In this document: positions 1-64,000 of the stretch, in pieces
Layout of the letters: each line of letters begins with the position of its first letter
Position numbering within the stretch: the first letter of the stretch is position 1
DNA from: Podarcis melisellensis
Lineage: Eukaryota
DNA length: 64,000 nt
Strand: one strand, 5' to 3'
NCBI GenBank assembly: GCA_964234715.1
Contig: OZ174275.1
Notes under the pieces: model-generated
What the model was told of the DNA's origin: nothing
Database searches by the model: none
The model's input: only the letters and a program-made list of their open reading frames with translations
Made by a program: the position numbers and the translations under genes

Positions 1-119
1 ACTACAGCAGAGCATTGATTTGAATCCAGGTTACCTTGAGCCTAGCCTGACTCTTTTTTGATTTATTTGTGCATTTTCTTTGATTTATAATAAAATTATC
101 AATTTTGGCTTTGCTTTAG

Positions 120-718
120 ATTGGTGTGAATGTTCCAATTCCAGTGCCTTTGCCAATGTTCTCCTTCACTGGCTCTCGCGGGTCTTTCAGGGGGGACACC
201 AATTTCTACGGCAAACAGGTAATGCGTTCAGGTTGTTTTTTAAGATATATATTATGATGCATGCTGCAGCAAACCAGGAGGAGCCAATGAAGGAAAGAAA
301 ACTTGTAGGAGATAGACAAAGGGAAGGCTTATCAGCATGCTATATTTCTGACAAGAAGAGAAAATGAGCAGGAACTTTCCAGGGAAAATATATTTTCCTT
401 GTGGCAGGTGTGGAGAACCTATAGGACTCCAGATGTTGCTGACAACAACTCTAATTATCTCTGACCATGGGCCATGCTGCCTGGGGTTGATAAATTTGGA
501 GTCCAACAAAGTCAAAAGGACTGCAGGTTCCCCTGCAGCCTTATGGTTAAAACTAAAACCAGCAATTCTGCAGCACCAATTGATATAAACATCTGACTCT
601 TTGTCCCTTTCAGGGGGTACATTTCTACACACAGCTGAAGACAATCACTTCTCAGTGGAAGGAGGAAGATGCTACTGATGCCAAGCCTGCCGTCGTTATG
701 CCAACCATGGGGAACTAA
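120..718 (+). CDS. ALDH6A1: Methylmalonate-semialdehyde dehydrogenase, last two coding exons (gene begins upstream of window)
   Basis: Exons 120-218 ([33 protein letters not shown]) and 614-718 ([34 protein letters not shown]). Canonical AG/GT boundaries; matches the recalled ALDH6A1 C-terminus; expected syntenic neighbour of BBOF1. Confidence 0.96.
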
Positions 719-1911
719 AGCACCTTGTTAAATTTGCTCAAGATGCTGCTGAAAGTATTCTTCACCCACTGATGCAAGCTGCTCTTGGATATTCCCTGTT
801 GCCATTGTTGCCCTAGAAATAACAAAGATTGCTTCATTTCAGGCTCTGCATTTAAAATCAAATTGGCCAGGGCCCTTTAACACAAAATTTAGATTTTTTT
901 TTCATCTACATACTGGCTAACCCAAGGTATTTTCTTTAATTCTAGGGAAAATAATCTGTTGTGTGTAAACAGACAAAATCAGCTTCTCTTGTCCCACTCA
1001 TGCAACCTAGTGCTGAGAAACCAGACTATTTTTCATGGGATGTTAGTGTTTAAGAATCAATTGCTGCAGTTACTGCTGTTTCTCTGTTCACAGCTGGTAT
1101 GTCCTGCTGTCAGAATCTAATTCAGCTTTCCCCCGCAATAAACTTTGGATACTTCAGAGAAACAGATTTACTCATTACAGGATTGAGCAGTAAATGTGCA
1201 GGTACTCAACTTTAATAAGTAGTCTCCAAGAATCTCACACACAGAAAATAGCTGTTGCAAAGAGACAGTGAAACCTTACCAGCGGGAGCTTTAGTTCCCA
1301 TGATGCATCGAAACAGCATGCAAGCTGCTTTAAAGCGGACAGATTTTCTACCTTAACACAGCAATGTGCCTATACGTCATTTATGCACTAAATATTTTTG
1401 GAACCAAAACATGTGTGATCTTTGCTTCTGGGGCTGCTAGACCATCATGGCATCAAAAATAATAAGCCTTCATAAAGATGCAATTGGTTCTATCAGTCTA
1501 GCTTTCAGGGGGCTATTACTTCCCATTGCACTAGTGCAAAGGAGAATTGTAGGTTCTGGGGCTATTTAAAGGCAGTCCTGTATAGTGGGAGTACATACAA
1601 CTTGAGATGACATCTTGAACTGCACAGCAGTGTGATCTGCATAGGTTAGCTGTGAGTGATGCGGTCATGGGATGGGGAGGGATAAACTATCTGGCTTCAT
1701 AGGGATGTTAAGTAGCATAAGAAAACTTGCTCAAAGTCCTTTCTTCCACTTTGAAACCATGCAGTGATTTTTTAAGTTGTCTAATGAAACAAATTGGACC
1801 CATTTGATATTCTGCCTTTTGTAACCAGCAAGCGCTTAAACTGAAAACGGTAATGAATAATTGAATTGATTAATACTCTGTATGTTGTGTCTTACATTGG
1901 TGTTAATCATG

Positions 1912-1928
1912 AATAAATGGCTATTAAA
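1912..1928 (+). terminator. Candidate ALDH6A1 polyadenylation signals (AATAAA 1912-1917, ATTAAA 1923-1928)
   Basis: Canonical hexamers about 1.2 kb downstream of the stop codon, followed by T-rich sequence. Confidence 0.45.
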
Positions 1929-2085
1929 TTCAGAATCCTTCTGATTTTCTTCAGGAAAACAATCTAATAGCACAAATCCCCTTGAACCCATTGACTTCAG
2001 CAAGCTAAAGCTTTGAATTGAATTAAGGCAAAAATCAGAAAGTTTCGCCTTATCAAAAAGGGCTTTGAACGAAATGCCCTCCTTT

Positions 2086-2091
2086 TTTATT
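2086..2091 (-). terminator. Candidate BBOF1 polyadenylation signal (AATAAA on minus strand)
   Basis: TTTATT at 2086-2091, about 260 nt downstream of the BBOF1 stop. Confidence 0.45.
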
Positions 2092-2348
2092 TCAGAATAC
2101 AGTTATACAATACAAAGACTTTAAAATGAAACAAATGTTACCAAGAAATAGGATTCCATCTTGCAAGAAAGCATTAGTGAATTTTTAAAAAAGAAAGTCA
2201 AGTTGCCTTGAAAGAATAATTGAAGTAGTAAATTGAAATGTATAGAAAACATTTGAATTTCATCACTGCAGCATTATTTGCCTGATAGACCTGGAGCCCA
2301 TGAAGAAAGGTGGCTTTCATTATATATTTTTCTTGATTAGCAGCCATC

Positions 2349-5300
2349 TTAGTTGGATTGTGGTGGTATAACCTGAATATCTGGAAGGGATGAGCCTTTA
2401 CGAGGTGACTCTGATAGTGGTGCCTGCTGAGTGATGAACGCATAGACAGGAATTGTATCATCAGTGCTGTAATGGAAAGACAGTAAGAAAAGATCAGCAT
2501 TAGCACATACATTCGTCCAGATAAGCCTAACAATTGCCCTCAGTGTATTACACTTTCCATCTCAATGGTACTCAAGATTTCAGCAGCAAATCTTTTCACA
2601 TTTAGGCTATAGGCCCAAACACACCCACACTTTTAGGGATGTTTCCCCTAATAGAACTGTCTCTCCTGCTCTGAAAACGGTTCTGCTGTGTTTAGATCTT
2701 TGTGGGGGTGATCCTAGATCAGGGGTCAGCAAACTTTTTCAGCAGGGGGCCAGTCCACTGTCCCTCAGACCTTCTGGGGGGCTGGACTATATTTTGAAAA
2801 AAGTAATAATGAACGAATTCCTGTGCCCCAGAAATAACCCAGAGGTGCATTTTAAATAAAAGCACACATTCTACTCATGTAAAAACACCAGGCAGGCCCC
2901 ACAAATAACCCAGAGATGCATTTTAAATTAAAGGACACATTCTACTCATGTAAAAACATGCTGATTCCCAGACCGCCAGCGGGCCGGGATTAGAAGGTGG
3001 TTGGGCTCGATCCAGCCCCCAGGCCTTAGTTTGCCTACCCATATCCTAGATAGTTGACAACAAAGGTCCTGGCCGATACTAAGGATGTCTTCCTGTGGGT
3101 AATGTCCTCAGCCATGCACATTGGAGGTACTGTGCCCTTGTCTCCATTTTCAACCTATTTTGCAGCCGTGTACCTTAGGCCAGCTGTTAGCTGGAACTCC
3201 AAAGACTTCCCATTTTGTTGAGGAGATTGTGTACAAGGAGATTTCCTCAAACCTTGCAAATTTAGGGGTTAATTGTGTCTGCTACCTTTCCCCCAGGAAC
3301 TTGAGATTGAGGATTTTCTGATTTTCCAGGGTTGCTCCCATGGTCCATGTCCTCCTCAATGTCCTCAAAACAGCTAGGAGGTTGAGCTGTTTGGGGCACA
3401 GAAGGGGGAGCCTGCCTCTAGCTGCTTCCCCCCCCCCCACTCCTTTCTCTGAAGGGACGAGACTATCAAGACCAAGTTGTGGCACTTGCCGTGATCTAAT
3501 AATTGTAGCCTAATAGCTGCACAAACATCATGAAGAAGGAAAATCAGTTGCTGGACTTCCCCAAACCCCATGCAAGTCAACAAAGAGGTGATAAGTAGGC
3601 CAGATTGAAAACAGATAATAAACCCAGTTCCCCTGCAAGGGAAAAAGTACTGTATTTCTCAGTGTGTAAGAGAAAAAAAGAGTGTATACAGTGCCTTTAA
3701 AATGCCATTTATAGATAGGTAGCCGTGTTGGTCTGCCATAGTCAAAACAAAAAAAATTCCTTCCAGTAGCACCTTAAAGACCAACTAAGTTAGTTCTTGG
3801 TATCTGAAGAAGTGTGCATGCACACGAAAGCTCATACCAAGAACTAACTTACCGTAGTTGGTCTTTAAGGTGCTACTGGAAGGAATTTTTTTTGTTTTAA
3901 AATGCCATGTTCTGGAACAGAGCATAGCAGTGGGGGATAAAGTAGCCCTGAGCTGTTTTTCTTTCTTTCTAAATGTTTATAGAGCCGCATGACTCCACAG
4001 TAGTAATAATAATAATAATAATAATTTATTATTTATACCCCGCCCATCTGGCTGGATTTCCCCAGCCACTCTGCGCGGCTTCCAACAAAATATTAAAATA
4101 CAATAGTCCATCAAACATTAAAAGCTTCCCTAAACAGGGCTGCCTTCAGATGTCTTCTAAAAGTCTGGTAGTTGTTTTTGACATCTAGTGGGAGGGCACT
4201 CCACAAGGTGGGTGCCATTACCGAGAAGGCTCCGTGCCTGGTTCCCTGTAACTTGGCTTCTCACAGCAAGGGAACTGCCAGAAGGCCCTTGGGACCTCAG
4301 TGTCCGGGCAGAACGATGGAGGTGGAGACGCTCCTTCAGGTATACTGGACCGAGGCCGTATAGGGCTTTAAAGGTCAGCACCAACACTATAGGACTTTAA
4401 AGGTCATCACCAACACTCCCAACAACCAACTGTGCTCGGAAACGTACTGGGAGCCAATGGAGGTCTTTCAAGACTGGTGTTATGTGGTCTCGGCAGCCAC
4501 TCCCAGTCACCAGTCTAGCTGCCGCATTCTAAAGACAGTCTGCATTTTTATTATAAATGGTTTTCGGTTCAATGGGGGGAAAGCATTTCTTATTATTTCC
4601 CTTGTCATAGTCTTACCCTCCTTTCCTATTTCCACCTCATAGCATTCTCTCAAGACAGAGTCATGTCCGTTTCTTTCTATACTCCCATTTCTTCTGCATC
4701 CCCATCTGTTACCCTCCCTCCCTCCTCCACAGGTCTCTCTGCATCCTATTGGACCTCTCTGTCTCTTTTTTTCTCTAATTAGAGTCTACATCTCCATCTC
4801 TCAGCAACCCTGCTTTTTTCTTCCTTTGTGGCCATCTTCCATATCTACCTTTCTTTCACTGTGTAAATTGCTGGAAGAGTGTTGCCTTGTGTCTGTTGAT
4901 ATCAAACTCAATGAAGGAGTCAGACATGAACTAGCTACAACATGCTGGAAAAGATAATGCTAATTCCATCACATATATCCAAAAAGATAGAAAGTGAAGA
5001 TGTAGTAATACAAGCATTCTATCTCCTACCTTATTTTCTGTGGCTTTCGGTTGGACCTAGTCTGTCTTACATGACACTGGCAGGATAGATCTTCCCATGC
5101 TGGCAGGGTAACATGGGAATCGCCCATGCAAGTACTAGCTACCAATGCCCTTTCCGGAAAGTGGGACAGTGCTACAAAAAGAACTACTAAGTCACTAGAT
5201 AAATACAAATTCTCTTACCCAGCGTTCTTTGGTTCTACTAAATTTATTGTGTCTGGAGTTATGGGAACCAAAGCTTGACCGTATTTCCTATAAAACAGAA

Positions 5301-8300
5301 ATGACAGCAAAAATCATTCAGTTCCCATTTCTGTCATTTTCCTTGTGATGAGAGTTGGATGAAAAGAAAGCAGACACTGATCTGTTATCAAGCATTTTGT
5401 CTCTCCTCTGCCCAGAACTCCCAGAGTCAATGCTATTCTGTGACCCTGCAAAACTTTGGGGGAATCATTGACTCTGCAATGAATCTACACACCTGAACTT
5501 CTGTTCCATTTTCTCCTCCTGAATAGTAAGTTAGTTTGCACTTTATTTCAATACTATGTGTCAGAATGCGCTAGTAACTAAGGCTGTGAGCCTAACCATG
5601 TCTACTCAGAAGTTGGTCCCACTGAATTCAATGGAGCTCACTGCTACTTATTGCCAGATAAGTGGGATTCGAATCACTGCTTAAATTTTCAAAACTAGAG
5701 AAAATACTTGACAATTCTGCCATTTTAAATTTTAGTACTTCTTAATAAAATCTGGATACCCATTTCCCCCATTAGCTAGTTAGGACCTGTACAAGAAAAA
5801 GGAACACAGAAATATTTTTCCAAGCTACTCTTTCCTATTTGCATTCTTGCTCTAATGCAGAGCATGACATCCAGTAGCATCCATCCTTTTCAACAGTGGA
5901 GGCAGGACTTGCAGAAGCTTCCATCTTCTGCTTGCAGGAGTTAACATCTCTTTTTTGTCCTGAGTATGCTAGGAAAGCAGGGCAGCTAGAATTTCTCATT
6001 CTCAGGCCTAGTGGTTCTAATTCAATCAAAAGCAAAATATGGTATTTACATTCTGCAAACCCCTCCTTCCAAAAAAATCTGGTTTAGCTAGTGAAAGTTC
6101 CAGTTTCAACATTTCCTCCCCCAAAACCACCAGAGGAGTGTTTCCAACTACCCTTCGGAAGCCCTGCAAGTTACTGCAGGAAAGGAACTATGAGCGATCA
6201 CGTGAAAGGGATATTTCTAGGACCAAGCAGAAACTATCAAGCTCTCTTGTTATTTTTTGCCATTGCAAATTCTTTGTTAATGCCATTAGTTATTATATTA
6301 GTACTGAAATGTTGTGTTTTTCATTTGTTATATTTTGCTATTATGTTGTTATGAAATTGTTCCTTTGATGTTGACTTTTGTTATAAGTCACTTTGAGCAT
6401 GATTCTTTTTGTGGACCGTTTCTCAAGGGTTTCCGTTTGGCGAACAAGTGCTGAACTGAGAAATGGGCAGCTACCAAGTGGGTGAGCCCTAAGGATTCTA
6501 TAGCCCTTGCTCACTGTAACAGACTGGACTTTACCGTTGTTTAAGGCCATTCATTTTTGCAAAGAGTAGCCTCAGCACACTCTCCTTCTGCTCCCAGGTC
6601 AAATCAGAAATGTCCAGTTTTCCTTTCTGAATATTTGTCCTACAGAAAAAAATATAAAATCAAGAAATCAGTACCTTACGAGCATAAATCTACAAATATA
6701 TACCCTAAATGACTGTGTCCTAGATCAGTTGGTCACTGAACTGAAGGAGGAGGAAGTGACCCTGGACTTAATCTTAAGGGGCATCCAAGAACTGGTGTGA
6801 TTGGGAACAGTCATTGTGCCACTAATGAATCCAATATATGTGCAAATGAACAATTGCCAAAGTCCAACGCATCACATTTGACTTCAAAAAGAAGCTTCTA
6901 AAAAATTAGGGGACTCGTAAAAACCTCAATAATAGCAGCTTAGATCAGGAAAGACACCACCAAGGTTCTCCTGGAGGTGCAACCATAAAACCGCTAGCAC
7001 GTTTGCAAAATGGACAGTCCGGTATGGTTTCAAATTAGATGGGGAACCATGTGTTGAGATTTCAGCACTGCAGGGGGATTGGGACTAGATGCCCCTCGGG
7101 ATGCCTTCCAACTCCACAATTCTATGATTCTTAGGCCAAGATGGTGCCACTGCAATTAAGGAGCAACTTCAAGGAAGCTATTAGATTCAAGAAGGAATAT
7201 TTCTGGGGGGAAATGGGCCAAATGAGAAAAAAAGGAAATCAAACTTCAGCCAAAAAAATAAAAAGCAAGCAGATGGCAAGGAATGTCCCCAAATAAATAA
7301 ATTTAAAAATGCATTTACATCTAACAATAAAAAGTATGTAAATTAAAAGTAGAAGCCAGCTGGACCTTTAGACTACAAGGGTGTCAAAGTGTGCAGGTGG
7401 AAGAAAGGGAAATCATAGAAAAGCTTTTGCTGCGGAAGATGTAATGCAAGCACTTGCACCTGAACTAACTTTATCAGGAAAGGACTCTGAGGGACTAAGG
7501 CAAATGGTGGTGACAAGAGACAAAGGTATTATGGACAAAATAAAAATGATCACCTGATCCAGATGGCATCCAACTAAGAGTTCTTAAAGACCCCAAACTG
7601 CTGATCTTGTAACAAAAATATGTAGTTTGTCATTAAGACTGGTACTGTATCTGTGTTTGAGGACTGGAAAGTGGTCAATGTAACACCAATGTTTAAGAAG
7701 GGATCCAGGAAATTACAGGCAGGTTAGCTGAACATCTGTTCCAGGAAAACTGGTGGAAAAGGTATTAAAAATAACATTATAGTATACAGAAGAACAAGCC
7801 TTGCTCAAGAAGATTCAGAGCTCTTTGAGAGCATCTTGAAGCATGTGAATAGGGGTGATCCAGTAGACACAGTGTGCTTGGACTTTATCAAAAGCTTTTG
7901 ATAAAGTACCTCGTCAAAGATTTGGGTAAGCTTAACAGTCATGGGATAAGAGGACAGGTCCTCTTACAGATCAGTAACTGCTGGGGGGAAAACAGGAAGC
8001 AGAGAAGAGGAATAAATGGATAGTTCTTCAAATGGAGAGATGGAAGAAGCAGAGTCCTTCAGGGATCTGTATTGGAAGCAGTGCTTTTTAAACTTATTCA
8101 TCGTGATTTGGAGTTGGGGTGACATCCAATAGTTCAGGTCGGCAAAAACAAACAGGACAAAGGGATTGTGAGGAACTCTAATAGGTTCTTCCTAAACTGG
8201 GTGAAGAGACATTAAAATGGCATATGCAATTTAAGTACCACGTGAAGTGATACACACTGGAGAAAGAAGTCCTAACTTCACATATCTGCTTATGTGGTCT

Positions 8301-11300
8301 GAACCAGTGGTGCCTAATCACAAGAGAGTTTTAGGATCATGACATTAAGAGCTGTTTTGACAATAGAATTGACTACCTGAGAAGGTGATGGACTCTCCTT
8401 CATTGGAGACTTTTAAACAGGGATAAGATAACTACCTGTCAGGGATTTCTTAGTTGTGTTTCCAGCATTACAGAGGGTTAGATTAGATGACCCTTTAGAT
8501 CCCTTTCAACTCTACAATTATATGGCTCTATCTCCTTACTCTTGTGCTGCAGTAAGCTTCTCTATCTGGCTTCCAGGTTTCTCTCCAGGCAATGCCTCTC
8601 CTTGGATATTTTGGCCAGGATGGAATGTGCCCTTAAATTCTGACAGTGCATTTCGCTTGCCAGAATACAGGATAGAGAGGGTGTGTGAAGAAACTAGCTT
8701 ATTGTACAAAAGTAAAATTTTCATTTGTCACTCCACCCACTTTACCTTTGGCTCCACTCACTACTGGCATGTGGGCCCAGAAGGTTGCCAAGAAAGAAAT
8801 GTGTCTCAGGCTAAAAAGAGATCCCTACCCCAGCCCTGTCCTAAGACAGTCTAAATTGAGGTGTGCTATTTCGCAGGGATTTTTACACACTTTCTGTTTC
8901 TGGCAGCCAGGGCCACCAGAAATAAAACTTCTACAGTTCTACCACATGTACCATTTCTCTGCTTCCAGAAGGTCCATTTGTACACTATTTGTGCTGTGCT
9001 CATTGTTGTTAAAGGTTCTGATTTTAGGGTATTCATCTTTCCCTGCATATGCTGCCATCATTTTTCTCTGATATGCATCTTGAGCCACCTGCTTGTAGCA
9101 CTTTCTGCTGGTTATGATCTCCTGTTTCACCTGCTCCAGAGCATCTAAGAAGAACTTCTCCACCTCAGTCCTTTGGTCCAGGATATTTCTGGCCAGTTTC
9201 TTCACTCTGCTCATCTCTCGTTCCTTCATTTCCAGCAACTGCTGCAGCTTTGCAATTTCTGTCTGGCCTGCCTGGTTCTGCATCAAAGCCTTCTGTTGGG
9301 TACTTTCAACTTCAGTTTTAAATTCTCGGGTCATATGATAAACAGCTTCTTCCAGTTTTTTCACCTTGTTTTGCAGGTCCTGGATCAGGGCTTTCTGCTG
9401 AGTAATTTGCCGTATCTTTTCGTGAACTAACAATTCATTGGTTTCCTTTAAAAATAAATAAATAAAATTACTTGCAAGGTAATACTGTTTGAAAGCTGTC
9501 TTTTGATTATCAAAGCTTTCAAACAATTAAAATTCTTGAAACGGTTATAAACAAAATTGAAAACTTCAATGGATCACAGACTAGATTAAAATTTGTCCTG
9601 CTTGCAACATTCACCAATCTCAGATAGGCAGATTAAAGAGTCCACTGCTGAGCAGCTTCAACCCATGCTCAATCTGATAAAAACAAACTTAACATAAGCT
9701 TTCTCTTCTAGTTAATATGCAAAACTAGTGCATATTTGTATTTTGGAGCAAAACTACTATAGGTTTCAGGTTAGCCACAGGTAGTTGAAACGGACAATGT
9801 TCAATTGGAATGACTAATTTATGTTTAAATCTAGAACTTTCACAATAGTGATGGGATTTGGACTAATGTTAAAACTATTCTGGCTCTGATATATGACCAT
9901 AATAATAAATAATGGGTGGAATTCAATGCTGTGCTTCTTCTATTGTTCAGTCTGCACAAGCAGCAGCCTGCCAGATGGAACGATCCTGCCTCCCCCATGC
10001 ACTGTTCTGGGGTTCTCCTGTCTGCCAGCTCAGAGCCAATTTGGGATGGTTGGGAAGAGGGAGCCCAATCGCAAGTGGGTTGAGCTGCTTAGGTAAATCC
10101 CACCCACTGAATATATCCCAAAATCTCAAAATACCGAAGGAGAAAATATAGAACATGGTCTTCAGTGGACACCTATTCATGCATTACTGGTGTGTAAGGC
10201 ATGCTCAAGGCCCACAACATGACCACACCCCTGAAATTACATCCCCAGGCTGCATAACCAATGTCCACATGTTGAATGGTATCTGAAAATGATTCCATAT
10301 GCACAAGCTGCTGTTCAAATACAAGGATCCACGTGATCAGGACACTTACACAACCAGATGTACTATTGACATCTAGGTGCCACATATAGGTGTAACAGCA
10401 GCTGCTCCCATGTTTGCATTCCTTTGAATGCAGATAAAGGCTAGATAAAGACTAGCCTGGGAACAAGTCATCAGCCCTGCCCCTGTTTCAACACGAGTGC
10501 CCTACATGCAAGTAACATGTGAATTGGTGTTAGAAGCCTTTTCATAACAGAACAGGAGCTTTAGCTTCCCAATATACCACCAAATGTTAAGTGATTTTGG
10601 CATAGATATGGAGAGATACTAGCTCTCATGAACCTGCACAAATAGAATTTCAAGGGATCTTATGTATAGGATAATGAAAAAGGTAAGAAGTCATAAACCT
10701 AACCTTCTCCTGCAAGAGAAAGGCATTTTTCTCCTCCAATTTTTGCTTGGCTTTTTGTAACTCTTCTGTTTCCTTCATGTGGTATCCAAGAGCCTCATGA
10801 AGACGAACATTCTCTGAAAAAACAGCTTTTCCAGCAGCATCCAACTGCCTGAATAAATGTAAAGACTATTCAGCAGTTGGAATCACAAATTTCCTGTATT
10901 AATCACAATACGTCACAGTGCACAAGCTGTAGATACAAAACAAACAGATGGAGACAGCATTCATGGGTGTGTTAAGGCTGCTTTGGGTCCAGCATCATAT
11001 TTACTTATCAGAAACAAAGCACCCATGTGGATATCCTAGGAATTACCATACTTTAGTACCTTCACAATGGTTAAAGAACAGAGAAATCAAGTAAGTCTTA
11101 CATAATGGCTTCATGGTGAGCCCTTTCTGCTAGCATATAAATCTTCTTCTCTGCTTCTCTTTCAAGTCGTTGCTGAAAGAAGCATAAACAGATATTTTGC
11201 AATGAAAATCAGGCATAAAGCAGCATTCACATTTCAAACGTATGTGAAGGAAGTGTTCACCACTTCTGTGTTATAGAAAATGACAAAAGGTTGCACTGTG

Positions 11301-14300
11301 AAAGTTGAGGTTCAAAACAGACAGAGGCAGAATGGCAGAGATCCATAACTTTTCCTTAAAATCTGTACCTATTTCCTTATTTATTATTTCAGGTTGGGGG
11401 AATATACAGAACAGGCAAAATATTGCAAATCTGGAATCTGGATCAGTACAGTACTTCATATTTCTTCATTCCATACATATCTAGGTGGTTCAAAAAGTTG
11501 ACCATGCGATAAGTAAAAAATCTTAATAAAAATTTTTATAAAAAAAAACAAAAAGTTGACCATGCATAGACTGCAAGCCCCATATTGCTGCCTCGAAGCT
11601 GTTTGAACTGGTGGAATGAAGCAGACATCCTGTGCATTATCGCAAGGACTGTGCATGCTGAAACAACATATGCACCGTACTACTGCCCAAACACTATACC
11701 TTTTCTTCAAGGAACTTTTTCTCCAACATGCAGATTGTTTCCTGATGTTCTTTTTCTGTGATTTCCATAATTTCATTGAGCTAGGATTTTAAGAAATATT
11801 TAATTATTATTATTATTATTATTATTTTCCATTTCAAAGTGTTTTTATTTTTATTTTTTTTATAAATGTTTTTATTAGATTTTCAAATACACAAACAGGA
11901 ATTTAAAGTTCACTTACAAAAGAAAAAATAAACAAATAATTAAAGAATGAAGAAAAAATTCCACTTTCAAAAATATTTTTACATAACCAATCGGACTTCC
12001 TCACATCTCCCGTACCTTGCATTCTTTACTCTTTAGAATGTCAGCAAATTATCACCTTTTTTCTTAATTCATACTTTTCCAATATTTTAATTTAAGATAC
12101 TCTTTGTCAATTATTTAAACCTTTTAGCACCTTTAATAATAATTGTCATTTAGATGGTTAAAATAATAATTAAATAAAAAAAAAGGAAATATTTAATTAT
12201 TATTTTAACCATCTAAATGACAATTTAAACAAAACTCTCTAGAGCGGTATCTCACAATATGCCACACGTTTTTCTTATATGTCCGTATTGCATGCCTTGA
12301 AACTCACAGTGCTTTCACTATCTGTTACCTGAAAATGTACCAGCTCACTTTTTCACATTTTTGCAAGTTTGCATATCAGGTAACCAATGCTTTTTTCTAG
12401 AAAAATAGTTGCCAGTACTCACCGTGAAGTTGTTACAAGAAGTACCACACTTTTTAACAACAACGAAAGAGATGCCAGTACCGCTTCCCCTTCAAAGTAC
12501 AGTGAAAAAAGCACTGCAGGTAACACTTACTTTGTGAGCAATGCTGATAGCACAGGCCTTGCATACCTTCTCACATTTTGACATAGCTTTTAATCTTTGT
12601 CAGAGTATATAATCCAAAATCTGCTACACACAAATCTTGAAAATATCTCAGTTGAAGTGCGCATCACATTATATATGATAAGCTTAATAAATTGCTAAAA
12701 GGTCATCAAACTGCAAATGTAAACACTTGATTTTCTTACAAAAATCCAAGGAAAAAACTTTCTGTCTCATTCTAGCAACTTCTGAGCCTGTCTCTCAAAA
12801 CTTCATTTCATTTTTCCAAATTACACTTTGGCAGTCCAGCACAGCTGCACTTTAGCATGACAGTCTAGAGATCACCCAATGCACTTCTAACGCTTAGCAG
12901 AATAGATGCTAATAAACTTACATCTTCAAGTTGTTTTTCCAAAAGAGCTTTCTTTTTGCGAAAATCCATTATCATTTTCAGCTCAACTTGAATTAGGCCA
13001 ATTTCTTTGGCCTTCTTGTTGAATTTTTCCTCCATCTCCTCCAACTGTTTGGTGTAATATTGTACCTGCAAATTAGAAACTTTTAGCAAGATAAAAAGAA
13101 AAAGAAAACTAATGGTGCAATCCTACCCTAGGTATCTGCTGGCCGAATGGCCTTTGGAAGTGGAAGAACTCCTTTTCCACTGGTGGAATTGAACCTACAG
13201 AGGCAGAACAAGTTATCCACTGCTAGAACCCTGTTGTTACACTGATGAAAGACCCCATCAGATGAAAAATTACACCAGCAAAATCCCAGAGGTAGAGTGG
13301 CAGAGAAAAGGGTAGGGCATGGAAGAGAAGCATACTATCAGTGTTTGTAATTGCACACTCATATCCATGAACATGGAGGAAATCTATGTGAGGACACAAA
13401 CTGGCTTAAGTTCTGATTGTCCCACTGATTACCATGGGAGGAAACAGAGAAAAATGAGCATACTGCATTAGGATCAGCTTGATGTGTAGCATGTTTAAAA
13501 ATAATTCACATTAAAGAGCATCACTAGGGAAGAGCTACCAATAAAAAAACTAAAATAACTTAACAAAATGAAGCTTTAAATGATGACCTTTTAGAACCAA
13601 ATAATAGTATAACAATTCCAAGTCAGTTCTACCTCCAGTTGCATAAGCCAAATGTTGATGAGAACTCCATCTCTGACTCTAGGCATGCTTATTTAGAAAT
13701 AAGTCATTGAGTTGAATGGAACTTAATCCCAGGTAAGGGTGTGTTGCCATGAGGTTGAGTATTAACATACTTTGGACTTAGTTTTTTTCCGGCAAATCCT
13801 GCCCCCCAAAAACAGTTAAGGTAGGATTGCCATATTCCCAAAAGTGAAAATCCGAACAACGTTGTTGAGTTTTTTTCTTCTTGGGGACAGGGGAGGAGGG
13901 GGGGACGGGACAAAATTGTTAAGAACACACATGCACCCCAATTATGTTTTTAGACTTTAAAAATGATTTTTAAAGCATTTATTTTTTTAAAAGAAAGCTC
14001 TACTTGCCATACGTCCAGGTTTTCCCAGACATTTTGACGCTTCGGCAAAAATCCACCCGGATGCCATTTTCAGAGCCTGAACATATGACAGCCCTAGTTA
14101 AATACTTAGTCATGACTTAAAGAGTTGAACCACTAGATATTAGAAGATTAAATATATTTACTGTAAAACAGTCTTGTGCAACTTATCTATTGTCAGGTAC
14201 AACCCAAAATGTGCTTAGTCTGCTTTTCAGTGTGTCATTGTACCAACAGAATCAAAAGACATGTCTATTCACCAGTTCATCGTTCTCTTCTTTGGCTTTT

Positions 14301-15873
14301 TGCTTCACCTCAATCAACTGCAGCTTTAGCTTCTCAATCTACATATTAAAAAAAGAAAATGAGGAAAAAAATCAATCATTTTATGGATTGGAAAAATCCA
14401 GTTCAGGGCTGACATGGTGGAATGGAAGAACAAAGAGCTTTCCCAAAGTGAGGGTGTGTGACTTAGCTAAGCCTGACAGGACAGCTTTATAGTTTTGGTC
14501 CCTCCACACATTAATTAGATTTAAGCATGTTAGTTATATGAGGGTGATTATTTCATACTTTCTCCATATCTTTATTTGCAAAAGTGCTACAGTAGATAGG
14601 GTATTTGCTGTGAAAGTCTTACAGTCAGTGGGCTGAATAAGTAGGCTGTTAAATTGTAAAGGAAAGCCAAACTATACATACTGAATGACACTCCATATTA
14701 GTACTTTTGTACTATTGATTTTGAAGACCAATGGAAAACGAAAGGATAATAGTTTTGGCAAACGCTATCTGTTGCAAAGAAAGAAAATCTAAACAGTGTT
14801 GAGGAGAAACACTTTCCTCCTCATCTAGGTTGTTTTCCCCCTTAAAAAGCGTAGCAGTGGCGATTGCTCTGAAATTCTATGTCACGTCTCAATTCTGAAA
14901 GTACATGCCATATGACAGGTGTGGGGAACCTTTGGCACTCCAGATGTTCCTGAAGAGGTGGGTCCCAGCCTTTGGCCACTCTTGCTAGGGCTAAAAAGGC
15001 AACATCTGGAGGGTTAAAAGTTTCCCACACCAGTTTTAAGATTGCCTAATGAATACAACAGCAATCAGTTCCTTCATTTTTATTTTTATTTTGCTTGTGG
15101 GTTTTTTTGTGTATATACACACGTATACAGTGCTTTTTTTCTGGGAGGATGCAGGGGGATGCATACCCCTAAACATTTTGTGCATCTAAGTTTGGCCTCA
15201 TTGAGGGCAGTATTTCAATATGAGTAGGAAAATGAGAGTACCCCTAAACAAGTTTTTAGAAAAAGAGAGCACTGCATATATATCTGTGTATTAAAACCGT
15301 GGAACTAGACAGATTATTCTGAATTAGCTCGACAGGCTGCAAAGATCGTAGCCTTCAGCGTTAAGGGGTAGCAACTCTGCAAAAGGAGGAGGAAGTTCGC
15401 CTGCTGTTCCACACCTACCAGATCTTCCTTCTCCATGTCCTGCTTCTTGAGGTAGCCCATCACGTCCACCGTGTCCCTCTCCAGCCGCCGCTGCTGCCGC
15501 TCCAGCTCCTCGTTGTTCTGCGCGAGGCGGCGGGCGGCGGCGCGGTACTCCTTGCGGGAGAGCTCGGTCACCTCCAGCCTGGCCTCCCATAGCGACGCCG
15601 CAGCTTTAGCCCTGTCGGCCTCCGACTCCTCCTTCAGGGCCTTCACGTCAACCTTCTTGCCGCTGCCGCCGGGGCCGCCCTTCTTCCCCCTGAGGGAAGC
15701 GAGCGACACCGCGCCATAGGAGGGTCAAGGGGGTCCGGGCGACTCTCGCCCCCACCCGCCAGATTTGCCCGGAGAGGTGGGTCCCAGCGCCATCCCGCCC
15801 GCCCGCCCGTCCCCGTCTCCCTAGCTACCTACTTCCCTCCTTTCGCCGCTTTCGCCTTCCCTTTCCCCTTCAT
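2349..15873 (-). CDS. BBOF1: Basal body orientation factor 1 (CCDC176), coiled-coil ciliary protein, ~534 aa, 11 coding exons
   Basis: Exons (minus): 15873-15833 (MKGKGKAKAAKGG), 15689-15419, 14338-14273, 13065-12922, 11780-11700, 11172-11102, 10848-10704, 9445-8952, 6639-6535, 5287-5219, 2466-2349 (..AFITQQAPLSESPRKGSSLPDIQVIPPQSN*). All introns GT-AG and phases join (1605 nt). Motifs LWEARL, RTEVEKFFLDAL, DLTWEQKESVLRLLFAKMNG and FITQQ match BBOF1. Confidence 0.93.
2720..3043 (+). mobile_element. Non-autonomous hAT (Charlie-like) MITE
   Basis: TIRs CAGGGGTCAGCAAACT / AGTTTGCCTACCCATA; perfect 8-bp TSD TCCTAGAT (2712-2719, 3044-3051); internal ~70-bp tandem duplication. Confidence 0.8.
3709..3895 (+). 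mobile_element. Penelope-like element (PLE) remnant with inverted pLTR arms
   Basis: Long inverted repeat (3745-3803 vs 3834-3898) around a hammerhead core; 13-bp duplication TTTAAAATGCCAT (3696-3708, 3896-3908); same family as 26281-26663. Confidence 0.75.
3799..3838 (+). ncRNA. Minimal type I hammerhead ribozyme motif (PLE-associated)
   Basis: ggtat-CTGAAGA-A-GTGTG(CATG)CACAC-GAAA-GC-TC-atacc: conserved CUGANGA/GAAA core, palindromic stem II, 1-bp stem III. Predicted cleavage after C3833. Confidence 0.75.
4005..4530 (-). mobile_element. L2-clade LINE 3' fragment with (TTA)n tail
   Basis: Minus strand translates to LVLTFKALYGLGPVYLKERL..RTLRS, typical of an L2 ORF2 C-terminus; ends in an AAT microsatellite; same family as 54205-54560. 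Confidence 0.75.
5581..5682. mobile_element. Short palindromic squamate MITE (~90 bp; related copies at ~18347-18435, ~35255-35335, ~41027-41095, ~63050-63130)
   Basis: Recurrent core catgtctactcagaagt..cccattgagttcaatg..cttactcccaggtaagt..taggattgc with hairpin symmetry. Confidence 0.5.
6715..8530 (+). mobile_element. Degenerate CR1 LINE (endonuclease-RT remnant and 3' end), with a nested CR1 3'-end fragment at ~7050-7130
   Basis: Frameshifted remnants of CR1 ORF2 motifs (TLDLIL, PDGI..RVLK, EDWKVVNVTPMFKKG, NYRQVS, VDTVCLDF..AFDKVP, QGSVL); CR1-type 3' end ..ttccaactc..ATTCTATGATTCT. Confidence 0.8.
11508..11548 (+). mobile_element. Extremely 5'-truncated L1-type retroinsertion (41 bp)
   Basis: Perfect 17-bp TSD CAAAAAGTTGACCATGC (11491-11507, 11549-11565) around AATAAA plus an A-tail resembling the 3' end of the L1 at 50395-50429. 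Confidence 0.7.
11812..12140 (-). mobile_element. Probable L1 3'-UTR fragment (minus) with A-rich tail
   Basis: Minus strand ends in AATAAA followed by an A-rich tail; flanks duplicated (gaaatatttaattattatt at ~11793-11811 and ~12186-12204). Confidence 0.5.
12385..12516. mobile_element. hAT-type MITE
   Basis: TIRs CAATGCTTTTTTC / GAAAAAAGCACTG; perfect 8-bp TSD CAGGTAAC (12377-12384, 12517-12524). Confidence 0.75.
14917..15033. mobile_element. Short hAT-type hairpin MITE
   Basis: CAGGTGTGGGGAACCTTT..CTCCAGATGTT / AACATCTGGAG..AAAGTTTCCCACACCAG; related to 27614-27749 and 28018-28159. Confidence 0.55.
15128..15274. mobile_element. hAT-type MITE (same TIR class as 12385-12516)
   Basis: TIRs CAGTGCTTTTTTTCT / AGAAAAAGAGAGCACTG; imperfect 8-bp TSD cacgtata/catatata. 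Confidence 0.6.
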
Positions 15874-16300
15874 GTTTCCCCCTAGAAGCCACGCCGGTGT
15901 TTTCCCTCGCGGCGGCCCGTTGCTACGGCAACCGGGCGTCGCGGGAAGATGAGGACGACGGCGCGCGCACGAGAGGGAGAGACGTCGCGCGCGGTGTGTT
16001 GACGTGACACGCGGCACCGGCGAGATGTGGAAGGTTGAGGGCTCTGACAAGGCGGTGAGTGGAGAGGTCTGGACGGGGCAGTGCGTGGAAGTTCTTTCCC
16101 CGCCGGCTCAGGGTCGCGCGCGGGCCCAGCCCTGGAGAGCTCCCCCTGCCCCGGCCTTCCCGGCTCTGGTCTCTCCTGCTTCGGCAGCATTTGCCCTGTC
16201 GATACTCCGGCGGAGTTTCGAGCGATACACTCGGATGCGTGCACATCCGACACGCGTCTTTCGGTGGGAATCCGGAGCTTCTCGACTCGGAGAGACCATG
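15420..16300. promoter_or_regulatory. CpG island / bidirectional promoter of BBOF1 (-) and ENTPD5 (+)
   Basis: GC- and CpG-rich; BBOF1 ATG at 15873; CRE-like TGACGTGA at ~16000; plus-strand donor G|GTGAGT at 16054/16055, probably ending a non-coding ENTPD5 first exon. Confidence 0.8.
15919..15932. promoter_or_regulatory. RFX X-box
   Basis: GTTGCTACGGCAAC, near-perfect X-box palindrome about 45 bp upstream of the BBOF1 ATG. Confidence 0.8.
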
Positions 16301-17716
16301 CCTCCCGTTTCAATCTGTTGCATACAAGCAAAGAAAAGCCACTTTGCCCGAGGAAATACATAGTTGTTTCCAAGCATCAGCTGAACGTGTCATTTCACTA
16401 CTTACAAAATTGGTTTGCTCAATGGGTTAAGCCTTGGAACGAGTGTTGCTTTTATTCTCCAATTCTAGTTATGCCAGTGCCTCCTGAAATCGAGGTGTGG
16501 TATTCTAGGGGTGCTGTGATAAAGCGCATTTCAAGCAGTTGCACCATCTATTGCTGCGCTGTGGCAGTGCCCGCTCCGATCAGCACAGTGTGACATAAGA
16601 AGATGAGTCAAAAATAGCTCTTTGTTTTCCCCTGTTCATGAATTGACTTTGTGCCTCCTTCCCACCCCCCACCCCATCGTTCTTTTGCAATGAACATGCA
16701 TCTTGGTAAATTATTTTCTAATTCAGCAATTATTTTTATTGGAGCTTTTGCCCTACTGAAATATGCCCCTTGAACTTTCCTGGAGCAGAAAAAAAAAACC
16801 CAACCAAGGCATATTTTCTTGTTTGCCTTAGATAAATGATAAACCTAGGTTCACAGAAGGTGGTTGGCTTGAACTTTAACATGTAATTCCTGCTTGCTTA
16901 ATAGCTGAGCATTTTTAGTTGCACTTGCAAATAAAGCCGAGGAATAGGTGAGTGAAGATAATAGTATTGTATTGGAGTTGCTTGGCTAGTTAAATTGCTT
17001 TGTGGGGAGGGGGACTTTGGGATTGAAAGAAACTGCCTAAATTTCAGGTCTTGGATTGAATATATAGTTGTCATGATTGCCATCAAATAAAAACTAAGAG
17101 ATGCAATATTATGTTTCTTTGTATATACTGTAATGTAATTAATGTGAATGGTGCTTTACAAATACAAGATAACCGGTCCTATCCATCCCTGAGGGGGCTT
17201 ACATTCTACGCAATTGACCACAGATAAAATGGAGGGAAATACAGGCAGGAGTAAGCAGGGGAAGACTCTGTATTTATTTCAGTTACACATTCTTTGGGTT
17301 TGTAGTAATTGGAGATTGTGCTAAAGGCTTTATGGAAAAGATGGGTTTTGTGGAGGGATATGTAAGAAGTAAGAAAGGTGGTATAACAAAGGTACACTGT
17401 ATAAGTGCAGCTGGATTCATTGTTCCCAGATTTCTAAGGACTCCAACTCAACCTAATTGCTTTCTAACCATTGTTGCTCAGCCCTGAACCATTTATACAG
17501 ATTATACTAAGATTTCAGCATCACATGTTCTAAATCTATTATGAAATCCACTGCAGCTTGACAGCTAAGAACACAAAGTACACGAAGCTTATATGTGATT
17601 TGCTCATCAATTGGACTATTGTTTATCTGTGATGGGGTACTAGCCTAGTATGATGGCAAGTAATGAATGAGCTACAATTTCCAAATACCATTCAATATTA
17701 CTTCATATGTTACATA

Positions 17717-17870
17717 ACATATTTTTCCGTGTATGACTGCCCCATGTATAAGACGCCCCCTACTTTTGGGGACCCCAAATTTAGAAAATGGGCATATGCA
17801 CTAAGACGCCCCCAGATTTTTAACCTTATTTTAAAGTAAAAAAACCTAGTCTTATACACAGAAAAGTACG
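17717..17870. mobile_element. Tc1/mariner-type MITE (degenerate)
   Basis: Ends ..atttttccgtgtatgac / gtcttatacacagaaaagtacgg-TA; internal TAAGACGCCCCC repeats. Confidence 0.55.
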
Positions 17871-18174
17871 GTAATTATCCTGCCTTCCTTTGAAGTGCAC
17901 AGAGTGGCACTTCACAGGGTAGTTGCAAGACTAAATTAGATGTTTGGTGGAACCATAATCAATTACGTATGTCACAGTGGCTTGTGAAATCAGTTCAGCA
18001 CAAAGAGTGTAGAGCCCACCTTCAACTATTGATCTTTATAATGGCTATGCAGATATTTTAATCTAGGTCTTCCTAGATTAGCATTCTGTTGACTACACCA
18101 CACTTTCTCTGTGGTACCATATAGTACAGGAGCTTCTCCTTTAAATTTTTGCAGTGAGAGATTTTTACAGACAT

Positions 18175-18340
18175 TCTCCTTCTTTGGCGATCACTCGTAG
18201 CCAAACCATCCTAAATATCTTTGTAGAAGCTTACAAAAAGTTTGGCCTATCATTCAATATCTGAAAAACCGAAGTGCTGCACCAACAAGTACAAAATAAC
18301 CCTTCTGCAGCGCCATAAATCCAACTCAATGGTGTAACGT
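18175..18340 (+). mobile_element. RTE-clade LINE fragment
   Basis: Translates to QTILNIFVEAYKKFGLSFNI*KTEVLHQ, resembling RTE/BovB RT C-terminal motifs. Confidence 0.45.
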
Positions 18341-19730
18341 TTTACAGACAGTCCTGTACATGTCTACTGAGAAGTAAACTGCATTGAGTTCAATGTGACT
18401 TACTCCCAGGTAAGTGAATATAGGATTGCGGGCTTAGATATTCACTGGAGGGAAGTAAACATCTCAGTAAATGTGCTTAGGATTCCTCTGTATGCCAAAT
18501 TCCATGCTTATTAGCAGGCTCAGTGGTTGGTAAGAAAACTTGAACTGTGAGTTCTAAATCCAGTCTTGGTTACAACATGAATGAGACCTAAGCTTCTATC
18601 AAGACTTGCTTAACATTAAGCTGTATTATGCATCTGACTACTTTAGTTATTATGCCTTTAACAAGGAGGAAAATACAAAGTAGAGCAGGTGGGTATTTAT
18701 TAGAAAATACCCAAGTTTTTACTAAATACTGGCTAGCATAATTTTGCATTTTTATTTCCTTTTGGGGCTTGTTCTGCTGGAGCAGAACAAGTTTATTCAC
18801 TATTATGCCTCCAGTTCTAGGATAACAATCTATGTTTTTATTTCAACATCCCATGTGACAACATCCCAAGCTTTATATTTGAATAGGGAAACTACTGGTG
18901 GTGCAAAATAACAGTTCACTCAACAGGGATGTTAATGGATATTCTCTCAAATTGGTGTTGGTTATTGGTAAAGTTGAATAAAGGATTTCATTTGTTTGCT
19001 ACTGCATTTAAAACTTGGTTGGAATTTGATTTAGACAATCAATCTGCTCCTAAGTTGCTGAAGCTGTCTTTTTAATATAAATTCTGGGTTCATGTGGCTT
19101 GGGATGTTCATTGTAAAATGAAAGTTTGGGTTCAGATTGTTAGACCAATTTTTTGCCATTTTGTTAATGGCAAAGTATAGCCTAGCCCTAGAATGATATT
19201 CTTATGCTGCATATGGAGAAGTTTTCAGAAAACTTGTTCTTAGCCCTAATTTTATGTTAAGAGGGGACTTTATTATGGGATTTCTCTCCAAGAATACTTT
19301 CTCCTGCTCTTGGAGCAAAACATAGTGATTTGAATCTTGATGGAAAACAACATAGCTGCTGAGGGAGAGAAGCTTAAAGATTCATTTTAGGTTTTGTAAC
19401 TAGTCATAAAGAGGGATCAAAATATGAGAGTGGAGCTATGGAATGATAAGGAAATAAAACAAGGCAGAGGGCAAATGAGGTTTCTGAGCGGGAGGGGCAA
19501 CAGATTGAAACAGGCATAAGGGTAGAAGCAGGAGAAGGTGACAAGTCCAGTGTTAATGGATTCAGATACCAATACCAAGTTCTAACCACATGTCGGTGGA
19601 CAGATATAATTAGTAGGCTGGGTGTGCAAATAGTGAGGTGATGTACAATGCTGAAAAGCTGATGCATAAAGTAGTTTGAGGCTTTTTAGAAATAAGAGCA
19701 TGTCACAGCTAAGTATGGACAAAATCAACC

Positions 19731-19811
19731 AAGAGTCTTGTGGCACCTTAACAACTAACACATTTATTTTGACATAATTTTCTGTGGACCAGAGTCCACG
19801 TCATCAGATGC
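19731..19811 (-). mobile_element. Older Penelope-like pLTR fragment with degenerate hammerhead
   Basis: Minus strand: gcat-CTGATGA-C-GTGGAC(TCTG)GTCCAC-A-GAAA-AT-TA-tgtc..aataaatgtgttagttgttaaggtgccacaagactc. Confidence 0.6.
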
Positions 19812-21102
19812 TCTGTAAGGACTTGCATTTTCCCTGAACTTCTTTTTGACAAGTTCTGCATAGGCTCTAAAACTCAGCACTCTACTCAAATAGGTAAAAT
19901 GCAATTGGCTACATTAGGTTGACTTTTTAAATTTTTTGTTTGAAAGTCTCTGTGTGGTGCATTGCATTCCTCTTTTTCTTCTTCCTCCCCGCTTTCCCAA
20001 ATAAACGTTATTTCTGTTCTTTGACATTTTGTTTCATGAGCTGAAAATAGTATTCCTCTGGAATTCCTCCTTAAAGACTTCCATATGTTAGACTGCATGG
20101 TTATTAAGCTAGCCCTTGTATTTCAAAATTACCTCATAAGAGTTCTATGGTGTCCTCTAAGCTTTGGAAAAGTAAAACTAAAGCTCATTTTTCCTAGAAT
20201 ATGGCTGGAACACTCTCTGTAGGATTTACCCCCTCGTTTCCCCACCCCTCAATTGCTGGATAATCTGGGAGATATAGTATGACTGGTAGCAACCTATCAG
20301 AATTTATCTTTGGGGAAAGCCTTATACGTTCTCTACTTTCTGGGATGTTATGAGGTTCCTTTGTGCTATAATCAGACACAGCATTGGTTGGGAACATTAG
20401 TCTAAAAACAATTTGCATCTGATTTGAAAGAAAAAGCTAATACACAAAACAAAAAAATATACTGAAAGATAAATTTGAGTACAATGAAAGAAAACTGCAT
20501 CTAATTCTAACCCCCCCCCTCCCATTCTGCCTCTCTAATAACTACAAAACCGTAGTGGAATGATGTCTTTTACCCTCCCTGATTTTTAAGCCGCTGCCAT
20601 CAGGAGAAGATGAGATTCCCATTGTCTGTTGTTTTGAATGACATTTGTGTTCTTTGTCTGCCCAGGCCTGCTCGTGTTATTAGGGAGGACACAGAAGTCT
20701 TGGCCTGAACACAGCTTAGCTGAATTGAATAGATTCATGTCAATGGCTTAATTTGGCATTTGGCACAGTTTCAACATTATCTTGAAGCTGTTCAACCAGA
20801 TACTCTGTGAGGGAGGAGGAGCATAGCTTGCATTTTTATGAAATTGTCTGGAACATTAGAATGCATCTTGAACTGTTCCATAGACTCAAAAGATGCAGCC
20901 CCTAAAGGTGAGAATCAGATTCTTGAAGTGTGTTTGTAGCATGAGCTGTGGTTGGGGCGGCTTTTTAGGATGTTGAAAGTCTCCTGTGTGTAAGAGATTT
21001 GGTGTAACTAATTATGCTATTGGTTAATAACTCTGCTGCAGGAACTTCTCCAACTCTGCGAATCCTGATTTGTACAGTGGCTGTCCAAGGCTCCCAAGCA
21101 CA

Positions 21103-24100
21103 ATGGTACTTTCCTGGGCTGCAGTCATTGCTATGTTTGCGCTTTCCTCCATTTACTGCCTGGTTTCTCACCACGGCCCAGAGCTGTGGTTTCAAGACCT
21201 CTTCCCTTCTAAAGTGTGCCCTGCAAACACCAGCATGGACACGTTATATGGCATTATGTTTGATGCAGGAAGCACAGGGACACGGATTCACATTTACACC
21301 TTCGTACAGAGAAGCCCAGGTAAGATCACATGAGAAGGTTCTAAGCCTATGCTGTGGGGACCTTAGATTGTGAATATATTGTATGCTTTTGCTAATTCTG
21401 ATACCAGTGATCTTACTCATCCTCCAAAAGTTGGAGAACTAGCTTGAGTACTACTGTGACCAGCCATTGAAACTTTATTCTGAGCTCTAGAGTTTCTTAA
21501 TGCTTCATAAGCCTTTATTCTCAGAGCTTCTGTCTTGTTTTCTTTAACCTTTGATCAGTTTGTACATGTTTGCTTCTCTTCCTAGATAAAGTTCATTGTG
21601 GTTCAGTTGTACTGCTTAGTCATGCTTCTTTTGAGAGGGTGTTCAATTTAAAGTGGCTTTATCACAGAAAACAGCAGGGGATTTTGGTCTGAAATGTTGT
21701 CTGTAACAGAGTGAGTGTCGGAAAGGTGGGAACTTGATAGTGGTATGAGACGTATATTCACTTCTACAGTGAATTGTTAGGAGATTATCAGATAACTGTC
21801 AAGCAAAACAAATACGTTTTCTAAAAGTTACTCTAGGCAGAGGGGAAGAAGTTTTGTAACTTAGAAGGTGGCCTTGTTTCAATAAATGGATGAGTGGGGG
21901 GAGGGAATTGGGAAGGATTACCTTAGAACCTGGGTAGGCAAACTAAAGCCCGGGGGCCGGATCCAGCCAATTGCCTTCTAAATCCAGCCCACCGATGGTC
22001 CAGGAATCAGCGTGTTTTTACATGAGTAGAATGTGTCCTTTTATTTAAAATGCATCTCTGGGTTATTTGTGGGCCATAGGAATTCGTTCTTTATTCTCTC
22101 TTTTCTTCAAAATATAGTCGGGCCCCTCACAAGGTCTGAGGGACAGTGGACCGGTCCCCTGCTGAAAAAGTTTGCTGACCCCTGCCTTAGGACATGCTTG
22201 ATAAATTTTTCAGCTCCTTATTTTGATTGCTTGGCCTTATCCAGATCAGCTTGCTTTGTCACGTTTCAACTAATTTTGTGCTCACTTGTTGCCCCAGTAA
22301 TTCTTTTTAGATCTGGATTTGCAGGGCTCAGAATTTCCTTTCCCAAAAGTATACTGAATTTGTCAGCTTGGCTGCATTTTGAAAACAAAGCCACAGTGGC
22401 CCATACTAGAACATTTTCTGTGTGAAAGAAATAATGATGTGTTAGATTGATGTCCTGTGAAACCAGTAAGTTCCTTTTGACGCATTTGCACGCATTTGTG
22501 AAGATCAACTATTATAAAAGTTGTTTGGCTTGACTTTTGCAGAAAAACCTGCAGAGTTAGAAGGCGAAATCTTTGAATCAGTCAAGCCAGGACTCTCCGC
22601 CTATGCTGATCAGCCTGGAAAGGTAAGACATTCTGATGGCTTTTTGTAACTATTTGGCTCTCTTTCTCCCCACTCATTCTAAATTCAGTTTATATAACAT
22701 GAAGAAGAAAAAGAAAGCAGAATGGGAAGGCGAGGAGGACGAAGAGGCAGGTGAGAAGTAGATGTTTTGCTGTACAGCACCATCAGTAGACATGGCACTT
22801 GACACAGTTTAAGAATGGGGAGGGGGAGCTGGACAGGAGCTTACAATCTAGGATAACAGAAGAGGTAAGAGAAGGTGGGGCAAGAGGAACTTGGGGGGTG
22901 GAAGGGACAAATGTGAGTAAATGCAGTTGCATGTACCTGCAACTTAGTTATAGGCGAGAACGAACTTACCAACATCTGTGTCTTGGATTTCTCTCCAACT
23001 TTAGGGAGCAGAAACAGTCAGACAATTGTTGGACATGGCTAAAGAAGCTGTACCGCCCAGTCACTGGAATAAGACCCCAGTAGTCCTGAAAGCCACGGCT
23101 GGTCTGAGGTTGTTAGCAGAGCATAAAGCCCAAGCTTTACTCTCTGAGGTAACTTTAGGTTTTGCAAGGGGGTTGGCTCATTGTGTAAAAGTTGGGGGCA
23201 TATGTAACAAGCTCTTTTCAGCGCTTGCCTATGTGCAGTTTTGCCTTGATTTTTAAAAAAATACTATGCAAGTCTTGTGAGAGGCACTTGTAGATCCTAC
23301 ATCTGCTGTCAATAAATTCCTGTTTTATACCTGAATGCTGGGTGAAAGCGTTTGACTTGTGCTCACCTTGATTTTCCTCCCACTGTTTTTTGTACGGGAG
23401 GAAAGTTATGACATCCACTCATCCATGCATAACCTAGTTTTTTCATTTCCACAGGTCAGGGTGGTCTTTGAGGAGTCACCATTTCTAGTTCCTGATAACA
23501 GTGTTAGCATCATGGATGGATCTTATGAAGGTGGGTCCCGGGAGGCAGGAAATGGGAAGGAATGGAGGTGAGTTCGGGGAGAAAGAAAAGGGAGGGGACC
23601 AAGTGAGGGAGAATAACCACGGAAGCAAGAGGGAAGGAGTAGCATCTCCCCTGTGCCGAATGAAAGGTAAAATATTGCTGGTATCACGGTGGCTAAACCA
23701 CAATATCCTCCTTAGACCCAAAGAGATGCTTTAAGTTTCTAGAGGAGAATTAGGTTCCATACACAGGAAAGCAAAGAGTCTCTTTGGTTTTAATGGCAAC
23801 ATTTCATAATGCAATACTGTTAGATGAAAAGCAGTCACATAGTTTGCAATTAGAAGAAACTCAAGCAAAGGACAAATTCAAGTAGCCAACTGGCATGGTG
23901 AGTAAATAGTTTTAAGTGTATCTAGCCCAGGGGGGTTGAGAGCCCCTGTATGCCAGAGATGTGCAGGGTTGGAGACAAAGGTATGCTGCCTGACAGGTGA
24001 GACTTTTACCTTTGTACAGTCAGCTACATTGTCAGAGGTCTTTATGCGCACCCCTGCCCCAGTCTCACCAACAGGCATTGTCACAGGTCAGGGACATAGT

Positions 24101-27100
24101 CTTTTGGTGAAGGAAAAGCAGTGGAAGAGGACGTGGAACAGGGCTGGGGAGAGGTGTGGCCTGTGGATGGGGCATGAACTGGTAGGGTTCTGTGGACCAG
24201 ATAGAAAGGCCTGGAGGGCTGCATTGGCCCCTGAGCCTGAGATTTCCTACCCCTAATCTGACTAACAATGACAGACTGGAGTAGAGGTTTTTTGTTTCCT
24301 CACAAGCATGGCTTATCAGTCAGCCTACATTTACCAAATGATCTTCAACTCACTTTCCATACCTTTGTGATGAACAGTGAATTATTGTTTGTAACTTATC
24401 GGGAAGTACAGGCAAAACAGCACAGTCCCTGCCTGCATATTTGCAAGCCAAAATGTTTTCTGAGATGGGAAACAGTGAGCAGTGCAAAGCTATCCCACCA
24501 TACTTATTGCGCGCTAAACTCAGCCTGGATCCCCCTCACATGTTCAACCTGCCAAAGTGGTCAAGTGAATTGTCCCTAAGCTGACAAGCCTGTTAAGCAT
24601 GTCCACTAAGAGTAAAGATAATACATTTTTTTTGTGGGTTAGAAATGAAGTCAAATATATTTCAAGAGCGGAATTGTGGAAGGTCTCAAATGGAAAACAG
24701 TGAAGGCTGATGGGGGTGGAGACTAGAACATGTTCAAAACCTAGGGAAGGATTGGAAGAGATTATGCTTGAACAGTGATAGAGGTGGAAATCTAGCAGCA
24801 GTGAATATCTTTCTGGATTGCATTTGGGTCTCAAGATAGATTTCAGTTACTTTTCCTTCCTTTTTGCAGGTATACTAGCCTGGATCACTGTGAACTTTTT
24901 GACAGGTAATTACTGCTTTGTGATTTCAGTTTTGAGGCTTGGATAGAGTCTGTTCCGTAAAAACTGAGTAGGCAGTTGGATATTTATAGTGCAAATTTTC
25001 AGAAGTCTCCTGCTGAAATCCATTCAGGGCTGCAAATCATAGATAACATGGAAACTCTCTGGGCATGTGGGTAGTCTTTGAACTTCTTCAATGTTCCCTG
25101 CAGGGCAGTTGTATGGCCGGAATCAGCAGACGGTGGGGACCCTGGATCTGGGAGGAGCCTCAACCCAGATCACATTCCTGCCACAGCGGGAGGTGAGGAA
25201 TCTCGAGATTGCCCAAATGTTGGATAATTTGGTGCAGGTGTCCTATTTATTTCATGTTTTATTTCATTTAGATCTAGGCTGCTTTAATCTGGCAGGAGCA
25301 ACCCAGTCAGATGGGCGGGATACAAATAATAAATTGTTGTTATTATTAAATTATTATAATAATATTCATTAGGTTGTTAGGCTTCTTTGTAAAAGTGTTT
25401 TAAATACCAGAAATAATGTGAAATGGTATGCATTTGATAATGTTGCTTTTCAAGCTGTGACTTCCAAAATGTTACAGCTTGTTCTTTAAAGTAGTGCCTG
25501 TATCTTATTATCATACGTATATTCTGACCAGGGAACGTGGGTGGTGCTGTGGTCTGAACCACTGAGCCTCTTGGGCTTGCCATTCGGAAGGTTAGCGGTT
25601 CGAATCCTCGCAACGGGATGAGCTACCGTTGCTCTGTCCCAGCTTCTAACCTAGCAGTTCGAAAGCACGCTAGTGCGAGTAGATAAATAGATACTGCTGC
25701 AGCAGAAAGATAAGCGGTGTTTCCATGTGCTCTGGCACTCATTGCAGTGTCCCAATGCAGTAGTAACGTCATGCTGGCCACGTGACCTGGAAAGCTGTCT
25801 GTGGACAAACGCCAACTCCCTCGGCCTGAAAGCGAGATGAGCGCCACAACCCCATAGTTGCCTTTGACTGGACTTAACCATCCAGGGGTCCTTTACCTTT
25901 TTTCCTTATTGTGAGCTTTCCAGCATCATCAATTTATGACTGTGACTACATTCATTATCAACCTTCATAGAAGATTTTCTTCCTTACTACAGTAGAGCAG
26001 ATGTTTTCTGAACATTAATAGCTTAAGATTATCAAAATTCTCTTGTCTCTTCAAGACTTGTGTGAATGTTATATGCTGTACTAATGTTACACAAATGTAT
26101 CTTGAAATTTTAAAGTCACTGAAGAATCCTTTTTCATTATCCTAATTTTAGGAAACCCTAGAGCAAACACCAGTAGATTTCCTTACCTCATTTGAAATGT
26201 TCAACAGCACTTACAAGCTCTACACACACAGGTGAGTGAGGCAGTTCTATGCAAATGACTATTTTTAAGGACACTAGTTACAGATAGGTAGCCGTGTTGG
26301 TCTGCCATAGTCAAAACAAAACAAAATTCCTTCCAGTAGCACCTTAAAGACCAACTAAGTTAGTTCTTGGTATGAGTTCTTGGTATAGTGAAAACGTTAG
26401 GATAGATAGCTGTGATGAGCCTGTTGAGGACTCTTTAACTATTGCAGTCGTTAAGAGTCGTCAACAGGCTCATCATAGCTATCTGCCAATCACCCATTCC
26501 CACCACCCTTCTGAGTAATACCCCTCCCCACCTTTTCACTATATAGAAGGGTCTGGTGACTTCTGTTTCAGTGTATCTGAAGAAGTGTGCATGCACACGA
26601 AAGCTCATACCAAGAACTAACTTAGTTGGTCTTTAAGGTGCTACTGGAAGGAATTTTTTTTTGTTTTAAGGACACTGTTAGGTATTTGCCAGATGTAATA
26701 TTGCCTTAATAATTTGTATTGCTTATTCTGAAGTCAGCATCACATATCTTGCTGGTTATCACAACCCCACATGTGTCTTTATTTTCATTATAATGAACAG
26801 GTAGTCTGTGGATTACTGTAAAGAACCACATGCTAACATTTCATACATGGGCTTAGCAAGGAGGAGGCTGTTTTAGCAGAGTATTGATCTTATATCCTTG
26901 TTCATAAAATTGCCTAGTCTTGTAAGTGGGATAGGATGAACTCCGACTTTAACCAAGTGCTGTTTGGCCTTCTTCATTTTACAGCTATTTGGGGTTTGGT
27001 CTGAAGGCTGCACGGCTTGCTACGTTGGGAGCCCTGGAAATGGAAGGTACAGTCAGACAAAATAGCTTTGTGTTCGTGTGTGTGGATGGACTCAGGGGGG

Positions 27101-30100
27101 GGGGGTCATCCAGCTAAGTGGATTCATCCAGTCCCTAGAATTTGTCCTGTTCAGAATTCTAATGGGAAATGGTCCTAGACCAGCTTCTGACAGGCTGACA
27201 GTCTCTTTATCCCCTTCCTGGTGTGCATTTTCCTTTTAATGAGATTCTCTTGTCACTGAGACAGGTAACATGGCACTCTGTAGGCTTATACAAGCCAGCT
27301 GAAAGATAAACTCAAAGAGGAGCCAAATGGTGGAAAGCAATTGTAGCTGCCCTTTGTGGTAGGTAACTGCTTATTAAAACCAAGCCTTTGGGTGGAGGTG
27401 AGTTTGGGTTGTGATTACAAACAAACAAACAAACAAACAAACAAACAAGCACCATGATTACGATCTACATTCTAATCAGTAGACATACTACTTCAGCTCT
27501 TTTAAACGGTTCAACAACTCAGCTTCCTGTTTTGCTCGAATGTGAAAAAATTTGGGTTCAGGGGATGCTCTTCCTACTTGAGAACCTTCTAAGTATCGTC
27601 TCCTCCTTTTGATTAGCCTTCCTCAAACTCGGACCTCCAGATGTTTTGAGACTACAGTTCCCATCATCTCTGACCACTGGTCCTGCTACCTAAAGATCAT
27701 GGGAGTTGTAGGCCAAAAACATCTGGAGGGCCAAGTTTGAGGAAGCCTGGCCTAGGAGTCCACTAACATATTAATATCAAGACCCTTTGAGTAGCACATA
27801 CAGCTATTATCATTTTCACATCCCATTATCATGCCAACTCACCCAGAATACACTTAGGTTTCATGGCCTCCATCCCGGTGTTGTACATTGCTGCCCCATC
27901 TATACATTTTTAGTCCAGTTTGGCTGGGAGCAGAAGCATTCCTCAACCTGTATCTGTCTCTTCCATTTTTCACCTACCTGTCTATACAGGACCCACCTGC
28001 CTACATAGAGTTTAGTGCAGGGGTGGGGAATATGTGGCTCTCCAGCTGTTGTTGAATTCCAACACCTATCTGCTCCAACAACCCAGCATGACCAGTGGTC
28101 AGGATTGATGGGAACTACAGTACACCAACATCTGGAAGACCAAAGATTAGCTACTCCTGGTCTAGTGGACTGAGCTTCCTATTTGGGGAAACAAGAAAAA
28201 ACTTGATTTTGTTCTATAAATGGACTTTGGCATTTGAACTTTTCCCAACTTCCTTTTCCTGCAAGTACCAAGGGTACTGAAAAACATAATCATTATTGAT
28301 TTCACCCGATTTCACCCGATCTATATTCTCTTTAGCGTCAGATGGACGGACGTTCCGAAGTTCATGTTTGCCAAAACAGCTGGAGGCAGAATGGCACTTT
28401 GGGGGAGTGAAATACCAGTATGGTGGCAACAAAGAAGGTAAGTTGGAGAGATAAAGTTTCCCAAGACNNNNNNNNNNNNNNNNNNNNNNNNNNNNNNNNN
28501 NNNNNNNNNNNNNNNNNNNNNNNNNNNNNNNNNNNNNNNNNNNNNNNNNNNNNNNNNNNNNNNNNNNNNNNNNNNNNNNNNNNNNNNNNNNNNNNNNNNN
28601 NNNNNNNNNNNNNNNNNNNNNNNNNNNNNNNNNNNNNNNNNNNNNNNNNNNNNNNNNNNNNNNNNNNNNNNNNNNNNNNNNNNNNNNNNNNNNNNNNNNN
28701 NNNNNNNNNNNNNNNNNNGCTTAATGTTGGGGTAATGGCTTGAAATGATTTAGACCCAGCCAGAAATAATAATGATCAAGAAACAGATCTTCAGCTGAAA
28801 AGCCATTGATTGTGCTCGTTGGAGTATATTGTCCCACTGAAGTAACATGGCTCTTGTATCCTTATTTCATCTGGGAATCCTTGATCTGAATCTCAGTGAA
28901 GCTGTCCATTGCCATAATTTATTTGCTTGATGTGAATTTTATGTTGTATGCTCCCCACTTCTAAACGTTTTGCTACTTACACTTGGAGGGTTTTCTTTTT
29001 TAAGTAACTATTTTAAATAAAATTCATAGGGCACAGGTGGGGAACCTATAGCCTGGAGGCCAGCGGTCCCAATTTAAGCTATGAGGCATTTTACCCCAGG
29101 CCATATTCACTTACCCCACATGTGACTTCCTACGACATCAGGTGTAGTACAGCTGTAGCTGCAAAGGAACAACAAGGAGTGTTAAAGTGCACTAATTTGC
29201 CTGCAAGTGGGGCTTGCATTCAATATCTTTAAACTTGGTGCTGAATACCAGATCTTCTGGGATTGGCTCCACTCAAGAGACTCCGGAACAGAAGTTTTGA
29301 ATGAAGCCATCCCTGCCACAAAGGAACGCAGGTGGCGCTGTGGGTTAAACCACAGAGCCTAGGGCTTGCCGATCAGAAGGTTGGCGGTTCAAATCCCGGC
29401 GACGGGGTGAGCTCCTGTTGCTCGGTCCCTGCTCCTGCCAACCTAGCAGTTCGAAAGCACTTCAAAGTGCAAGTAAATAAATAGGTTCCACTCCGGCAGG
29501 AAGGTAAACGGTGTTTCCGTGCGCTGCTCTGGTTCGCCAGAAGTGGCTTAGTCATGCTGGCCACATGACTCCCTCGTCCAATAAAGCGAGATGAGCACTG
29601 CAACCCCAGAGTTGGCCATGACTGGACCTAATGGTCAGGGGTCCCTTTACCTTTACCTATCCCTGCCACAAGTAGGGCTTGCTTGTGGCAGAGAAAGCAC
29701 TGCATAATACTTCTTTGCAGGCACAGCTTGCAGCCGCATGGAAACATTTTCCCTTTTTGCTCGCTTGGAGTGTGATAATCTTTCAAAACTGACCCGTAGA
29801 AGATAGGCCAGTTCTGGATTTGATTTATTGAAAACAGGAAGTTCTTAAATCGTGGATTAAAGGAATACCTATTTTTATTAAAACCTAGTATTTAAGGACA
29901 GAGAAGAGAGAAAGCTGGGAGATGAGTCAGAGATTCGTGAAGACACAGTGGCTTTAGTCAGGAAGAGGTGTCAAGATAAGACCTGAGCCATTTTGCACAG
30001 GCAATAGCAACAGGCATTCTTTTTTTTCTAATATTTATTGAGTTTCCATTTCAGATTGCAGCAGGCACAGAACATAAATTTTAGGTCCAGGAAGACAGCA

Positions 30101-33100
30101 TTTCCTTTCTCCTCTGGCTACTGTGGCCCTGTTTGCATATCATGCTAAGCCAAATGGAAGCTTAGCACAAAGACCCGAGTGAGTGGGCTCCCAGAGATCA
30201 CAGCCAGTCATTTTGCTTCCATGCTCTGCTTGAGTTAAACCGGTTTGGCTTAGGGTGTCGTCTCAACCCAGGCTTGTGGTTTAGTGTTGTCCAGACTAAG
30301 CACAAATTCTAACCAAGTTTTGTCCAGGAGAGCTGAATCACAACCCCAGTTTTGGACATGGTAAGCCATGGGTTAGCTCGGCGTGGAACAGATGCAAAAC
30401 AATCAGGGAATGAGCAAAGCAGCCACATCTCTTCTCCAAACCAACACGTTTGTGCTAAGCCATGGTTTGTCTTGGTGTGGTGTGCAAACCAGGCAAATGA
30501 GTCACTTCTGCTCCATTACAATCTCCATTACTGTATTTGGATCACAAGGCTCACAATAAGGTTACCTTGCATAATTCCCTGACATCTACGGCATTTAATA
30601 TTGGGTGTATGTTCACAGTTGTAAGAGAGTCCTTTTCGGGTAGAGGACCCCTTTCCCCATCACCTAGGGTTTGCTTGTTTGTTTTTAAAAAACAATGTAT
30701 AATCATAAAGCGTAAGGATAGAGATGGGAATGTGCCCAGGCTGTGCCAATATTGCAAAGCTGTCAAGAAAGACCATTTACAACTGTTGCACTTTCCTTAA
30801 TTTCATTGTTAGCAATTCTGCACTTATCTGCAATGGGATTTCATGACATGTTGAACTTACCTTTGTGTGTTTACCCTGCCAGGAGAAACGGGATTTGAAC
30901 CTTGCTATTCTGAAGTGTTGAAGGTGGTAAAGGGAAAACTGCATCAACCAGATGAGATTCGGCACAGCTCCTTCTATGCCTTTTCCTATTATTACGATCG
31001 GGCTGTGGACACCGCCCTGATAGGTGAATAGCAAACATTTGAAATCTTGCTTGAGCTCTATGACCCTTGGGGAATGAATGCCCCTCTTTCAGTCAGTCAC
31101 CTACACGATGGGACTCGATGAGCCGTTCCAGATGCTCCTCTATTCATGCAATGAATGCACACGGGTCGTTCATTTGTTGCAGGAATATCTTATTATCCCA
31201 GCATGGTAAGCACTGGAAGTATATATTGTGTCTGGAGAAATATGATTCCCCCAGCCCAGATAGTGTATCCATTGTGAATGCTGGGTAGAATGTGGTTGCA
31301 CCAGATGTCACTGGCACCTATTGAATATCACGAGCATGAGCAACGCAGCCAGCACACTTTATGAACCTTTTAAAAAGTGCCTTCCCCTTTTCAGTTGTAT
31401 GAGGGTGGATTAAAGTGTGGCTGCAGATGGTTGAGGATAGTGCAAATGTAGTGGTTAGAACAGAATTCCTTTAACTTCTGGAATAGCCTTAACAATAAAG
31501 GAGAGTTTTTGCATGCTTCCTTCTGTATAAATGATTGGTGTTATTTCATTCATTCCTGTGGAGAATGAATGCAGCAGCACAGTTGGTTGGGCAGGTGCCA
31601 CGTAGGCTTCAGTTATGCCAGGCTATCATGGCTCAGGGGGTCACCAGCCTTTTTGGGTTGATGGGCACATTTTGAGCTGTGTGTGTGTGTAGCTATCACC
31701 CCCTCTAGTTGCATCTCTCCCAACAAAATGTGTGTTTGTACAAGCTTGTTGTTTTTCAGGCCTTGGTAGGGATGAAGGAGGAACTACGCCTCCTCGCTTG
31801 ATGACAAAGGGGGCAGTAAGCAGGGGGGCAGTCTTTGTGGGCACCAGAAGTCCATAAGTTTGCTGCTTTGCCCATAACTGCTATACTGGTGCCCATGATC
31901 TGAGTTGAAGCTAGTGCTTAAATGTTTAACTTCTTTAAATTAAATAAACATTAAATGTTTAAATGACAACTTAAACATTTGTCATTAATGTTTGCTGTAT
32001 CTTGCTTTCCTAGTCAGTCCACCTGCCAAGGGTGTGTTCCATAGGCCAGTGACAGGACTCTGGGTCAAGACTATTTGCATTAACTGCTTTACACACGGCT
32101 TCCTTCATAGACCAATTGACATGGAAAGGAGATCCATGAGAAGAAAATGTGAAAACCATTGCTTTAAAGACCATATCTGAATCTGCCAAACACTGCATTG
32201 TAACTCATTAAATTGTGTTTTTTTTATCAGCATCCCCTGCCATCCTAAATTGATCAGGAAATCTGGCTATAACTTGTGTTGGGTAGACTACTACACTTGC
32301 CACAGAGATAAGTGCTTTATCAGTTTTTCACAGTATCTCTTAGCCAGAGAATGACCCTTATCTTTTGACATTTCAGATTATGAGAAAGGCGGTGTTCTCA
32401 AAGTGGAAGACTTTAGAAGAAAAGCCAAAGAAGGTAAAATGTACTCTGAGAGTTGAATTAGGGTACTTCCAGTTAATGGAGCAGTAGTCATGTCACTTTG
32501 AAATAGTGCCATGTAAGGGTGTATTTTAGTCACTCACTGACATTTGAAATATCAGACCATTGTTGCTTAGGGACAAGGTAAGGCTAATGGTTTGATCAGA
32601 ATAAAGCAGGTTTTCGAGTAACTGCTTAAAAAATTAGGAATTCACTCTGCACTTTTGAATTCAGAGAACAACTATGTAATAGCCATGAAACAACCATGGC
32701 TATTAACCAGAAGGTTGGTGGTTTGAGCCCACCAAAGGATGGCTGTGGGCAGGATTCCTGCATTGCATGACCCTCGGGATCCCTTCTCGCTCTATAATTC
32801 TATGATTTTATAAAGGCAAGTCAGCCAGTCTACAAGTATTTCAACTACTTGCATAGATTATGTATTCACATGTATATATACCGGTATTTAGGAACCATTT
32901 GAAGTGCACAGTCTTAATATGGCCAGCAAGTTCCTCTCTCTTCCAGGTAGAAAATAGTCTACTTTGGAGTAGCTAAAAACATATACTAAACAATTAAGGG
33001 ACTGGGAACAAGTAGAAGAGTGATGGCTCCCAACTCGGTTTATTATTGCACTTGCACCATTTGCCATGGTTCTTGTTCTCGAATGCTGCTAAAGCAGCAT

Positions 33101-34112
33101 TTGAAACTAATTCATGCACAAGGTGGGAATGAACAAATGTGGAATGACCTATGGGATCATACATCTCCGAGTTGTGGTTTGCATTCAGCTAGAATTACAT
33201 TTAATAGTTTTTGAGATAATATGGTTTATTTTGGAGTCACTTGCTCCAATACTGGTGAATATTCTTCTCAATTTTTTCTTTAAAGTGTGTGACAATCTGG
33301 ACAGCTACAGCTCTGCCAGTCCTTTCCTTTGTATGGATCTCAGTTACATTACAGCTTTATTAAAAGAAGGATTTGGATTTGGAGACAGTACAGTTTTACA
33401 GGCAAGTAAAAATGGTTGAAAGAAGCCTTGGTTGAAGATTTTATTTCATTGACTAGTTGTTGGTACTGGTACTTTGTTCCATATGCTTTGATGAAATGGG
33501 GTGGGTGAATCTATATTTTACTTATTTTAGCATGGTACAGAATACTGTACTGCTAAAAGTCCTTGCAGCTCCTGTTTTTTTCTTCTAGTCAAATGCAGCT
33601 CAAACTTAACAATATGGTTTTAACAAACACTTATTCACCTCAGAGAGTGTTTGTTGTGGTGGGGGAGGAAGGGAAAGGAGAATGTTAGCCGCTTTGAGAG
33701 TCCTTCCGGTAGTGATAAAGCGGGATATCAAATCCAAACTCTTCTATTTAAACTCATAACAGTAGGAAGTCACTGTTCATTAATAAGTAGTTGCATTAGT
33801 TAACTCCCAGTTTAAATTGACTTGAATGCTGCTTAGTGTCCAGTAGTCAGATATCCTTGTTTGAGATCTGACTTGCAGTTATTTTTACTGCAACTGTACT
33901 TTCTATCATATCCATCTGGAGTTATACTGGAAAATATTCTCAGCCTATACACTAAAAATGTACTCTGCCTAAAATGTCTGTATTGCAACAAGGGTAATTG
34001 ATCTCTTACTTTTCTTCTTTTACAGCTGGCAAAGAAAGTGAACAACATAGAGACAAGCTGGGCTCTAGGTGCTACCTTTCACCTCCTGCAATCTCTTGGA
34101 CTCTCCCATTGA
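21103..34112 (+). CDS. ENTPD5: Ectonucleoside triphosphate diphosphohydrolase 5 (CD39L4), 428 aa, 13 coding exons
   Basis: Exons 21103-21319, 22543-22622, 23005-23148, 23455-23530, 24870-24905, 25104-25192, 26152-26231, 26985-27046, 28336-28437, 30883-31023, 32377-32433, 33286-33401 (GC donor), 34026-34112; 1287 nt in frame. Signal peptide [19 protein letters not shown]; apyrase conserved regions [33 protein letters not shown]. Confidence 0.97.
21929..22184 (-). mobile_element. hAT (Charlie-like) MITE, same family as 2720-3043
   Basis: Reverse copy lacking the internal duplication; TSD ccttagaa/ccttagga. Confidence 0.8.
25530..25900 (+). mobile_element. Sauria SINE
   Basis: tRNA-like head with A/B boxes (GGTGCTGTGG..GGTTCGAATCC), aacctagcagttcgaaagc core, ACCTTT tail. 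Confidence 0.85.
26281..26663 (+). mobile_element. Penelope-like element remnant with inverted pLTR arms and internal fold-back
   Basis: Arms ~26325-26376 and ~26604-26655 are inverted repeats; flanking duplication TTTTAAGGACACT (26263-26275, 26664-26676); hammerhead core at 26577-26606. Confidence 0.8.
26573..26610 (+). ncRNA. Minimal type I hammerhead ribozyme motif, sense within an ENTPD5 intron
   Basis: gtat-CTGAAGA-A-GTGTG(CATG)CACAC-GAAA-GC-TC-atac; core identical to 3804-3833; predicted cleavage after C26606. Confidence 0.75.
27419..27448 (+). repeat. (AAAC)n microsatellite
   Basis: About 7 tandem AAAC units. Confidence 0.9.
27614..27749. mobile_element. hAT-type hairpin MITE
   Basis: TIRs TAGCCTTCCTCAAACT / AGTTTGAGGAAGCCTG; internal symmetry ctccagatgtt..ctacagttcccat / atgggagttgtag..aacatctggag. 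Confidence 0.7.
28018..28159. mobile_element. hAT-type hairpin MITE
   Basis: CAGGGGTGGGGAA..CTCCTG; 8-bp TSD gtttagtg/gtctagtg. Confidence 0.65.
28468..28718. other. Assembly gap (N run)
   Basis: Run of N within an ENTPD5 intron. Confidence 1.
29322..29658 (+). mobile_element. Sauria SINE, full length with TSD
   Basis: A/B boxes, (ACCTTT)n tail, perfect 13-bp TSD ATCCCTGCCACAA (29309-29321, 29659-29671). Confidence 0.9.
32695..32808 (+). mobile_element. tRNA-derived SINE with CR1-like tail (partial)
   Basis: B-box-like GGTTTGAGCCC followed by gattcctgcattgca..cccttc..ATTCTATGATT. Confidence 0.55.
33635..33745 (+). mobile_element. 5'-truncated copy of the SINE at 58895-59142
   Basis: cacctca.agagtgtttgttgtgg..ggaggaagggaaaggagaatgttagccgctttgag..gggatatcaaatccaaactcttct, nearly identical to 59032-59140. 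Confidence 0.75.
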
Positions 34113-36889
34113 GAAAACATCATCTATAGAATATTATATTTTCTTGAAACAAGAAAAGGCAATTCTGATGAGCATACAGCCAAACACAGACCAAAGTAGA
34201 ACTGGTTACCTTTAAGACTGAGTGGTTCCAAGCTGTAATAAGATGGGTCCTTCTAGGGTAGTAAGATATGCTTCGTTGTACAATTGCTTAACTGATGCCA
34301 AGGGGCCTGAATTCTGGGTTTATAGCTTTGGAGCTGATCTTGTGCAGAGGTGAAGCACATCTTTAGCCAAGGCATTTGTACACATTTGGTACCAATGCAC
34401 CCCAATATTGATCTTCCTCCATAATAATATTTTGCAGGCCTTCTTGCGCATGAAACTTAAGATTCAAATCTCAAATAGGTGCTTACGTAATGAGTTGTTT
34501 TTAAACAAAGCTGGTGTGTGCCATTTACCAACCCTTTGACATTTAACAAGTTAAGATTTTTAAGATTAGTCGACTCCTGAAGAGGGCTGCTGAAACTGGT
34601 GGAGCTTTAGTTGTGACAGTCAGTGAAAAAACTTGTTTGTCAACCCTCACATATAAGTAGCTGGCTAAACATAGCAGTAAAGACTTTAGGAACATCCCAA
34701 AAACTTATCTCCTTTTTACATCTCTAAAGCTGAGAGCAAGCAAAGGCTTGTATATACGCATTTTCTGGCTACTTTAGAGGACCACGAGGAGTGCTGGGGA
34801 TGAACTGACATAAATAATTTGCTTCTCAGTCTAGCCTTAAAGAAACTTTTAATGCAAGGCATCCTGGTGCCTCCTTTCAATTGCAAATGAAGGCCTCCCA
34901 AATAAACTTCCTTGGAAAATAGTATGGTTAACTGGACCCCAGAATGGGACTACCACTGAAGCTGATGCACTACATGCTGTCACACCTTAAACATTGTGTT
35001 TGAGCAGGACATTTCAGACTGCATAAATATGAGACTTAACATGGTAGCCACTGCACAAAGTGTTTCATCTCTGTGTTGTCTAGATATACCAGTACAGTGT
35101 AAACGCTTGCTAAAGAAACCTTGACCAAATTAGGTTAAGACATGCCAACCCAATATCTAATTTGACAACACTTTTGGCCCACTGCCCTCTTACTGGATGT
35201 GAAAAGGTATTCTGGCATTATCTGCAGAATACAAAGTTGGGACACTTACAGTGCATCTTAGGCATGTTTGCTCTGAAGTAATTCCTATTAGCTCATTGGG
35301 ACTTACTCACAAGTATGTGCATAGGATTAGACTTTTGACTGTGTATCCTATTGCCCTGCATAAGCCTTTATTTCTACCTATTTCAGTATACATTAGAAAA
35401 TTATGATGGAAGCCTTAGTTTGGCAGGAACTATTCAGTATCCTCTCTTTAAGTGTCTGAACTCATTAATTCTTCTCAACTTATTTCTATAACCCTAAATC
35501 AAAGCCCAGCTTCTCTGCACCTTGCTTTCTTGTCCCATGAGTCAAGTAGTAAAGAAGATGGCAAACTGGAAGCAAAATGTTTGGTACTGGACCAGAGCAA
35601 CATAGTTTGCTAAAACTCATTATAAACTTTTCCTCTGAAACCTCATTTGTAAACTCAGGCACAAGATTCTTTTTTCTTTGCATTGCTCTTCCTCTACCAA
35701 AGTTAACCTATGTTTGAAAAATTCAGGGTCTTTATTTCTTCAGGTACTATGTGTTTTGATTGATGAGTAATTTCTGCTGCTAATTAAGAGACCATTTTTA
35801 TAGTCAACCAAAACTGGGCACCAGTTGAGTTTGTCAGGTAGGGTGCAAGACAGACAAGTAGTTTCTTCCTCTTATGATCCCAGAATTCTATCTTGCTTCC
35901 ACAAATGCCCATACCTTTCTTAATGCAATGAGATTATTCACTATTATAGGTGAAAAGCACCTCTGTAATTGACGGAGGAGGAAAGAAGCACATATTTAAC
36001 AGTGTACTAAATTAAGAGTTTTTAAGAAGTCAGAAGTGAAAGCAGATTAAGTTTTACATAATCTTGTAGGTTGAAAGGACACTTATTTTGGTTTAGCTTG
36101 AACCTATTTTAAAAAGTTAAGCTAAACTGTTAAGCAGACTGAGCCCCTCTTAAATAAATTTCCACAGATGTAGCATTGCAAGTACAGGTTGAGTGCTGAT
36201 AAGCCTTAGAATATCTTTTCAGACAAGTTCTGAAAGTAGTTAACTGTCAGACGATAGCGTAAATATCCTTGCTTATTAGTTGTGTTCACATTACTTGGTG
36301 CTGTAATGCCATTAAACTGATAATGTCTGGCCTGGTTGTTTGGCACATGACTATGACAGGGCTGTTTGAATGTCTATTTTAGTAATTAAACAATATTTTT
36401 AACATAATGTTCTCAGACTCCATTCTGTAACTTGAGTCTCGATCTTGCAATCCTGGGAGGTAGAAGAGAATCACTGCAGTCTTGAAGAGGGAGCAACATT
36501 CTGCTCCTCTATTTCGCAGCCACCAAGGCTGAAAGAGATGCTGACTAAGCTTGCAGCTCAGAATCTTTTGTCCGAAGCAGTAAAAAAATAATCCTGCATA
36601 TGATCTTCAAACTGGATACAAGTAAATCCATTCCAACAATACTGTTTTCAAGGCCCATATTTAGAGCTCCAGATCCAGTACTCTGTCAGATTAGAGATAG
36701 ACCTCGACATTCTAGAAGAAAACAATCTGCTGGTTCTCTTGGAGGAAAGAAGAACTCCAGCCACAATCGGCAAACATAAGGCAATACTGTGCTCCCCGTT
36801 TTGTTTTAATACCATTTCAAACACAGTCTTTGTAATTGGTGAGTATACAGCAACCACGCAGGAACTATCATCCTAGAGTCACAAGGATG

Positions 36890-39800
36890 TCACTTGCTAG
36901 CAAAAGCCATGATCTGCTCCTAAAGAAAGAAGAAAGAACGTTATTTCTATTTCTGATGAAGCTCTACTACCCATTGCTGCTGGACAGGGCACAGAGGGTA
37001 TCTAAAGCAAGATACTCTACTAAGATATAAGACAGCTCTACTCCAATGTCATGCACAAGCTAGCATTTGTTTGCTTTCCACCTCTTAAGTATATAATAAA
37101 CTAACAGTGCAATCCTATAAATATCTACTCAGCTCTGCAGATACCTTCCCAGCTGAAAATGAGAGGCTACACCAGAAGCCTTTAGGGTAATCTCTCATAA
37201 GCACCAAATGGCAACGCTTCTTACTTAACCAGTTCACACCTCCCTTCAGGATATGAAAGACTGCCATAGATGCTGTATTATGGGTCTGCGTGGATAGTGT
37301 CAGCTTGTGGCGTTTTTGTTGCTCCAGACATGCTAGTACTGTTTACCAAGCACACTTAATGGGGGAACTAGCATGGTTGGACCAAAGACAGCAATTATGA
37401 TACCTTTTCTAAGCTGTCCTAGTAGGAAATAAGATGATCCCATTTCCTGCATTTGCGTGTTACCTTACCACCTGGCATAGGAAAGAATAAATTGGGCCAA
37501 ACCTAATTACCGAAGTGCAAACTACAGGCTATTGGTTTGGTTTTAATTCAAATATCACTGTACCGTAAATGTTTCCCATAGGTCTGTGCCATTTTGGACA
37601 CATCCCATTGCACTTGGAAATTACAGCGCATTCATACATTCGTCTCTACAAATACCTGGTGGGGCTCAAGGTGAGAGCTGGGGAATTGGATAGTTCCTAT
37701 AAAGAAGGAACCATTCCTCCCTCTTGAACCATAAGAAGAGCAAATTGTTTAATTCCAGAAATTCATCTGAATTGGTACCCACCTTGGGTCTACCAAACGG
37801 AGAAAGGCAAGATATAAATAATAATCAAATATATAGGCTCTAGATGTAGTGCCCTAGTCTAAATGCTGGTGACTGAGCAACCTTGCTATAGGAAGGAGAC
37901 ACATACTTAGGGAAGCTACACCCTAGTTGCAGCACTCTTATTTGGGATTAAGCAAATTTCTTAATCTGAATTTAATAAGCAACTTCAAAAAAAAATCTTA
38001 CTTTAATTGGAGGAACAGCATTAGTTGCTTGCAATCCCCATGTCCTTAGCAATACAAAAGGAGCTATATTTGTAGAGTACAGCCTCTTTAATAAGTCTGT
38101 TGTAGCCAAGAGAGATAGGTTGTGCTTTTGCCGCTCTCTTTCATACTGTAGTAGATGCTTTAAAGAGCCTAGAACAGAAAGGTTATTCCAGAGTAAATTA
38201 ACTGGAGATTCAGCTGCACCACAGGTACCTATGAGCTAGATTCCATCTACAGTGGTGCCTCGCAAGACGAAATTAATCCATTCCGTGAGGCTCTTCATAT
38301 AGCGGTTTTTTCGTCTTGCGAAGCAAGCCCATTGACAGCTTAGTGGATTAGCGCTACAGCTGTCAAGCAGCTTCCAACGATCAGCTGTTAAGCGGCTTAT
38401 CAGCGGAACAGCTGATAAGCGGCTTAGCGGCTTAAGAAAAGGGCGAAAAAAGCGAAAAAAACCCGCGGGGGGATGCAAGATTTTTTTCGTCTTGCGAAGC
38501 AACCCCATAGGGGAATTCGTTTTGCGAAGCGCCTCCAAAACGGAAAACCCTTTCGTCTAGCGGGTTTTTCGTCTTGCGAGGCGTTCGTCTTGCGGGGCAC
38601 CACTGTACAAAGTTATTCAATCAGGGCTGACTCATAGTATGTTAAGAAGTTCATCCTGGGCAAGGATTTTTTTTGTCATATTGTGTCATATGTTGAATGG
38701 GCAGCAGCACAACAGTGGTACTATTGCATCCCAGATTATGTTGCCTCTATAGTCAGGCATTCTGGAATTCCATGTAAATCACAGCAGGAAAACAGTAATA
38801 TATTCATGACCCAAATAATACATAAGAGCGTGTTAACACCCTGGATTTCTACTAGCACATCTTGAATTAGCATTTTCTAAAACAACTTTTTTGTAAATGA
38901 GAATAGGTGGCATGTTGCAGCTTTGTCCTTTCCTTATTAACTCCAATCTGGTGGCATCAGTTTCTTATTTTCAGAGAAATGCTTCTCCTAGTCTATAGGA
39001 GAACAAAATGTGGGGGACAAAATGTTCCTGCCACAAATACCCCAAAATGGGTAGTGTTATTCCTAAAGCTAGTAGCCAGAACTTTAAACACATCATACAT
39101 CAAGAAGTTGAATGGCAGAGACCCTAGAAGTAACATTCCGTATTACAGGTAACTTGCAACTTAGGCACATTTAACCTGTGTGGCTTCAGCTTTACCTGCA
39201 TGGCAAAAAAATTAAAAGGGGGAGTGGGCATCCGGGAAAATAAACTTTGGCAATCCCACCCACCACTGCACCCAGTGTGTTTTGACTATCCCTGGAACGT
39301 AACCCCCGCTTAAGCTGAAAGTCGCCTGTGCTATCAATTCCTTCACAGTTTTAAATTCTTACCCAGGTCCTTCCCATTAAATGCTGCAGCGCTGAGAAGT
39401 TGCCTCAAGCAGGCTATGTCACCAAAGCCCATATTTACACCTTGACCTGCAAGAGGATGTACTCTGTGAGCTGCATCCCTAAAAAGAAAGGATAATGTCA
39501 GCTTATGCCAGTTACAAAGTCTGGTACTCCACAAGAACCCTGCCAATTAGTATTGCCTGAGTGTCACTATATGGGACTCAAAAGCTCTTTTTTGTCCCTC
39601 ACGAGAACCTTAAATGAACACCCCACTTGATACCTGCTGACTTCTCCCACAATTTGTATTCATCCCTGTTAACATTCTAGTGTCTAGGGACATGGGTTAA
39701 ACTAGCTAGACTTGTGTTTTCTCCAGACACAATCCACCAATCCCTCCAAAATTAATGTTATACCCTCAAGAATCTCAACCTCCGGCACTAAAAACAGCAT

Positions 39801-40851
39801 ACTCCCATCAACTCCTCTTCCCAGACCAAATCTACCCTTATCGCAGCATTAAAGTTCCTCAATGTGCAATTACCCAATAAGGGCCACACGGTGTTGGACA
39901 TATTCTGTTGCATGCCCCAGTCCAAGAGGGAACACAGCTCGGCTCTTTGGATCCACTTTTGCAACGCTGGGGGGCAGCTGACGGGCTGCAGTCCCCGATG
40001 GCATCAAGAGAGAGGCAGCAGATCGGAACATGGATCCAGCAGTATCAATGAAGTCAGAGTGATTTGCGTTGCTCCACTGAATAATGATAGATTTATTTAT
40101 ACAACACCCTAATATTACCAATAGATTACAAGAGTATGAGAGTCAGAACTAAAACTCTACTAAGTTTTAAGAAATCCTTGTCTTAGAATAAAACAGTTTC
40201 TCTCCTAATCATCTGCCCGCATACAGGACTCGCAAGAAACCTATGGTGGGGTCCACAACCACCAGGGCCTCGGTTTTTGCAAATCAACTCCACGTGTTTC
40301 GTGCACAAAATAAAAGCAAGACAACACAGAATTTGCATTTCAGATGGGAGGAGCATTCCACTATCTATCTAACCTTCAAAGAGGGAGATGGTGGCATGAG
40401 AAGGTATTCCAGCAAAGGATACCCTCGTGTAGGCCATAGCTTCTCATATTACCACTCTGCTATGGTAGCTTTTATATTGCCAATGTAATACAGTACAAGA
40501 TTACCAATGACCATGCACAATATTTCAAAGCTAAGGTATAAAATATGTAAACAGTCACCACATACGGTGCAATATAAAGATTGACATCTGTATTACTGAA
40601 GACTGTGACAGAGTTTCAAAAACCAGTTCAGCACTTCACTTTCAATTTCAGTAGCCAAAAACATGAACTTCTGTATGGGATATATCTAAACGAGAATTAA
40701 TTTAGTTACTATTTTCAATGTGCCCTCACACTGTATAAATGACTACATTTGGCAGTGTGCCAAAAGATGTGAGCTGAACTGTTACACAAAATAAATATTG
40801 TTTTCACAAGGTCTGGTTCTTAAGGGGAAAAAACCAACTACTTGCTCACAG

Positions 40852-40907
<56 letters not shown>

Positions 40908-43784
40908 CTGTTCCATCTCCAACTGATGCTAGAAATATATTCCCTCTACACAGGAATTACCATAAACACACAACTTATTAGAAATAAAGGGTGACATTCA
41001 AATACTCAGAACACACCCACTAAAATTAATGAACATAACTAAATTAAGTCGATTTCCATTGGTCTACTCTAAGCAAAACTTAATTGAATAGCACCCAAAC
41101 TTTTTTTTTTTTTGAATACCATCCTAACTTCTTGATTCTCATGCCTCTTGCTAGGAGAACATAAATAAAAAGAGGAAGGTACTCACAAAAGCAGAATTGA
41201 TAGAATCCACAAAACTTTCCTCATCCATTCTCTGAAGTTGGGATGCATGCTCATGTGACGTGGACCAAACCAAAGAGCTGACAGTGTCAGAGAGCTGACC
41301 AGCATCAGGAATTAAAAACACAAAATATCCAACCATTACGTCACTAAAAAATAACTTCCCCCACCCTAAACAAGTGCAAGGAGTTCATAACTTTAAGAGG
41401 AGGATTAATGAAGATAAAACAACATAGAGTAACTGATTTTTTTAATATCAAACTAGCGCTTAAACAAAGAAAGGCAAAAGAAAATATAAAAAATGGGCAA
41501 GTCAAGTGTTACTAAGTTATTTACCGGGAGGAGAGCAATTGGTCCTGATGGGAGGAATCTCTGCCATGCTACGTTGTTATCTGTTGCCTGCGGCACATGA
41601 AAACCAGAAGACAAATTCATATTACCAAGTTTCCATCACCTGTTTTGACTGTTCAGAAGATACAGCCCAAATGACCAATTTTCTAGGATCTGACCTCAGA
41701 TAAGTGAAGGGTAGCAACTACAGCTGACTGTCCATATTGATACTGAATATTTTTAATACCAGCTGCCTTCCGGACTATGGAGTTTTGCCCATCTGCACCA
41801 ATCTGTGGACAAGAGAGATTAAAAGAACCCATTAACAGTTTTAATAAAAAATAATTCCTTCAAGTCTCATTATGAATAATCAGCCAGTAACTAGTTATAG
41901 AAACCCAAATATTCCCTCTGCATTTCAATATATAACTTATTTATGTATAAAAATGGCTTTTCCCTATACCCAGAATGCCATCATGTTTAATTACTTCCTA
42001 GTAAGACTGTTTAGAACCACAATGTTAATCCAAGTATAACCACACTGAACATGTTTTACTACTAACCATTATAACCCTTCGTGCTGATTAAGTAGCATCA
42101 CACGAGATTACAACCAAATCCAACAGAAGAACCTAGGAAGAGACAGTGCCTGACCAAACAGAAGATGAAGGCTTACTTACCAACAGTTTGGTCTGTAGCC
42201 TGTGTCCATTTGCTAAATCAATTTGGATCCAAGGGCTTGAGTCAGAGGTTTCATAAGGAAGGGGCAAGGAGTAGCCAACTGCTCGACTCCTGTAAAGAAC
42301 TTCAACGCGGTCTGATGGGGGCACAATATATTGATGTCACCAAATGAGTGAAGCAAAGAAGCAAAAAAATCCTAAACTACTCAGGCAGAACAGCTCACTA
42401 AGTTGCCGAATTCCTATCTTGAAGTACTTTTTTGGCTGTTGGTTAGGCACCTCCCAATTTCTAAGCCAGGGGCAGAGACACTGTACCATATTGAAAAGGA
42501 CCCAATTTCAAGAAAGCATAATCATTATTTATTTAATTTCTATACTTCTAAAATTGACTGCTATAACCCCAAGTTATATGATGGACATAAATGTATCCCA
42601 TTCTCACATGCCTCCACTCAACCCAAATCACAGAGAGTTTCATGTAAACCAAGAAAGTAGCTCCTACCTGAAACTGCATCCAGTTGTTTGGTTAGAGCAG
42701 ACATGATAACATCATTCTCCACTATATAACCCATGTCTTCCAAGTTATCTTTATCAAAGATTATCATGGCCTCAGAACAAGCATCCCACACCTGTAGAGA
42801 AGAGGAACAGTATTAACAACAGCAAAGAGGATACAAGACGCAAATACAGACATTTTCTCCTTTATTGTGATGTACAAAATGCAAGGTAACCTCTGATAAA
42901 TGGAGAATCAAGACATACAATGACATTAGTATGAAAAAGAAAGGAAATACAAAAATTATAAACTTCTTCTTCAAGTGGTCCACTACTTATTATTTATATG
43001 CCATTCTTAAGAACTCAAAGCACTTCACTTACGGTATATTTTTACTTAACAATATTTTTATACTGCTTGTGAAACCTCTTAGAAGCTTATGAGAAACATT
43101 AAAATTATCAACAAATACAGTTAAAAACCAGAACATTCAAAAATTAAAAAAAAAATAACAGGAAAAGAGATTAAAAGATGTCAACATCTACATGTCTGGA
43201 TAGGCTTGTGTAAACAAAAATGTTTTAAGCAGGCACCAAAAACAGTAAAGGCACCTGCCTGGTATCAATAAGCAGAGAGTTCGCCCCAGCTACAACCACC
43301 ACTCTCTTTTAAAACAAAAATTTCCTCTACATCACTGTTATTGTTATTGATACTCCCCCCCTCAACTCCCCCCTTTTATTTTTCTCTCCCTTTTTTCTCT
43401 CCCCTCTCTCTCTTCACCACTCCTCATTTTTTCCCTTTATCCCACCTTTCATTTTTCATCCCCAATTTTGCTTTCTATCCCTTGTATTTTTTTAAAAAAA
43501 ATCAACCCCCCCCCCCCGTTTTAGCTTGTCTGTCAGTTTGTTTATGAGAGGGGAGCCCTTCCCCCCACCCCCTCTTTTAAAATAAGACTTTCCCCCATAC
43601 CATTGCAGCAGCTCTCCCTCCCTCCCTCCCTCCCTCCTCCCCTCTCCCCCTCTCTTTTCTTCTCCTTCCCTCTCCCACCCCTCCCCCTCCTCCTCTGCTT
43701 TTCTCTCCCTCCTCCCTCTCTCCATCCCCCCTTCCCCTAAAGGAACTACTGCTGCAATCTAATACCACTGATATTACTGTACTA

Positions 43785-43823
<39 letters not shown>

Positions 43824-46800
43824 CTTACTCCAATCTCCCCTCTCTCCCCCCGCCTCCCCCTTTCTTTCTTTCTTTCTTCCTTCCTCTTCTTCCCTTTTCT
43901 CCCTCCACCCTTTACATATAGCCTATTTGTCTGTCTCTGTTTCTAAGCGCACTCCCAACCCCAATTTCCACCTTAACTGGACCCCAGTACCCCTTTTGGA
44001 TATATACAACCCCCTCCTAAACACATATTTCCCCTGGCCCCACCCCTCTAATCTCTTGCATCTCTACCTGCTAACCCCCCTCCCTTTATATGAACTGTCT
44101 GTCCGTTAGTCTACCCATCTCTGCTTACCTGCCCTCCCCCCCAGCCTCGGCGGCATCGCTGAGGCAACTACAGAAAACCCAAGAGAAGTTCTTAAAACAC
44201 AGGCTAGAAGTGACACAAATGACCACCTAATCCAAACGCTCTGTAAAAGCCACCAGCCAACAAAGCCTGATCAGCTCAACAACCCAACAATACCCAGGAA
44301 TCACCACTGCCACAACTCCTAACCACCACACGCCCTACCCCAAGTGGACGCCAAGCCAACCTCAAACCAAAACTATCAAGGAGACCGAGATGACACCAAC
44401 CAGGGAGATGGCAAACAATGCTAAGATGGCAACTCCCCTTCAAGATGATGACCACCCAATAACGAAACGAGATCTGAGGGAAATGGAAGCAAGATTAGAA
44501 GAAACACTGAAGGCCACAATGGCTCCCATGCAGGTACTAATCAACAATCTAACCTCCAAAGTGGAAGCTCTAGAGAACAAAAACCAAATGCAAGAAAAAA
44601 TAATAGAGCAATACCGGGAGGAGAACGCACGTGTGAACAAGAAACTGGACGAACTGGTAAACCAAATGGAAGCAGAACACAGAGAGATGAAAATTAAACA
44701 AGCTGACCTTGAAGATCGCAATAGACGTTGTAACATCCGCTTCCGCAACTTTCCTGAAAAAACAGAGGAGAAAAGCCCAGCAGACCTAATTATACGCTGG
44801 CTGAAAAACACAATCCCAAGCCTGAAACTCGAGGCGGATGACTTGGAGAGGGCACACAGAGCCCTAAAACCTATGCCAAAACCCAGCGCCCCCCCAAGAG
44901 ACATCATTGTATGCTTCACACGCTACAAAAAGAAGGAAGAGATATGGCACCACCTCAGAAACTCAAGCAACCTTCGATACGGAGAAACCCCCATTCTGGC
45001 CCTACAAGACCTATCTCAGGATACCCTAAACTGGAGGAAAAGCCTGCGCCCATGCACCCAGCGTCTCCAACAAGCAGGGATCAAATACCGATGGGGCTTC
45101 CCCTTCCGCCTCATTGCAACAACCAATACAACACAACACATGGCTACCAACATACCTGAGGCCCTGCAACTACTAAAGAACCTTGAACTCGACCTCCCAC
45201 CGGAATGGCAACCGACAAACCCACCAAATGACAGCCCCAACCAGGAGGAAACAACAGCAAACAACTGGACGACGGTACAGAGGAAAAAGAATCAACAGAG
45301 GCGGCAGAACAACGCAAACCAATACAGGCAAGCATCATGCTCAGAACCGTCCCGCCGGCCATACGACACCAGAAACCAGACCAAGATTAACCAAACCAAT
45401 TCATCGTAGATGGACAACCCTACAATAACAACAACAACCGCAGCTGAATGAAGCAACCAGGAAAAAACCACAAACCGAAGGACTGGTGATTTCTCCCCCC
45501 CTTTTCCCCCTCTTCCCCCCCCCCAAAACATAGATTTAGTTAACACCATCAACATCCCCCCAGCCCCGCACCCCCACAGAAACCCCCACCCCAACACCAG
45601 TCCAGACGACCTCAACCACATTCCCCATCACCCACACCTTCAACATCCTCATACTCCATACTAAGGAAAAACAACTCCAACCTTAATAACACAACCCACA
45701 ATCAGGCTAAAATCTGATACCCAACCAGCAATATGGTGGCACCAGAGCGTACCAGCACCCACATCCCCACCCCAACACACCAACAATGTTGCTCATAACA
45801 TTGGCAACATTGCTTACGAACCTTATACCTGATAGCGACGTTACAAAGTCACTTCACACTGTCTCGCTGATCACCCCCCATCGCAAACAACAGGGGGGAT
45901 GGCCTGTCCTTGAACATGGCCTTCCACACCAGCTGAGACCTAGGACCAACCGGCTAAATGCCAGATGGCCCAAAATACCCCAAACAAACGCCTATATGAC
46001 TACATATAGGAAACTCCCTACAACTTACCCCCTACTCTTTAACCCAAATCTCACTCTAATCCCACTAGCCCCCCACCCTCCACACCCTAGGTCAGCGCAA
46101 CCCCACTGGTTCTTTAAACAACGCGAAGAGAGAGACACAAGACAACCCGAACGGGTTGGCAGGGAATCGCCCCACATAATAGATAAGCAAGATGGCTAGC
46201 CTAAAAGCAATTACATTAAATGTGAGGGGGCTGGGAAACCCCATCAAAAGAAAACGCATCACCTCATACATAAACACCATGAAACCACACATCACCTTCC
46301 TACAAGAAATACACAACCCACCCAAAGGCAGCAAACTCTTGAGCGACCCCCGCTTCAATCAACAGTGGGTCGCACAAGGCTCAGGGAAAGCTCGTGGTGT
46401 AGCCATAATACTCAGTAGAGACCTGAACTTCACTGCCACAACAGTCCTCAAGGACAAAAAAGGCAGATTCATTTTTGCTAAAGGGACACTAGATGGCAAA
46501 ATCAAACTGACAATCGGCTCCATATATGCCCCAAACACGAAACAATTAGAATTCTTCCAGAAGATACTAAACAAATTCCTCTCCTTCTCTGAAGGGGAAG
46601 CAATCCTAGGAGGGGACCTCAACCTAAATATGAAAGGTTTATCCCTGAAAGATATCCACCCCACAACCCCATGGGCAACCTTCCTCCGAAGGAAACCCCC
46701 AACAACTAGGAACTCTTACAAGTTACTAAAAATGCTAAAAAACAGGGGTCTCTATGACATTTGGGGTGAGCAAAACCCGGGAGACATCAGCCATACATTC

Positions 46801-49800
46801 CAATCGGGACGCCATGATACAGTGTCCAGACTGGACAGCATTCTACTCACACAGGGTCTGATCCCCTCAGTAGAATCAACAAACATAGGTAACATTAAAA
46901 TCACAGATCACGCCCCAGTAGAAGTCATTGTTAAAATAGGAGAAGGAACACAAACCACCCCTTCATGGTCCTTCAGTCCCATCCTAACTACAAACAAACA
47001 AATTAGAGAGAGTCTCACAAAAACCCTCCAAAACTACTTCAAGGAAAACGATGTAAACAATATAACAACCCCCCTCCTATGGGACGCAATGAAAGCGGTC
47101 ACCAGAGGAGCTTGCATAAAAGAGAAAACATTCCTTAAAAAACAAACCTCCTCAAAAATTAGCAAAATAGAACAAGACATCACAGCCCTCTCATCACGCT
47201 ATAAACAAACAGGATCTAAAAAACTCCTCAAACTTATAGAACAAAAAAGGAGAGAACTAGACTCCCTAGAAATTAACAAAACAATGATCAACATTCTATA
47301 CTCTAAACAACGTTTCTATGAATATGGAGGGAAAAACTCCAGATTACTAGCAAATAGATGTAGGAAAAAAGCACTCAAAACAAGAATACACTGCATCACC
47401 AAAAAAGACGGCAACATAACATTCTCCCCCAAAGAAATAACCTCAGAATTTGCAGAATTCTACTCCAACCTATACACCTCCCATAACCCACCAGAGAAGG
47501 AAATCAGAACATTCCTAGCAGGACTGACCATGCCTACCCTAACTGATGAGGAACAGGAATTCATGGACAGCCCTATCACCCCAGAGGAAATAGATGCGGT
47601 CCTCAAAAACCTGAAACCACACAAAGCCCCAGGCCCAGATGGCTTCACAGCAGAATTCTATAGGAAATTCAAAGAACCCTTGATGCCCTACATGACCCGC
47701 CTATTCAACGACATCATAAAAGGGGGCCCCATCCCCAAAACCTGGACCCACTCCAAAATAGTCTCCATCCCCAAACCACTAAAAGATAGCCTCAAAGTAG
47801 AATCATACCGCCCAATCTCATTAATAAACCAAGACTACAAGATATTCACATCAATCTTGGCCAACCGCCTAAAAACCTTCCTACACAAATTAATAGCCCC
47901 AGACCAGACTGGCTTTGTCCCTGGCCGCAATATAACAGACCCCATCAGGAAACTACTGAACCTGATCGAACACAGCAAGGCAACCAAACTCCCATTGACA
48001 ATTATGTCCCTAGACATCCTCAAAGCCTTTGACTGCTTGGAGTGGAAATACATATTAGCAGTACTAACTAACATGAAATTTGGCCCCAACTTCCTACAAA
48101 TCCTCAAACAAATATACTCCCAAGCCTCAGCAAAATGCAGAACTAATAATATGGATTCTAATACTATAGCTATCCAAAGAGGCACGAAACAAGGATGCCC
48201 ACTGTCTCCCTTCTTATTTATCCTGGCTCTGGAACCCTTAGCAATCCGCATCCGAGCAGCCACAGACATCAAGGGAGTGGAAATAAAAGGCAGAACCTAT
48301 AAATTAGGGCTCTTTGCAGATGACCTAATGGTCACAACACCAGACCCCATAAGCACAGCAACCTCCCTAATCAGAGAACTCAACACATTTGCAATGGTGT
48401 CGGGCCTACAGGTAAATTTTACAAAGTCAGAAGCTATGTGCTTTAACACCCCTCCTCACACCCAAAAAGAACTCACGAAGGTCACCAAAATAAAACTTTG
48501 CCACACCAAGTTCAGATACCTAGGGGTACAAATAACCAGAAACCTCAATAAATTGTACCTCCACAACTACAAGCCCCTGTGGCGACAAATTAACAAAGAC
48601 CTAAAGAGATGGAATAACATGAATTTCACTCTCTCAGACAAAATAGCCATAATCAAAATGATCACACTCCCAAAACTAACCTACCTATTCCAAACCCTCC
48701 CAATCTGGATCCCCTCAACCCAACTCTGCAGTTGGCAGAGAAAACTACACTCTTTCATCTTCTCACATAAAAAACCAAGAATAAGCTCCAAATGCCTGCA
48801 CCTCCCCACCTCAGAAGGAGGATGGGGAATCCCCAACATAGAAGCATATTACAATGCCAACCAAATACGCCATATAATCCCATATATACTAGAAGATGAG
48901 ACAAAACAATGGGTACACCTAGAGAGGGACACAATTGAAAACACCTGCACCACAACATACCCACTCCTCCCAAACAAACTAAAGAAAATTCCCACAACGC
49001 TTAACAGGTACACACAGACCATGCTCAAAGCATGGAAAACACAAATAGGCAAACTATCCCCAAGCCCATCCCCACTAATCCCCCTGGCGCACCACCCATT
49101 ATTCTACCATGCAGCACAAAACCTCCAGACAAAAACCTGGCGAACCAAAGGCTTATATCGCCTAATAGACTTTTATAAAAATAACAAACCCTTGTCAACA
49201 CAAGAAATACAAGACAAACTAGAAGACACCCAAATGACCTGGTTAACACAACACCAACTACATGCCCTCTTAAACAACCCAACAGTAAAATCAGCAGCAA
49301 CTAGGCCCCTGACAACCTTCGAAAACCTCCTCCTAACAACAAAGGGAAACGGTAAAGGGACGGTATCCGCAATATACAAAATACTACTCCAAAATCCCGC
49401 AAATCCCCTAGACGCAATCAAAAAACAATGGGAGAATGACATAGGCTATGAGATTAACCCCACTCAATGGACCAGAATGTGGTCTAAACCCCCCTTTAAA
49501 TCCATATCAATGAAAAGAAAAGAACTCACACTGAAACTCACCTACAGGTGGTACCTAACACCAAGGAAACTAGCGCTAATACACCCAGGAACCTCACCAA
49601 AATGCTGGAGAGGGTGCACCTCCACAGGCACATACCTCCACATGTGGTGGGAGTGTCCCAAAATTCAACTATTCTGGACAACAGCCATACAAGAAATATG
49701 TAAAATAACTAAGCAAGTAATAGACATCACCCCAGAATTGGCCCTACTAAACATCTTCCAAGACAACAATGCCCATTTACACCACAAAGAACTCATAACC

Positions 49801-52800
49801 CACCTGCTCTCAGCAGCCAGAAACATCATAACCAGACACTGGAGAGACCTGTCAGGAGTAAGCATGGACCAATGGTTCCAAATAGTATGGGAAACAGCCC
49901 TACTAGAAAAATTAACTAATAAACTGAAACTGACACGGGGACAAACAGAAGAAGACGCCTTCACCCCGGTATGGCTCCCCTTTATCACATACACAGCCCA
50001 ACAGGACAATGACAATAATCCACCAACAGCATACAAATCAATATGGCTAACCTGATCCAAAACACCCACCCACCTCACTCACACACGAAAACAAAGATCA
50101 CCACAGCCAATCACAAGCAAACAATCACACCCTAGGCCAACCCCAACCTCTCTCACCACCAAAGAAACACAAGTGAACAACGCAAGCACGCTGACACCAA
50201 ACTCTACATACATTAAGCATAATAGAAACACCGCCACCCGACCCCACTCCCATCCATCTTCCCTCTCTCCACCCCCTTTCTTTTTTCTTTCTTTTTTCTT
50301 CTCCCCCTAATGCCTCAACAAATGAAACAGATTTGTAAAAACGCTACGTGGAAGAAGAAGAAAAAAAAATACGAGGCACTACACTTCTGTAAAACAAGAA
50401 AATCCTTAATAAAAAATATTTTAAAAAAAAATAAGCAGAGAGTTCTAAAAGTAGATGCCCCAAAACATGAGTTCAGTTATATGTACACCTCCCACCTAAT
50501 GGTTTCTGAGGACATTGAGCAAGTGGCAAGGATATGGTACACTTCCTGGAGGCTAAGTTCAGGTAATTAACAAATAACTAGTTAGCCTTAATCAACTGAA
50601 CATGCACATGGAAGCAGAGGCAGAGGGTGCATGACTGAGTTTTTCTCTTTTCACACTTTTGAGGTCTGTGCAAAGGGGGAACCCACCAGGAAATACTAAT
50701 GTTCCTGTTGAGAGTATAGTTTACCCATCTCCCTGCAAAGAATATATATGAACCCTTTGCACAAGACTCTAGAAACAAAATAAAATGTCCTTGCTTGCAT
50801 GGACTTCAGAATTACATTACCACCCACAGGCACAGTATATATGTTGCAGTACCAGGCACCTGCATCCGCCGAAATGGCTTGATTCTCATGCTGCAAATAT
50901 GATCCCAAGCACCAAAACCTAGAAAAGAAAGAGAACGTTAAAGGAATTGTTCTGACACTCTGCAAACTTTTAATGGGGAACCCTCAGGACCAATTCAAAT
51001 TCCCTCACTATTTCCATCTGGTTTCTTTCTACTCTCCCTTATTTGCTTGTGGTTTGACTGTGGCCCAACTGTCTAGTTGGGATGTGGAGGGTTGTAAGAA
51101 ACAAAAGCAGTGAATCCCCAAGGATGGTGAAAGCAAGGACACTGTTATGGAAGCTTCAGGGCAAACCTTGGAGTAGCAATGAGTAACCTGTATTCCTCCA
51201 AATGCTTAGTTGTCTGTATAAACTATTTTAGGGAGATAAATAAGAAAAAGCACCCGTCATTTCACAGATGAGCAGATTTGCAGTTATGAAGAGGAAAGTT
51301 CTAAGATGTTTGTTAGAAGCTGACTAAAGGAATGGTGCACCATTTAATTATACTCGACAATTTCTAAGAAAATAGCCCCAATGCACAGAGCCAAGCAATT
51401 ATGAACAGAAACAGTGACGTAATCTGGACATGGCCCAATAAGCAACTAACTAGGAAATCATAACACAAAGAAAATCCTGCTGAATCAGACCAAATGCTCA
51501 TTTTGTCCAGAATTTTGTTCACAAAGTGGCCACAAGGACATGTGCATAATAGTACCCTCTTGTTTATGTTTTTTCAGCAACTGGTATTCAGACTTGTATA
51601 GCCTGATATTGATGGGAATACATGACTAAGATAAAGGTAAAGGATCCCTGGACAGTTAGGTCCAGTCAAACAGATCTTGATAGCCTTAACTTCCATGAAT
51701 TTGTCTAATTCCCTTTTAGAGTTGCCCAGCTTTTAAGCTGCCCTTTTAAAGCAGCTATCACTACATATTGTAGTAAGAAACTCCAGAATTTCACATCAAC
51801 AGTCTATTTTATTAGACGCTAGCTACAACACTAGAGGATTACTGAGGCCAGAAATATGACAGGCTGGTAACCATTTTTGACCTCCAAACAAAGAGCTCAT
51901 GTGTGAACCTGAAAATTAATTTCAACAAGTGACCGTTACAAGTGCATTCTACTCCAGGTGACTCAAGCCAGTTCTACAATGTATGGGGTTTATTTTCCCC
52001 ATCTATCCCAAGCCAGTATCCTATGCGGCACACAGGGTTTTATAGACTCACATCTGTAGTTTCATATTCCAACATCAAAACACCATGCACGCATAGCTGG
52101 CAACCAAATAACGGGCGAATGCTATACTTACTACTGAGAAGTGTGGCTGAACCAGGGGTGATAGCACTGACTCTATTACTGTAAGTCTTGGGCAACTGGT
52201 TAGACACTTTCTTTGGACGGGCTTCAAGTAGCAGAATTTTCTTATCAGACAGATGAACATCATGCCCTTATTAAAAGAAAAAGCCAGATGTTTAATAACA
52301 TTTTAACCAAGATTAATCAATAATTTAACATTCTGCAACAGGAGTTTACAAGAGATCTATTTTACATCTTCCCCTGAACATGCAGAATTGTTTAGCACTC
52401 TTTAACTCCAAAAAGTGAAAGCTAACAGTTCTAGCTTTTCTCTTTTAGAGCCTAAATAAACTGTTGATTTAAAAAATAGCTACTAAAAGCTTTTGAGATG
52501 ACTTGAATCTTGTGGCACTTTAAAAACAAAAATTAAATTATAGTATAGATTTTTGTAGAATACAGTCCACCTCATCCAATACATGATGTGTTATCCTGAG
52601 TTTCTGATATCTAAACACATGGTTGCAGCAGAGGGAGGAAGGGGTTGTAAGCAGTGAAGTCAAAGTAAAATTAAATGCAGAAATATGTCAGTGTACATAT
52701 GAATAAATATTCACAAAAACAACTATGGGCAGCACTTGAAACGGACTCTGATGAAATGGACACTAGTTCTTTCAAGCTTATGGCATAATCGAAGTGTTAG

Positions 52801-53497
52801 TTTTCAGAGTGCCACAAAACTCCTTGTTGTTTTTACTGAATAAGCTAACACTGTTAACAACAAACTCCACCTGATCAGAAGAATACAAGTTAATGCATTC
52901 TTCAATATTTGGACGCAGCCAGAATATTCCATGCACCAATAATCGTGGAATATTGTTACAGTTAAAGCCCTTAAGAGAGCTGTTCCTCCAGTCTATTCAG
53001 GTGCTGCCACTGGCATGCACTGAATGTTGGCGAAATACATGATTGGTATGAAACTCCTCAACACGACATGAGATTTCAGTCCATATCGCGAAGATTCGCC
53101 GCTTAAATGCTGTACTTGAAGAAAACAATAACAATGTATATACATCAGCACAGCTGTAAACACTGTAGCCCACAACGCGTTTATTGCCTAAATTAAATCG
53201 GGAGGGCCAATGCTTCCCTATATACCACCAACGAGCCCGAGGAGAGGAACTTGCAGGGATTAAAATTACGAATATGACCTGTGCAAGGGGGGTCTCTAGC
53301 CTGGTGATCTGCCTCCTACCCAGTGCAGCAGCCATGGCGGTCCCGACCATGCCGCCACCCGATACCACCACGTCGTATACCGCCGTCGAGCCACTGGGTC
53401 TCACGAGGGAACGGGCAAGGCCGCTCCGGAGACAGAGGCCCTTCCCGAAAAGGGGCGCAACGCCCCGGCACAGTGACAGACCCACCACGGCCGCCAT
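36890..53497 (-). CDS. COQ6: Ubiquinone biosynthesis monooxygenase COQ6, ~473 aa, 12 exons
   Basis: Exons (minus): 53497-53320, 52266-52132, 50918-50860, 42791-42668, 42311-42181, 41802-41695, 41587-41525, 41294-41187, 40076-39874, 39478-39363, 38168-38002, 36919-36890; 1422 nt in frame, all GT-AG. Mitochondrial-type leader; motifs [36 protein letters not shown]; ends EQIMAFASK*. Confidence 0.97.
38250..38605 (-). mobile_element. Tc1/mariner (Tigger/pogo-like) MITE
   Basis: TIRs CAGTGGTGCCTCGCAAGACGAA / TTCGTCTTGCGGGGCACCACTG flanked by TA; same family as 57802-58141 and 61069-61321. Confidence 0.85.
40852..40905 (+). repeat. (GAAA)n microsatellite
   Basis: About 13 tandem GAAA units. Confidence 0.95.
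44390..45409 (+). CDS. L1 ORF1p (coiled coil + RRM + CTD)
   Basis: Heptad region followed by L1 ORF1 motifs [45 protein letters not shown]. The true start may be the in-frame ATG at 44219 (see findings). Confidence 0.9.
   Translation: MTPTREMANNAKMATPLQDDDHPITKRDLREMEARLEETLKATMAPMQVLINNLTSKVEALENKNQMQEKIIEQYREENARVNKKLDELVNQMEAEHREMKIKQADLEDRNRRCNIRFRNFPEKTEEKSPADLIIRWLKNTIPSLKLEADDLERAHRALKPMPKPSAPPRDIIVCFTRYKKKEEIWHHLRNSSNLRYGETPILALQDLSQDTLNWRKSLRPCTQRLQQAGIKYRWGFPFRLIATTNTTQHMATNIPEALQLLKNLELDLPPEWQPTNPPNDSPNQEETTANNWTTVQRKKNQQRRQNNANQYRQASCSEPSRRPYDTRNQTKINQTNSS
46192..50055 (+). CDS. L1 ORF2p (APE endonuclease + reverse transcriptase + CCHC domain), intact 1287 aa
   Basis: EN: TLNVRGL, FLQE, IYAPN, GGDLN, SRLD, TDHAPV. 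RT: [50 protein letters not shown]: CWRGC..HMWWEC. Confidence 0.97.
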   Translation: MASLKAITLNVRGLGNPIKRKRITSYINTMKPHITFLQEIHNPPKGSKLLSDPRFNQQWVAQGSGKARGVAIILSRDLNFTATTVLKDKKGRFIFAKGTLDGKIKLTIGSIYAPNTKQLEFFQKILNKFLSFSEGEAILGGDLNLNMKGLSLKDIHPTTPWATFLRRKPPTTRNSYKLLKMLKNRGLYDIWGEQNPGDISHTFQSGRHDTVSRLDSILLTQGLIPSVESTNIGNIKITDHAPVEVIVKIGEGTQTTPSWSFSPILTTNKQIRESLTKTLQNYFKENDVNNITTPLLWDAMKAVTRGACIKEKTFLKKQTSSKISKIEQDITALSSRYKQTGSKKLLKLIEQKRRELDSLEINKTMINILYSKQRFYEYGGKNSRLLANRCRKKALKTRIHCITKKDGNITFSPKEITSEFAEFYSNLYTSHNPPEKEIRTFLAGLTMPTLTDEEQEFMDSPITPEEIDAVLKNLKPHKAPGPDGFTAEFYRKFKEPLMPYMTRLFNDIIKGGPIPKTWTHSKIVSIPKPLKDSLKVESYRPISLINQDYKIFTSILANRLKTFLHKLIAPDQTGFVPGRNITDPIRKLLNLIEHSKATKLPLTIMSLDILKAFDCLEWKYILAVLTNMKFGPNFLQILKQIYSQASAKCRTNNMDSNTIAIQRGTKQGCPLSPFLFILALEPLAIRIRAATDIKGVEIKGRTYKLGLFADDLMVTTPDPISTATSLIRELNTFAMVSGLQVNFTKSEAMCFNTPPHTQKELTKVTKIKLCHTKFRYLGVQITRNLNKLYLHNYKPLWRQINKDLKRWNNMNFTLSDKIAIIKMITLPKLTYLFQTLPIWIPSTQLCSWQRKLHSFIFSHKKPRISSKCLHLPTSEGGWGIPNIEAYYNANQIRHIIPYILEDETKQWVHLERDTIENTCTTTYPLLPNKLKKIPTTLNRYTQTMLKAWKTQIGKLSPSPSPLIPLAHHPLFYHAAQNLQTKTWRTKGLYRLIDFYKNNKPLSTQEIQDKLEDTQMTWLTQHQLHALLNNPTVKSAATRPLTTFENLLLTTKGNGKGTVSAIYKILLQNPANPLDAIKKQWENDIGYEINPTQWTRMWSKPPFKSISMKRKELTLKLTYRWYLTPRKLALIHPGTSPKCWRGCTSTGTYLHMWWECPKIQLFWTTAIQEICKITKQVIDITPELALLNIFQDNNAHLHHKELITHLLSAARNIITRHWRDLSGVSMDQWFQIVWETALLEKLTNKLKLTRGQTEEDAFTPVWLPFITYTAQQDNDNNPPTAYKSIWLT
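52505..52851. mobile_element. Old Penelope-like remnant with inverted pLTRs and decayed hammerhead cores
   Basis: Left arm tcttgtggcactttaaa..gtccacctcatcc (minus); right arm CTGATGAAATGGAC-ACTA-GTTC..CAAGCTTA..gtgttag..gtgccacaaaactc (plus). Same family as 19731-19811. Confidence 0.5.
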
Positions 53498-54010
53498 TTT
53501 GTGGGGGGAAGTGACGCTCACGTCACTCTCGCGCACCTTGCATTAACCTCAGCAGCACCTTGGCAACCGAGAGCGGCCAACAGAACCGGACCAATGAGAG
53601 CCGAGAATTCTACCGGGTTGGGCGGGAGCTACGGAAAACAGACCGCGGTCATTGGCCAATGTGCGAGGAGCGACACAAAAAAGGAGGGTGCCTATTGGCT
53701 AGAGCTACAAGCGGGCACGGCGAGCTGGTAGCTGCGGAGCGCTGCGGGCGGCGCAGCAGGTGCGAGGGGGCGATGACAGTGTCGGAACCTCAGGGGGCCG
53801 CGGGCGGGGCCGAAGCGGTGCTCCCGAAGGAAGAGATTCGACGGGTATGCGGGGCGGTTGTAAGCGGTCTGTTACCATGGCAACAGGTGGCGGTTGTTTG
53901 TTGCCATGGCTGCTCCTCGACGGCTTCACCTGAGCGGGAAATGGGGGTCGGGTATGATGGGGATGGAAGTGCGAGGGCATCCCTGGAGGAAACCGGTGGG
54001 GAGCGGGCCA
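53320..54010. promoter_or_regulatory. CpG island / bidirectional promoter of COQ6 (-) and FAM161B (+)
   Basis: ATGs only 275 nt apart (53497, 53773); several CCAAT/ATTGG boxes (53591, 53651-53661, 53694); YY1 motif AAAATGGCGGC over the COQ6 ATG. Confidence 0.85.
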
Positions 54011-54236
54011 GACTTGTAACAGCAACAGTCACCACAAATAGCAAATAACAATTTTTTTTAAAAAAATTATTATTTTACAAGGAATAACCTCTCTCGTGCA
54101 ACGGCGGGATCCCATTGCATGTGAACCCAAAGTTCAAGGGTTTTTTTTTACTCCCAGGTTAACTGAGCACAGGCTTGTTGGGGGGGGAATGCTGGTTTAA
54201 TAATTACTATTATTATTATTATTACTATTACTATCA

Positions 54237-54267
<31 letters not shown>

Positions 54268-57200
54268 TATTTGTACCCCAGCCACTCTGGGCAGCTTCCA
54301 ACAAGACCAAAAATACACTAAAATGTTACACATTAAAAACTTCCCTGAACAGATGTCTTCTGAATGTCAGGTAGTTGTTTATCTCTTTGACATTTGACGG
54401 GAGGGCGTTCCACAGAGCGGGCGCCACTACCAAGAAGGCCCTCTGCCTGGTTCCCTGTAGTTTTGCTTCTCGCAATGAGGGAACCACCAGAAGGCCCTCA
54501 GTGCTGGACCTCAGCGTCCGGGCAGAACGATGGGGCTGGAGACGCTCCTTCAGGTATACAAAGTGCAAAGTGGTATACAGTATTTCGAATGGAAATGCAT
54601 TTTCAAAATAGTTTTTTCTTTTGTGTTTGAAACCTTTGTTTTGTTGTTCTGATTTGCCTAGGTGTTTCCAATTAAAGCACAGTCTCCAGACTTGCAACTG
54701 GGTAGTAATATTTCTCTGCCCGATGACGGTGAGCTGCTAGATTTCCTCCAGTCAGAGGAACAAATAGTAGGTGCCTCGAGTTCAGGAGAGGATTTTTACG
54801 ACTCGCTTCAGGCCCTCAAAAGGAAAAACAGACAATGTTTGTTAGAACTAGGTCTGATGTACCAGGTACAGTTGGAAAACCACCAGGAACCACCAGAGAA
54901 CAAGGAGCTGGAAGACTTTTTCCAGGAAAATGGAAGATTGACATTGCCATCAAAGTTCCATGAAGCTTTGAGGTGAGATGCAAGAGAATCTATTGAAATC
55001 CATACATTGATTCTCCTACACAGGCATAGAGTTTTTACAGTAGTCTTGTGTGCTCCTGTTGGACAACTGATCAAATATAATAATGAAACAGATCTTAGAA
55101 TATCATTATTCCTAAACTATCTCCTTTCATTTATTCAGAGTTCTCAAATATAACCTTTCTTCTGATTTATTTGCCAATGATAACATTTTTTTACCATATC
55201 CTCAGATCTGGCAACCTAAGAAGGTTCAATTCATTGACTAACATCACTGCTGATAACCCAAAAGATGAGCAAAATCATCATTCGTTTCTTCAGTCCTTTT
55301 CAAGATCAAAGAGTGCTTCAGCTACATGGATCTCCCCTATTACTGTCCCTCAACCCTTCAATATGACACTTCGAGAAGCTTGCAGAAAATTGAAGTCCCA
55401 TGCATTGTTTGAAATTGAATCAGCTGAATACAAAAGACAAAGCCTAGAAGAAGCTGAATGCCAGAAACAGTTCAGAGCACAACCTGTGCCTGCTCACATC
55501 TATCTGCCACTCTACCAAGAAATAATGGAAAAGAATGAAATTCGCAGACAAGTGGAAACACAAAAGAGAAGAGAACTACTCCTTTCAATGCAAAAACCCT
55601 TCAGTTTTCAGGAAAAAGAAGAAAAACGAAAGGACATCATCAGACAGAAGATGCTAGAAGTTTTGACTCCAGTTGAGAAATCAGTACCAAAAGTTAGGAA
55701 GAAGATCCCCAAGTCCACCTATGAACCAAGGTTTGGGGATAAATTCAAAGGTAAAACAGCTTTTAATGCACTGTCAATAATACCTAATGGTGGTATGAAG
55801 GTATCTTCTTCATCTGCTATAGGAGACATTCCAGTTAGTAGATTCATTGTCTGTCATACCAGTACAAAAGAAATAAAAGAAAATAGGCCTTTTATCCTGC
55901 CATACCACAAAACACATTTCTTATCTCAGAGTGAGTAGGGCCAATCTGTGGAATTAGTAAAAACAGGACTCAGGGAAGGTGATCAACAATCACATAAAAA
56001 TTAGGAGGAAACTTCTCTGATGCCACAGATTTGCAATGGTTGATGAATTGGGCATCCTCAGGGCCTTGGCCTCTGCCCCACCTCATAAACCTCTGGAGCT
56101 GATTAGCCTGAAAAACAGTGATGGCTAGGAACTGTATCCTACTCTTTAAGGATGCCAACCTGTACCATCCCTTTGGTTGAATTCTTCTTAATAGTAAAAT
56201 GTATCCAGAAATGAATTGCTCCTCTTGGCTTGTTCCTGAAGCAGGGCTATGCAAATGTCATTTTATTATTATTATTTTTATATTAAATTTCTATACACTC
56301 CTTGATCTGAGGATCACTGGGCAGTTTACAATATAAAAACACATAACACAGTAGCATACAGAAACTATGCCCCCCCCACTGTTTAAAAGGCAATGGATTG
56401 TTTAATTAGCCAAAGGTCTGGGAGACTTCATGTTGATCATTTTCCTTTCTAGAATACACAAGTTTTTGAAAAAGAATAGAAAAAGAAATAGAAATATAAA
56501 AAGAATGAGATTATTAAGTTGTGCTGTATTATATATCCCATAACTAGTTTTTTATTTGGAAAAGATACATGTTAGGCGGTTTCAAATGTTCTGGATTTTC
56601 AGTTATTGCTTTTGCTTTAACGCTTGGCTCAACCATTAGCCTCTCTTGTTATTAGTGCCATTAACACTTTTCTTCTGTTGCATTAGCCAGATTTACATAC
56701 CCTCTCCCAGCCCAGTCATTACTGTTCATCACTGTTGCTTTTACTCCCCAGAAGCTGAACTCTTACGAAAAATCCGTATTCAGATGAGAGCCAAGGATTT
56801 ATTGGAAAGTTCCTGGGCTCCTATTGAGCTTGGCAAGAGAAAAAAAGGATCCCAAATTACCTCTATAAACAGGGAGAAAAAACTGAGCTTTCTGCAGGAT
56901 AACTTCAGTTTTAAACCAAGAATCAATTCATCTGTGCCTGACTTTGAAGGACTTTACTGGGCATTCCAGAGAGAAGCTTTAAGCAAACGAGAAATCAAAG
57001 AAACGACTCATAATAAACCATTCAGACTTAGAACATCTAATCTCTGTTGCAAACATCAAGTGCCTAATCCGGGGATGATGGTAAGAGGGATTGCTTTTAT
57101 CTTTGTACTGCTTTGTATTCCTTTACATACAAATCACTCATGAGTGCAAAACACCAAATATACTTTACCATCCGTTTAACTCAGTGTTGAGATAGTTTTA

Positions 57201-60200
57201 GATGAAGGTCGGCTTTCTTTGGAACAAATGTTATGGAGTAAAACAAGAAGAGTCTCAATGGCTCCAACTTATGCTTGAAGTCTTAATTGTAGTAGTACTT
57301 CTATTGAAGTGCATTTTGAATAGTAAATAACAACTTTATTACTATTAATATTAAATAGCAAATCACAGTGTCTGAACTAAATTTTGAAGGAAGGTAATCT
57401 GAAAAACAGAGAGAGTCAAAATAAAAACTGACAAATCACCCAGCCCAGACAACATCCACCCAAGAGTTCTTAAAGCACGTAAATGTAAAATTGCTGAACA
57501 AAAATATGTAAATTGTCTCTCAGATCAGCCTCCATACCCAAGGACTGGAAAGTGGCCAGTGTAACCCTAATTGTTTTTAAAGGAATCCTGGAAAATAAAT
57601 GCTGTTTAGTTTAACATCTGATCTCTCCCAGGAAAACTGGTGGAAAGTATTGTTAAAGATTAGATCGGCAAAGCTTGTTCTTCTGTATTCTTGCTTTAGC
57701 AGATCCAGCATTACTTCTGCAAAGGCAAGTCCTGTCTCACCAACCAATTAGAATTCTTTGAGAGTGTCAGCAACCATATACATAGAGGTTGACACAGTGT
57801 ACAGTGGTGCCCCACAAGACGAATGCCTCGCAAGACGGAAAACCCGCTAGACGAAAGGGTTTTCCGTTTTGGAGGTGCTTCGCAAAACGAATTTCCTATG
57901 GGCTTGCTTTGCAAGACGAAAATGTCTTGCGAGTTCCTGCGGGGTTTTTCCCCTCCCCCCCTTTTCCCCAAGCCGCTAAGCCGCTAAACAGCTGATCCGC
58001 TAAGCCGCTTATCAGCTGATCTGCTAAGCCACTTATCAGCTGATCCGCTAAGCCGCTAATGGGCTTGCTTCGCAAGACGAAAAAACCGCAAGACGAAGAG
58101 ACTCGCAGACCGGATTCTTTTCGTCTTGAGAGACACCACTGTATTCAGACTTTAAAAAAAAAAGCTTTCAACAAAGTACCTCACCCAAGACTCTTGTTCA
58201 TCTTAGCAGTCATGGAGTAAAAAGAGAGATTTTCTTCTAGATCAGGAAATGGTTATGTATGTAGCAGGATAACATCCTGTTGTGTACAGGATGTGTTGCT
58301 TTCCACATCAGCAGCTCTTTGCCCCACTTACCTGTCAGCATAATGTTTTCCAAATGTAAAAATGTGAACCTCATAAGAGACAAGCATTTGCAGGTTGATA
58401 ATAACGAAGAGCAAATTACCGGTATATATGTGCATGCATGCATACAAACATACATACATACAAAGAGAGTCTAGCTGCAACTAAGCACTGTACAAAAAGG
58501 TGTGTTTAAAAAACACCAATATTAAATATTCTTACTTTCAGGATTTTCAACAACCTTCCAGGGCACCAATACAAAGGAGTCGGTCTTTGAATTACCTTTC
58601 ATCCCTCTCCTCCAACACACTTCCAATATATATCACAGATGCAGTGAGAAAGAGACAGTCTGCTATTAAGTGAGTAACTTACTCATTTAATTAAAGTATG
58701 AATAAGTGCAAAGGTGGAACATCCTGATCCAGACAATGCCTTCAAAACCTTGTAATATAACCCTGCCTGCCCCGCATGGCAGGTGGAGGCCACCTATACT
58801 TTTGGATACCCCCCTGAACAAAATTCCCCAAAGCCTGCTAAAATTCAGAGTTAAGAGAGTACCACATATACTTTGAACAATATTGTTTTAACTTGGAGAG
58901 CCAGGGTGGTGTAGTGGTTAAGAGCGGTAGTCTTGTAATCTGGGGAACTGGGTTCGCATCTCCGCTCCTCCACATGCAGCTGCTGGGTGACCTTGGGCCA
59001 GTCACACTTCTCTGAAGTCTCTCAGCCCCCTCACCTCACAGAGTGTTTGTTGTGGGGGAGGAAGGGAAAGGAGAATGTTAGCCGCTTTGAGACTCCTTAA
59101 AGGGAGTGAAAGGTGGGATATCAAATCCAAACTCTTCTTCTTGGATATATGAACTGGCTTTGTATAAGTTTTGTTTTGGAAACCTTAATGATTTTATTTT
59201 GAAAAGATCATATCCCATTATCTGCATATATATTTGTAGACGCCTTCAAGAGGATAAAAAATACAAGGAAAATGAAGGAGCTCGTTGGGCAGAGTTGCAG
59301 AGAAAGAGAGGTCAAGCTATGCATAAGTCTCTGAATTGCCGAGCAAAAGCTTTGGATCCCCATAGAAGCTTGGAGGAAACACACAGAGAAAAGCTGAAGC
59401 AAAACTGGTCAGTATGCTAATTGGCTTTGGTAGCGTACTATTGAAGCAAAATCATTTTAGTTGGAATTACTTATAGCTCAGTATAAGAAATGGGTTTGGG
59501 CTTCAAGTGTTCATGGCCAACAGGCAGCAGTCGTATTATTTATTTACACTTCATGCTTATCTCAGCACTATCCTTAGATATAATTGGTAACAGAGCCCCA
59601 TAATTTGAAAAATAATATATTGTAATAGAAAGGGGATTCAGATTTGGATCTAAAAGGCTTTCCCAAAAAAGCAACATCTCATTACTGTGCCCCTCTTCTC
59701 TGCCTGACNNNNNNNNNNNNNNNNNNNNNNNNNNNNNNNNNNNNNNNNNNNNNNNNNNNNNNNNNNNNNNNNNNNNNNNNNNNNNNNNNNNNNNNNNNNN
59801 NNNNNNNNNNNNNNNNNNNNNNNNNNNNNNNNNNNNNNNNNNNNNNNNNNNNNNNNNNNNNNNNNNNNNNNNNTGGATGAGCACTAATAAATTGTAACTG
59901 AATCCTGACAAGACAGAGATCCTGTGGGTGGGAGTTTTTCAGTTTTGGGAATTTGAATTTGTACCCATTCTGGAGGTAGAGCATCATTTGAGGGTGCTGC
60001 TAGATCAATCACTGATGCTAGAAGCCCAGTTGGCTCTGAGCACCCATTACCAACTTTGGTTGGTGCCAGGGAGCATAGGTGCCCAGATGTTCTTCTGCAC
60101 CCACATAGCAGATCTATATGTAGCCTGTTTCTGTGGAGAGATTCCTTTATCTAAATGATACCCGATAATTAAAAGTGCAGCACAGAGTAACTGAAGATGA

Positions 60201-62174
60201 TGCATAGTACGGAAACCTTTTGTTTCAGGCAAAATGACCGAAAAAGAACACAAGAGTATAAAAAGGAACTAGAAGAGATGAAGTTGCGAGTGAAAAACAG
60301 ACCATATATGTTTGAACAGGTCACAAAGGTAACTATTTTGGTATGAGGAAACTGTCAAGGTTTAGAGGATCAAGCAGTAAATACCAGCAGGCTGTAGCAG
60401 GGAGTCAATACAATATTCAAGTAACCTCTTTGCCATTCTGGAAATCTGAAGGGTAAAAAAAAACTTCATGGGAAAAAGAGTTTGATAGGGAACAAAATTT
60501 AGTTATTGACCAGCTGTAATGATAGAGAAACTACTGTACACTAAATAGGAAAATATTGTTTTCAAAATAAACTGAGGTATATGATTGAATATAATGGTCT
60601 TCAAAGAATTCGCAGACATTTAAAAATATAACTGCTTCTTCCATATTGAGAGAAATATCCAATTACTTTTCTAGTTTAGAGTGATCGCCTGGAATAACTA
60701 AGTATTCATGAAAGGAAGAGGGCCTATTAAACCGCCTGTCTTCTGAATCCCACAGCAAGGTGCCCGTCAGGGGGCAGAGAGGCTTTTTCGAGACACCTTG
60801 CAGCAGTTTGGGTTGAATGAAGAATTTGTGAAAAGCAAAGGAGGAGACACCACTGACCTAGTAGGGAAGGAGCAGTCTGAATCACAAAGGTATTTAAAGA
60901 ACAGAAAATCACCTGTAGCTTCGTAAAAAATAGCCTTCTGCATTCACCTATTAGATATAAGGGCATACATTTATGCTGAGAAGGAAAGAAATTTGCACTT
61001 AACAAGCCATGGAGTTGTCAGTGAGCTACCAGACCCAATTCAAGATGAACTGGCTTGGGACCTAATTACAGTGGTACCTCGCAAGACGAATGCCTCGCAA
61101 GACGAAAAACACGCAAGACGAAAGGGTTTTTCGCTTTTTGCGTTGCTTCGCAAGACGATTTTCCCTATGGGCTTGCTTCGCAAGACGAAAACGTCTTGCG
61201 AGTTTGTTTTCTTTTTCTTAAAGCCGCTAATACCCAGCGAATCTGCGCTCCGCAAGACGAAAAAATCGCTAGACGACACAACTCGCGGAACAAATTAATT
61301 TGGTCTTGTGAGGCACCACTGTACTTGAAAGAATCTTCCCAAATAGGAAACTACCTCTGTTTGGCAGGTGAGGCCTTGTTGGTGATGGTGCCGCTGGGGG
61401 CTCCCCAGCTCGCAGTTCCATGTGACAGGGCCTCTTCAGCAGGAGTTCCCCATTCATAGATCCTTCCTGGTGAGGCAGCACTGCTGACTTGGGCCCCACA
61501 CTGTCATAAAGGCGAGGGGCCCACTGCATCCCAGAAGCACGTCCATGGCTGCAATGTGCCCCAACAGAGGCCTCACGGCAGAGGCACAGGCCCCGGCCCA
61601 GTTGCCGCCAGAAGTAAGGCACCAGCCGGCAGAAGCCAGGCCCCAGGACCCTGGAGTTGGTGCCCCCGTTGTGTGGTGTGTCGCCCCTCATCATTGACTT
61701 TCAGGATTTTTAAAACATTCCTGTTTACTCAAGTCATTTGATGGCTGGGGGAAAAAAACACCTGTTCCTGGAAACCCTGAGATCACTGGTTGAAAGAATG
61801 TTTTTAGAATTTTAAAATTGTTTCATTATTGATGTGTTTAGCCACCCTGGACTCAGAATATATACTGAAATAATAATAAAAGTCCCTGCTCACAGACTGG
61901 ATTTAGGCTCGTCACACTGCCTAAAGTATCTCACAGTTCTTGTGAGGATGAAATATGGAAAACAGTATATAGGATGTTCGGAACTCCTTAGAAGTAGAGT
62001 AGGATACAGATGTGAACTTTGCAACTATGACCACCACTTCCAGTGATTTTATAGCGTGAAATTTTGAAATCACAATTTTTAATCAACAGGACTCATAAGT
62101 CGCAGAGGAATACCAAAGCTGGCATTATACAAGAACTAGCTGAAGAGGGGCAAAGAATACTACAAACAAAGTAG
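53773..62174 (+). CDS. FAM161B: FAM161B (UPF0564 family, centrosomal/ciliary), ~623 aa, 9 exons
   Basis: Exons 53773-53844 (MTVSEPQGAAGGAE), 54662-54972, 55206-55750, 56752-57080, 58542-58669, 59240-59407, 60229-60328, 60756-60889, 62090-62174 (last exon less certain); in frame. Motifs ITVPQPFNMTLRE, QFRAQPVPAHIYLPLYQEI, EAELLRKIRIQMRA, RAKALDPH, RPYMFEQV. Confidence 0.92.
53871..53913. promoter_or_regulatory. Tandem RFX X-boxes in FAM161B intron 1
   Basis: GTTACCATGGCAAC (53871-53884) and GTTGCCATGGCTGC (53900-53913). Confidence 0.8.
54205..54560 (-). mobile_element. L2-clade LINE 3' fragment with TAA-repeat tail
   Basis: VYLKERLQPHRSARTLRSS..RAFLVVAPALWNALP; same family as 4005-4530. Confidence 0.8.
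57410..58260 (+). mobile_element. Degenerate CR1 RT fragment interrupted by a MITE
   Basis: Remnants of PDNIHPRVLK, DWKVASVTL, PGKLVES, KGKSCLTNQLEFFE, VDTVY|SDF..AFNKVPH. Confidence 0.75.
57802..58141 (+). mobile_element. Tc1/mariner MITE nested in CR1
   Basis: TIRs CAGTGGTG..CAAGACGAA / TTCGTCTTG..CACCACTG, TA TSD; internal 24-bp tandem repeat. Confidence 0.85.
58895..59142 (+). mobile_element. tRNA-derived SINE (Squam3-like)
   Basis: A box TGGTGTAGTGG, B-box-like GGTTCGCATCT, core tgggtgaccttgggccagtcac, (CTT)n tail. Confidence 0.75.
59709..59873. other. Assembly gap (N run)
   Basis: Run of N in a FAM161B intron. Confidence 1.
59874..60075 (+). mobile_element. Old L2 RT fragment
   Basis: Translates to WMSTNKL*LNPDKTEILWV, matching the L2-type WMxxNKLKLNPDKTE motif. 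Confidence 0.6.
61069..61321 (+). mobile_element. Tc1/mariner MITE
   Basis: TIRs CAGTGGTACCTCGCAAGACGAA / GTCTTGTGAGGCACCACTG, TA TSD. Confidence 0.85.
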
Positions 62175-62391
62175 GAACCCAATGGAAGTCTTCAGGTGCC
62201 TAAAGCTCATTCCCCCCCCCCCTTTTAATCAAATGTCATTAGATCAGGGTTAGGCAACTTCTTCAGCACGAAGAACTGAAGCTAACATGCTTTTATATAA
62301 AAAATTGTAATCATAATGTATACTAGATTATAGATAACAAATGTTTTACACTTCTTTAGGCAATCTCAAAAGATTTGGCACCATCCCTCTA

Positions 62392-62617
62392 CAGTGGTAC
62401 CTTGGGTTACATACGCTTCAGGTTACAGACTCTGCTAACCCAGAAATAGTACCTCGGGTTAAGAACTTTGCTTCAGGATGAGAACAGAAATCGAGTGGCG
62501 GCGGCGTGGCAGCAGCAGGAGGCCCCATTAGCTAAAGTGGTGCTTCAGGTTAAGAACAGTTTCAGGTTAAGAACGGACCTCCGGAACAAATTAAGTACTT
62601 AACCAGAGGTACCACTG
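62392..62617 (+). mobile_element. Tc1/mariner MITE (second family), probably in the FAM161B 3'UTR
   Basis: TIRs CAGTGGTACCT.GGGTTA / TAACCAGAGGTACCACTG, TA TSD; repeated CAGGTTAAGAAC motif. Confidence 0.8.
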
Positions 62618-64000
62618 TACTTGGGTGGGTGGAAGTGGGGAGGTATGTGCATATGCCGCCTGCTGTGCTGACACAGATCTTGGAAGCATCATCCTGTTTG
62701 GACGTTTCATGCTAATGGTACCCATACAGATTCTGCACTAACTTAAATTGAAAAGTACCATACTAATGTTTTAAATGTTTATGCCTCTCAGGTTCAGGGA
62801 GCTGTACAATGGAATTGCTATGGTAGATGTTTTTAGCCAGTTTCGTTTCTACAAACAGGTTGGCAACAAGGAGTTTTTAGATTTCCCTTCAGTAACTCAT
62901 TTGCACTATTTTTTTAAACAAAAGATGGCCAGAGGATCTATGCTAAATCCTCTTCTCCATCCCTTGGCCATGCAAGGCTAATAAAATTATATTTCCCCTA
63001 GCAACCTAGATTTCTTAATGTTACAAGTTCACTGAGATTTACAGTCCAAGATGCCATTATGATTCTGTGCTGGCTTACTTGGAAGTAAGTCCCATTGAGG
63101 ATAAATGTGCTACAGATAAATGTACTTAGGGAGTAAACTGAAGTGCCTGTGCTCCAAAAGCAGTGGTATATTAGTCTAGTAGCAACTACTGAAAAGCATG
63201 ATGAGTTGTTATTCCATCTGAACGTTTAGTAAAAATTAACTCTATTTTCAAAAACATGAATAAAATCATTAAACCCAAGATTCATAGAATTTAAAGTAAC
63301 ATTTAAAGTTACTTTATTCATTGAGGACAGGTTGCGGGGGGGGGGGACCTTTCTGACTCCATGGGCCAGATTCTTACCAAGATCTGCCTTGCAGGCCAAA
63401 ATTGACGTGAGTGGAGCCACCCACTTCTCTTGCACACTGATCTCAGAGGCACAAAAAAGAAGTGGCAGGAGATTTGCAAAGCCTTTTCCAATTCCCAGAG
63501 GGTTGGGGATGTAAAGTGGGTGGGGAGACTTGCAAAAAGATTTAAGACAGCCTCTGCACTCCCTTTGGAGCAAATAGGAGCACAGGAGCTGCCTTTAAAC
63601 CCTTTGCAAAAGCTACTTTGAAACAGCTTGCAAGTACATGTGAGCTGCTTCAAAAAGTGCTTTTGCACATGACTTTTAATCCCTGCTCAGTTAATATTTT
63701 TTGTGCTGTGCTGTATTCTTGTTCTAATGGTCTATAATTGTTTTTTAAATATTTAAGCTGCCCATAGAACTTTGAGTGGCACAAATACTGTATTTATTAT
63801 GCTCTGTCTGATTTATGCATTTTCCTATTTTACAAGTAGAACTGTCTGAAGTAAATTAAAGCTTATTCTATAATAAATGTGCTTGACCTTAAAGGCATTA
63901 CAAGATTAATTGTTTTCACCTTTTTATATGTTCACAAAAATATATGGCCTTTAAAATATAATGTAGAAACATGATCTTCCCCCACCCCCACCCCGCCCAA

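Follow-up and report, generated by a model that had tools for sequence, protein, structure and literature searches.

The 64,000-nucleotide stretch of Podarcis melisellensis DNA analyzed here (the window) carries a minimal type I hammerhead ribozyme motif of the Penelope-like kind, on the sense strand of an intron in an ENTPD5-like gene. The motif belongs to a young, non-coding and heavily 5'-truncated Penelope-like element (PLE) insertion, which is very probably a passenger of the host intron: C17 and helix I would be sequestered, the active fold would be close to unpopulated, and the intron would be removed normally. An effect on the host gene through self-cleavage is unlikely, because the flanking inverted repeat should block the cutting fold, and we infer that the host gene is not affected in any other way either. 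We refer to the intronic insertion (26276-26667) as copy B and to a compact second copy of the same family (3709-3898) as copy A; their features are collected in Table 1.

Each conserved core position of a hammerhead is present at 26573-26610 on the plus strand (C3, U4, G5, A6, G8, A9, G12, A13, A14, the A15.1-U16.1 pair and C17), as the original prediction had claimed. Its description of the parts of the motif likewise stands, apart from an extra A at 26584 that it left out. Helix II, 5 bp with a 4-nt loop, forms a perfect 14-nt palindrome and is closed by the G10.1-C11.1 pair (G26585-C26598). Helix III consists of 1 bp, and the palindrome AGCU spans 26602-26605 (A-GC-U). Helix I measures 4 bp in copy B; in copy A it has 18 contiguous bp, or about 60 if a bulge is allowed. 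An ATG in hammerhead loop II reaches a stop after nine codons, and there is no open reading frame (ORF). The core, the extra nucleotide, the G10.1-C11.1 pair and the AGCU palindrome together confirm the earlier reading of the motif as a minimal type I hammerhead of the PLE type.

Table 1. Features of the host intron, of copy B with its hammerhead motif, and of copy A (positions in the window)
Feature	Position	Strand	Basis or remark
Intron of the host gene (GDA1/CD39, ENTPD5-like), 752 nt	26233-26984	+	Flanking exons in frame, GT/AG borders
Copy B, left target-site duplication AAGGACACT	26267-26275	.	9-13 nt recur at 26668-26676; may reach into the preceding T run
Copy B, 36-nt PLE tail, inverted, left end only	26277-26312	-	Identical in copy A
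Copy B, left arm, 64 nt: the element's 3' end, inverted and 5'-truncated	26313-26376	-	98% complementary to 26604-26667
Copy B, copy-specific patchwork: further inverted pieces of the direct copy	26377-26440	.	Inverted repeats I2, I3
Copy B, direct copy upstream of the hammerhead, pLTR-like, ending in acceptor-like TTCTGTTTCAG	26441-26572	+	Family DNA and RNA depth; sequence
Minimal type I hammerhead motif	26573-26610	+	Predicted cut after C17 (26606); features match PLE minimal hammerheads (PMC4209133)
Helix I, 5' strand GUAU	26573-26576	+	Sequence
C3-A9, CUGAAGA	26577-26583	+	Sequence
Extra A between A9 and G10.1	26584	+	Sequence
Helix II GUGUG/CACAC with loop CAUG	26585-26598	+	Sequence
G12-A15.1, GAAA	26599-26602	+	Sequence
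Loop GC	26603-26604	+	Sequence
U16.1	26605	+	Sequence
C17	26606	+	Sequence
Helix I, 3' strand AUAC	26607-26610	+	Sequence
Copy B, right arm: 3'-terminal part of the direct copy (loop III and C17 through the T-rich end)	26604-26667	+	Inverted repeat
Copy B, right target-site duplication	26668-26676	.	Sequence
Copy A, compact second copy of the family	3709-3898	+	Tail, 60-nt left arm, core, right arm
Copy A, hammerhead core at the hairpin tip	3800-3837	+	Core identical to copy B
Copy A, target-site duplication AAAATGCCAT	3699-3708 and 3899-3908		
Copy A, tail	3709-3743		Same as copy B tail

We searched both strands of the 64 kb with a descriptor of the motif (CUGANGA, 0-1 extra nt, helix II of at least 4 bp closed by G-C, GAAA, 0-8 nt, UH, helix I of at least 4 bp). 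It matched just 26573-26610 and 3786-3851, in each case solely with one extra nucleotide, and it found no match in 200 first-order Markov resamples. The 30-nt hammerhead core itself occurs twice in identical form in the window, against zero expected, and these two results exclude a chance origin of the motif at 26573-26610. A comparison with the Rfam Hammerhead_1 model, which had been proposed as a check, was also run: no hammerhead family matched, either across the whole window at the gathering score or in 26250-26720 and 3680-3930 at E<=10. This miss is expected, because the motif has a helix III of 1 bp and no loop-loop contacts; with no covariance-model match and so short a helix III, we rejected a canonical type I hammerhead (Hammerhead_1 and its relatives). 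What Rfam did return were generic long-hairpin matches, far under threshold.

The host gene lies on the plus strand, and its exons were searched singly rather than as a joined coding sequence. Pfam GDA1_CD39 matches fall on exons at 21.2, 25.1 and 34.0 kb (profile positions 6-32, 158-179 and 388-414), PDB returned a weak match to apyrases/NTPDases, and a FAM161B exon follows downstream. On the strength of these three exons, the PDB match, the FAM161B neighbor and the human ENTPD5 sequence and locus neighborhood, which we take the gene to fit, we call it ENTPD5-like; the placement of the motif on the sense strand of an ENTPD5 intron is upheld in that form. The exons bordering the intron (26152-26232, donor GTGAGT, and 26985-27046, acceptor TTTACAG) gave no Pfam match, because at 27 and 20 aa they are too short. 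Distances of 374 and 378 nt separate them from the predicted cut site, 26606/26607, in agreement with the distance of about 375 nt given before, and about half of the intron consists of the insertion.

The insertion is about 390 nt long (26276-26667), and the hammerhead straddles the inner edge of its 64-nt inverted repeat (26313-26376 against 26604-26667). Its architecture is that of a PLE insertion, in line with the Penelope-like remnant originally proposed: an inverted, 5'-truncated copy lies beside a direct copy in a fold-back arrangement, a tail is found at one end and is absent from the right ends of both copies, and the target-site duplications lie in AT-rich DNA, (TTTT)AAGGACACT for copy B and (TTT)AAAATGCCAT for copy A. 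Family similarity in reads and contigs ends at 26276/26277, and in other family copies the reverse complement of the tail follows 26660 (read and contig loose ends GTTTTGACTATGG...). Within the patchwork, family read depth drops to zero at 26389-26414. By-eye comparison placed alternative element ends at about +81 and about +113-117, counted from A9 (26583). No ORF for a PLE reverse transcriptase or GIY-YIG protein was found in the 64-kb window, in which the sole reverse transcriptase ORF is that of a 1287-aa LINE with an APE domain; the PLE assignment is therefore drawn from architecture and motif type.

The published PLE mechanism suggests, by analogy, how such a structure may have arisen. 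Reverse transcription would start at two internal sites, about 80 and about 115 nt downstream of the hammerhead core, so that every insertion longer than about 95 nt would carry a minimal hammerhead. An inverted copy would then be added where short microhomologies allow snap-back or a template switch, and this would produce the fold-back shape; a GTAT microhomology is present at the junction of copy A.

Copy A is situated 22.7 kb upstream of copy B; the first coding exon found (~21.1 kb) follows 17 kb after copy A. The parts shared by the two copies differ by indels only, and a sensitive blastn search of the window with the element found no older, diverged fragments. For a view of the wider family, sequencing reads were aligned to the intron alone, with conserved exons left out; the RNA runs came from an organism coded A, and the best-matching DNA from one coded C. 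In DNA run X15 the unique flanks of the intron were covered at a depth of about 54 and showed no differences; contigs ran from both flanks into the element, so the insertion is present in the X15 sample. Over the bin that holds the hammerhead, depth summed to 3.26 million, a sum that is not a copy number but is roughly 10^4-10^5 times the depth of the flank. The Penelope-like family is young and extremely abundant. No position in 26573-26610 varied in at least 10% of reads or contigs, and in so young a family this invariance reflects youth, not selection. A domesticated hammerhead of the RECK/CTCL type was rejected on the same observations—arms that are 98% complementary, nearly identical copies 22.7 kb apart, and depth 10^4-10^5 times that of the flank.

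We estimated access to the catalytic fold as the ensemble free energy needed to force helices I and II and open the core. The minimum-energy fold of the whole element (-199 to -206 kcal/mol, z = -22.9) has C17 paired to G26374 and the left arm paired to the 3' strand of helix I. The cost of the active fold was +6.6 kcal/mol for a transcript that stops at the end of the motif (26233-26610; equilibrium fraction 2e-5), +12.7 kcal/mol for 26233-26616 (1e-9) and +21.2 kcal/mol for 26233-26630 and longer transcripts (1e-15), all of these being equilibrium estimates that ignore kinetics, helicases and proteins and that leave room for a transient, co-transcriptional hammerhead fold. With the inverted arm removed, the direct copy alone still pays +9 to +10 kcal/mol, owing to pairing between 26377-26386 and 26607-26616. 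On this basis, the 64-bp arm duplex would tie up C17 together with the 3' strand of helix I, the catalytic fold would be essentially unpopulated, and the intron would be spliced normally.

The same core fares differently elsewhere. Isolated 26573-26610 has the hammerhead scaffold as its minimum-energy fold, the active fold costs +0.8 to +2.1 kcal/mol in 26560-26625, and in copy A it costs +1.1 kcal/mol (fraction 0.17), a small penalty because the arms of copy A are helix I. By these models copy B, the one that the original prediction chose, is the less competent of the two. Local context thus decides competence, in that copies with identical cores stand about 20 kcal/mol apart in their access to the active fold, and the cost of reaching that fold offers an easy criterion for ranking the family's many members before experiments. 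Contact in trans through AGCU/AGCU was worth -2.5 kcal/mol, and such pairing between separate transcripts would be negligible; the favored dimer instead uses the 14-nt helix II palindrome (-17 kcal/mol versus two monomers).

Two bulk RNA-seq runs, used as raw reads, placed 762-829 reads on the repeated part, in both orientations. Between 87% and 90% of these run on into unlike sequence and therefore derive from other loci; the unique intron flanks drew zero reads in both runs, and the read results describe the family at other loci. Depth is continuous across the cut site (242, 277 and 268 in X23, three bins spanning 26571-26648). Positions where RNA molecules begin or end were listed when they had at least five molecules and at least a fifth of the adjoining depth. 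The only such position was 26556, and none was listed at 26606/26607 in these family-level reads from two runs with zero reads on the unique flanks of this intron.

An influence on the host that needs no catalysis is improbable. The long, perfect intronic hairpin might act as double-stranded RNA, open to A-to-I editing or dicing, or might change the spacing of splice sites; the second route would be a cryptic 3' splice site within the element. The stability of the whole element (-199 kcal/mol, z = -22.9) is consistent with such an influence, and strand-specific changes seen in RNA (T>C at 26345, 26356 and 26364, A>G at 26362) and nearly absent from contigs would suit editing; these may, however, reflect divergence between species or subfamilies, because the organisms behind the RNA and DNA runs carry different codes. 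As to splicing, the acceptor-like TTCTGTTTCAG at 26561-26571 has a pyrimidine tract and a CAG directly 5' of helix I, in parallel with a Penelope intron of Drosophila virilis that ends at helix I. Against the idea, the unique parts of this intron drew no reads, and inverted repeats are frequent in introns and harmless for the most part.

A separate observation concerns the family as a whole, the common 5' boundary of which falls at this acceptor-like site directly upstream of helix I. The boundary echoes the D. virilis Penelope intron and may interest research on PLE transcripts.

That the motif self-cleaves in ENTPD5 pre-mRNA, as a co-transcriptional monomer or in trans, and so lowers or alters expression or splicing, is highly improbable. 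The idea draws on an intact, sense-strand core placed midway along a short intron, on the ability of an isolated 38-66-nt segment to adopt the hammerhead scaffold, and on the existence of domesticated intronic hammerheads in amniotes. In its real context, however, the fold carries a penalty of 6.6-21 kcal/mol, the motif has no helix III beyond its single pair and no tertiary contacts, and family RNA does not accumulate ends at the cut site; the insertion, moreover, is young and one of very many. Published activities point the same way: single PLE minimal hammerheads gave no detectable cleavage, dimers and trimers gave "some, though low" activity, of nine Xenopus retrozyme dimers eight yielded no product, and a PLE hammerhead of Anolis was inactive without PLE protein. 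The original prediction had described such motifs as cleaving efficiently only as dimers through the palindromic stem III; they are indeed thought to work as such dimers, but with PLE minimal hammerheads barely active even in that form, the efficiency does not hold. For action in trans, AGCU/AGCU offers just -2.5 kcal/mol, and the closest other copy lies 22.7 kb upstream, before the first coding exon found. Neither cleavage of the ENTPD5 intron, given the fold cost and the lack of family-level ends at 26606/26607, nor action in trans was borne out.

If the hammerhead has a role, it would lie within the retroelement's own cycle or ribonucleoprotein, where its action is probably assisted by the PLE protein. 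This opens a further scenario, in which sense intronic copies would be cut in trans with the help of PLE protein when an autonomous element is expressed, for instance in the germline. It is suggested by analogy, because the Anolis hammerhead needs PLE protein and truncated copies keep the region where reverse transcription starts, and we regard it as very doubtful. Were it true, a PLE burst would nick thousands of host pre-mRNAs, and compact, hammerhead-compatible copies such as 3709-3898 would be sensitive, copy B (26573) much less so. Still less can be said for a non-LTR retrozyme, a tandem hammerhead repeat making circular RNA: a short non-coding repeat with a type I hammerhead would fit one, and retrozymes have been proposed as non-autonomous PLE derivatives, but no direct or tandem repeat is present at copy A or B, each has one hammerhead, and no circle-indicating joint was listed in the RNA runs, and with tandem units absent we rejected this reading.

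The preferred account thus remains a PLE insertion carried along in a host intron. A sequence-perfect ribozyme core within an intron is no evidence of host function if the repeat family it comes from is young and present in very many copies, and the copy B hammerhead is, as it stands, a matter of routine repeat annotation.

Among known systems, the closest in kind are the PLE minimal hammerheads described by Cervera & de la Pena (2014, PMC4209133). Their hallmarks are an extra nucleotide (A9/G10.1), a G10.1-C11.1 pair, a palindromic 15.2-16.2/loop 3 and a short helix I, and these four emerged independently of the authors' descriptor. They are mostly single motifs in truncated, genome-dispersed copies, and have been reported in reptiles (turtle, snakes). 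The lizard motif shares with them the type I topology, the CUGANGA/GAAA/UH core, the extra nucleotide, the G10.1-C11.1 pair, a helix I of 4 bp in copy B and a palindromic helix III of one pair. It differs in a helix II of 5 bp with a 4-nt loop, where the published examples have 7-8 bp (ranges for the class: helix I, 4-5 bp; helix II, 6-8 bp), in belonging to a sequence family specific to this lizard genome and, in copy B, in an inverted arm that competes with helix I.

The layout of the insertion matches the PLE insertions of Craig et al. (2021) and Frangieh et al. (2024, PMC11167929), which are characterized by a one-sided tail of 30-40 nt. In Poseidon_Ac of Anolis carolinensis, this tail corresponds to the stretch between two internal start sites of reverse transcription, the distal one 111-118 nt into an ORF that begins at A9 of its hammerhead (PMC11167929). 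The Poseidon_Ac hammerhead did not cleave without PLE protein, and RNA-seq ends were absent from its cut site (PMC11167929). Poseidon_Ac and the Podarcis copies have in common an extra nucleotide after A9, a helix III of 1 bp, a 2-nt loop, a 4-nt palindrome and C17, as well as ends or a tail about 80 and about 115 nt downstream of the core, AT-rich targets and no read ends at the cut site. Poseidon_Ac, however, has CUGAGGA-U and the palindrome ACGU, whereas the Podarcis copies have CUGAAGA-A and AGCU; the lizard family is therefore a relative of Poseidon_Ac rather than Poseidon_Ac itself. The extra U of Poseidon_Ac makes the start codon of its ORF, whereas copy B has no ORF, and protein-assisted cleavage is a result obtained for Poseidon_Ac.

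The domesticated amniote hammerheads (RECK, CTCL, DTNB; de la Pena & Garcia-Robles 2010, as summarized in PMC6155905) are likewise of type I and on the sense strand of introns in protein-coding genes. They are canonical, with tertiary loop-loop contacts, and are conserved in birds and mammals at orthologous sites, whereas copy B is minimal and recent and bears no sign of conservation. Animal non-LTR retrozymes (Cervera & de la Pena 2020; Li, Clavereau & Pollet 2026, preprint) resemble the Podarcis copies in being short and non-coding with a type I hammerhead. According to the same papers, they are probably mobilized by PLEs, and many of their monomer copies are intronic; in Xenopus, 42-44% of the retrozyme copies that bear a hammerhead overlap introns, so that an intronic position is ordinary. 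Retrozymes are built of tandem units with a hammerhead in each, whereas the Podarcis copies are single motifs in fold-back insertions flanked by target-site duplications.

The hammerhead-bearing Penelope-like insertion within the ENTPD5-like intron (26276–26667) includes a stretch, 26377–26440, that we found in this copy only and that has zero family depth at 26389–26414. Because this stretch is made up of direct-copy pieces in inverted orientation, which pair with sequence further downstream, the whole length of the insertion constitutes an imperfect fold-back. Predicted folding assigns a hammerhead-compatible structure just 1e-15 of the ensemble for this copy, versus 17% for a compact copy at 3709–3898, in which a hairpin of ~60 bp is predicted to act as helix I and to present the hammerhead core at its tip. 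Of the ENTPD5-like gene, the first coding exon that we found lies 17 kb downstream of the compact copy. It belongs to the same family, and its core is identical to that of the copy at 26573.

Helix II and its loop (26585–26598) form a perfect palindrome of 14 nt, through which two copies are predicted to dimerize with a gain of −17 kcal/mol relative to two monomers. The predicted dimer contact is thus this palindrome rather than the helix III sequence AGCU, whose pairing is worth −2.5 kcal/mol.

Inverted arms within the intronic insertion and other features of the window
Feature	Position	Strand	Evidence
Inverted arms, 19 nt	26384–26402 / 26525–26543		
Inverted arms, 32 nt	26404–26435 / 26453–26484		
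LINE, apparently intact	44390–50055	+	ORFs and Pfam domains
LINE ORF, 339 aa, ahead of the 1287-aa ORF	44390–45409	+	
LINE ORF, 1287 aa	46192–50055	+	Exo_endo_phos and RVT_1 domains
FAM161A/B-family exon	55171–55938	+	Pfam E = 1.4e-32

Elsewhere in the window, which holds 416 Ns in total, a Pfam search of the shorter LINE ORF returned no match. The FAM161A/B exon agrees with the human gene neighborhood, ENTPD5–COQ6–FAM161B.

RNA reads extending beyond the end of the element (26660–26661) fall into two classes. One continues into the reverse complement of the 36-nt tail (26277–26312), and the other into a different sequence starting ATCCATTCCACTG (agreement 0.77–0.88, 91–118 reads), which may derive from a single highly expressed locus or from a longer family variant.

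Within the left arm of the insertion, T>C changes at 26345, 26356, and 26364 were confined to the two RNA runs, where first-mate-plus reads carried them at a frequency of up to 16 in 29, and an A>G change at 26362 was present in first-mate-minus reads of only one of these runs, X23 (5 of 9). All four changes are nearly missing from the contigs. Such a pattern is consistent with A-to-I editing of the paired arms; an equally possible cause is a species or subfamily difference, since the RNA and DNA runs represent differently coded organisms.

Among reads aligned to the intron, family depth increased 3.4-fold at 26571–26573, where many loose ends and joints also fall, indicating that the 5′ edge of helix I is the start of most family copies. 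Immediately preceding this edge is a splice-acceptor-like sequence, TTCTGTTTCAG (26561–26571), which could provide a cryptic acceptor within the host intron. A parallel exists in the Penelope element of D. virilis, whose intron has its 3′ end at the 5′ boundary of helix I.
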